Source: Adineta vaga (lineage: Eukaryota > Animalia > Rotifera). Taken from it: a stretch of 64,000 nucleotides of DNA. The number at the start of each line of letters is the position of its first letter. Positions within the stretch are counted from its first letter, which is position 1. The position numbers and the translations under genes were made by a program. This document shows, in pieces, positions 1 through 64,000 of this stretch. The stretch spans positions 10,230,001-10,294,000 of the forward strand of contig CP075492.1 in the NCBI GenBank assembly GCA_021613535.1. Direction: 5' to 3'. The notes under the pieces were generated by a model. That model was not told where the DNA came from and did no database searches. It worked only from the letters and a program-made list of their open reading frames with translations.

Positions 1-3000
1 AAATGAACTGTTCTCCCTTAGGATACGATGATGAATGATTAGACATGTCTATAATCGCAATTGTTTCTTTCCGGAAATCACTTTTCAACACCTTCTGTAT
101 ACATTTCGATATCTTCGCATTACACAAGACGTTCGATCCTTGTATACTTTTCTAAGCCTTTTTCCTACATATATTTTATGTACATAGTGACTTCTTCGAT
201 AGGTTTCAATCATCATCGTCTTATTTGATTAACATCTTGACACGAACGTGTGTCTTCTCTTTACTGAATTAGCGAATGTACATATATACATATATGTATA
301 CACTCCAATCATCATCACCATCCTTGATGAACAGCGATAAGAACATGATGTTTCACTCCACATCTAGTTGACACGCAATCGGAAGAAAATGTGGGAAAAT
401 TCACTTCGCTCCCATAATCACATCATTATCATCAGCTAAGTTACTTAGCATTTGTACCTACAAGCAATTCCTAATACATTTTTTTCTTCGTGATGCATTT
501 CAAAATGAATGATAACCTTTTATGCTGATCATTATTTATTATCGAATATGAAATGATTTAACCAGATGAAAGTGAAATGATATTTAATACTTTAGTCTGT
601 CGAAGTCGAGAAGTTGCTTTTTTAATGAAATCGAGTATGTTGATGTTAATGTTTGCCTCGCGGTAAAACACATAATAAACATCAAGACAATAAAAAGAAG
701 AAGAAGAAGAAGAAGGAAAAAACTGACCACAAACTGAGCTGCACACATGCATATCATCAGAATCATATTCTTCCCGCACCTGTATTGGCTCAATAGACAC
801 TTATATGAGCAATGAAACGAAACGTGAGGAATAAAAAGAAAATGTCAACGTAATGTGCGCATAGTTCGTTTGATGTGTCAAGTACCACAAGGACTAATGA
901 ACTCAAAAGAGCAATGCAGCACTACTCATATGTATATGCATGCCTGATCTTGTTAAAGAAACGAGTCATTGCTCAATGAAGAGCTTAGACTTTCTAAGAA
1001 GATTTTTCTCCTTCAAAATTACATCTCCTTGTCAATATCAACGATCAATCGCATATCCTCAGGGGTGGTTAAGTCGGTTTGTCGACATCTGATTTTTATA
1101 ATTGATAAAACAACAAAAACATCGGGTGTGAAGCCAATAAACTCTGCCTCTTTCTCCCCTAGAAGCTAACTAAACATCTCCGCATGTCAATGATCTTCGT
1201 ATCGAATAAATTAGAAAAAAAAACACAGAAAATTCTAAATGTACTTACGTTTAAGACTACAACGAACCGTTACTGATGTTGATTTGCCATTTTCTTTTAT
1301 ATAACGAAAACGAATTTTTCTCATTGTGTATCGATCAGTAGTTCGTTGTGTTGGATGATTGTACAAGTTAATGATGTGAGAGATATATTCAATCTATCTG
1401 TTAGACAAGTAAACGATCGGAAGAGATGGGAAGAATGAGAGAAGGAGAGAGAAAGCGAAAGAGATGATGATTAAATAACACGAGCCAATACGAGAATAAA
1501 TAGGATCAGCGCATGAAGAGGAGAGAGAGAGAGAGAGGAGAGGAAAGAAAAAAAACGAATTTTTTCGTTCGATTCTGTTCCAGTAGACAGACGAGAATGA
1601 TGATGAGTTTTTTCCAAGCGAATGAACATGATACCTCATGCTGAGAGAGTCGAAAAATCAACAATCAACTTCATCAATTGAATTGAAAGAGAATGAGACG
1701 AGAAGCAACGTTCTCGGGTAACCACTTTATCGAACCAACGGTATCCTTTCCCTTGCAAACAAACCTCATTTCCGTGATATAAATACAGGCGGAGATTTTT
1801 CAATATGCATCAACACCTTTTTATTGTTCTGAAGTGGAACTTGTAACCTGAGAGCTCGAGGGAAGAGCATAAAATTTTACTAAATTCAATTTTGATTTTT
1901 CAATCAATATCAGATATGATCAATATAGAACAATTCCATAGAGATTTAGTGCTAGTTTAACAGATGGTCACATGTACGAATCATTTAAAACAACAATCTG
2001 ATCATATCAATGGGCAATTGAACATGATTCAGTTTGTTCAGGTTAAATGATTGGTCATTAGAGAATTTAACCTACTGGAAAATTAGGTTATCACGTGAAA
2101 TTTGTGTTTCAATCGATAAAGAAAAAAAAATCGTTATTTCGAATGAGATTTATACACATAGAAGAAAAATAATCTAATTTTTCAAATTATGAAGATTACA
2201 CTTTTGAATAGAAAATCTTCATACAAGATGAGATATCTCTTAGATCCACGTATGTCAACTGGCTACACTATTGACATTTCTATAACCTCGATGCTTTTTC
2301 AATCAAGTCGATCGTATGTAGTTTGTTTTATTAATCTTTGATGTTTTATTTTGTTTAGCATGCAGTTTTATGTCTCTCTATAGAAGATTGAGTGTGATAT
2401 CTATCTTTATATCTATCTACATGTGTCAATCAAATTCAACTAATGTCGTTACTTTTCTCTCAGATTCAATCGATTTTCTGAATGAAGATTGTATTAATGT
2501 ATGTGAATCACGTCTATTCCTGATAGATATGATGTATGATTGAACCCACAGTTTGAAATATTGTCATGCTACTCAGACAATTTCCAAAGCTATATCAATT
2601 CAACTGATTGATCTACACAGAATATTAAACATTCTGCATCAAAGATGAAATCACAGTTGTTAACGATTTCGTCCAATTACTAGAATGCGAAACGAAGGCA
2701 CATTTCAACTATGTCATATAGAGTGAGATCATATACATACGCAAGTGTTGATGAATTGAACAAGATCAAAACGATTCGTTTATTGAAGAGTACTTATATT
2801 TTGGAGACATTCGTAAGAGATAATGGAATGTTACCATCGTATTTATCAAAAAAAGATAATGTTTTTCATAATCTGTAACTGTGTGATCAGTTTGTACGAT
2901 TCATCAAAAATAACATCCAAGTGTGAAAACTCGACTCTGTTTTAGTTATGAAAGATATATTAAATCATACGAGAACGTTACTTCCAAATGAAATAATTAC

Positions 3001-3648
3001 TCCTTAAATAATCTATTATCAGTATTGAAGATGATTATTTGATAAGCCTTGTCAACACATTCTGTCCACTCGCAAGGTGCTATCACATTTTATCTAATAA
3101 TATCATGATACTACATCATTAGAGTCATTTCTGTGGCATCTTAGATGAAAAGAACACCTATATGAAAGTGCTAAATTTATCAAAAGACAAAGAGTGCTCA
3201 TACCTTTTAAATTTCGATATCATAATTTTCTTTCACGCTAGCTATGACTTCTCTACTGATATTGCATACAGTAATCTGTCTGATTTTCTATTTAAAGAAA
3301 GTTATAGAAATCCACAATATGATATAAAAATGAGTGCGTAGATAGAGTATGTATCAAATACAATTGTAAATGATCGTTGATCTACTTAATGAATACTATA
3401 CATAAACGATTGTAGTGAATAATTAACATGCATTGAAGATATAGGAAGAAATATGAATTTACGGTATTAGGATGAAACGTAAAAATCTCGTTTATACGAT
3501 AAAAACTAGATGTCACTATAAACCAGTCATTCTACAAAGTCTTGTGAGGTAGCGCTATTTCATTGATGGTCGATTACTTCAACTGACTTTTAATCACATC
3601 ACAATCTCGATATCAATATCATATTCGATCTGAAGATCGAGTAAAATA

Positions 3649-6600
3649 ATGCATCGATATCGACATTTCGATGATGTAATTGATACGATGAATTCCAATA
3701 CCGCAGCTATTTTACCAGAAATTGATAATGATGAACCATTTCAAGTGCAATTTACTCCTCAACTCAATAATTATGCTTCGAATTTTCAAAAATTGAAATA
3801 TTTTTTTTCACAACGTACACGCCTTGAACGATTTCTTATTTATCTAATTTTTCTTTTACTTCTCGTTTTATTTATTATAACTCTGGTATCTCTCTATCAT
3901 TCAAATCGAAAATTTAAATCTGACGATGTATTATGCTTAACTCCAGCATGTATTCAAGTATCGTATACATTATCTTCGGGCATGAATCAATCCGCTGACC
4001 CATGCGAAGATTTCCATCAATTTGTATGCGGTAATTGGATTCATAAAAATATTATACCAAAGGGTCAATCTGGATGGTCAACATTGAAAGAAATAACACG
4101 AAAAAATACGATTATTTTAAAAAATATTCTCGAACAAACATCAATCTCATCATTGAATAATGCTGAACAAGATGCAATCAAATACTATCGATCATGTATG
4201 AATGTAACTGAAATCGAACGAATTAATTTAGAACCAGTAGAAAAATTTTTGGAAAAAAATCTCAATTTTACTCTTAAAGAATGGATTAATATCAATAAAA
4301 CACAAACTTGGCAACAATTATTCATTCGTTTCAGAAATAGTCTTACGACATCATATCACTTTTCATATGTTTTACCGATTGGAATTGATTCGGATGAGAA
4401 AAATTCAAGCTGGAATAATATTCATGTGAGTTATTCGAATACATGATAATTTTTTAGTCTGATTTTATTTTTTATCGAAGATCGGACAATCACAACTTGG
4501 TTTGAATAGTCGTGATTATTATATCAATTCCACAACGGATAGTCAATCAAATGCAAGAAATCAAAAAGTAAAGTGTTCCATAAATAATCTGTACAAATTA
4601 CATTAATCGATTTTATTTAGATAATGGAAAGTTATGAAAAAGTCGGTTCAGATGTTTTACAATTACTTGGATTTAATAAAGATGATTCAATCAAACGTAT
4701 GAAAAATATTATTCAATTCGAAAAAGAATTAGCAATGATCAATTGTAAGTTATTATTAAATGCAACTACTAAAATGAATGTCTAACAATACTGTGCTTTT
4801 CATATTCAGTAGACGTAATGAAGAATGAGAGATCTTTTTAGATTAATTTATATACCGTAAAATGATTCGTCTACAGATGCCTTTCCTAAAGATGCTGATC
4901 ATTTCTTGTTCTTATAATTTCATATAAGAATGCATTTGGGAAATATAAGAATAAAGAAGCTTACACAAAGGGTGTATTGATGAATAATGAATTGACATTC
5001 TCGCTAGTTATTCAATCGTTTCAGTACACTATTCAAATATTACTCTAGTTTCATGTTGAATAGATTAATTTTGATTACACACCGTAAATATCACATACGG
5101 AACTATATCGTTTCCATTTTACGACATAATCAATTTATTAGGATATTATATTCTTCAATTTATTTTACACATAATCAAAACTTTAATATATTGCTTCATA
5201 ATTGAAAATCTAGTAATAAAAAAAGATAATATAGAGTTCATATTTTTATTATTTATTTGTTATTCAATAGAGAAGAGATGATCAATATACGAAAAAAGTA
5301 TATCTAAAGTTTTATACTATTGGTGATCGGTTTATATTAGTTTATTCTACACATTTTCACAGTAGACTAAAGTTTTACTCCGAATCGATTTGATATAGAT
5401 TAATCATATATTTCAGAAAATAGATATGCACTTTTCAATCGATTCAATGTAAAATATTAGTACAAATATACGTTCCAATTTCTGCACATTCCGTAGTACG
5501 ATTTGGGAATGGTTTCCTTTGTTCTAATTCGAATTTTTTTGTTATATATTCAGTACCCATGGAAATCCTTCAAAAACCTAATGAAACATATTATTTAATG
5601 TCAATCAAACAACTTCAAGATCAGTATCAATCGATTGGTTGGGATATCACCTCCTATTTCAATAAAATGCTCAATCTAAACGTATCAAATCCAATCAAAC
5701 TCGATAATAACGATCAAGTTATTGTTTTATCACTTGATCTGATGACAAAAGTCTCTCAAATTCTTACCACATATCTATTAGAACCAGATAGAAGTCATAT
5801 TGTTATCGATTATATTCTATTCTCATTAATCACAGATTTCACTGAACATTTACCACCAATATTTGAGGAAGCTGTTCTACCATTAAAAAGAGAGCTGCTT
5901 GGAAAAGATTCGATACCGGAGCGTTGGGAATATTGTGTAAAGAAAACCGATGGTGCATTTGGTTTTGGATTGGGTAAGATTGAGAAAGAATAATATTTGA
6001 ATTTTAAAACATAATAGTCTATATTTTAGGCGTCTTATATGTCAATGCAGCGTTTGGCGAAACTGATCGAATGAAAGCAAATGAATTGATTAGAAATATT
6101 CGTGAAATTTTCAAAGATAATCTTAATAAACTTCAATGGATTGATGAACAATCAAGAAATGAAGCAACGAAAAAATTAGAGAAAATTTATCAAAAAGTTG
6201 GTTATCCTGATTTTATTAAAAATCAGACAAAACTAAATGAATGGTTAGTTTAAATTACAACTATGATGATAAAAATGATTGTTTAATTGAAGGTATGCTG
6301 GTTTTTCGATGAGTGAAAATGAATATTTTAACAATGAAATAAAAGTCATAAATCGAGAACGTCGACGAACATTACTACAATATCGACAAAAAGTTGATCG
6401 CTCTACGTAAGAGAAGAGATTCTATAGCCGAAGGAAAACAATTATTAATATATCAATTGTTTATTTAGATGGGGTATGACACCACGAACAGTAAATGCTT
6501 ATTATAATCCTTCTGCAAATGAAATCGTGTTTCCTGCGGGAATTTTACAACCACCACTTTTTCATAAAGATCTTCCAATTGCAATTAATTATGGAGCAAT

Positions 6601-7292
6601 TGGATCAGTAATCGGACATGAAATAACTCATGGTTTTGATAATCAAGGTAGAGAATATGATGCTGATGGTATGATGCGTTCATGGTGGACGAAATTTGCA
6701 ATGGAAAATTTCGAAGAAAAAACGAAATGTTTTGTGAAACAATATGGAAGCTTTTCATTAGATGGACAAAATGAAAATGGACAAAGAACATTAGGTTTGT
6801 GTTCGAGAAAAATGTTTACTTTTAAAATCTAGATAGAACTGAGTTTCATAAGATCATTACGATTTTCTAAAAATTAGTTGTAATTGTATGTCTATGTGTT
6901 ATAGGTGAAAATATTGCTGATAATGGTGGTTTGAAAATATCCTACTTTGCTTATCAAAAACTTAAACAAAATCTGCCAAATAATGATCATAATCTTCGTC
7001 TTCCCGGCTTAGATTATGACACTGATCAATTATTTTTTGTTGCATTTGCGCACGTATGATACTGTTCAATATTTCATTTCGAAAGCAATATTCGTGTTTG
7101 TGTTATTTTGATTAGAGTTGGTGTGATATTGAAACGACCAATGCCATGCATTTTGATTTAATCAATGATCCACATTCTCCAGCTCGATTTCGTATCATAG
7201 GTACCTTACAAAACAGTGATGAATTTGTTAAGGCGTTTAAATGTCAATCCAGAACAATGATGAATCCAAGTAATAAATGTCAATTATGGTAA
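3649..7292 (+). CDS. Neprilysin / endothelin-converting-enzyme-like M13 metallopeptidase (type II membrane protein, 9 exons)
   Basis: Short cytoplasmic N-terminus and TM helix, then CLTPAC...[19 protein letters not shown], zinc motif [14 protein letters not shown] (exon from 6905), HSPARFR and C-terminal CQLW* (TAA 7290-7292). GT-AG introns join the ORFs at 3649, 5559, 6071 and 6476. Confidence 0.95.
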
Positions 7293-7439
7293 TCCTTTAA
7301 ATTCAATTCTTTGTTTTTGAATTTTTAATGTTAATTTTCACCAAAAGAAATCTATTTATTCGATCTGTATGCTTTATTTGTTTTGTTTCTATAATAATTG
7401 TTTTTAAAACTAAAATCAATAATCTTCTGTTTTTTTCAG

Positions 7440-10400
7440 ATGATACCGAACGAAAAAACTTCTAGTGTTAGTCGACAAGAATTTATAGATCTACTCTGTC
7501 GAATAACGAAATCAAGCGATGAAATGCCAACGGCGGCGGCGATGACAGCTACTAATGATCAGACGAATGAACCTGAAATAACGATTGTTGATGATACTCC
7601 AACAATAGAAGAAGGAGAAATAATTACACTAGATGACGATGATAAAACAACGAATAAAAATGAAGTAGAAGATGGAGAAATAACTGGATCAAATGAATCC
7701 GATGTATGTATGAAAATTTCAAATTTCGGAATATGTATGAACGGACTTTTATTGTTTATTATAGAATGATGACATTGAAGAGCTCAATTTACGTTTAAAT
7801 GCCTTACGATCTTTACCAGGAGCGAAAGAACAAAGACGACCAAAACCTACAAGTAGAAACTTATGTCATATGTTCGCTTTCGTGATCTACATTTTCATTA
7901 AATTTAGAATTCAAACCAAGACGCAAACGATTCAATGATACTAATCGATATGTAACCGATGATATTGATTTACGTTCCCCAAGTAAATATCGTTCCTCTC
8001 GTCATTTAAGTCAAACATCTAATCATGATGATCGAGAATATTTACTCGACAAAGATTATCGTCAACCTAGTGTTTTTGATATGCTTCTATCCCTTATCTC
8101 GCCTGATAATAATAATAATAATAGTACTAGCAATAATAACAAAAAATTTCATGATAACTATGATATTCTACAAATGGATATCGATGATCAACCTATTCCA
8201 CCACCTCTTCCACCGCCGCTGCCACTTCCACCTTTGCCACCAAATCATCTATCATTTTATGATCCATTACCACCACTTCCTCCACCGCCACCATCCTTAT
8301 TCAATATGTTTCCGACAAATCAAACATTTCCATCAACAAATTGGCCAAGACCAAATTTTGTTCAACAATCAACTATACCTCCTCCTCTTCCTACTGACTT
8401 GTGGGCACAATCATTTCATAATTCAACTGATATTGATCTTCGCGTGCCACCAGTTAACAATCAACATCTTCCACTACCTCAAATCAATGAGCATGCACCA
8501 CATAGAAAAGTATCAGCACAACAAAGACGGCATCGTCCGAAAAAGCTTTCGAAAAAACATCATCGTCGTCATGAATCAAAACGTCAATCACCTGTAGCGA
8601 TTCCTATTACAACAAATCATAAAGAAAAAGAACGTGAATCGTCACCATCAATAATTAATCATGATGATAATGATGATAATGAAGAAGAACGTTTATTACG
8701 TGAAGAACTTCTGCGAACGATATCAAGTAAACGTAAAGTTAAAATTATTCAACTACCAGATCCTGAACCAGAACGTATTGTGACTATCGAACCAGTTACT
8801 TCACCATCTCCACCTCCACCACCACCGACTGTGATTCAACCAATTTCAATCGTAGTAAAAAAAACAGTACAAACGAAACCTATATCGCAGTATACAATTA
8901 ATCAGCGATATAAACGTGTCAAAGCTAATGTATCATCGACGAATGTTACTAATAAAACAGAAACGGCAATGGTGGTTCGAGCGAATACACAACCCGTTTT
9001 TCAAACACGAAATAAAATTGTTCGTGCTGTAAGTATTTTCATACAGTTTTCTTTGTAATTTATACGAGAATCATCATTCCATCTTCAGCCTGAATCTGAT
9101 CTTACTGATCTTCCACAATCGAATCCAATTATCATTACCTTCGATGATCAAACAACAGATGATGAAGAACAGCAATCAACAGTGAAATCAACATCTGAAT
9201 CAACGTATATAATTTCCGATGAAGAACGACAAGCTATCAAACGATTACAACAATTGCAAGAGGAAGTAATTCGACGATCGAATACTATCGAATCGTCATC
9301 AAAACCAGTAGTACCAAAAGTGCAAACACCATCGATAGAACCTATTCAAGAAGCAATACCATCGACAGATGAATTGAGTGCTCTATTTGAAAAACGGTAT
9401 GTAGAAATTCTAGTTGAATTGTTATCCATGAAATAGTCTTCTTATCTCATTTCAGACGAATGTTACTTAATGAACGATCAAAATATGGTGATATTCAAGA
9501 GAAAGTGAAAAAGAAGAAATTAGAAAACGGTCTTTTAGCACGTGATGTCGAACGATTAGAAGAACAATTAGCCACAAAAAAAGCACAAATTGTAAATAAT
9601 AACTTACGATTACAGTATTGGCAAAAGGAGGTACATATACAGTTTCTTTCTTCATCGAAATCATCTGAATTCTTTGTTTTAATAAAGGCTATGGCTATCG
9701 CACAAAATATCAAACAACAAGAAGATTTAATTTTACAATCTGCTGTGTTCAAATCAGTCAAACCAGTTAGTATTACAAACTAATTCTGATTTATAAACAT
9801 CTTCTCTTCTAGACTCCATTACCTGCTGTCAAACCTCGATCAACCATTGAATTTGATTATGCTAACATTTCTCATGTCTTCGAAGAAAACACCGTAAGTA
9901 CACTTAAACATCCACCATGTTTGGAATCTTTCTATAATTTCTTCTTGAAATATTTTAGACACAGATGTTATTAGCAGTACTTATTTGTCCTTTGAATCTT
10001 TATCAAAAGCTTCGTCCATACCATGTGTGGTTGGATAGAGTGTCCAAAAAGATTCCACAAGTAATTTATTCTCATTAGTTAATTTACTTAGGAAAATATT
10101 TATGTTTCTTTTAGTCACCTACAATTGATAATTCTTGTTTATTACTTCGAACACGTTCGTAAGTACATAAACCTGGTTGATATGTTTGTTTTTTTGTTTT
10201 TATTTTCATAGTTTTTCTACCAAAGATAATGAACAGTGTTGGAAAACGTTTACAATCCTATTTTATTGATATTAATCAAATTCTTTGTCCCTATGAACTT
10301 CAAGGATCATGTAAAGCACAAACTTGTATTTAGTAAGTCAAAATGATGATTGAAACTAATCTAAATTTTTTTTATCATTAGTCAACATCAACATCAAATT

Positions 10401-13255
10401 TCTAGTCGAATTGATCAATTTCTTTCGTCGAAATATTTCGATGAGAAAAATAAACAAAGTTTGTTTCGAAATTTCTAATTTCTGAACGAGTAATTTTGTT
10501 TTTTCCTATTAGAATTTTTGAATCAAATTACAAGTTTATGTTCGTTACAATCATTTGATATTGATTTTTCCTTATTAGAAAAGAAAATTAGTGAACAACA
10601 ATATCAACGTTGTAAGTTATGAATAGAGTTTTGATCATCATATTTCTTTTCATTATTAGGTCGAACTAAACTCGATCGATATCTTGCCATTTATCATGAA
10701 GATTTTCGATATTTTCGAGATCAAACAAATCATGACAATCAATCATTGATTCATCCAATTTTACAAAGTGTATCAAATCAACTTGATTCGTATGTGAAAT
10801 TTGATGAATCTAATCACCACTCATACGAAACGAGATTCGTTTATTTAGTGATGATTTTTCTCTTGAACGTGCTGTTGCTGATTTAGTAGAAGGTCTTGAA
10901 TCTCAACGAACAAATGCTCAACTATGGTGTCTCTACTTGGAATTTTGCAGTTGGCATATGTCATCTACTGAATTGCAACATTTATGTTTAGCTGCATTAA
11001 AAAATGCTCAAAGTTATGATTTATTCTGGACGGTAAATTGAAGAAAAAACGAATCTATTGTTACTTTTCATCAAACAAATATTTCTTTCTTTTTCTGAAT
11101 TAGGTTTTCTATTTATGTACCAATAATTTAGAAGAATTAATTTCTATTTATTTTACATTTCTAAAATCAGATGAATTTGATTTTCATAATCGATCATATG
11201 CTCTATGTGAATTAGCTATGTTTCATGCAAATTTATCATCGAATAGTGATGAAATAATCAAAGTATGACAAAAAAAAACAAAAGTTCAATATTTTAGTTT
11301 AAGATCAACTTGTATATTTTTAGAATTATCTATCGAATTCTTTTCTGGAAAATCAACATCGAGTCTATCTTGTCTTAGTTCTATTGTATATATTTGCATT
11401 TGGTTCATTTCCTCGAATACTCTATCAACAAATGGATGAAAATCGTTTCGAAAAACAAACATATGTTCGTAGATTAAATTCACATCTTATTCGAATGATC
11501 AAATCAAATATGCTTTGTTTTAGATTGAACCATTTATTTGTCCATGGAATGTATTATTAACATATACACATTCACAAAATGAAATTGATCAATTATTTGA
11601 TGATTTTATGAATCCATTAGAATTATCAGAGAGTAATTTAGCGTTGTATATTAATAAAATACATTATTTCAATGCAACGAAAAGGTTTGAATGATTTTAT
11701 TTACTATTCGAATTGAATTTCATGATGTATCTATAGATTTAATCAATCAAAGTTGTATATTGAAACATTACTCGAAGCATTTCCATGTTCAATGGATCTT
11801 TGGATTGAACTTTTAATGAATCCGGAACTATCTCAACAGATACCTGAAGTATGATTTTTTATAAAACTTCTGAAAACTATACTCTTTTTGTTTTTCTTCT
11901 TTCTAGACACTTGAGCGTGCACGAAAAACCACTGGAATCTATTATGAATTCATCTATTCATTGGTAAGATCATCATCATTCAAGAAATGCATATATTTTC
12001 ATTACTGATGACAAATAATCCAATAAATTTGTTCAATAGAAAAGCAAAAGCAAAGATTAATCAGCACTGTGAATCTATGAATTTCTTGAATGATGAATTC
12101 TGTTTAAATTGAAATCATTTATTCAATATATATATATATATATTCTAGTCTTCATCTATGAATATTCAACAATTTTTCATCAATGATATCATTCCAACAA
12201 AAACACATCGTGAAAAATTCTTTTCTGATCTTTGTCATTTGTTGTGCGAAGTTTTATTTTAATTGATTTCAGAATCGTAAGTGAAATGTTGTATATCTTA
12301 ATTTACAGGTTGGATACAAATATTGAACTGAAAGAAAAGAAAATCGAACAGAATCTTCTCCGATCCAATGGTGAATTACGTGATATAGCCATTCTTGAGT
12401 AAATGATTGTTTGATTTTTTAATCATATTTTGTTAAATGATACCTTTGGTTTTTAGTATACTTCTTCATTCATCAGATTTCTCAAGTGATATTCAACAGA
12501 AATTAATCTATAAAGTTTTGAATTATTTATTAACATATGATGAGCAACAGAGAATATTAATTGTCTATTCATTCTTTCGAATGATTGATATTGGTCGTGT
12601 TTTGGATATTGTTATCGATTGTTTTCTTTCCACAAATTTCGATCGATATGAATGGATATTCAAATCGTAAGATTTGCTTTTTTCGAAAAGAATCTCATTC
12701 GAAAATTAACTTGTTTAGATTTACCTATCGTTTGTTAGAAGTTTTCAAAAACAAAGAACGAAATACTTTAATATGGACTCGATTCGATGCTTTTACGAAA
12801 CAATTGATAAATAATACTCGATGTCAGGAGATCTATGTCACGTATGTGAAATTTATTCCATCAGGTAAGCATTATTTCCGTGTTCATTTTTCTTCTTTTG
12901 CTTAGTATCCTTCAACGACTAATAACTTCGATGGAAGATAAAACTAAGGTAAATAATTGTAGGCTATGTTTGTGAAATGAGGCGTTTTTTCGATTTGATT
13001 GTAATTTATGAAGAACAGAGGAAATATCTTGCTCCTTTTCATAAATCAATCAAATCGAAAAAAATGCATAGTATGATTAAAATCTATTTCTTGTTTTTGT
13101 TCGTGGTTGCACTCTATTATCCATTAAAGATTGCTCGTTTATGTCGTGTCTTCGAAAAACAATTTCTCAATTGTGGCTTGATATCTCAACAACTTCGACA
13201 AAGCATATTCAATTCTACCACTAATACTGACAATGGCACAATCGTTACTTCATGA
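7440..13255 (+). CDS. ZFC3H1: ZFC3H1-like zinc finger C3H1 protein (PAXT nuclear exosome adaptor), multi-exon; 3' end uncertain
   Basis: EEGEI repeats, 'ELNLRLNALRSL' and 'LREELLRTI' motifs, a Pro-rich region and a coiled coil. Spliced zf-C3H1 DINQILCPYELQGSCKAQTCIYQH (~10268-10388). HAT-like helical repeats follow (LVEGLESQRTNAQLWCLYLEFC, ~10880-10950). The last exon(s) are ambiguous between ~12975 and 13255. Confidence 0.75.
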
Positions 13256-13979
13256 TCTCTGAGTAGAAAGAATTCAGTAGTATTGTTGATATACAGATAT
13301 ATTTCAATAGGCAGAAAAGATTTTCTTAGGCAAAAATTCTTTCTTTATACTCTTTTGTTTTTGTTTTTGTTTCTTGCATGTCTTTCAAAATAGCTCTTCA
13401 TATCAATTGGTTTACTTTTTTGCTTTGTTATTATTGATATGTATAGATAAACATATGGAAAATGTTTATTTTTGTTTTATATTTCCACTGAAGAATACAA
13501 CAAAGACACAATAAGGGTGATGTTCACTCAATCATCATTTATGTAAACGTGCGTGTGTGTGTGTATCTGTTCTTTTTTGGAAATGATGTCTTGTGAAAAC
13601 AACTATGAAAGAATAGATTTGAATAAAAATAACATCCAACAGAATCAATGATAGATTGTGATTTAATTAGATGCTTCCGTGTCACGTAAGTGATTAATAA
13701 CTGTTTTCGCCCAGAGAAAAGATCAAAAAGAAGAAGAAGAGAAAGATTGGAGAAGTTGAGGCGTTTGGAAGAATCTTCTTATCAATATGATGTATTAGAT
13801 ATTACATCTGTTCATTCGAACGGAAACTTAAGTTGATATGTGCTACGAAGAAAAAAAAAGCCATCAATAGATGTGTAACTCCGTTTTTCCTTTTGATCTG
13901 TGATCAAGTAAGTATATTTTGTTTTATTTTCGATTTTATCACGATATTCTAAATGTATAAAAAAGAGAACTGACTTAAA

Positions 13980-15526
13980 TTAAGATTTATCTTTGACGAA
14001 ATCTCGATAAAATAAATCTTGAATGTAAAGAAGAATTGCAATGGGTTGAATTAGAATAAGTGAGATCCATACAGCAATATTTCCATAGGTTTTATTTTCA
14101 TGTTTTACTCGCTGAACGACCATACCCATTGGTAATTGAACCATCATTGCTAGAAAACTCCATGGACGAATCATACGTAAAGGTACACTGATTAGATACT
14201 AAAATAAACATGGGAACTTTTCCAATAAAGATAAAAGATAGAAAAGAAGAACTTACTTCATGAAAAAATGCACTGATAGCAAAGACAACTAATGAACCGA
14301 TTAATTTATTGAAACCATATTGTGTTACTAACGGTTTATAAACATGTCGTTTACAAAAATCATGTACAGTCGTATTCCATCGATTCCAAAATTCATATAA
14401 ATCCGTTGCATTCCACCAATCACGATAGAATAATCGATCACCAAAACGTAATAATTCAGCGAGAAGATTCAATGTTGAATGAAAATACACATAGAATAAT
14501 ATTAACCAAAGAAGATGATTAGGTAGAGAAAGACGTAGAAGACGTTCGATGTTTTGTAAAGTCGAATATTGATTTAATGGTCGATCTAGTGTACGTAAAA
14601 TAGGTAAGATCCATTGTTGTCCAAGACAGTATTGTAATGAGAGAAGAACAAGAATTTCACCAAAACGTCGTAGAAGAAATCGTTTTCGAATACGTGGTGA
14701 ACGAGGAAAGTTTAATTCATAACAAAGAGTTGGAGCAACCATGAAATAATAGAGATTTTCATATGATAAATTGTTTGGATAGACAATCGGACCTTTTGAA
14801 ATGGTGACATTCTCATGCGAATCTAAATGAGAAGAAAAAGAAAGACCAAAGAAAGTTTCATTTCTAAATGATTGATAAAATCGATCAAACCATTTTTCTT
14901 TTCGAGTAGAACTTGTCGACAATAATGATTAACATGCATATATGAGAATAGTTTTAAGAATACAATTGAATAAATACAAACAGCAATAAATGCTCCAACA
15001 GGATTTGGTTGTCGATTATTAATATAGAATGCTGGAAAGATTAATATCGTACATAGATTAAGAAATTGAAAGAATACACAGTAGTTTTTTGTTTTGGAAG
15101 ACAACTGTTGAACGTGACTTAATTTAATTTCCAATGTGAATTCAAATAGAATGAAACAATTCACTAATAGAATAAGAAATACCTACAAAGTAATAGAATA
15201 GTTTCGTTTTGTTAGATCAAAATTTAACTTGAATCAACTTACGGATGGCCAATTCGTTGGATCTTGAAGAAATCTTATTGGCCAATCAAATTCAACTAAT
15301 AAACCATACTGAAGAATATTCTCTAGTACGAGTCGACAACTTCCTATTCCCAAAATAACATAGAGAAGATTGAGAAAACCTCGATAATTTTCATAACCGC
15401 TTGAGGCTGATAACAATGATGGTCTTTCTAAAATCGATCGAACAGACATTCGAACCAATAAATCGTTTTAAATAAATAAAAATAAAATATACCCTGGTGA
15501 CATGATGTATCAAGGACAGAAGTCAT
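13980..15526 (-). CDS. DGAT1: Diacylglycerol O-acyltransferase 1 (MBOAT family)
   Basis: CHQ|ERPSLLS..NYRGFLNL, KLFSYMHVN, YPNNL, APTLCYELNFPRS, FGDRLFYRDWWN, catalytic SAFFHEY. The first Met read is at 15526; an additional upstream exon cannot be excluded. Confidence 0.93.
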
Positions 15527-16900
15527 TTTTGTTTGTTCGCTATGAAGAAAATAAAATGTGATATTTAATGTATAGATGTCTATAGATGTGAAAGAGAAGA
15601 ACAAATATCTTAAAAGAGAAGAAAAAAAAAGGTAGAACAGTATATATAAAATGATAACATTATTGATGACATCATATTCTCTATCATTGTGTAATATTTT
15701 ACAATGTATGAGCAGGAAAGAAGGTTAAAAACTATTATTGATGTTTGATTAGTTTATAATTTCCTTTTGTTTTTTTTTTGAAGAAAATATCGTTTAAATA
15801 TTCATTTGTTTGCATTGAAATAACTGCATGTAGTGTCTTGTTTTAATCAATATTAATGAGAAAGGAAAAAGAAGTTAAACTTGTCGATGATCATAACAAT
15901 AGCAATTAAGAAATATAATGAGAACTATGAATACTTAACATATGTATCTATTGTTTAGACAAGTGAACTTTGATTTTCATTGCAAGAAAATGTCTCCTCT
16001 CTCTCTCTCTCTTTCTTTTTCAATATATTGTTAAAGATTGTAGTTGTTATTATGAAACGAAAGATTCATTTGAGAATTATTTCTGCTCACATTGATCTCT
16101 CTCCGAATAACGACGATGGCAACAACAAAAACAGATATAATAATATAACAGAAAAAGAAACTGAGAGAATATTATAGTTCGTTTTGTTCTTCGTTTGCAC
16201 GATTGAACATCGATGAAAGTTTTTTTCTTTTTTTTCTGTACGATCATAGAAAAACACACACACACACAACAGCTATGGTTCACTTTATAAGGTAATCTCG
16301 AGATTGATATAGACGTCATCATTATATGAAATCGATTTCAGTAGAAATTTTCTTTAGGGTATATCAGTTTCGACACTGTTGATCACTTCGCATGTGAATT
16401 GGGATCAATCAAAGTTGGCTTTTCCGGAAAGTCTCTATGAGAATATGAAAATATCTGAAATCAGAGCGAATGAATAACACAATGTTGTTGAAATCTTTTT
16501 GTGGAGGCGGATGAATACTAGAATAATGAGAAAAAAACGAGAATCAGATAAAAGAATAGAAAGAAATCTATTGACTATTGTTTCGAAGACAACGAGATAT
16601 TACATTATAGGATATTCTTATTTTCAATAAAGCAACATTTCGATAGGATACTTATCCATATATAAATATATTAATATACCATTTCAGTTGTTTAGTTTGA
16701 AGGAAAAAGAAGGTAAAGTAAAAGATTTTCGACGTTGTATTTCGGACAATGCGTAAGTATGTGCCATGATGTAAAGAGTGAGTATGATTCTCTTTTTCTA
16801 TTCGATGGTATCAGCTGGAGTACGAAGGCGTGTAGAATGGTATAAATGATGAAAAAGAGACGAAATATGAAAGAATGTAGTGAAAAAGACAAAAAGGAAA

Positions 16901-16972
16901 TGCCCCCACGCAGGATTGAACTACGGACCTCCAGTTTACAAGACTGGCGCTCTACCACTGAGCTATAGGGGC
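16901..16972 (-). tRNA. trnT-UGU: tRNA-Thr (anticodon UGU)
   Basis: The reverse complement GCCCCTATAGCTCAGTGGTAGAGCGCCAGTCTTGTAAACTGGAGGTCCGTAGTTCAATCCTGCGTGGGGGCA folds as a cloverleaf, with anticodon arm CCAGT-CTTGTAA-ACTGG. A T-run Pol III terminator follows. Confidence 0.97.
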
Positions 16973-17144
16973 TACGGACGATTGAGTAACATATTAAAAT
17001 GCACTCTCGGTTCGAATCGACATGAGAACATTAACTTTGTGATAGGAGATTAAAGCGTTTCTATCTTGATGCTTGGTCTTTTCATTATACATATACATAT
17101 ATAATATCATTTCTAGATCTTGTTTTCTTAATCAAAATAATCTA

Positions 17145-17688
17145 ATGATGATGCCAACGAATTTTATCGTCTTACAATTATCTTTTATTGTCCTTTTAAT
17201 GGCAACTTTTACGGTAACAACAATTGTACCCCAATCAACAGAAACTTCCCAGTCGTATAAAGAAGAGGTTAGATCGAAATGTGCCACTGAAATCATTAAC
17301 TTTCTCTTTTAAATTCTTTTAGCAAAATCCAGCTGTTGCTGTTGGAAAATATCATCATAATATTGATGCTTTTCCAGCATCTTCAAAACATATTGCTTTC
17401 GCAGATGATGATAGTCAAAGCGATGAAGACGACAATAATGACAATGACTATGTTCCAATTTATCATTATGAAACATTACAATCAGAAATGAATGGCAAAC
17501 GTTATGCCGAAGAAGGAAGTCATTCAATTGCTAATAATATTGAAAATCGTCATGGAGCTATTCCATATCGATTCGGTAAACGAGGTGCAATGCCATATCG
17601 ATTTGGCAAACGAGGTGCAATGCCTTATCGATTTGGTAAACGTGCTGGCATGCATTTTCGACTTGGAAAAAAGAGCATTGCTTTGTAA
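17145..17688 (+). CDS. RFamide-type neuropeptide precursor (162 aa; exons 17145-17267, 17323-17688)
   Basis: Signal peptide and acidic spacer, then HGAIPYRF-GKR-GAMPYRF-GKR-GAMPYRF-GKR-AGMHFRL-GKK (Gly amidation donor plus dibasic sites). A phase-0 55-nt intron joins two ORFs in frame. Confidence 0.92.
17563..17643 (+). repeat. Tandem 30-nt coding repeat encoding the PYRFGKR(GAM) peptide units
   Basis: ccatatcgattcggtaaacgaggtgcaatg / ccatatcgatttggcaaacgaggtgcaatg / ccttatcgatttggtaaacgt. The units differ only at synonymous positions. Confidence 0.9.
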
Positions 17689-20509
17689 ATCTCGAATATA
17701 ATTATTGTGCAATATGGAAAAGTTTTATGTACAATGATAATCAAAAGAACTTCTAACATATATATCGAATAAACATATATTGAAATTGTAATCCATATTA
17801 TAACCGTATTTTGCATGATTCAATCAATAAAGAATTGATTACTGAGATTGAAAACAAAAGAGTTCACTTCATTTTTTGCCTTCATGCTTATTTTATATTA
17901 TTTCATTTTCAACTATTTACTCAAAGAAAAAAAAAGGAATCTAGACACAAAATAATGGACGGAATCAATGTTTACAGCTGAGTTCATAAGAAAACTGATA
18001 AAATACTTCATAAATGTAATAAAGTGTTTTAATGAAAGCAATAGAATTTGAGAACGTGATGAATATTGGTTGTAAAACTTTTTATCATCACATTCATAGC
18101 ACTATTTCATTAATATATAATCCAGTGCTTTTTCTACTCATAAAGAACGCTATATATAGTTGATGAACCTCTCTCATTTCTATTCAATTTTAAAAAGCAT
18201 GGTAAAATACATTCGACAGCCCATTAATATTTAAAACTCGGAAAAAAACAATGCTAATTTCTTCTAGAACAATTGACACAGATTTCCATAAATTGTAAGA
18301 AAACTAAGAGAGACGTATTCATATCATTCAGATGAAGATTGATTGCAAGAAGTGCACTAATGGCTTCCTGCTGCCTATTTTCTCTCTTAAAATTATGAAA
18401 AGCCTATATTTTATTGGTCGAAAAGACAAGGAAGTAATTATCGTTTGTGCTCTCGCATAAACGTGATTAAAATCAAAACAGAATACAATCGAGTAATTTA
18501 AACAAAATACCAACACATGTAAGATATTCGAAACATTAATATATTCAAGACAGATTAACGTCTTTACGATAACTAAATTTCAAATCATGTAGAGAGAGAG
18601 AAAGCACAATGTCTTACTTAAATCTGAAATTATGAATTCAAACAGAATTTCTATAGTAATTCTTAACAGTTTTATTCTGCATGAAAAAGGTTATTATTTG
18701 ACACATAATTTGATCATAGGTTTATATTTCATGTAATATAATCGCATATGCATTTTCGTATTTACTTACAAGAATAATCTGTATGCAAATTACTTCATGT
18801 ATGTCAAATCAGACAAAATCTTCTAGCAAATAAACGTATTATAGATATTCTACGAAGTCGACAATCTTCTAACCTTCATACATTCTGAACAATAGCTTGA
18901 TCATTTTGCTGAGATCGTCGTTAGGAGAACATCTTGAAAGACATGAACGTCGTTTTTTTTTTGTATTTATTTTAAGCTGATGCAGAACGAAAAAGTTATT
19001 TCTGTATAGAACGCAAAAGAAATAATCCTTCAGGTTATTAGATCATGCAGAAACAGAATAGAAGAAAAAGTACTTATTGAAAAATCAAAATTTTTCTTTC
19101 TTCCATCTTCTACATTCATCTTACCAAGTTTTTTAAATGAATAACCATTTGTTCAAAGTAGATTTTGTTCATTATATAATCAAACTCTGTTGTATTAAAT
19201 CAATATTGTTCTTATTCATTTTACTTTCTCCTTACTAACGAGAATCCTCCTTCAAAAAAGTCTCATATATCATTAAAAAAATGTGCTCGTGTGACAAATG
19301 CATGCAACAATATCTGACTAATCAGACCCATAGAAATGTTCTTTAAGTAATCAGGTAAAACATACAGCATACCCCTTTTTTTGCTCGATTTTATATAAAA
19401 TGAATGTCCTCAGAAAGGACATGCTTTCAATCGAATCGAACTGAAAAAAGAAATATTTTTATCCTACATGTCGATCGTCAACGACGTTTACAACAATCTC
19501 TCATAAAATTTATTTGCATAGTTTTCGGTGTTTCTTTCACATGTTAGTATTTGAAACTCAATGCACTCAAAGATCAAATCTCAATTTTTGTTTTTCTCCT
19601 TCTTAGCAATCGACAATTGAAAGAATCTTTTCAGTCAACTAATAACGAGACTATTGAGATTATTCCCTTGAGCTATATCACAGAACGTGCTAATCTTACC
19701 ATCGATGTCTTTATTGAGTGTTTTAGTATAAGAACTAGAAGACACATTGTCATTGTGTATATATCATCTTAGGACATCCGGTCACACAAGAGCATCATCG
19801 ATGATAGACGAACAAACGAACGAACGAGACACAGAATAAGCGTAATCCAGCGTGAACCGATCGTTACAATAGAAGTATCTATTTATTGTCTTACAACAAA
19901 GTACACATTTAATCGTTTACAAAAAAGAGAAGACATGTATAAGCTGTGTTCACTATGAAACAGAACAGATGACTTTTATAATCAATTGGTATGATGATAA
20001 AGGCAAGTGTAAAAGAATTCGTTAGAATGTTCTTTCACACGCGTAGTAGAAGTGTATAGTCGATGTTCATCCTAAAATTTTTCTTATCGGTGAATCAATA
20101 TGAGAAGAAAGTCATGTATGAGTAGACGTATTCGTAAGTACTTTTTTGTTGTTGTTACAACAATGATTAAGATTTGTGAAAGAACTAAAAAAACCATCAA
20201 GAAGGTTTCATAACTAAAACTAAAAAGGAAACTCTTTATCTGTGACGTTGTCGTTTTTTTTCTCGTTCTATACTTTCATTACGCAGTCAACAAATCGACG
20301 ACTACATGAATGCTTATAGACAGAGAAAAAAGAAATTATATTCTTCATTTTCTCTTTTATTATATTCAAATGTAAATATATTCTAACAAAAAGCTATCGG
20401 TAATAAGAGTATGCGTTTTAAATAGGAAATCACAGCGAAATGACTGCTCTTTTTTCTCTTGTTTCTCAACATACGTTTGATTTCTTTTTCTTTGTAGTTC
20501 ATTAGAACA

Positions 20510-23440
20510 ATGACTGACTTATCGGTGAGATCGCGATTCGATCTCTATCAATATTTTATTCTACTTCTTCCAAATCGTGTCAGATCACGTTTTCAATTAC
20601 TTTATGTGTTAGCTATATTTCATATTATTCTATTTCTATTTGTTTATCATCGTCTCATACTAATAAAACCAGTACCATTTAAGTCAATTAATTTCGATCA
20701 AAATCAACTATGTTCTATACCACAATTTGATCCATGGGATCAAACGATTGCCAAATCAATAAGTCTCAAGTCAGTACATCGTTGTCCAACGCATAAACGC
20801 AATCTTATTAATGTTATTAATCACACACAATTATCTATTAATCAAACTGTTAATAGAACTTCATTTTCAGGTTCGATAACACATTGTGTTTATTTAAAAG
20901 TTGATCGAAATCCAGAAGAAAAATCTTTTCGAGATTGGTCGTACACATTATCTGAACCGATATTGATTACTAACGGACAAACAAATTCAATACTCGATGC
21001 AGATTTTGTTCTAACACGTTGTTATAATGATCGAACGAATTATTTCGATAGTAATCATTTTTGGTAAGTTGAAGAAAGAGGAAACATTTTTCTAATTGAA
21101 AGAAAATATGATTTTTTATATTCTTATTACTATTGACACTGATAGACTTAAGTGGTTTTTCTTTTCGCTGTCGCATCAGTACTGTTTAATGAATTGAAAT
21201 AAGAATGATTTCTATCAGGTAAATGGTAAATAAAATAGCTGGCAAAATAAAAATTGGCCTACCTATTATTCACAGCTGAGATAGTGCGAGTAAAACGAAT
21301 AAAACACTTGACTATTTTCATTTATGCCTCGATCAATAAAGAAATAACAAGTGTTTGAACGTGATAGTGCTTTACATTTCGTTGCCTATGTATATACATA
21401 TGTGCATTGCTTCTTGTTCAAATGAGTTTATTCATTAGCAAAAAAAAAAAGAATAAATCCGATATGACTAGAGGCGATTCGGTTAACAAATAGAAATGAA
21501 ACGAACTAGAACATGTACAAGATACATTAATATTAAACGAAAATAAATAGTTTTGTGATATAATTGATGAAAGAATTAAACTTTTGATTTAGTGGTTATA
21601 ATTGTACAAATTTTCAACATTTGAATACACGTGAAAAGAAATTAATTACCAATCGAACTCTTGTATATGAATATGTTCATCCAATAATACGTTTGAAAAG
21701 ACCAGCTTTTTCTCCTAATATTTCAACGAATCGTTCTCCACCTCCATCAGTCATAATGATTATACTCGATGCGGTCAGTGATCTTCAAGCTCAACGAGCA
21801 TTATCACATACCTTAGCTTACTTAAAATCTCTTGGTCTATATACATTCGAACGTCATGCAGTCGTTGGTGATGGTACATTTGAAAATATTGTTCCAATGT
21901 TATTTGGCTTATCCGGTGCTGATCTAGAAATTCCAAATATGAATGATAGTCGATATGAATTTCTCACAACGGAAATTCATATAGATAATAAAACAAAACG
22001 ACGAACAAAAACAAATAGAACTGTTTATTATCCTGGTCCATATGATGACTATCCATTTATTATAAAGAACTTTTCACAACTCAACTATACGACTTTTTTT
22101 AGTGAAGAATGGCGTGAAAGTGCATTCTATAATTTAAAAAATGGTTTCCGTCAATCGCCCACCGATTACTATCTACGTCCATATTGGTTATCACTCTATG
22201 AAACTTTGTCTTACAATACATTTCCAGGAAATTCCAATCCGAAACCATGTTATCTGGACAAATTATTACATTTTCTATCATTAGATTGGTTAAAAGACTT
22301 TTTACAAGTACATCATCAACAATCCGATCATCCGACATTTGGTATTATGAAAATGAATGAAATGAGTCATGATTATTTAGAAAGACTTTTTTGGATTGAT
22401 TCTGATATGAAAGAATTCTTTAAAGATTTAATTGAGCAACATCTATTGAATAATACAATAGTAATCTTTTGTGGTGATCATGGTCATCGACAACATCGAT
22501 TAAGATTGACACGTATTGGAAGTTTCGAAGTTAAATTACCGTTCTTTTCCATGCTTATGCCTGAATCATTTAAACAAAAGTTTCCACAGGCAACTGAAAA
22601 TTTAGAGAAAAATCAAAAAAGTAAGTTCAAGTTGATGAATGCGATTCTATTCGACTATCTTTGACCTTGACAGTAAATAATTCGATGTATTTCATTGTTT
22701 TATTTATTTCTGTGAATAGTGCTAACATCATGGTGGGATGTATATGAAACTCTGGTAAATATTCTAAAAATGGTTGAAGAACCACATCTATTCGATCCTC
22801 TTCTTGTTAATTGGCAACGGACAACACCAGGTATCTCGCTTTTTCATCCTATTCCAGAACGTAATTGCTCATCAGCTGGTATACCAGGTAGTTATGAGTA
22901 TAGCCATTTCTTCTTTCCCTTCAAAACTTTTTTTTATTCATTCTAGAAAAATACTGTCCTTGCTCTCGTACAGTACCAATGAATATTGATCAACCAATTA
23001 TTAAAGAATTAGCTTTAACTAGTATTTATTATATTAATAATGTTAAACTTAAAAATCACAAACATTTATGTATGATACTTGAACTTAAAACAATCGTTCG
23101 TGCTGAAGTCGAGGAATTACGAGCACCAATCTTTGATAAAAATACAACGAAATCGAGTTTTACTCAGTTATATACCGTTCTTTTTGAGGTCTCTCCGTCC
23201 GAAGGAATCTTTGAAAGTCGTTTAATGTACGATCCAATTAAGAAAAAAGCTCAACTACACAGTGATATTCTTCGAATTAATCTTTACGGGCAAACATCAG
23301 CATGTATTCAAGATAAATATGATTTACGTTCGTTTTGTTATTGTATTGCGTATCATAAGCGATTAAAGAAAACATTTCCTAAAGGGAGACACAGATATTC
23401 AGAACCAACTACTGTAAATGATATACTGAAAGGAAAATGA
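20510..23440 (+). CDS. DUF229 family protein (alkaline phosphatase/sulfatase-like superfamily, type II membrane), 4 exons
   Basis: N-terminal TM, C.IP.FDPW, SVIMIILDAVS, VGDGTFENIVPML, GFRQSPTDYYLRPY, SHDY, GDHG, RNCSSAGIP|..YCPC, RINLYGQTSAC..FCYC. These are typical of DUF229 proteins. Confidence 0.88.
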
Positions 23441-23904
23441 ACAGATAAATTTTTCTTTTCATAATGTTGTTTTTTTAATCAGATTTAATCGCTGGCGATT
23501 AATATTTTGTTACTTTCTAAAAAAATAAATATTTTAAAACTTGGTTCCTTGTTTACAGTCATCTGTGTAAAATAATCTACGAGTAGGAGGTGGAAAGTAA
23601 TCATAGTGAAACTTTTATCAAATTTTACTGATAAACATACTAATGAGGATAGTTTCACCATTTGTTAGAAATATTATAAGAGTGAAAGTATTTGATATAT
23701 AAATAATCTTTTTTCTATTTCTCTTTACTTTAATCAAATATGAAGTGTTAGACTTGACTTTTATAAGATCTTACATTATCAAGAGTAGCCTGTAGTAAGA
23801 TGTAAATTCGAGAATCAGAAATTATTAGTTTTTTTTTAATGATAGGATCGTTTTCAATCATTTTATTCCGTGAAATTTTTATTTCAAATTATACTCTCTC
23901 ATCT

Positions 23905-24823
23905 TTATTTCTTGCCAATATTAATTAAACCAAGTTGAATAAGAAATTCAAGGTCAGGAATAGCCGATCCGTCTAACAAATAAACATTTTAATATACACA
24001 AGTAACAAACAACAACTTAGTTCATCAATTAACTTACGAACGCAATTATTATTGAGAAGAACATAACCAGCACAACATTTATAATCTGCTGGAGCACAGA
24101 ATGTATGAGAATTAGGTACGAGATAGGTGACAACTGTATATTCGGTGGTCATACTAAAACATATATACGATTAAATCTAACATTTAAAGTTCCATAAGCC
24201 TGCATACTAACTAAGTTTCTGTTTTATTGACTGCTGTCCATGTGCATCCAGTTGTTGATTCAAATGAACTTGTTGACGGTGTTGTTGGTCGAGTAGGAGT
24301 ACCAAATGGACGTTTTGTTGTACTTGGAATTGGTACAGGTGGACCTTAGATGAAAAGAAAAACGCGTTCGATTAAATATCTACATTAATTGTATCCAACA
24401 ACTAACGAGTTGGATTAAGATTTCCATGACAATCTTGATAACCAACTGTAACAGTATGAGTTTGTGGTACTAATTTTGTTTCCATTTTGGTATGTACTTC
24501 ATCATTATTGACATATTGCCAATTTGTGCAACAATAGGCACCATCACTAACAGAAAAAGAAGGGTTTGTTGATAAAAAAAAAAGAAGAAAGAGAAGAATT
24601 CATATTTACTCTCGTTTATTATCAGCTGCAAGTTTCAATCTTAATTCTTGACCTAAACTTTGATATTCTTCGGGTAATGATGATAAATCATGTTCAAGAT
24701 TTTCAATAGTTTCGGGTAATGCAGATACCTGACATATTAATATAAATAACTATTCGAAATAAATTAGAAAACTATTACCTGAATTACTAAAACAAGAAAA
24801 CAAACGACTGTAGTTCGAAGCAT
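23905..24823 (-). CDS. Secreted Cys-rich proprotein with an EMI-like domain (206 aa, 6 exons; absent from the ORF track)
   Basis: Exons 24779-24823, 24610-24728, 24407-24546, 24212-24344, 24038-24153 and 23905-23972 splice in frame. Signal MLRTTVVCFLVLVIQVSA, acidic helical prodomain ending KR, then YCC..C..[P/T-rich]..C..Y...Y...C..YKCCAGY..C, ending GKK*. Confidence 0.85.
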
Positions 24824-25364
24824 CGTCTTCAAATTACGATAAGTTCGGGAATGTAAAATAAAATGTATTTTCTCTGTTTATTGTCGAATAAGAAAAAGAC
24901 AGATGATAAATTTTCTCATACATTCATACGAAGCAGACCATTATCATTTTTGTAGGCAGAAAAAAGTTTTCTCATTGAATAACTGAGAAATTTGAAAAAA
25001 AAAGATAATCTTGTTTTCATTAAAAATGAATAAAAACTTGACGAAGTCACGTGTTGATCGCGAACACATATTCATCACCTTAGAATCGTGTTTCAAGAAT
25101 TCATACTTTTCAATCACTAAAATATTCATCTACTTTATTCTTGTTCTCTATTGAACTGGGACACTATTCCTATTGATAAATAACTTCATTGAATGTCACT
25201 GATACATCGAACTTTATTAACGGTTGAAATATCGTGTTAGTAAAGTGATAATCAGAAGAAAACAAAAGAGAACGAGAGAAACATAAAGTGTATCATGATT
25301 TGATTAAATAAAATAAGCAAGAATAAACTAAAATTTTCCATTCAAGAATAAAATTTTCCTTCTT

Positions 25365-25773
25365 CTAGGATTCAAGTAATTTAGTAGTTGTTGTTGCCAA
25401 ATTTGGATGATCAACATCATCCTGTTCGACTAATTCAGTTAATTCAGTATCATTATGAATAACTGAAACTGTACGCGATAGATTGGCTTTTTCTAATAGA
25501 TCAAGTAAGAGATCGACGACAGTGTCAGCAAATTGCTTTTTATCCACTGTTTGATTTCCATTTATTGCAGTTTCATTAACATTATTATATATTACAAGTG
25601 GTTGACTAGGTTCCGTTTCATTAAAATCTATCAAAAGAAAAAGAAAAAGAAAAGATTTCATTTGTAAAATACAACATCGATGAAAGTTTACTTGTTGATG
25701 AATTGAATAATGGAATTAAACCTGAATGAATACGAGCAGTAAAAACAAGAAGAAAGAAAGTGATGATGATCAT
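25365..25773 (-). CDS. Small secreted orphan glycoprotein (114 aa; exons 25692-25773, 25365-25627)
   Basis: Signal peptide MIIITFFLLVFTARIHSG, a phase-1 intron, and an acidic mature region with six N-x-S/T sequons and no Cys. Confidence 0.65.
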
Positions 25774-26388
25774 TGTGTTTGATTTAAAAGCAAAACTGTT
25801 AAACTAGATTGAATCTTACATTTGTTCTTTTATCAAAATGTTTCTCTTTTCTTTTTTCTTTGTAATTCTTCTCCTTATCTAAATAATGGACGATTGAGTG
25901 AGAGAGAATTGTTTATATAATCACCTTGATCGTTCGATTGAAATAACATTTATTTCATTTTCAATTGCACGTATATATATATATATATACGTGTATCGAT
26001 TACATCACAATGTACCTCTCATTGAACCGATGAAATGTCATTGTTCGTAATAAAACTAATTCTTTCAGAAAGATAACATAAAAACTTTATATGATGTAAT
26101 AATATTCAAAACTAATCAATGGAAACAAAATTATCTGCATTGATTATATCTTATTCACAAACAAAAGTTAAGAATAATGTTCTTTTTTTTGAAGGTTAGT
26201 ATTCGAAGAAAAACGTTTGTATATCAAATTGGTAACAGCTGGATACGATGTTATATGAAGACAAAACTAGGACGTCATCCTTTCTATTCATTAAAGTATA
26301 TATATCGAATCTATTCATTGATGATACTATCTGCTAATTGTCATATTCACTAAGAGAATCACAGCTTGTTTATAATCAATTTCATCAA

Positions 26389-27759
26389 ATGTTTGATACA
26401 AGGGATGTGCGTGTAAGACATCATAAGGTAATAAAAATGATTTCATTTCGGAAAAGAAAATCTATGATTATTTCTCGTAGGTCAATACATCAACTGATTC
26501 AACAAGCAAACCTGCTCATCTTGTTCTTAGTACTGATGATTTTCATTCGAATGAAAAGGAACATGATGTTCGACTTATTACTCGAAATAAACATAATACG
26601 ATACAAATTATTTTTCTCATTTTTACAGCTCTAGTCTATCTTTTACATACACTGAGAGCTTATATACCAGAAACAATACAAATCAATTCTCGTAATTTAT
26701 CACATTCGATCAATCAATTAACTTTGTATCTGATTTTTCTTTTAGAATTCTGGTCAAATCTTGCTGTACGACCTATTACTCGTGTTTATTCATCGGATTT
26801 ACGACCAAATATCGTCATTGAAAGTTTAGTATATCGTTTAGCAGAAAATTGGCAGGTAAATTCCTTTTATTTATCTTCATTCATTATGTTCAATTCGTCA
26901 TTATTTTTAGACATTTTGGTTAATCTATATCTTATCATACATTTCACGACGCACTACTTTTGGATATTTATATCGTAATCCGAATATATTCAATTCTTTC
27001 CTATGTTTTCTTTTCATCAGTGCACTTTCATTACAAACAATAAGTCAATCATCTTCATCGTCAGAAGTATATCCATTTAATGATTATTTTGCTATTACAA
27101 ACTTTCATTCGATTTTACTTTTAGATTTCATGTGGATGTTTAGCTTTTAGTTTTATTCTTCTTACGATCACCTGTCGACTTGTTGCAGTGAAAGTATTTA
27201 GATATGATCATAAATATCGATCCATTGGCTTGTAAGTTGATCTTTCAAATTGATATTCATTTCGATGCTTTTCTTATTTAGAACAATCGATTCAATTATT
27301 CTACGTTATTTCGTATTGAATAGTCTTTTTCTTTATACAACTTCAATTGTTTATTCAACAATATGTGCAATCGTCGAATATATTGGTATTTATCTTGATC
27401 CACACGTTATATTATCGACAACGACAAGTTTCTGTACAACAATTGGCTTAATTATGATATTTTTTCTTCTCGTCATCTATTTTATTCTCGATCGATTTGT
27501 TTATGAACACGAATTTCGAACAATATGGACACCCTATGTTTTCATTACTTATCTTTTCCTTTGTCCACCATTACGTCAATCAGCTCTATTTGAAACAGAT
27601 TCGATTTCAAATGATGTCAATTATTATTTATTTTGGATGATATTTAGTAGTGCAGTTTTAATGATATTTATTCGATTATATCGACAGATTTCATCGAATT
27701 ATGGACAATCGAAAAAGAAAATACGTATTAGTTCACATATTGAACAGATTACTTCTTAA
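26389..27759 (+). CDS. Uncharacterised multi-pass membrane protein (multi-exon)
   Basis: Spliced frame: MFDTRDVRVRHHK|VNTST..KHNTIQIIFLIFTALVYLL..|..ENWQ|TFWLIYILSYISRRTTFGYLYRNP..LDRFVYEHEFRTIWTPY. It has several hydrophobic helices and resembles an uncharacterised invertebrate/fish TM family (from recall, not searched). Confidence 0.7.
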
Positions 27760-27902
27760 ATTTGATTTTTATGTTTTGTTTTATTTGAAATAAACGAGAA
27801 GAATATTATGGGATATTAGAATGTGAAATAGCGTATACTTTATTTTTTTTTTGAGATGAAATATAACGAATAAATAAAGATAATTGAAAAGAAAAGTTTT
27901 AT

Positions 27903-30849
27903 TTATCTGCCTGAAGTCGTTGTTAATGATTCATTTGTATTATTATTGCTATTATTATTTCCTATTGATGATGATCGTGTGTAGAATAAGAACAAACCAC
28001 CACATAAACATCGATTATTTAAACGATAACTTAGAAATGGATATGGTTTTGATTTGAATATTCGAGAAAAATTTGAACAACGTAAACATCGACGAAATGT
28101 GGCATTGGATGATAGAGACATTTTGTTTAAAGTAATGATATCAAATTTGATATCTTGTAAATTATCATCATTTAAAAGTGTACTACTATAGGATGATGAT
28201 GATTGATTATTTCCACTACCTCCTAATGTATCTGCTGTTATTGGACTTCCATAAAGATGAGCAGCAAATGCTGGTGCTTGTCCACGAATAAATGTTTGTG
28301 GTAAACGTGAATTTTGTATGAGAAATGGATATGGTTTTGGAAACATACCATCTGCTTTCGATTGTAAAGTTTCAATATCTAATACTGAGAATTCTTCCAG
28401 AAGAGATTCATCGAATGTACCTAATTTTTGACCTTAAATAGAAGTGAAGAAATAGTTTAGAATTACCACAAAAAAAAGTCTCGCGAAATATTACCTTCAA
28501 TTTTCTGTGTAAGTCTTGATAAACTATTATAAATATCTTTTAAAACATCCTTTTGTGGACTTGTATTTGTTGTTTGCTGTTGTGAATCTTGTGTTGTTGA
28601 AATAGTTTGTGAAACTGGTTGTATATGTGCCAATTTACTATAGGGAATCTTATTCATTTTATTTAATATATAAAAATAGATAATAAATTCTCTTAACCAT
28701 TGTATTTGTCTTAAATCATTAAAAAATTGTTTACATGTTAACCATTGTGGTATTTGTTGTAATTGTAAATAACCAATAAGATAAAAAATAATATCTGATA
28801 TCCAATTAATTAATGATGTAAATGATATCAATTGATAATGACGTGGATCAATGGTTGACAATTCTGGAGGTAATGGTTGATCACCGAGATATTTAATACG
28901 TTTCGTATCAATATTTTGAATAAATGATGATGGTTGTTGAAGAATTTCTTGAGCTGAATCAACAAAATTTCGATTCGTTGGTTCGTATATAAATAAACGA
29001 AGATAATCACGAACAATTAATAAAATATGGTAAACAAGTAGACTAGTTAAATGTTCACAACTTTCAATTGAAAAAGGTGAAGCAAGACGATGTAAATGAT
29101 AGAGACATTGTTTTAAACGAACAAAATAATTTCGTTTTAACTCAACTGTTAATTCATCATATCGTGCGACTAATTGATCAACAAGTTCATTGATTATCAT
29201 ATTATCATAATTTGAATTCGATATAAGACATGAAACATCCCATATATCACATGGATGAGGAAGTTGAACGATATATTGTTCAAATAAATGAATAAGAACA
29301 TTGAGCATGGATGGTGTGGATGCTTGATCAAGAGTTATTGTACGTAGAAGAACAATAACACCACTTTGAGTAAAACCAAGACAACATGAACCTATTGAAA
29401 GAATATGATTCGTTCATAATTATTTGATTTATTTTATTCTTACCTGATGATGTATGTTGAATACGAAGAAAATGTTCGGATTGATTGGCATTTGGTTGTG
29501 TAAATAATTCAGTATTATTCAATGGAAAACATTGTTCTTTACATTTTAAATTTAATTTATCATAAATTAATACTGATCCATCATTTAATGATATAAGTAA
29601 TTGTCGACCAAATTGACCATGAAAATCATTATCTTTAATTAATAATTGACTAGGTGATAGAGCGATTGAAGTAATACATGATTGAGGAGAATTCAATAAT
29701 GTTATAGATATCCATTCTTCTTGTTCAAGATTATATTCATAAAGATCAATTAAATCACCGGTTGATGAAGACATTTGCGTTAAAATACAATCATTACCAT
29801 TTCGTTGAAAATAATTTAAAGATTCTAATTTACCATAGCATGATGGAATACGAAAACCACGACGTCGACATGATATATACGATACTTTGGGTTCATATGC
29901 TTCATAATGAACGACAAAAAAATGAACAAGAGCACCTTGTATACGTTCACCAAGAATAACATTAAAACCTTTATCTGTTGCAGATATATCACCTAGAGAA
30001 ACACTTAATGGTTCAAATTGAGAGAGAAAATAACGATAAGGTGCTGATGATCGATTGAGTGGTAATGTATGTATCTATAAATAGAAGAATCGTTTCATTC
30101 TTGAAAATATTCTTGATAAGAAAATTTTACCGTTCCCGATGTGGTTACACACACAAAATTGCCTGTATTGAGAGCATATGATAACATTGGCGCTTGAGTC
30201 TCTTCTTTACCATAGAATAAGGAATCTTTTTTTTCAAGATTAACAATTATCTATAACATATTTTATAATAGTTTTTAATCTTCAATAACAAAAACAACTC
30301 ACGGGATCTTCATGAAAAACATATTTTGCAATAAGAATATCTTCATTTGTTTCATATTGATATACATTATCCATTGTATTGATACAACCATTCTAAATAT
30401 AAGAGTACGTATTCAAAAAGAGATAGAATAATTAGAAAATATATAATTAACCTTCATTTTAAATATACGACAAACACCGGTTTGATTACATACAAGTAAA
30501 TGTGTTCCATCAAGACTCCAAGTAAGATGAACAATGGGTACATTCGATGTAGCAATTAGACCAAAATGCCAGGGTTGTTCAAGTGAACATATATAAACAC
30601 AGAATGATGATTTTGCTGCTTGTTGTAAAGGTCTACGATAACAAAAGACTCAATGGATGTACAATTGAAAAAATAAATTTTAACCTACGTAGAAACAAGA
30701 TGTGGACTATATTTTAATTTACTAGATGGAAATAGATAATAACATGAACAAGCGAGAATATTCATACAGGATATATCCATAGCTAATACACGTTCAAAAT
30801 CTTCACCATCATTCGTCATTTTCACATCAACTGCATATACAATTTCCAT
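27903..30849 (-). CDS. MED16: Mediator complex subunit 16
   Basis: N-terminal MEIVYAV..SCMNILA WD40-like region, WHFGLI, LTWSLDGTHLLV, G.INTMDN, and C-terminal FRRCLRCS...RCLCGG zinc-binding motif typical of Med16. Confidence 0.85.
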
Positions 30850-32468
30850 GTTCAATATTGCGTTTTCTCTACGTTAACTCAAAGTCAAGACAAGAAAGAT
30901 TTTGTATTTGAACAAAGTTAAACTTCATTCATTCATTTCTTTTTTATGTTAAAGACCAAACATATTATTTGCCTATTCCAATAGCAAATAGTTTTAATGT
31001 CACTAGTTGTCATGAAAAGACAAGAGAAAACACAACACACACAATAATCAATTCAATTGTTAATTATGGCTTAATTCGAATTAACATATGCTGCACATTT
31101 TGTTCTATTGTTTCCTTTCTCTTAGTATTTAATTCGATACATTGGATTTAGATAATACTAAGAACATCTCAATAGATGTTTTTGCGTAGAAAGATTTTAA
31201 GATTTCAATCGTACCGAGTACCAAGATATCAGATTATTCTTTTCATTCATAGACAAAAACCTATCAAGAACGTAATAGAGTATCCTAGATACACATCAGT
31301 TTCTATGTTCAACAACTAACGATGATAATTTTCTTAATTAATAAAGAGTACATTTAGTTCGATTCGATTCATCATCTTTCATGTTTATTAATCAAATCTC
31401 TATTTATTTGCATACATATAAATAAGATCCAAGAAGTTCTTAGTAAGACCTATGAGTACTATTTTCTCGAATAGTTCAAAGAGAAAAACATATTGAATGC
31501 ATTCTCTAAGTTCAATTTTGTTGGCATCTGATCGAGAAAATACGGTCGATAAATAATATTTTACACCAAAAGGTTAAAAGACAAAAAAGAAAAAATTCAT
31601 ATGGTATAAATTATGATTGTTATAGTAAAGCAAAACCTATGGAAATGATTTTGGAATTATTCACTAGCTTTTAAAGATCAATGTTTATATTTATTCTATA
31701 AATATATGTATTTGATAATGGAATTATAAATAGCTAGTATATAGAAGTCAAGTTCATGCACTCCAGAAAAAAAAACAAGCTTTTGATCTATTTAGTAAAC
31801 GATGAAAGACTTTAGACAATTTTACATCCAATCTCGTCTTTCATTAAGTATATCATACTACCGATAATTTCCGGCGGAAATGTGTAACATTCTGTTGTCG
31901 ACATCAAAGATAAGGATTAATCAGTACAAAATCTTCTTACTGACATTTAACTAAAAATATAAACATCTGCATATAAGATTGCTTTGATCAAGTCATTCAT
32001 CTATTTTTCTTTTGATTTGAAAAGAAATAATAAGCATCTAGTTAATCTTTCATTTCTATTGAAAAATCGAACCGGAAAGAACTAATGATTGATGATATAC
32101 TTTCTTGGTCTAATTACTTTTAAACATTCAGACAATCAACTCCCGTGATGTTTCACACGTCATCGGAAACAAAAGACATTAGTTTTCTTCTTGTCTATAC
32201 GTGTCAATCGAACAATGTATGGTATCTTGAAGCAAACAAAAGCTCCGTTAAGCATCTTCATAACATCATTCCTTTGAAACGAGAGAAAAATGTCAAGAGT
32301 AACTACTGAAAAAAAAATTATGTGTGTGTGCGTAATTTGATAATGACAACAAGAATTTAGATGGAATTATTTATAACAAAAAACATTTCTTCTGTGAACT
32401 TATGATATAAACAACATTAAATGACAACAATTAGAAGATGAAGATGAAGAAGAAGAAGAAGAGAATTC

Positions 32469-33777
32469 TTAAACCATGACAATTGATTTCATATTTACAG
32501 TTGTACTTTCACCACCGAGAACTAAACTTCCAATATAAAATCGTGATGAATGTCTTCTTGATGATCTACGATCAGCTGCTGATGGACATAATTTACAACC
32601 ATGTCTTAACATATATAAACGATTACGAAATTCTTCTCTATAGATACGAGATAATAAACAATTTGTATAGAAACGTGATGCTGATATTAAATACCATGAA
32701 AGATAGATTAATATAATAATTAAACGTGCAACAGTTGATTGGGCAACAAATGAAGAATATTTTTCAAATAGATAAGCTATTTCAGTAATGATATGTACAA
32801 GAATAAACGGTGCAACATTGATAGAAATTAAAATCACCATTTGTCCATCCATACGTGAACGACGTCGATGAGAATAGATTAAACGATTGGATTTATTGAG
32901 ATATTGAGATGATGTTGGATTGTTATTTGTCGTTGTCGAAGATGGAGAACTAACAAATGAACTTGATAGACGACTTGTAATTGTTGTTGAATGACAACGA
33001 ACAACACTCTCTAATTTAAATGACGTTGACATATCGGTAAGTGCTTGTTGTTGTTGTGGTTGATCCGATGATGTTGATCTTCGAATTCGTTTTTTAAGAT
33101 TTATTGTAATTAAACATGTACGACTTATTGATATAAGAATAATTGCAATCGGTACTGTCATATACATTGTTATGTAAATCACATGAATAAATATTTCACA
33201 AGCGACATTCTTTTGTCCACACTCATCATTAATACATAAAAATGTATAGAGAACATTTTGAACTAGACTAGATAATAATGATACTAAACATAAATAGATG
33301 AAATTTGTTCGAGTACATAATCTTTGACTTCGTGTTGGCCATTCAACTTTAATCCAACGATCAAGAGAGATAAAAACAAAGATCCAAGAAAATCCAAAAT
33401 AAAGCTCATAATTAATTCTAAAAGAGAAAGATTCAATGACAATTAATCTAGAGACAAACACGAAAATTTTACATAGTAAAGAATCGACACCAGTGAATGG
33501 AAATTCCAAAGACATTGATTTGATAAATAACATCAAGAAAATATTGTAAACTTGCAAATAAATTAAAGATATCAACAAATGCCATGATTAAAAAGAGAAA
33601 TCCTGTCGAATGATGGCGAAGTTTTCTTGAACTAAATGTAATTATGGATAAAAGACAACCAGTATAACCAAATAAATAAAGTATAATACAAGTAAATGCA
33701 ATAAGAAAACGTAAACCGGGTATATGAACAGGTATCAGTAAAGCCACCGAAGTTGTATTATTCATTCCAATGCTCAT
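32469..33777 (-). CDS. Class A (rhodopsin-like) orphan GPCR, peptide-receptor-like, 2 exons
   Basis: Seven hydrophobic segments, N-terminal NTT sequon, TM2 MAFVD, TM3 Cys (WCRF) and SLDRW, long Ser/Thr-rich ICL3, helix 8 IYREEF. Intron at ~33418-33472. Confidence 0.88.
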
Positions 33778-35093
33778 TATGAATGATTTCTCTTATATGA
33801 GAACAGATCTTTACATAAAAAGAAAGCAAAAGAATGAGAGAAAGTAACGGATGTTATATGGAAGGAACGAAGCGGAAAAGGAGAGATAGAAATCTCGGTT
33901 TCTTTCTTTCTTGTTTTTGCTCTCTCTCTCGTTCTCTCCATCAATTAGTCTCACGAGAATTCGAAATGATAGACAAATACAGTTTATCATAATTTAACAC
34001 TTTCGCTTGAATAAAATTTCTTCTAAATAGATACCAAAACTCACGTCTATTCTTTTACAACAATCTGTATCTTTATTCAAATCATTGAACTAAAAATAAG
34101 TAACGCTTGTCGACACGCGATTATAATGTCAAGAAAAAACAAAAAACACGCATAGTCTATATTTTTGAAAAAAGAAAACTATTCTCATGTCAATCATGTG
34201 CGTAAGTATTCCTACGCAAAGTACTTCAATCAGACAGGGATGTACTATTTTAGTTCAGTCCATCACACAATGACATGTTTTGGTTTAATTTTTATGTCTG
34301 TCACTCTACATCTCATTGTCGACCGACATATCTCTTCAAATAATTACATGTACAGGACTAAAGAAATATTTTTATGGTTTATCTATAACTTTGTCATGTA
34401 ATTAAATCAAGATTTGCTCCTATTCGTCGGTATATATATATATATCTGATCTCGAAAAATTGTCATTGAATATTCAATCCAAGTATTTTCTATCTTAATT
34501 GTCTATGATAAAATTTTTGTCAAGATATTTTCAAAAGAACAAAGAAAAAAAGTTCTATGAATAAATCATTCTTTCTTTTTATTAACGTTTGAAGAAAAAA
34601 AAAACTAAATATGTCTTTTTTAAAATTGTTGAGTGGGTACAAATAAATAGATCATATATAAATTGAACCACAATGAACCATGAAAAATATGGCATTATCT
34701 GTCTATCAGTTGATTATAACTGTCATTTACACATGGTTGTCGTCATCATTATAGCCTGAAGTGAAATAAAGAAGAAAAACTAGAGAGGAAAGCGATGAAT
34801 ATTGTAATATAAGTTCTTAGAGAACATGTTTTTCCTGTTAATATATCCATTCGATATTATTGGTAGCTATTTATTTAAGTGCCAGAAAACCCGTCACGTC
34901 AGATGATTTTATGGAAGATTGACAGATAGTCTCATTCTTATCAAATATCTTCAGGCTAGTTAGTTTTATATACTTTGATTCTCGTCTTTTTCTTCGACAA
35001 GCGTCTGATTCAGTTCAATGAGAAAACATCTTTAATGTTTTATTATTTGTACAACAAGAACATAACATAAAGAAAAACAAAATCTCATAGTGT

Positions 35094-38000
35094 TCAATGT
35101 TGATGTGTTGCACGATGTCGTAAGATTTCGATACTTGTTAATTGCATTGTTTGATCACATATTTCACAGTAATAATCTTTTGCTGTTGGAACTGGTGTAG
35201 CCGTTGTACCAGTTAATGTAGTTAGATTACTTAAAATAGTACTTTTATCTAATTTTGTTTCTTTGGATTTTAAAATTGGATTGTCATCATTACGTAAAGC
35301 TAAAATGAACAAAAGAAGAAAATTAATTCAAAACTTTTCCAAGAATGAATACAAGAAATTTATCCAGGTATTAAATAGAATGAATCAAAAAAGAAAAATA
35401 ATCTTGTGATAAATCATTAATATGCTCATTGTTTGTCTATAAATAAAATAAGGAAGTATGCACGATAACACGAAATAATAATAGGAATTATATGCTTATG
35501 AAGTCCTAGAAATGTACACATATATATATAGACAAACTTTCGTGAAATTATCTAGAGTTAATTTTAAGAATATATCCGTTAATAGATAATTAATTCTTAT
35601 TGATAAAAGCAGACAAGCATAAATAAATTCATGCTTGAATATGAATTTCCTTATTAGAATCTGCCGATCTATATTTATTTCTTATTCACTGGGTGGTTTA
35701 ATCATCTTAAATACGCATTTTTTTTCTTGTCATTAAGATGAACAATCTGCCCCTGTAAGAGATGTTCTTCTATTAATAAGATTTTAATCCAGAATAATAA
35801 GAATTATTCTTGAGAAGGTTCTTACAATTTAACTGACATTGATTCTCATGTGCAACACGTTCGGCAACTGTCACAAGAATATCTTCATTACAATATGGAC
35901 AAGTCCAATGTTTTTGCATTGTTGCACCAGCATATTCTGACCAAAACGATTCTTGATCATCATGTGATCGTAAACTAAATGAAACTAGTATTTAAATTCG
36001 AAGTTTAAATATATGTATATTTCTTACCAATTATAAGTTAAATACTCATTGATTTTGTTACTTTCTTGTTTAATATTCATCTCTTCATCCTCATCTTGTT
36101 CTTCTGTTTCTTGAGAATTTCGTCGATATATTGTGTCTAATTCAGCTACATAAAAAGAAGAAAATTTTGTTTTTCTAATTGAAGAAATTGTTCATTACCT
36201 GGCAGAACACGACGAATAGTATAGAGACAAGAATTATCGAGAAATTCTGTCATTTTTATCGAAAGTAAATGTTGTAATTCATATGTTCGTGGTTTTGAAA
36301 CCAATTCAATATCGATCGATTTATTTAAATCTATAAATTAAAAAAGAATTTTTCTTTCCTTGAAAACAATACAAGGACATTATACCTTGTAAAGTTAATT
36401 GAAGTAGAAGATCTCGAGCATTTCGTAATAATAAAACAGATGATATAATACTCTGTGCTGCTTCCGAATCTTCAAATGTTATTTCAAGCCATTGATCACA
36501 AAGTACACGAGTAAAATCATTATTTGTTTCTAATGTTGACGCATAAAGAAATAATGTTTGCATGGCAGGTGAACGCATGACATTCATAATATAAGGTTTA
36601 TTCGTCTCAATTAATGTACTAAATTAATGAAACAATTCATTGTTCAGATAGATTAAATTAACGTTAAAACACGTTTACTCTATTTATCTAAGAAGTTTTT
36701 TTTCTTCTTCTCTTTCTCAAGTAAGTGCATAAGGAAAAGATCTAAGAGATTTTTGTATGACGTCAATGGAAAGTTTCATATTATCTTTTCGAGTGTGCAT
36801 GACAAGTAGAAAGTAGCAATATGTGAAAGAGTAATAAGCACATTATTAATTATCTTTTCCAAATGTTTCTGATAGTCTAGGTGACAGACATATTAATAGT
36901 AAGATAATTAACAACAGAGAATTTTCTATACTTACACATAAACAAGAAGTTCATGTTGGTTACTGAATACTTGTTTTTTATTATTCGAACTCGTTATCGT
37001 TTTAGTTGACGTTGGTGGAAGAAGATTGTCAGGATCATAGGTAAAAACACTTGTTGGATGAAGCACCACAAATTGTTTCGTCTAAGTGTAGAGGAAAATA
37101 TGAAATGGTTTTTAGATAGCTGACGTTATTGTATATACTTTTGTATGAAAAAATTGATCACAATCTCGTTTATAATTATTGAATTCATCAGCAATGGCAA
37201 CTTGCGGATATAAACCAGAACAAAGAATTAATTTAAGCATATTGATATCTTTTGAATGATAATTTTGACTATCTGTAGACATTTCTTTCAAAGCTGTTAT
37301 ATCATTGATTAAACGAAATTCAATATCACGAATTTTATCAGTTGTTTTCGGCAATTCCTTTTTCGAATAATCATCACCATGATCATCCGTCATTGAACTA
37401 GTGGTAGATGAATCCTATTTGAAAAAAGATAAACAAGCAAATCAAAAATCTTCGTTCTATAAAGATTTTTTTTCATTCGTTTTTACTTCTAATTTCAAAA
37501 ATTTTCTTTGTTTTGATTCTTTATCATGTTCAGATCTAAGATCTTTTAGTTGTTGTTTCTTTCTCCAATGTTCACGTTTTTCTAATGTTGTTCGTGTTTT
37601 CGATTGTCGATAATCAATTTCAAGATTATAATCCTGCAAAAAAAAAGTATACAGAGAGAATTCTTTACTAAATGTTAACTTTTGATTCATACTCGAAGTA
37701 TATCTTGAAATTGTCGACGAAGTTTAGTAATATCATAGAGACGTTGTTCTTCAACACCTCGTCGTTTACACCATTGACGTGTATTTTGTCCATCGGATTT
37801 CACCTATTTAATATTTACAACGAAACAATTAGATTTAGAATAGAGTTGAATGTTTATTATACATAAATCCATTCATCGAATAGATTAAGTAAAGTAAACG
37901 GATCACCATGTTTAGACATCATAGGTCGACGACGTGTAATTGTTTCTGGATCACATTGAAGAAAACTAAGAAATGGTGATTGAATACTTAATGCCGATGC

Positions 38001-40515
38001 CATGATTAATATAGGATTCACATACTAAACAAAATAAATCGATAAGAATAAAATGAATATCTTCAACGTGTTTTGGGTTTTTTTTTAAATACTTGAAAGA
38101 TACATGCAAAAATAAGCATTTTTCCAATAGAAACATCAACAGGTAATCGAGCGAGCATAGAACCAATGGAAGTTAATGAACAATCAATTGTTGATAGAGC
38201 TGCCTGTTCTTGAAGACGAAGTAAAGCACTATCAATTGCTACCATATCTGGTGGTTCAACAAATGGAAATCTATATTTAAATAGTAAATCATACGACGGA
38301 AAATTCGATGTGTTCTTACTTTCTCGGATCTTTTAAACCCATGGAAATCATCTGTAACATCAATGAATCAAGTGGTACTCGTCGTATTTCTGGTGTTGAA
38401 TATTCTTGAAAACTTAAATAATCTTGTTCACTATATAGACGAAAACAAACACCAGGTCCTGTACGTCCAGCACGACCTTTTCGTTGTTCAGCGCTTGCAC
38501 GACTAATATTGAATTCTTGTAAACGTTGCATTTTATATTTACCATCATATGACATTTCTTTCACTTTGCCTGAATCAATAATAAAACGCATACCATCAAT
38601 TGTTACTGATGTTTCAGCAATATTTGTCGCTATTACACATTTTCGAACACCTTCAGGCGACATATCGAATACCTTTAATCGAGAAAAGAAAGCTATCGAT
38701 CGATGGAAAATGAACATTTTCTAACATACTCTATCTTGTTCTTCGAGTGAAAGTGCACTATGTAATGGAAGAACGATCCATCGTTGAGTTTCTTGAGCAT
38801 AGGATTGAGTTGCTTCCATGACTCCCTGAATTTCTGCCATACCACTTAAAAATATTAGCATATCACCACGATCACTTGATGGATACTATTAAATATAATT
38901 CATAAATATTCAATGAAATGAAATCTATACTTTACTTTAGCATCAATTTGTTCCATTATACGTAAATATGGTTTTGCATCAATTTTTGACGTTTTACTAG
39001 CAGATTCTTCGACTTTTATAGGATGATAATTAACTTGTATTTTATACAAACGACCAGGAACCTGAAGTATAAGATTATAAGTAATTGATCAGTCACTGTT
39101 CCATTTTTTCATATTTCAAAAACAAATACAAACTTTCACCAGGACAATTATCAAAATAAGTCGAAAACAATCCAATATTGATTGTTGCAGACATAAGAAT
39201 AATTTTCAAATCTTTTCGTTGAGTAATTAAACATTTTAAAATACCCATAATAAAATCGGTAAATAAATGTCGTTCATGAACTTCATCAATAACCAATATA
39301 TCATAATCAGATAATGATGAATCTGTTTGAAGTTGTCGTAAGAGAATACCTTCAGTCATGAAAATGATTCGTGTCGATTGTTGTCGAGTTTTTTCAAATC
39401 GAACCTAAAATATGAAATCATTAAAAATTTCAACAAGATCATAACCAATTGCTTTACTTGATAGCCAACTTGATGATCGTATTCATTTAATGTTTCATAA
39501 CTCACACGTTTTGCTAATGATATACAAGCAATTCGTCGTGGTTGTGTACAGGCTATTTTATTAAAACCAGCTTCAAGTAAGAATCTTGGAATCTAAAACT
39601 CTAGAACATTATTCTAATTTTGATCTAAAATATCGAATTCCGTCAAACCTGTGTCGATTTTCCACAGCCTGTATCACCAGCAACTAAAATGACTTGATGA
39701 ACTTTTAATTCTTCAAGAATCTCTCGACGATGACTTGCAATTGGTAAATGACTTTGATCATGTCGAAGTTTATGAATTCGTTTAAACTATTTGATTACGA
39801 AGAAATAAAGAAGAGAAAAGATGAAGAAAATTTTACTTTTTCTTTTTGATTCAAATCAAAATAATATTCAATTATTGATTTAAATTCTGCTAATCGAGTA
39901 GGCGATAGTCGATAATGTTCAATTACTCTTTCACCAGTCATATCGTACCGTGGATCAACATGTGTAACGGATTTACTGATGGTTATAGTAGCATTCAAAC
40001 GATGTCGTTTTTCATAGAATAAAGGTAAATTCAATATATTCGTTCGTTGTTGATCTGCATCTAAACATTTGAAGACATGATTTCTATTTGAAAGGAAAAT
40101 ATATCTGTACCAGGTGGTATGGATTTAGTTGGTTGATGTCGTCGTTGTTGAAATAATTGGTATTTTTGTACAAATTTCCAAAGATCTTCGATACTAGTAG
40201 GAGAACTAAATGACATCAAATACGAAGAGATGTATATGCTTCATAAGATAAATAAATTACTCGAACATCGCATTGTTAGCAAGAAATGTTTCAGTAAGAT
40301 AATCTCGTCGATGAATCCAATCAAATGATGGATCAATTGCTGGTTCTTCAATTGATTGTTCCGTAGTTTTTGATCGTTGATGTTTACGACTATCTTTCTC
40401 TTCATCTCGTTCATCATCCGAATGATCTGAAATGAGAATATTGATTCTAAAGAGTTTTAAATAGAGAATAATTCTACATACAATGATGTCGTTTATGTTT
40501 TTTTGTATGGCTCAT
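35094..40515 (-). CDS. DHX34: DEAH-box RNA helicase DHX34 (NMD factor), multi-exon
   Basis: [47 protein letters not shown]2/OB region [11 protein letters not shown], and DHX34-type C-terminal zinc finger YYCEIC..EILRH. Confidence 0.93.
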
Positions 40516-40681
40516 CAGAGATCAATTCATTACCAAAAAGCCGACTAACTAACTTCTTCTTCATCTCTACTTTACTCTTGTCTTGCATAAGTATTAGTGA
40601 AACGAAACGAACCATTCCGTTTCTTCATCCATAGATGTCAGATATACGTTTTATTTTAACAACAAAAAAAATTTTAAATAT

Positions 40682-41335
40682 TTAAACTTTAATAACATTC
40701 TTTTTCAAAAATGGAAATACTTTCGAACATTCAACACTGATCACAAATACGAAAACATTAAGAATAGTCAGAAGTGAAATAGCGATTCTTTCACGTGTAT
40801 GGATTAGACATGTATCGATACTGATGAAAATTGAATCAGATTGTTGGTCAGCGTCGTGTGAATGTGGAATGGAAACTGTTGATTGAATATAAGCCATTTT
40901 AAGATTAATTAATGTATGAATGGTATAGAAAATGAGTAAAAACATAGCAAAAGTAAATTTCATTAGAATATAGATTCGATAGAGATGAAAAGACGATTTT
41001 CGTATAGCTTCAATGGAGAGTAATAATGTAAAGAATGAAAAATAGAGAATGTATAAACTTATTTGAGATATATGAAATGATAAATATTCTGCCATAGGTA
41101 ATCGACAAAGTGAAACTGCAGTTGAATTTGATGGAAGAATCTGATGAAATAGTTGATATATCTGTTCAAATAGACCTAATTCAATGGTAATGGCATAATG
41201 TAGAAGAAAATCAAGAAAGGAAATAAGATAGATGAAATTTTTAATGATTTGAATTCGACGAGATTTCATTTCGAACTTTGATTTCGTTGGAGTATTTTTT
41301 ACAGTTAAAATCAAACAATCTTTGACATCGGACAT
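40682..41335 (-). CDS. Uncharacterised ~4-TM membrane protein (single exon, 217 aa)
   Basis: Long ORF in AT-rich DNA with about four hydrophobic helices and Cys in the predicted loops. AATAAA lies ~25 nt after the stop. No family recognised. Confidence 0.6.
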   Translation of the reverse strand: MSDVKDCLILTVKNTPTKSKFEMKSRRIQIIKNFIYLISFLDFLLHYAITIELGLFEQIYQLFHQILPSNSTAVSLCRLPMAEYLSFHISQISLYILYFSFFTLLLSIEAIRKSSFHLYRIYILMKFTFAMFLLIFYTIHTLINLKMAYIQSTVSIPHSHDADQQSDSIFISIDTCLIHTRERIAISLLTILNVFVFVISVECSKVFPFLKKNVIKV

Positions 41336-41663
41336 GTTTTTATCGAAATAATAACAAACAGAATGAAATAAATTTTCGAATAATTCTTTTACTTATAGAT
41401 TTATGGCGCATTATAAAAATAGTTTCATATGTTAAGTGAGTGAGTGAGTCAGTCAGACAGTTAATTTTGTGCAGATCAAATGGATACCTTTTGAGTTGTG
41501 TAAGAATCTTTGATCATTCAGCAATAGTGCACTTACAGCATCCAAAAGTAAAATCGAATTAAACTGAACTCTTTATTAAATAAAATAAAAAGTTCGAAAA
41601 TATCACTTGCATGATTAAAAGCAGGATTGAGACAATAGTTCGTTTCAAAAGAAAATTATAGAA

Positions 41664-41846
41664 TTAGAGATCACGTCCATAGCCTGAGAACAAAGCCATA
41701 GCCAAGAGACCAAGAACTGCTAAAATAGTACAAACAATAATGAAGCATTGGAAACCGGAACATCTACAACAGCAGCAACAACATTTTTTTTCGCTATCCT
41801 GCTGGTAACTCGATGCCTTCGATGTGGACGTTCCCTTTTGTTCCAT
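41664..41846 (-). CDS. Small (60 aa) cysteine-string single-pass membrane protein
   Basis: MEQKGTSTSK...KKCCCCCCRCSGFQC followed by one TM helix. GC is locally elevated with mixed TGT/TGC codons, and an acceptor-like tttttgtag lies 15 nt upstream of the ATG. Confidence 0.6.
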   Translation of the reverse strand: MEQKGTSTSKASSYQQDSEKKCCCCCCRCSGFQCFIIVCTILAVLGLLAMALFSGYGRDL

Positions 41847-42971
41847 AGTTCAATGAAAAATCTACAAAAAGTTACATATAGTATAGAACACACGAAATTG
41901 AATTAAAGATTTTCTTTTAAAATCTTTTTTTCTTAAACATTCAGCAAACATCTTAGTAGACATGTCATTTGCCTTACGGGAGACAAAATTTTTTCAGTAT
42001 AATAGGCAGAAAAACAATCATGCGTATAATTTTGTGCTCATAGAATAATATGTTGAATAGTATAAAACATTTTTTCCTCTTCTTCTTTACGTAAATCGAC
42101 CAGATAGGTGTACAAAATCGACCTATACACACTACAGAGGACATTATTCACAGCGCCATCATTCATGAAGTTTTGAAATTTCGTCCGATTCGACGAATGA
42201 TCTAGAATTTTAAAAAAAATCTTTTTTTAAATTAACGAGAAAAATGGCACATCAACATTGTACTCACCGAGAGAAAATGAGTACTTAAATAAGCTAGATA
42301 GCAGTTGTACATAATCAACAAACTGCGTTCAATCAATTCATGAGCAAAAAGATCTCAAAAAATGTTTCAATGTCTTACAAACATGCAACGTATATAAGAT
42401 TATTATTATTATTCTTTCTTCTCTATAAATAGTGCATTGAGTTCTGCAGCATAGACGGTAAAATATCGTATAGGCAGAAAAATGAAACGAATAGAAAAAT
42501 AATATTTAAGAAAAAAATCAATAAATTTTCTGTTCAAATAGAGGCTGAAGTAATTGCCGCTACTCTCCTTTCAAATACATTAAAACAACATACATCCTAC
42601 TCCTATTTTCATGAATTTCTCTTTTCATAATTGACTCTTTAATTCATACAATTTTAAAATACAATATACATTTGATTAGTTCAATAAAACCATACAATAT
42701 CCAGTATTATACTTCCAAGTTTAATTGCTATAGAAATCAATGATTTTCATTGTATGTAATTCATTTGATCATTATACAATCGTTCTACTTGAACTACAGA
42801 ACTTCAATATGACCTTGATAACCCAATAATTAAAAACTATAGAAAAAAAAGAAAAGAACGATATTTGACCTTTCTTATGTTCATATATATATATATATAC
42901 TATTAAATAACGCTATCGAATATAATTACGCAAAGTATATAGCTAAAAATTGAACAGACTATTAAAAAAGA

Positions 42972-45479
42972 TTAGAAAATGTCATTGTCTTTGAGTTGTT
43001 CTTTTAATGTTGCATCTTCATCACGATAAGCCTTTCCATTAACGAATTTATGTGTTGATGATTTTGATTTTCGACAAGGCCTTCAAAAAAACAAAAGAAA
43101 ATATATTTTTTGTTTTCTCTCTCTCGCGCTCTTTCGAGTTAGAAAATCAATCGTACCATGTTAGACCTATGCGTTCGACATCTTCACTTGTTTGTGGTAA
43201 TGGTCTGTTTGATGTTTCAGGACAAATCGTTGCAAATACCACAGCAAGAAGAGAGGTAGTACCAAAAAATACAATAGGAAAATGAACCCATACTCGAGCC
43301 TAAATAAATCAGTCAGTCAGATATGAGAGGAAAATTATGAATCTTATACCAGAAGATCGTTTGATAATGTTCCAATAATTGCACCAAAACGAGCAACCAT
43401 AGAACATATTCCCATACATGTATTTCGTCCTTGCGTCGGAAATAATTCATTTGCATAGATATAGATAATTGCATAAGAACCCGATGCCAAAAATTTTAAA
43501 ACCACATTAACAATAAACATAAGTGTGATTTGTGCTGAATTGGGAGACATTACGATAGTATATTATTCTCAAAAAAGAAATGACACTACTCTACCTTGAC
43601 TATTTGTTACCATCATCGTTTGAATAGGTACAACTAAATATGCAACAATGCCAAACAAGAATACAAATGTACAAAATGGTAGTTTTCGACCCCATCGATC
43701 CAATACGAGATGAACTACGCAATAAGCAACGATTTCAACAATTGCACCAGCAGCAAATGCAACGTATGGATTCGATAACCATGCTCCTGAAAATAAAAAT
43801 CTTCACTTTGCTTCTGATTCATTCTTTTTTACTCACCCGTATTCTGTGAAACGCCATAGAAAACAAGATTTTGGACAAACCTATTACGAATAGAAGATCA
43901 TAAGAATAAAGGTTAAGACGATTCTATTACCATTGAAATGACATATTAATGCCAATAATAATCATAACTTTCGATCGAAGTAAACTCCATAAACCATGTG
44001 CTACATGTGGACATGATAGCTTTCTCTAAAATGAATTCGAAGAACTGTGTTTTTAAGAGTGATAGTTTTTAAATTACCTTCTTTTCTGCAGCAACCAAGC
44101 GTTCATATTGATCTGCATCGAAAGGTTTTTTATTTTCAGAAGCAATTCGTCGAAGAATTCGCTCAGCATGTGCATAATGACCTTTGGAAAGAAGCCAACG
44201 TGGACTTTCCGGAAGTATCCTGCACAGAAAAGTGTCAATAATACATACGAATAGAGTTAGAGATTTAGTTATACTTACAAGTAAAAGAAAAGAAAAGGTA
44301 TTGATAATATAGCTAAAGCTATATTCAAAACACGCCATGTTCGAAGAATATAAGCAAATCCTAGAAGAATTAATTCGCCACCAGCAAAGAAATATTCAAT
44401 GACAATGCCGGTAAATAATCGTTGTTTTGGTCCAACTATTGAAAGAATATGAAAACTATGGAAAATCTTGAAATGAATATCAACTAACCGATTTCCGCAC
44501 CTAAAAGAAAACATAAATTAATTTGAATAAGAAGAAACAAACGAACGATAAAACGATAAAGTCAGATGGAAAATTACGATAAGTTCAAGCCACTCTAACC
44601 TTTGTCAAACAGATTACAGATTGCATAATATTTTAATATGCATGAAATGAATATCTTGACTACATATCATTTGATCTAACTTCATTTTTCTTCTCTCATT
44701 TGTATCAATGAAATGTACTTACCAATGACAAAACCTGTAAGAGCAATCCCACGAGTTGCACAAGCTAATAAAAAACGACCAAGTACGAAAAAAGCATAGC
44801 TTATTTCAAAACCAAGTCTTCTATTAGGTGCTAATGCACACATAAACGCAGCGAATGTCAGGACAATGAATGAAACGCCCATAATCGGTCGTCGACCAAA
44901 TCTAGATTAGAATAGAAATAAAAATATTGTCTTTTCTTGAAATATTTTCTCGCAGTTACTTATCAGATAGAACACCGAATACAAGTGAACCAACCATATA
45001 ACCAAAGAAGAAAACAATTTGAGCAAAACTTTTCAGTGTTGTTCGATTACAAACCATCATCCACTAGAATATGAAAACATGTTCTCCTTTTTATTTCATA
45101 CAAGATTATTTCTAAAACAATAAAGATTCACTTCTTCAACCAATGTTGATTGATAATATGTTCGATCGAAAACAAATTTTGTACAAGCTTGCATTGGTTC
45201 ATCACTCGAATCACTGGTATTTGTCCATCGAAAACATCGTTGACATTCAGAAATTGATAATTGCTTTTGATATTGACGACATTGAGATTCATTCGGAATA
45301 TAATTATGATGTGCAATATCTGTTGATGATTGGCAATGGAAAGAAGGTGTTGCTGCTGTAAACGACCAAGTATAAACCATTATTGGAGGAAACATATAAG
45401 TTAAACATATTAAGAAATATTTCAATTTTTGATATCGACCAAATGGATTTATACTTTCATAGAAATCATCAAATTGCAT
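42972..45479 (-). CDS. SLC22 organic cation/anion transporter (MFS), multi-exon
   Basis: MQFDD..FGRYQ, Cys-rich extracellular loop, STLVEEW.MVC, SDKFGRRP, PESPRWL, ELFPTQGRN, PETSNRPLP. Stop at 42972-42974. Confidence 0.93.
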
Positions 45480-45972
45480 TGTTTAAGTTATTCTATTAAG
45501 CGAGCAAGTTATGTTAAAAACTAACCACACACCTTGTCGATAGAGTTAGAAGAGTGTCATTTCTTCTTAACTCATATGTTTCTCCTTTCTTTCTCTTTCT
45601 TTTTCGTTCTTTACCATTTTTCTTCATTTTCTTTTTATTTTCGTATGTAGCACAAAACTAAGTCGAATTATATCATAAAAGTACAGAGATCATTTTTATT
45701 GTGATCAGATTGTTTATTACTAAGTTCACACAGAATATTTCAAAATAGACTTTTGTTTTTTTTTCGGTAAAGTGTGATGTCCTTTCTGTTTTACTGTATT
45801 TGCTCTTTGGAATAGATCTCCTTTTTTTCATTACATTTTATCGCTATTGATAACAACACATAAGTACTTCAAAACAAGAAAGCTTTCATTTCATCGTCAT
45901 CATCAAGAAAATAAACATGTTTAGATAATAGAAAAAGAAAAGAAAAGATGTAAATAAATTTTATTTTGTCTT

Positions 45973-47599
45973 TCAAACACCAGATGATTCATTGGGAACC
46001 GTAACAAGATGTTTACCATTTTGAATACATGTTTTGAATTGTTCAGCAATAGGATATTCTTTATATTCTCCATCAGCAGTGGGAATATTAACACTCATTT
46101 CAGAAGATTTTGATGTAATAAATTCTGTATCAAGTGATGTTGATGATAGATATACATGACAGCCATCAGTTTTTTCTATTTGAATAGTTGGTACACGTTC
46201 AATGACTTGTGCTTTCATACTTTTACAATTGACAAATTCAATCAATGAGACAACAGATGTAAATTGTACGCCAACTTTTGAACATTGATCAAGTACAATT
46301 GAATTCACTTTACCTTCGATAACGATGGTGCAATTCGTACATCGATACATATAGATACAATGTTTCATTTCCGTTTCAGTTATTCGTAGATCAGATTTGT
46401 TTACTTGATATTCAACAATCCATTTATTACCTTCAAGAGCAAGCTTCGGTGTTCCTGTAGTTGCTGATGCTGTCTATTGAATAAAAATACAAATATTTTT
46501 TCTAAAAGAAAGAAATAAAAAAAGTAGAATTACTGCCGATGTTGTAGGCTTTTTTGATCGTGATGGCACAGCAGGTTTGTCATTGGCAGAGGGTTGATGG
46601 TCTATACGAGAAGAAATTCAAAGAAATTCCATTTGAAATATGTACTTTAGTTACCAGCTTGTTGACGTATTTGTGGATTCTTATGTGTTTTAAGTTCATC
46701 AGGTACTCGTTTCAAACGAGCTGTTACTCCTTGACCTAATGAATTGATTGAACTCATCAAATCATTACGACTATTATCCGCTGAATTATTAACATTTGCA
46801 TCCAATGCCATTGGAGGCGGAGGCGGTGGTGGAGGTGGTGGACCGCCAGCAGAAGCAGCAACAGGTTTAACGGGCGATGCATTAGCAGTACCGAAATCAC
46901 GTTTACCTTGTGAAGCCCATGCTAAACCGGTAGTATGATATTTTCTAACATAACTATAAAGATCATTTAAAATTTTAACCCATAATTTAACCCATTCAGC
47001 ATGAGTTGGATCTTTTTCTTTGAATTCTTTCAAAACACGATTCGAATAAAATTGAGCAGCATCCGACATATCTTTGATATGTGGACCAGGTGTTGGTGAG
47101 ACAAGAATCCAACCAAATGCTGGAATACCTTCCGAAATAGCGGATAGATGATTGAACAAAGGTGATTTTCGATTTTTATTTGTAAACGCTAGAAAAGAAA
47201 ATCTCTTATTAAAGAAATACTTTCTGATGTCAATTTGATACCTGTAATTGCTTCGATTTCACTTGATTGTGGTTTGATGGCGTTTGCTAATTGTTGATCA
47301 GCTGGTTTTTTACTTTGTACAGCTTGTCGTAGAAATTGTTGTTGAGCATCGAAAAGACGTGAAACATGATCGGTCATTGTAGTTAAATCACCACCAATCT
47401 TTTGTGAAATAGTAACAAAAGGTTTGACAGAATCATTAATTAATGTTTCATAATCTTGTATTATAGGTAAACGATCAACATTGTTTTCTGATTCATCATC
47501 AACATTTGATTGGTTAGATGAAGAAGCTGACGTAAGTTGTCTAGTAGCAGATTCTAAACGATTTGCAAGAGCTTCTAAACGTTTGATATGATCATCCAT
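45973..47599 (-). CDS. CAP: Adenylyl cyclase-associated protein (CAP/Srv2)
   Basis: N-terminal RLE motifs, FNHLSAISEGIPAFGW helical domain, poly-Pro, WH2-like LKRV..KTHKNP, CARP beta-helix, C-terminal PIAEQF. Confidence 0.96.
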
Positions 47600-47944
47600 T
47601 TTTCTTTTGTAAAGAAAATGAAATAACTAAACTTCACACCAACTATTGTTCTTATTACCGTTCTTTTATTTCACTTTCTATCGGATAAGATAAGTCTATT
47701 TGAATTAAACGAGAACAAACATCAGTATTTTCATATTTCAGCTCGAGATGAAAAGAAATCTCGTCATACCAACCATATTTGGTAAAATAGAAATGAATTC
47801 AGATAAAACAAAGAATAAAAAAAAGTAATTTTATACCATGACATTGCATGCTTATCTCATGTTTTCTTTTCTTTTCTTTTTCTCTCGTAAAGAAAACTAT
47901 GTCGATATATTAATTTAAATGTAAAGCAAAAAAGAATAAATCAT

Positions 47945-50027
47945 TCAGTTTTTTAGCATTGATTGTTGTTTTAATATTCTTCGACAGGCATCTTTATAGA
48001 CTTCTTTGGAATAACGTTTCCATTCTTCTTTCGCATGATAAGATTTGTAAAACACGGAATCGGATGGAAATGGAATTTCTGTTCGACGAATATTTTGTTT
48101 GTATTGATCCGATGCAATTCGTACGAATGAAGATTTACGTAAAAGAAGACATTCACATTCATTACTTACTAATGTAAATGTTGGTTGATTTGGGAAAAGC
48201 ATATCAGTTAAACCCTATGAGAAATATATGAAAAGATTGATATAAGAATCAATTTGTACATACAAATGATTGACCTTCATTCAATGTTTTTATATGTAGA
48301 TATAACATTCGATCCGGTAGAATTAAATTCGATTTCTTATTTGTCTATAACAAGAATGTAGCTATTCATATGAATAAATAATCAGTTCTTGTCTCACCAT
48401 GGATTGACTACGTTTGGATAATTGACGTGTTAATAGTAATTTCGAAGAATTATTTAATGATAATTCATCATAATCGATTAATTGCATTCGATCACGTTTA
48501 TCTACTACGCCGGGAAATTGCTGAATATAAAGAAAAACGAAATTCGATATGAATATGAAATATTCATCTGACTTTTTCTAGATCGGTAGTACTATCCGAT
48601 CTTGTCAGTGAATCGGAAGACATCCTTCGATCAATTGTTGTGGAACGTCGTAAACGACTTAGACGTAAATCAATATCCAATGTTGTTTCTTGTAGAGATG
48701 ATGCTTCAACATCGCCACTAAGTTGAATTTCAGAAAATAATATTTTATTATCTGCTGTTTCTTGTTGATCTGCCGTATCGTCATCATCATTATCATCATC
48801 ATCATCATCTCCATCAATCACTAAATATTATACTTGATTGCTTTCTTTTATAAATAAAAAGATATTCATTCAAACTTTTCTCATTTTGAAATTGATCTAA
48901 ATGTTGTTTACTTGATTTTCGTACACGTCCATCTGGATCGAGACGTTTCCATACTTCAAATGAACCTTTTTTAACAACTAAAATATGTTTCATACGACGA
49001 CTATCACGTGCAATCACTTCCGACAGACTAAAATAAAATATTCAATTTAATGATCAATCTATCACACTCGTTTATACCCAAAATTGCAATGTTGTATAGC
49101 ATGTGGAAATTCATGAAAACGATCGATTGGAAAGCCACGTAGAAATGGTGCATTAGTTCTAGAAATTCATCAAAAAGAATATTTTCAAACAATATCAATT
49201 GAAAGATTTTTTTTTATATTACTTGAGAAATTTTATATCATCTTTACTACAATATCGATCGTTTGCCATGTAAATTGCTTTGAAATCCTATGAGTAGAAG
49301 AAAAAATACTTCTTTTCTTTTCTGAAATAAATTAATCACGCGAGCATATTTACATCTTTCCAAAGGACCAATAATTCTAATTGTGTGTTTGATTTCACTG
49401 TAAAAATGTGTCGATCATTTGTCATTAATCCTTTTTCCTTTTCAGCAAAAAGAAATCGAATGATTCATTAATCTTCATAACTGAAATACTTACTCCAAAT
49501 GTACATCCACGTTTAAGAATATCTAATGTTTCGATATGATCATCAGTTATTCTTTTGTATGTAATCAAAGCTGAACCGGATAAAATAATATAGAAACAAG
49601 CAGAACGATCACCTTGTTGAATAATCGTTCGCTGTTCAGCATAACTAAAATTTAATTTTTGTATAAGAACATATTTTTTAGAAAGAATACATACCATTCA
49701 TACCATGCTTCTTGTAAGATTTGATTTTGTAATTGTATTGATAAACGAGAAAATGGTTTTATATCAGATAAACATCGTCGAATCTAAATACATAAAGATT
49801 AGTTAAACAAAATCATTACACGATTGTCTTTATAAGAACTGTTTTTCTCTATTATACCTCATCAACATTGGTTAGATCTCGTTCACCAGTTGGTTGTTTG
49901 AAAAAATCTCGAACGCTTGGTAAAATATCAAACTAGAAAAAAATACATTTAAAGAAACAAATCAAAAACTGAGAGTTCATTTTCTTACTGATCTGATTTT
50001 GAAATTGGATTTATCGAACATGTTCAT
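47945..50027 (-). CDS. Cyclic-nucleotide-binding domain protein (CNBD2-like), multi-exon
   Basis: cNMP-binding cassette RTIIQQGDRSACFYIILSGS..LKRGCTFG, a second degenerate cNMP domain (IARDS..ILVVKKGS; LNEGQSFG), and C-terminal FPSD...EEWKRY. Start Met inferred at 50027. Confidence 0.8.
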
Positions 50028-50855
50028 ACAGAATTTAATGTTACAAAATTCTTATCAAATGCAACACAAGCGGTCTATTTCAAAAAAGAAATTTGATCTT
50101 TCCTCTCTCACTGTTGCTCAATTGGTATGATGCTTTTATTCCAAAAAACACACACTGCATCAATAGATAGGAAAGAAGAGAATGAAATTACTTCTTCGGA
50201 GGTAGTATTAAAAAAAAGTGAAGAAATCAATATTTGTTCAAGAAATAGTTCAACAACATTTGAGAAAAATATTTTTCTTTTTTTCCGGAGTAAAACAAAA
50301 TCGGTCTATGTTGTTTTCATATTTAAATAATTCAGATTGTCGATTCAATATGAACTATAGATAATCGAACACTCGATAGGAAAGAAAAGTTGATACAGTT
50401 GTCATAATCTCAGAGAAAATATCAAGATTAACAATGACCTTTGATTGAATAAAAAAAAAGGAAAACATGTCTCCGATTAAATTCTTTGATTTTCTCCAAT
50501 TACTAAAGAGTTCATTCTGACGTAAAAATGCTTTTTTTTGCTCTTATATATATATACAAGTATCCACTTGAACTTATATTTAAGAATAGTAAGTCATGCA
50601 TTGAAAATTAACTTTAATTTAATACACCATAGCAATAATCATCTCTATCGTTTTTATAGTTTTTATTCATACATATATATGTATATATAAATGTGTGTGC
50701 ATATATCATATCTTAATTAAAAACAAATGATTTTGTATTATAAAAAGGAAAAAAAATTTCACTATTTCAAACATAGTTGAGCTAACACACAGACACAAAA
50801 AGAAAAATGAGCACGTATACAATGTCGAAAGTAGATTTTGTACAATTATAATCTT

Positions 50856-51909
50856 TTACATACGGAAGAATGATATAGTAAGGAATGAACATAATAGAAT
50901 GAAACATGAAGTCATCAAATGATGACTATCATTAGTATAAAAATAGGGTGAACTAGGATTATTAGGTGCATTGTTATTATTATTATTCACATCTCGATTT
51001 TGCATCCATGCATCACCTGTATTGGAACTGTATTGATTATTTGCCCAGGCATTATTGTTATTAGTCGCAGCCATTTGTCCACTATATGTATTGCTGTTAG
51101 GATATGAATTAGCATTGTACCCGTATTGGTTATTATTTGTATTTGTTGCTGGATTATATACATTCTTATTATTTAAAACTTGATTTGCGTTTGGTTGATA
51201 ACCGACTTGTGCATTAGAGGATTGATATCCGGAAGAACCAGCTGAACCTATGAAAAGAAAAGATGTGATTGTAATAAGAAAAACAACATATGTTCCTATT
51301 ACCTGCTGTCATAAGATGAGCATTATTATCTACCATATTCGTATTTCGTAAGAGTGGATTTGTTCCTGTTTGTCCACTGGCGGCTCCATACAACTGTGAT
51401 TGCTGTGGTTGCTGTTGTTGTAATTGTTGTTGCTGTAATTGTTGCTGTTGCAATTGTTGTTGTTGTTGCTGTAATTGTTGTTGTTGTAACTGTTGCTGTT
51501 GTACATTGTTTATCCCCATTGCATTCATTGTATTCGAAGGGTTTTGTTGTACGATCGTATTGCCATACTGATCTTTGTTCACTTGATTATTTAAATTTGT
51601 TCCATATAAATTTGTATTCTGTGGATAATTGTATCCTGCAGGTGCATTTCCAGCAGAAATTTGATTTCCATATAAAGATCCAGATGATAGTTGTTGCTGT
51701 TGTTGTTGACGTCGACGGCGAATAACATTTCCATTCATACCTAAAATAATCAGACAGTCATTGATTATCTTGTCTCGAAAAAAAAACCATATGCTATTTT
51801 TCTGTGTCCAGACAGAAGAAATTGAATTAGTTAGATAAGATAGACTCTTACCAGTAATGAAGAATGTTTGCAGAAAAAGTGAGACGATGATTACATGAAT
51901 CCAATACAT
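50856..51909 (-). CDS. Secreted Q/N-rich prion-like protein with RRRR site and probable GPI-anchor signal (295 aa; exons 51852-51909, 51303-51740, 50856-51247)
   Basis: Signal peptide, GNVIRRRR|QQQQQQLSSGSLYG, (QQQQL)n tract and N/Y/G-rich region. The C-terminus is TNDSHHLMTSCFILLCSFLTISFFRM* (small residues followed by a hydrophobic tail). Two phase-1 GT-AG introns keep the frame. Confidence 0.85.
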
Positions 51910-52891
51910 TCTATTAATTTGGTTGATGAAATGTTTTTCTTGAGAAAATCTAAAGGTTATGATTGATTTTAGCTTTAAATGAACGCAGATGATGAGGTGA
52001 CACTGCTTACATACACAGTGAGAGGTCAGCGAGACGGTAGCCTAGACTTTTTTTTTCTGTCTCAGGTGACACTACTCTATGTTGAACGAAAATTTCTCTC
52101 TTCTACTCAGACAGGAGACATAGGTAGAATAACGGCGAGGTCTTTTTTTCATTCTCTTTCTTTTCTTTCTTTGTACATAGTTAGTAGATATATTCTTTCT
52201 CTCTTTCTTGTCCTCATTCTCTCATTTTAAATGGTCATACGTAAAGAACGAGCAATCGCAGCAATAAATATAATCATGTCGTCTCTATTTGTCTGTACAG
52301 TTACCGTCGTTATCGTTCTCCTTCTATTCGATTTACTTCTTTTTTTCTCTTTATATTCAATGGAATATTTTTTTCTTGCTTTGTCTCTCTATCCACCAAA
52401 GAGACTAGAATTCGATTGCATTGAATCACTACATTTTGAATCACGATGACCGTTGTATATAGGTGAGAAGGAGAGAAAGAAAGAAATCTTTCTCTTTCTC
52501 GTCTTATTCTCTTCTTGCTTGTGAGTTATGAGAAAATATATGCCTTGAAATTAGTCATCATAAAAAGAACGTAGTCTATCGAGACAAACCTTATTTTATG
52601 ATATTTGATAGCAAATAAAATTATTAATTTTATCAGTCGTTTTTGTTGGTATATCATACAAGGATGTTAATATTCAAACAGCTTGAATTTAATTTAGAAA
52701 AGACGAAAAGAAAAAGAACACGAGACAAAAAAAACGAAAGAACTTTTACAGTTTGATAAGCAAATAGATAGCAATTGTATATAGTATTATTTAAATGAAA
52801 TAAACTTTGGTCCATACAAATAAAAAGAGTCCGTGAATGTGAAGGTCGACGTATTGTATGCATGTGTGAAATGAAGATGTTGTTGAATATC

Positions 52892-53703
52892 TCACTTGCC
52901 TGTTGGGCCATTTGCTGGTGGCTTGTTAACGAGTGCAGATGGATTAGATCCAGAAGGATTGGCATCTGGTTTACTATTCAGAGCACCACCCGATCGCCCT
53001 TGAACATCACTACCACTTCGTGATTGTCGATACCACGGATTACCTATATTCAATAAATTACTATTTATGTTGCTTATATCATAATAAACGTTATTACCTT
53101 GGCCATATGAACCATATTGATTATATGAGCCTGTATTTCCATAACCATATAAATTAGATCCATATGCACCATATTGTCCAGTACCATACCCAGAGCTACC
53201 TAAGTTAGGATATTGATAATTGTAGTTTGATCCATACGGATTTTGTGTATTGTAACCGTATGCTACGAAAGAAAGTGAATGTTGTATTTCATTGAAAATC
53301 AAGATAAAATGATTCCAATCGCTTACAGTTAGAGCCGTACTGATTGTATGGATATCCTTGTCCATATTGACTGTACTGACCATATTGACCATATTGGCCA
53401 CCATATTGTCCTATACCTGAATATAGACCTGATCCATAATTATTTGTACCATAAGTATTGTAAGGATATGATCCACTATAGGTTGGATTATAGCTGCCTG
53501 CTCCAGTATATGTGCCCGAATAAGGGTACGAACTTTGACCATAATAACTTGATGATAATTGACGGCGTCTACGACGAACTCGACCATCAACAACTATTGA
53601 TAGAATCTCTTTTGTCTTAATTTATACTAATCAAAATGAAATCGTAAAACTTACAAGTCGAAGAGATAATCAAAAGAAGTACAATCAATTTAATCATTGC
53701 CAT
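52892..53703 (-). CDS. Secreted G/Y/S/Q/N-rich low-complexity protein with RRRRR site (228 aa; exons 53655-53703, 53327-53593, 52892-53262)
   Basis: Signal MAMIKLIVLLLIISSTFVDG, then RVRRRRR|QLSSSYYGQSSYPYSG...GQYGGQYGQYGQYSQYGQG... The middle exon is read in a frame not shown in the ORF track. Two phase-1 introns. Confidence 0.87.
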
Positions 53704-55512
53704 TGCGTTACTCGTAGAAATATATATATATATGAATGACGTGTGTCTGAATGCTTATGTGAGTAGAAATGATTGCAGTATGTGTACAGTTACGTTATAG
53801 TTTATACAAATAATATTGATGATTGGCTCGATTTTTCTCTTTTTCCCTCTCTCTCTCTCTCTCTCTCTCTTTTGCTTCCACGCTTCCGACACTTTGTATA
53901 TCAATCCCTACAAATTTTCTATCCGCTTTTTTTCTCCTTGCCCTCAGTATGTGAGCGCTTGTCTTAGTGCATGTTTGGCCATGCCCTTTTACATGTAATA
54001 ATTGTAACTCTGCACTCGCATGATTAATATCGATTGTAGAAATCAAATGGATTTTTTTCGCAAGTATAGTCATAAAAATGTAAAAAGCTACAACAATATA
54101 TTCATATAAAATAAAGAACTACGAACAAAGTAGTCCATATAGGATTTGCATTTGAGTCATGTGTATGATGTTATGAAATAATTGTTCTTGGTTGGAAGAA
54201 TATGTGTACGCAATTTGATTTTATCATGAGATCAATTTCGAGAAAAAGTTTGATGAGATTGATAAGAATTAATACCTTGATTTTTCGATTAAATAATGGT
54301 AAAAATCTTCTTACTATATGAGAAATATGTATTTGATTTCATTCGAGGTGAGATAGTATAGAAATTCATGACCTTTTTAATGACGGTTTGATTTTTATAA
54401 CATCGAAATATAAGATTTTTCTTCTATAAGTCAAAAGAGAAAATAAAAGTGTGTAAATGTCTTTTTATATGTGATAAGTATTTTTTAAACATTGATGTGT
54501 GTCATTTCTGTTAAGATACTCAGTTGATTTGATTGTCGGAAAAAACAACGAAGGGTCCGTTAATTATTGAAACTATATACGATTATATAATTTCTGAAAT
54601 AGAACTAATTTTCAGCAATCTGTCATGCATGAAATTGTGATTATCAACACAAATATACATTCGATCAGTAATATCGTTCTCTAATTGGAATATATTTTGT
54701 TATTTTTCAAATAATCTAATACGCCGATGATTATCTATCATCGATCAATCGGAAAATATCGTTCAAAAGGAGCTTATTATCAATCAAGTCATCTTTTGTG
54801 AAAACAACAACGAATTTTTAATGAAAAAAGTTTATTTTTTTAATTAACTTTCTTTTTAGAATATAACTATGTATATATGTAAATAGACACTCGTTCATTG
54901 AGATGAAGACAAGGCCATAAATGACTTTCCTAGTATTTCATCACCTGATCTTGATTTGTATCCTTTGTATCGATGGATCGTTGTGTTAATCAATCCATCT
55001 GACGAAGTGAAACAAAAAATGAACGTACACAGGCAGCACATGAAGAAATCACATAGGATAAAAAAAACAGAAACAGTATGAACAGAAATCTATTACAGAC
55101 AAACAAAAGAAAGAAAGAACGAAAAACTTGTCTTCGCTTTGTCAAAAACGAAAATGAAAGAAAGTTTCTTGTTTTCTTCTTTAGATAGAGGTAAAGGAGC
55201 AATTAGAGAATAGAAAAGAAAAACGAAAACAGAAAAGGAAGAATATCTGACTGTAATGCACGCAATAGAATAAAAACAGCTTCATGATATATCCGTTCAA
55301 AAATGCTGTTAACTTGTCGCATAAATGTATACACACAAAATGAAAAAAATTTGATATGATGATGACGAATTTGTAAGATGAACATTGAAATAACCTTCAT
55401 TTCAATGGGAAATAACTTCTTTCGTTTTCAAAATCATTCTTCTTGGTTTTCTTTAGTAATCTTCTATCCTCGATTTTCTTATCTTCTAAAAAATAAATGT
55501 CCATCTGTCTAA

Positions 55513-55536
55513 TCATCATCATCATCATCATCATCA
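55513..55536 (-). repeat. (TGA)8 microsatellite immediately after the LENG8 stop codon
   Basis: The plus strand reads (tca)8 directly adjacent to the tta at 55537-55539. Confidence 0.9.
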
Positions 55537-58500
55537 TTATTTTTCAAAAATGGCCCGACTTGCTTTGCAATCGATAGAAACACCTGTTGATAACTCATCA
55601 ATCAATATAATACCCAATGAACTAAGGTGTTTTTGACAAATATCATTCGACTCATAAGCCAACATCTGAGTAACAGCTTCGATCGGAATCGATGGAGTAA
55701 ATCTTTAAAAACGATTTCAATCAAAATAGTTACTAGCAATATCGAAATATCACTTACCCCCAGACTAAAGTTTTGAGCGTTTGTTTCCGATAAATATCAA
55801 TAAAAAGATTAACTAAACAACAAGCGAGTTGGGGTAGGGACCTATATATAATGAAGAAACGAATGTAATTTTTTCGGCGAATGGCCGTGCAAAGTTCTAG
55901 AGCAAGATTCAGATGTTCAATATCTTTGTTTGTGCTCTTCCCGTTGGCTGCTGCTGCATTTTTCACTGTATCAATATCCATTAGAATTCGATTGGCTTCT
56001 AAAAACAAGAAAAAAGATTAGTTTGAAACTATTACAATTTTACATTCTTACTTTTATAATCGTTTAGCAGCAACGAGTAGAGCAAACGATAAACAAGAAA
56101 TTCATTTATATGTATACGACTACAACCATTATCATACAATGTTTCTAATTGTGTTTGACATTGATTGAACTGTTCTCGATCACTCTAGGAAGAAAAAAAA
56201 CGTCGAAAAATGAGAGATAGACTTATTTTCTTCTTGCTTACCATTTCAAGGGCAATACGAGCATTTTCTTCGTAGACCAATACCGTAAAATCATTACGAA
56301 TTGATTGCACCATAAGATCTTGTCGAATACTTTTTAATTGATCACTTATATATGACCCATCTTTACTTGATCTATATTTATTCATAACAAAAGAAAAAGC
56401 ACGTTCAAGAATGGATAATGGACGAATAGTTGCAGGATCAGCTTCCTAAAAGTAAGTATCATTTGGTGAGAAAGAAATAAGTGATAGAAAAAAAACATAC
56501 ACTTGTCAAACGTAAATAGTTCTTTTCCAATTTTTGACATGTGCCTACCAAGGCTTTGTTATTATCACTTACTGTACTGAATGCACCAGGTGCTTGAATC
56601 TAAAACATAGGATAAAATAGAAAAAAGAAGTACAAAATAAATAGAAAAATAACTTACTGGTTTGATAACAGTTAATGTAGATTCGTTGACAAATCGACTG
56701 CGCCGTTTTTCTAATCTTTCACAGTGTTCAGGTTTTGCGCTAAAACTAGAAACAAAAGATTCTATTTCAAAGTTAAAAGTATGGTCATACTCTTCCAATT
56801 GGAATTTTTTATTTGGTTTCTTTGCTCGTCGACCTCTTCTTGAGCGTTTAAAACCAGTTGTAAACGGTGGTGGACTTGTCATATTTCTAAATGAGTCAAG
56901 TCGATTACAATAATTAGGTCTTTTGTTTTTCCTCGTTTATTTTACTTTTGTCGATAATTTGTATCATTATTAGATTTCGAAGATGATGAAGATGACGATG
57001 ATGATGAAGACGATGACGAACGTTTACGTGATGATGTAGTTGTTGTTTCATCATTATCGTCATCATCATCATTACCAAAAGCACGTTGAACAGATTCAGA
57101 TGTTACTGCACGAAGTTTGTTTAAACGAAGTAATTCTTCACGTTGTTTATTATCACTATATGAAGATTTAGCTAATTGAAGTAAAGTTGAATTTGTTGAA
57201 TCAAAAGTATTTGAACGTACATTTGATGATGTATCAGAACGAAGGAGAAATCTAAATAATAGAGATAAATTTTGAATTAATCGATATCAAGATAACTTAC
57301 TCAGGAATTGGTTTATTGAACCAATCAGTTGTATGAACAAGATTCTTTTGAAATGCATCAACAAGAATACCTTGAAACCATTCATCAGCTTGAGAACGTA
57401 ATAGATTTGTTGTACATCGATTTTCAATTGATTGCCAATATTTTCTTTAAAAAACAAAAGAAACAATTTTTTTATAACAAAACATATCAACAATTTATTA
57501 GTAAACTTACTTTAACGATTCAGGCCATTTCTGTTTATCACAGGCTAATTTAAATGCTTGGACAGCACTCATCATTACTCGTGACTCATTAGTATTTGTT
57601 GTATCCATCATAGTATCATCGTAACGATTTTCTGGCGGTGTAGCCATTGGTGTAGGAAATGAAGATAGGGATGTAGTTGGTGTTGGTTGTTGTTTGGGAG
57701 GTGAAGAGAAACGAGATCGTCTGCCTTGTTTATTCAAAGTATTTTGAGGACGAATATTTAATTGAAAGCGTATACCAGATTGTTGTGGTCTAGTTTGTCC
57801 GAGATTTGATGGTGGTGGAACATTATTGTAAGATGCAAATTGCTGCTGATTATTATTGTTACTAGTGATGGTATTATTATTATTATTGTTGTTGTTGTTG
57901 TTATTTGCTGGAAATCGATTACGATAAGAGGGTTGATTTTGTCTTGGTCGGAATGTTGGAGATGGATCTACAACAAATCGAAAGTATAAGGAAAAAAACA
58001 TTCAGTTTATTTTAATCTTACTAGGTTGCTGCCATTTAGATTGTGTTGTATTCATATGGTGTTGCTGTTGATGTTGTTGTTGAGAATTAAATCCATTGGA
58101 GACATTATTATTATTCACTGGAGGTACAGGTGCTGGAATTGGAGTTTGTAAATTAGCAAATGATTGATAGAGTTGATTCTGAAAAGCAGCTTGCTGAAAT
58201 AATGTCCATTGTAATGTCCAATCTTGATATGCCTCTGCTGTTGAAACAGTTGGAGGTGGAACACTCATGTCAAATTTTGGTAATGCTGTCGTTACAGGAG
58301 GAGGAGGAGGGAGAGGAGGAAGTGGTGGTGGTGGTGGTGGTGGTGGAAGAGACATTTCACTGTTCTAAATTTTCAAGAAAAAAGTTAATATTTGTCAATA
58401 TCAAGAAAAAACGATCATCTTACCGAACTGGACATCGATGGAAGAGGAGGAAGAGGTGGTGGCGGCGGTGGTAGTTGAAGAGAGTCTGATGGTGGAGGTG

Positions 58501-58612
58501 GTGGGACAGTCACAGTATTCATACGATGTTCTAACGATTGATTACTACCATTAGTATTGAAATAACCTGAAAAGAAGCCGGAATTAGATGCAGTGGCCGT
58601 TGTTTGCGACAT
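55537..58612 (-). CDS. LENG8: LENG8 / Thp3-like SAC3/GANP PCI-domain protein, multi-exon
   Basis: Pro-rich N-terminus, WPESLK, TTDWFNKPIP, VGTCQKLEKNYLRLT, DPATIRPL, DQLKSIRQDLMVQ..VYEENARIALE, EQFNQCQTQL, and C-terminal IDCKAS. Confidence 0.9.
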
Positions 58613-60198
58613 TGATTAAACAAAACAAAAAACAGAACTGCACAATTCTTATTGTATAATAAAATATGTATCAGAAGACAATGTAATGTATCACTATTTT
58701 AGATAGACGTTTGAAATTATTATTCAACAAACGAATTCGTCACTTTATATAGAAATAATGCCTAACATTACAGTTGAAAAGGCTGAGAAAAGTAGTCAAT
58801 GGCGCGTATCTCTCGATAGATGTCACATATTGCAGGAGAAAAACATGATTAGTTTACTATTATTTCCAATAAAGTAGAGGTTATTCATTCATATATTTTT
58901 GTATGTAATTCTGAGAAATAAGAACAGAATAAAAGAACGTTTTTTTTTATTCTTAAGTACTTGATCTGCCAGCGGAATGATATGTCATGCATCAAGAAAG
59001 ATTATTCTACTATCCTTATTTGACAGAATGTATCTAAGATTATTTCCGTAAAATTAGTCTTTTCTTCGGAATAAAATGAACTGTTTATCAAATTTCAATA
59101 TACTCATTAGACTGTTCTCTAATTTTTCTTTCTCAATAAAAGAAAAACAGACGAACATCTGGTTTGCATGATGACTACACTGAGCATATATGTCTGTCGA
59201 TAAAAAAAGGAAAAACATTATGACAATTAGCTTTTCTCATGTATATTTCTTTTTTGGTTACTTCTGCTATCTACATTGATGATTATTCCTCTTCCAATCT
59301 TTTTTTCTTTTTTTCTTTTTGGTCGTGTAACGAACGTTGAAAGCAGCGAACGCACTCTTTTTTCTTCTCCTGCCTTTGTCTATACTGTTGTTACAGAAAA
59401 ATATCGAGAAGAACGAACGTCGCTATCGATGACGATAAAAACGAGTTTATTAGATGAAGAAAAAATTTTTTTTCATAAGTATTTAGTTCGTTTTCATGTC
59501 ATGATCGATTCGTTTTTTTTGTTCTTAGAAGAAAAATAGTTAAGCTTTTTTTTCTCTCTTCCTTTTTCAAATAAAACATATATATATATATATGTATGTA
59601 TATATACTAACACAACAAAAAAAGAATTGATGATGACAGATTGAAATAACAGTGTGAATAAATGTCAAGGTCTTTCATTTTCTTTCTTTCTATACGGTAT
59701 TTTTCTATTCTACTAGTTTCTTGAGATTTTTAGTTTTTATAAAAGAAATTTTACTAATTACTTATATATCTTTGCGTGTAATTTCCTGTCTTTAATTCTT
59801 ACTATATTTTTATTTAATGTATTACTTTCCAAACTATTGTACAATAGTTTTAACGTACCGAATGGTTCATTGCTCTTTTTCTTTTTAGGATATAAAAGAA
59901 ATATTAGTTCTAATCAGAAAATTTCACTTTTCTCTTAGATATTATCGATCAGGTGATGATATATATATACAAGAGTTATTCTGCATATACATATATTTTT
60001 TAAACTGAATTATCTTGTATATTATTTATTATTTATTACAAGATTAACTAACCAATTTTTATAGTCAATCTTTATTTTATTAAGTGGTGTAAATCGACAG
60101 AAAGTTGATCCTTAACCAATTGGGTATAATACAAATTGTATTGTCGAATACTGAAACACATTTGTGTGTGATTATTGATTTTATATTAATAACTAGTA

Positions 60199-63325
<3,127 letters not shown>

Positions 63326-63870
63326 AGATAATCTTTCTTGTATCTTATATTTAAAAAGTGTTTTTATGATTATTCAGCTAGAAAAAATGAGAAAACTTAT
63401 ATGAATGAACAGTGACTTGTATTTTCTTTTCTATGAGTGTATAAACAGTGATACGATCAAATAATGTGTTCTTTTTCTCTTTTTTGCTAAAAACTCTCTC
63501 TCTCGCTCTCTGTATGTGTTAACAGTACATCTCACAGTGAGTCTTTTTCTCGATTTCTCGCTTTATTCTTCTCTTTGTTTGTTGTTCTTAATGTATATTT
63601 TTATCTCTCACTCTCTCTTTCGTTTGTTGTTGTTGTTTTCTGTTGTTTTTTTACTTTATGAATTATTTGCTCTATCAGTCACAAAACATCATTATCGTTG
63701 AAAAATTTCTATACATAAAACATAACTATGTGTTTGTTTATTTATTTATTTATTTATGATAATAAGGAAATTTTGGAAGAGATTTAAAGATATTGAATAT
63801 GAGTTGAAATATATATAATTATATACGTATTAATCTCTATTTTCGTGTTTTTATTTTCTCAGACGAATAG

Positions 63871-64000
63871 ATGTTACCACCAGCTTCACGTCGTCTTGCA
63901 TTACTTCTCTTGCTGATATTCAGCATTGTATTAGTTCGATCATCTATTAATCCACGTGATTCATTCGTTTGGTTCTTGGAAATTTTACCTGCAGTTCTGG
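63871..64000 (+). CDS. DUF2238/YjdF-like membrane protein, 5' part only (runs off the window)
   Basis: MLPPASRRLALLLLLIFSIVLVRSSINPRDSFVWFLEILPAVL matches the bacterial DUF2238 N-terminal pattern S.I.P.D...W.LE..P. Only 43 codons are visible. Confidence 0.65.
   Translation, partial: MLPPASRRLALLLLLIFSIVLVRSSINPRDSFVWFLEILPAVL

Follow-up and report, generated by a model that had tools for sequence, protein, structure and literature searches.

Two adjacent genes on the minus strand of the 64-kb window (the whole stretch of Adineta vaga DNA that was analyzed), here called A (51909-50856) and B (53703-52892), are supported as real, expressed genes for secretory-pathway proteins. Both had been placed at these coordinates by a sequence-only reading, and the letters quoted there for the two junction motifs match the sequence exactly. 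The explanation that we regard as reasonably probable is that A and B, once matured by a convertase, serve as building blocks for an extracellular matrix or secretion, in which A would be tethered to the cell and B soluble. Cleavage, the pyroglutamate, the GPI anchor, cross-linking, the tissue and any A-B contact are parts of this explanation that we infer from the sequences.

The 5′ untranslated region of gene A spans at least 51910-52053, the far end being the limit reached by a metatranscriptome contig from run X8, and is 93% identical to that of A. ricciae. Exon 1 (51852-51909) holds the start codon and the predicted signal peptide in 19 codons plus one base; exon 2 (51303-51740) encodes a propeptide, a furin-type site and a Q/N-rich chain with x-Y-G motifs and polyglutamine; and exon 3 (50856-51247) encodes an N-rich chain, the putative C-terminal signal and the stop codon. 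The intervening introns of 111 nt (51741-51851) and 55 nt (51248-51302) are both phase 1; RNA contigs from three runs, each of a different study (X1, X2 and X8), show both joints, which are absent from DNA run X14. A model in which intron 1 is retained in frame as coding sequence was rejected because the A. ricciae intron carries a stop codon. Within exon 2, a Q-rich (QQQQL)n tract of variable length (51394-51504), encoded by CAA/CAG repeats, contains 4 to ∼45 Gln residues across orthologues and shows in-frame 3-nt length variants among the contigs.

The layout of three exons and two phase-1 introns that had been proposed for both genes holds for A but not for B, which has four exons, a third phase-1 intron and a product of ∼210 amino acids. 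Exon 1 of B (53655-53703) comprises the start codon and the predicted signal peptide in 16 codons plus one base and is followed by a 61-nt, phase-1 GT..AG intron (53594-53654). This intron lies outside the cover of the A. vaga contigs, which span 53327-53564 of exon 2; the ohnologue, A. ricciae and family members C and D all have an intron at this position, and two intron-less, mRNA-type orthologue contigs (L020 and L021) join the signal-peptide exon to exon 2 as modeled. Exon 2 (53327-53593), read from its translation and the RNA contigs, encodes a short propeptide, the furin-type site and a Tyr/Gly/Ser-rich chain. Like both introns of A, the 64-nt, phase-1 intron 2 of B (53326-53263) was borne out by the RNA contigs, with the joint 53262>53327 present in a contig from X1, an allelic variant in X2 and no such joint in DNA run X14. 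Exon 3 (53098-53262) is Tyr/Gly-rich, the YG dipeptide occurring nine times against 3.4 expected. The RNA contigs of X1 and X2 additionally excise a 54-nt, phase-1 stretch (53097-53044) that had been read as coding; this in-frame intron 3 contains an in-frame TAA in the A. ricciae orthologue and is missing from the orthologous proteins P0003, P0004 and P0007. Exon 4 (52892-53043) carries the motif N-P-W-Y-R .. V-Q-G-R-S-G-G, which is invariant in three orthologues, and a Lys/Pro-bearing tail that precedes the stop codon.

Upstream of B, alignment of A. vaga, A. ricciae, R. socialis, the ohnologue and one mRNA contig revealed a core promoter (53801-53830) with a CCAAT box (53826-53822) and a TATAAA box (53806-53801). 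Identity to A. ricciae is 82% over the 400 nt immediately upstream and ∼50% beyond them. The 3′ untranslated region (52667-52891) extends to a poly(A) site, seen as a poly-T loose end at 52667 in X2, and is 85% identical to A. ricciae, a value above that of the coding exons. Length variants among the contigs measured 3, 3 and 9 nt in coding parts and 1, 2, 2, 5, 8 and 10 nt outside them; that the coding variants are all in-frame multiples is indicative of coding constraint. Spliced models were assembled only for residue counts and hydropathy, and single exons were used for searches and folds. An Rfam search of 50000-55000 returned a SNORD60-like match that was sub-threshold (E 0.5).

The two products share a leader composed of a predicted signal peptide, a propeptide of ∼6-10 residues and a furin-type R-x-(K/R/H)-R-R site followed by Gln. 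The basic cleavage-type motif is R-R-R-R then Q in A (51706-51720) and R-V-R-R-R-R-R then Q in B (53559-53582). All 13 family sequences, which come from at least five species, have Arg at P1, P2 and P4 and Gln after the basic stretch, with K, R or H at P3, in agreement with the furin-type site and following Gln described previously. When all six frames of the window were inspected, the basic-Q motif was confined to A and B and is therefore not a product of chance. Signal-peptide and GPI-signal calls rest on hydropathy and a rule of thumb. Hydropathy peaks at the N termini of both products, over residues 1-9 in B; the only confident element in the AlphaFold2 model of B is an N-terminal helix, and the hydrophobic core measures ∼10-13 residues in B and its relatives. 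Counting against the favored explanation, the four to seven Arg residues directly after the hydrophobic segment are atypical of secreted proteins and might upset the topology. Proalbumin and pro-parathyroid hormone likewise have a propeptide of ∼6 residues and a basic pair that is cut by a furin-type convertase in the late Golgi; their products are folded proteins or hormones, whereas those predicted for A and B are of low complexity and always Gln-first. The P_proprotein model (PF01483) scored above cut-off at 11 places in the genome, so that proprotein convertase domains are present.

A hydrophobic GPI-type tail on A and the absence of one on B, both noted in the sequence-only reading, were evident from hydropathy. 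The GPI-attachment-type signal of A (50859-50933) consists of N-D-S followed, after a short polar spacer, by a hydrophobic tail of ∼18 residues that ends the protein; hydropathy windows mark the tail from residue 278 to the end of the 295-residue chain, leaving only two residues beyond the stretch. An omega-like N-[D/S/H]-[S/G/A], the spacer and the hydrophobic tail could be aligned in five sequences from Adineta to Rotaria (A. vaga, A. ricciae, R. socialis, a metagenome contig and the ohnologue), and a rule-of-thumb check found small residues at omega and omega+2 of A. The genome also encodes the GPI-transamidase subunit Gpi16/PIG-T. From these sequence features, A is probably anchored by GPI on the cell surface.

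Composition counts confirmed that charge-poor, low-complexity sequence follows the basic site in both genes. After RR|Q, A contains 38.5% Q+N and 10 charged residues (5 D/E and 5 K/R) in 265. B is 19% Tyr and 21% Gly, and its ∼183 mature residues include a run of 138 without K, R, D or E and finish in a short, conserved, basic Lys-bearing tail; the one basic site is N-terminal. The mature chains have no disulfide-forming Cys, and in three species both B and exon 2 of A show YG enrichment. By the Michelitsch-Weissman criterion, which was adopted as the threshold, a Q/N-rich domain has at least 30 Q+N in an 80-residue window. The prion-like composition ascribed to both proteins thus stands for A, with 47 Q+N in its best window, but not for B, with 22 per 80. 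In AlphaFold2 models, mature B has a pLDDT of ∼30 throughout and no strands, and A exon 2 is disordered except for one polyglutamine helix (residues 73-107 of exon 2); neither a beta-solenoid nor any other fold is present in the two models.

N-x-S/T sequons are strongly depleted in these chains. In 22 family pieces, 3 were observed against 77 expected (73 by local shuffles), and the minimum among 2000 shuffles was 54, although relatedness among the pieces means that the shuffle figures should not be read as formal probabilities. The same 22 pieces contain the reverse motif 47 times, and the observed/expected ratio for sequons in the other open reading frames of the window is 1.3. Two of the three exceptions fall at the predicted omega site and the third in a propeptide. 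The near-absence of sequons argues for passage of the chains through the ER lumen and for selection that keeps them unglycosylated. Sequon depletion in this family is a new observation made here.

A profile of the leader identified six loci in the 100.8-Mb genome. In the five that were read, a phase-1 intron comes after a signal-peptide exon, and the sixth, which is the second gene of the ohnologous pair, agrees in sequence. Members C and D carry other mature domains, and a strict DNA pattern for the B-type leader retrieved B and its ohnologue only. Of the 18 matches that HMMER returned when the profile was run against 1.84 billion proteins, those assigned to the family are all unnamed bdelloid proteins; in the weak tail, the two matches that were read (P0021 and P0022) look compositional, and P0017 is an ostracod protein. 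As judged from these sequence searches, the family, which has six loci in this genome, is restricted to bdelloid rotifers. A Pfam search with seven exon pieces found nothing at or near cut-off, with no family at E 1 or better for any B piece, none at cut-off for A, and no match of the exon pieces of A and B to the GYR/YLP motif model (PF02756). The ESM Atlas held no usable match to A and only chance-level look-alikes of B (0.78-0.80), and word-index searches yielded few relatives because polyglutamine and YG words swamp the candidate list. Literature on rotifer adhesive, trophi, eggshell or prion-like proteins contained nothing found to concern the A/B family.

The leader, the pair, its B-then-A order and its intron phases are all kept in the ohnologous block on another chromosome (C6), in A. 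ricciae and in Rotaria socialis, which upholds the expectation of conserved linkage. The collinear block on both ohnologous chromosomes and in these two species comprises an upstream gene, B, A and a cNMP-binding gene; A-B adjacency inside this larger block is therefore not specific evidence of coupling, and the two proteins may act separately. Of six exon comparisons with A. ricciae (dS ∼0.8-1.1), five gave a dN/dS of 0.08-0.20, indicative of purifying selection; the values are 0.08 for B exon 2, which is 91% identical at the amino acid level, and 0.15 for A exon 2. That A and B are diverged paralogues is upheld by the leader but not by the mature domains, which could not be aligned (BLASTP E 0.46; hhalign, 11 leader columns with a probability of 14%).

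In the favored explanation, the cleavable signal peptide, encoded by its own exon, would bring each chain into the ER, and a Golgi proprotein convertase would cut the propeptide at R-x-(K/R/H)-R-R, leaving an N-terminal Gln that could cyclise to pyroglutamate. The resulting mature chains would be disordered, nearly uncharged and sequon-free, with recurring x-Y-G motifs. The C-terminal signal of A would be swapped for a GPI anchor, so that A is held on the outer face of the producing cell, and B would be released as a soluble subunit with a Lys-bearing tail. Together, A and B would build a bare, non-glycosylated extracellular material, for which an egg envelope, a cuticular or jaw lining and a gland secretion are candidates; A could form a cell-bound layer and B the bulk component. 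Tyr-based association and peroxidase-type cross-links would hold the material together. Animal haem peroxidases gave 21 exon-level matches on four chromosomes of the genome, which also encodes transglutaminase; peroxidase cross-linking of the A/B material is only a possibility. Tyrosinase (PF00264) had no match in the genome, making DOPA-type tanning unlikely, but control genomes were equally silent, so absence is unproven. A further proposal, which we think rather improbable, is that GPI-anchored, polyQ/N-bearing A recruits or nucleates Tyr/Gly-rich B as an extracellular counterpart of intracellular prion-like or FUS-like assemblies, the unglycosylated, pyroglutamate-capped chains being fixed into a solid by x-Y-G stickers, dityrosine, or isopeptide bonds between Gln of the A polyglutamine and Lys of the B tail.

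The bacterial curli proteins CsgA and CsgB are built of imperfect repeats, homologous between the two, which adopt a beta-solenoid fold, and the sequence-only reading had cast A as a surface-tethered nucleator and B as the secreted subunit of a CsgB/CsgA-like two-component functional amyloid or condensate, a reading that now appears highly doubtful. The resemblance to curli is that a cell-bound and a secreted protein are encoded side by side and are Q/N/G/S/Y-rich. In line with this, both A and B appear to be secreted, one anchored and one free, A is strongly enriched in Q/N and shares x-Y-G motifs with B, both chains would stay unglycosylated through sequon avoidance, as close packing would need, and the two genes have remained neighbors in two genera as well as in each of the ohnologous blocks. 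In contrast to the curli proteins, however, A and B would follow a eukaryotic secretory route with convertase processing, and their mature domains cannot be aligned and are predicted to be disordered; there is hence no common repeat to template, and the repeat homology on which CsgB/CsgA templating is based is removed. Variation of the polyglutamine among A orthologues, the modest Q/N content of B and the inclusion of the pair in a larger collinear block also weigh against it, and amyloid formation, nucleation and A-B contact are unsupported. The associated role in a desiccation sheath is disfavored because the obligately aquatic Rotaria magnacalcarata (PMC5916493) retains family members. It is also unlikely, although collinearity of the whole block between ohnologous chromosomes and its retention in A. 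ricciae and R. socialis would fit, that A and B are functionally unrelated lubricant, mucus-like coat or matrix proteins of different cells, left as neighbors by an old tandem duplication and block synteny. No promoter motif common to the two genes was seen, the CCAAT and TATA boxes being found in B and not in A, and a metatranscriptome run shows A and not B, but contigs are unable to show absence of expression; moreover, A and B have the same leader, sequon avoidance and x-Y-G motif, and both were retained in duplicate after genome duplication.

[quoted passage not shown] Like these peptides, B is a predicted secreted, Gly/Tyr-rich product that would be matured at a basic site, and in both cases the genes are clustered or duplicated and lineage-specific; the B precursor has a putative signal peptide and basic processing site, with Gln heading the Gly/Tyr-rich sequence that follows. 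This role is nonetheless quite improbable, since mature B is ∼3 times longer than the NLP/CNC peptides (PMC2453101), nearly neutral rather than cationic, and without an internal dibasic site in its 138-residue uncharged run, and so is not a multi-peptide precursor. Strong purifying selection on B exon 2 contrasts with the diversifying evolution reported for nlp/cnc genes, and B has no homology to them and resembles no named family in Pfam and profile searches. Extremely improbable is an arrangement in which the N-terminal hydrophobic segment and poly-Arg form an uncleaved reverse signal anchor of the microsomal P450 type, with cytosolic chains and A held at both ends. Charge across the segment is indeed more positive on its C-terminal side (∼+5 compared with +2 in B), and Q/N- and Y/G-rich domains are mostly cytosolic or nuclear. 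Yet B and its relatives have a short hydrophobic core, the basic residues keep an invariant R-x-(K/R/H)-R-R pattern before Q instead of forming a loose cluster, and the omega-site pattern is conserved; the ∼25-fold depletion of sequons, with the reverse motif common, would have no reason in a cytosolic protein.

Secreted low-complexity proteins form many animal materials, including egg envelopes, cuticles, glues and jaws, and Tyr-rich or Gly-rich examples include trematode eggshell precursors and arthropod glycine-rich cuticle proteins. When B was compared by language model, its look-alikes, at chance-level scores, were Gly-rich proteins of arthropods. PrP and Shadoo are GPI-anchored and have a disordered low-complexity region, and A resembles them in its predicted signal peptide, disordered low-complexity chain and C-terminal GPI signal. 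A differs from both in having no homology to them, no globular domain, a Q/N-rich composition with polyglutamine, and a convertase-type propeptide; the N-terminal region of PrP can phase-separate (10.1101/2023.02.15.528739). Nematode epicuticlins, whose Tyr motifs are taken as dityrosine cross-linking sites (PMC9612446), and similar matrix proteins are like A and B in having a signal peptide in its own exon, a repetitive disordered chain with regularly spaced Tyr, and repeat-length variation by slippage. There is, however, no sequence homology between them, A and B have neither a GYR/YLP Pfam match nor acidic repeats, and the furin-type propeptide with N-terminal Gln and the GPI-anchored partner gene are found here.

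As a simple signature, the nearly complete avoidance of sequons in strongly Asn/Ser/Thr-rich chains could help to search genomes for further low-complexity proteins that are prone to extracellular assembly. Should A and B co-assemble, they would be a rare animal pair of tethered and soluble low-complexity proteins acting extracellularly. For bdelloid biology, the family supplies candidate material genes that are defined, conserved and expressed, with experimental handles in the predicted pyroglutamate N terminus, the putative GPI anchor and the chemistry of possible Tyr and Gln/Lys cross-links.

Contigs of four runs, three of RNA type and one of DNA type, were mapped over positions 50700-53900, which contain gene A (51909-50856) and gene B (53703-52892) on the minus strand. 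Both introns of A (minus strand; intron 1, 51851-51741, 111 nt; intron 2, 51302-51248, 55 nt) were spliced out in three runs, each from a different study and one declared as a metatranscriptome, and two introns of B (minus strand; 53326-53263, 64 nt, and 53097-53044, 54 nt) were removed in RNA contigs. The contigs of the DNA run spanned the introns unspliced, with none removed, which confirms that both genes are transcribed and spliced, as the sequence-only reading had supposed. Intron 1 of B (53654-53594, minus strand) is modelled, the A. vaga contigs stopping at 53564, short of the intron; two intron-less mRNA-type contigs from other samples (L020 and L021) carry full-length B orthologues in which the signal-peptide exon runs directly into the following exon, precisely as in the B model. 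The introns of A and B are, without exception, GT..AG on the gene strand and in phase 1.

A layout of three exons with two phase-1 introns had been proposed for both genes. This stands for A, but in B the 54-nt intron had been misread as 18 codons; because it is spliced out, B has four exons and encodes ∼210 residues. This intron was the only part of B as first read without a low-complexity appearance, and its A. ricciae counterpart contains an in-frame stop. A poly-T loose end places the poly(A) site of B at ∼52667, and the 5′ UTR of A extends to 52053 or beyond. Intron 1 of A (51741-51851, minus strand; 111 nt) is in frame and stop-free, so that an unspliced transcript would remain open (ORF 51214-51909), but it is probably not coding sequence, since the A. 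ricciae intron carries a stop. Length differences between strains or alleles were 3, 3, and 9 nt in coding parts, compared with 1, 2, 2, 5, 8, and 10 nt outside them, as coding constraint predicts. The coding differences in A are in-frame repeat-length variants between runs in CAA/CAG tracts (one of minus 3 nt, one of plus 3 nt; positions 51379 and 51697); that in B (plus 9 nt, position 53372) lies in the Q-Y-G repeats and was seen in the DNA run as well.

The spliced models were searched exon by exon, the joined models serving for residue counting only. In both proteins, a hydrophobic N terminus is followed by a few residues, an Arg run, and Gln, and the junction motifs originally quoted match A and B exactly. 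Past this site, A comprises 265 residues (38.5% Q+N, 16 Tyr), of which 10 are charged (5 D/E and 5 K/R), with Cys confined to the C-terminal tail. B comprises 183 residues, including 35 Tyr, 38 Gly, and no Cys, with an uncharged run of 138 residues; both low-complexity chains are therefore charge-poor, as first described. The C terminus of A is formed by N-D-S, a short spacer, and a ∼18-residue hydrophobic stretch, and that of B by a short tail carrying its few Arg, Lys, and Asp, in agreement with the assignment of a hydrophobic tail to A only. AlphaFold2 predicted only the signal-peptide helix for a B orthologue (pLDDT ∼30 elsewhere) and, for A exon 2, a helix across the Q-rich tract as the sole feature. 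YG dipeptides were over-represented in B and in A exon 2 in three species.

Searching 1.84 billion representative proteins with a profile built from B orthologues gave 18 matches. The named family members were without exception unnamed products of Rotaria species; among the others, those read were either compositional matches or family sequences whose samples are unnamed, and one weak match was an ostracod protein. A Rotaria sordida match (P0019) has an A/B-type leader but a very different Q/N/W/D/K repeat. Its A. vaga counterpart, member C (G000:C5:5268145-5268898, plus strand; positions 1406-2159 of the extracted locus, L010), has a family-type signal-peptide exon, a phase-1 intron, an R-H-R-R site then Q, and Q/N/W/D/K repeats of ∼18 residues each.

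The genome (100.8 Mb, six contigs, ∼30% G+C, consistent with the 30.8% published for A. vaga, PMC5916493) was also searched with a leader-only profile, which gave six loci: B, the B ohnologue, C, the A ohnologue, A, and a marginal sixth on C3. Once read, the sixth proved to be a complete small Tyr/Gly-rich gene, member D (G000:C3:13516207-13516804, minus strand; L018:1110-1707), with four exons, introns all in phase 1, a leader ending R-K-R-R then Q, a Tyr/Gly-rich chain of ∼120 residues, and a C-terminal R-R-R-Q. Five of the six loci were read; in each, the signal peptide occupies a separate exon that a phase-1 intron follows, and additional phase-1 introns occur in B, D, and both A genes. 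An alignment of 13 leaders shows Arg without exception at P1, P2, and P4, and in all of them the basic run leads into Gln; no other reading frame of the 64-kb window has such a motif. The mature parts of A and B are not alignable, which limits support for their putative common descent to the leader and gene structure. The proposal of diverged paralogues is thus supported for those parts only.

The closest relatives of the window genes come from Adineta ricciae and Rotaria. The ohnologous block on C6 contains counterparts of both genes, one B-like and one A-like, in the order and orientation of the window, with the first introns and the second A intron at matching positions and phases, an A-type leader and hydrophobic C terminus in the A ohnologue, and collinear flanking genes. 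The order B, A, cNMP-binding gene, CAP, sugar transporter in A. ricciae matches the window, where the last three (cNMP-binding-domain gene, adenylyl-cyclase-associated protein, and sugar transporter) lie downstream of A and B at 45096-50021 (minus strand); R. socialis has B, A, cNMP-binding gene. The A-B linkage is therefore conserved. Against A. ricciae, dN/dS was 0.08-0.20 in five of six exon comparisons (dS near 1) and 0.75 in the tail exon of B. Conserved islands alternate with variable low-complexity stretches, and the polyQ tract ranges from 4 to about 45 residues across the aligned sequences.

Across 50700-54100, the non-coding parts of A and B match or exceed the coding exons in conservation with A. 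ricciae (L007). Identity is 67-82% in the four large exons, 93% in the A 5′ UTR, 85-86% in the 3′ UTRs, 84% in A intron 1, and 82% in the first 400 nt upstream of B, compared with 33-55% in nearby neutral DNA, which suggests that both genes are tightly controlled at the transcriptional or post-transcriptional level. Upstream of B (53801-53830, minus strand), a CCAAT box and a TATAAA box ∼20 nt apart lie within a ∼45-nt block that is near-identical in A. vaga, A. ricciae, R. socialis, and one mRNA-type contig and still recognisable in the ohnologue. A 16-codon ORF between B and A (52227-52277, minus strand), within a conserved non-coding block, is near-identical in A. ricciae (L007, about 5425-5475) and partly retained ahead of the ohnologous A gene (L006, about 3720-3760); it had no coverage among the RNA contigs. 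A weak SNORD60-like C/D-box match at 54301-54377 (minus strand; scoring 23 bits where the gathering threshold is 42, E 0.5) is probably due to chance.

Despite the very high Asn, Ser, and Thr content of the family chains, N-x-S/T sequons are nearly missing. In 22 family pieces, 3 were observed, compared with 77 expected from residue shuffles (minimum 54) and 73 from local shuffles, figures that are not formal probabilities because the sequences are related. The same pieces contain 47 copies of the mirror motif S/T-x-N and 120 N-S/T dipeptides, an asymmetry that is large despite this kinship. Two of the three exceptional sequons lie at the predicted omega site of A and one in a propeptide. No such depletion is seen in the other long ORFs of the window (observed/expected 1.3). 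The shortage of sequons is most simply explained by mature chains that meet the ER oligosaccharyltransferase and are under selection to remain bare. The one serious topological rival, in which the hydrophobic N terminus is a reverse signal anchor and the low-complexity domain is cytosolic, is argued against by this depletion, which speaks for exposure to the ER lumen. Bare, unglycosylated chains would also fit a role needing close chain-chain contact. The genome encodes convertase P domains, a GPI-transamidase subunit, haem peroxidases, and transglutaminases; a search for tyrosinase gave no match.

The sequence-only reading of A and B as an amyloid nucleator and its subunit is a low-probability alternative that found no positive support, and the analogy with CsgB/CsgA fails on the features tested, the mature parts being unalignable and predicted to be disordered. 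A desiccation-specific sheath, another role suggested there, is unlikely, given that family members persist in R. magnacalcarata, an obligately aquatic species (PMC5916493). A Gly/Tyr antimicrobial role like that of NLP/CNC (PMC2453101) is a minor alternative, against which size, neutrality, and strong purifying selection count. Most likely, A and B serve an extracellular material or secretion as disordered, unglycosylated building blocks matured by a convertase, A being kept on the cell by a predicted GPI anchor and B presumably released as a free protein. Proteins of this kind are already known: nematode epicuticlins, for instance, are disordered secreted proteins with Tyr motifs, have their signal peptide encoded by exon 1, and are taken to form dityrosine cross-links (PMC9612446). 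The A/B family itself is not among the known ones, and it is unusual in combining an invariant Gln after a short furin-type propeptide with avoidance of sequons and a putatively GPI-anchored polyQ/N member.
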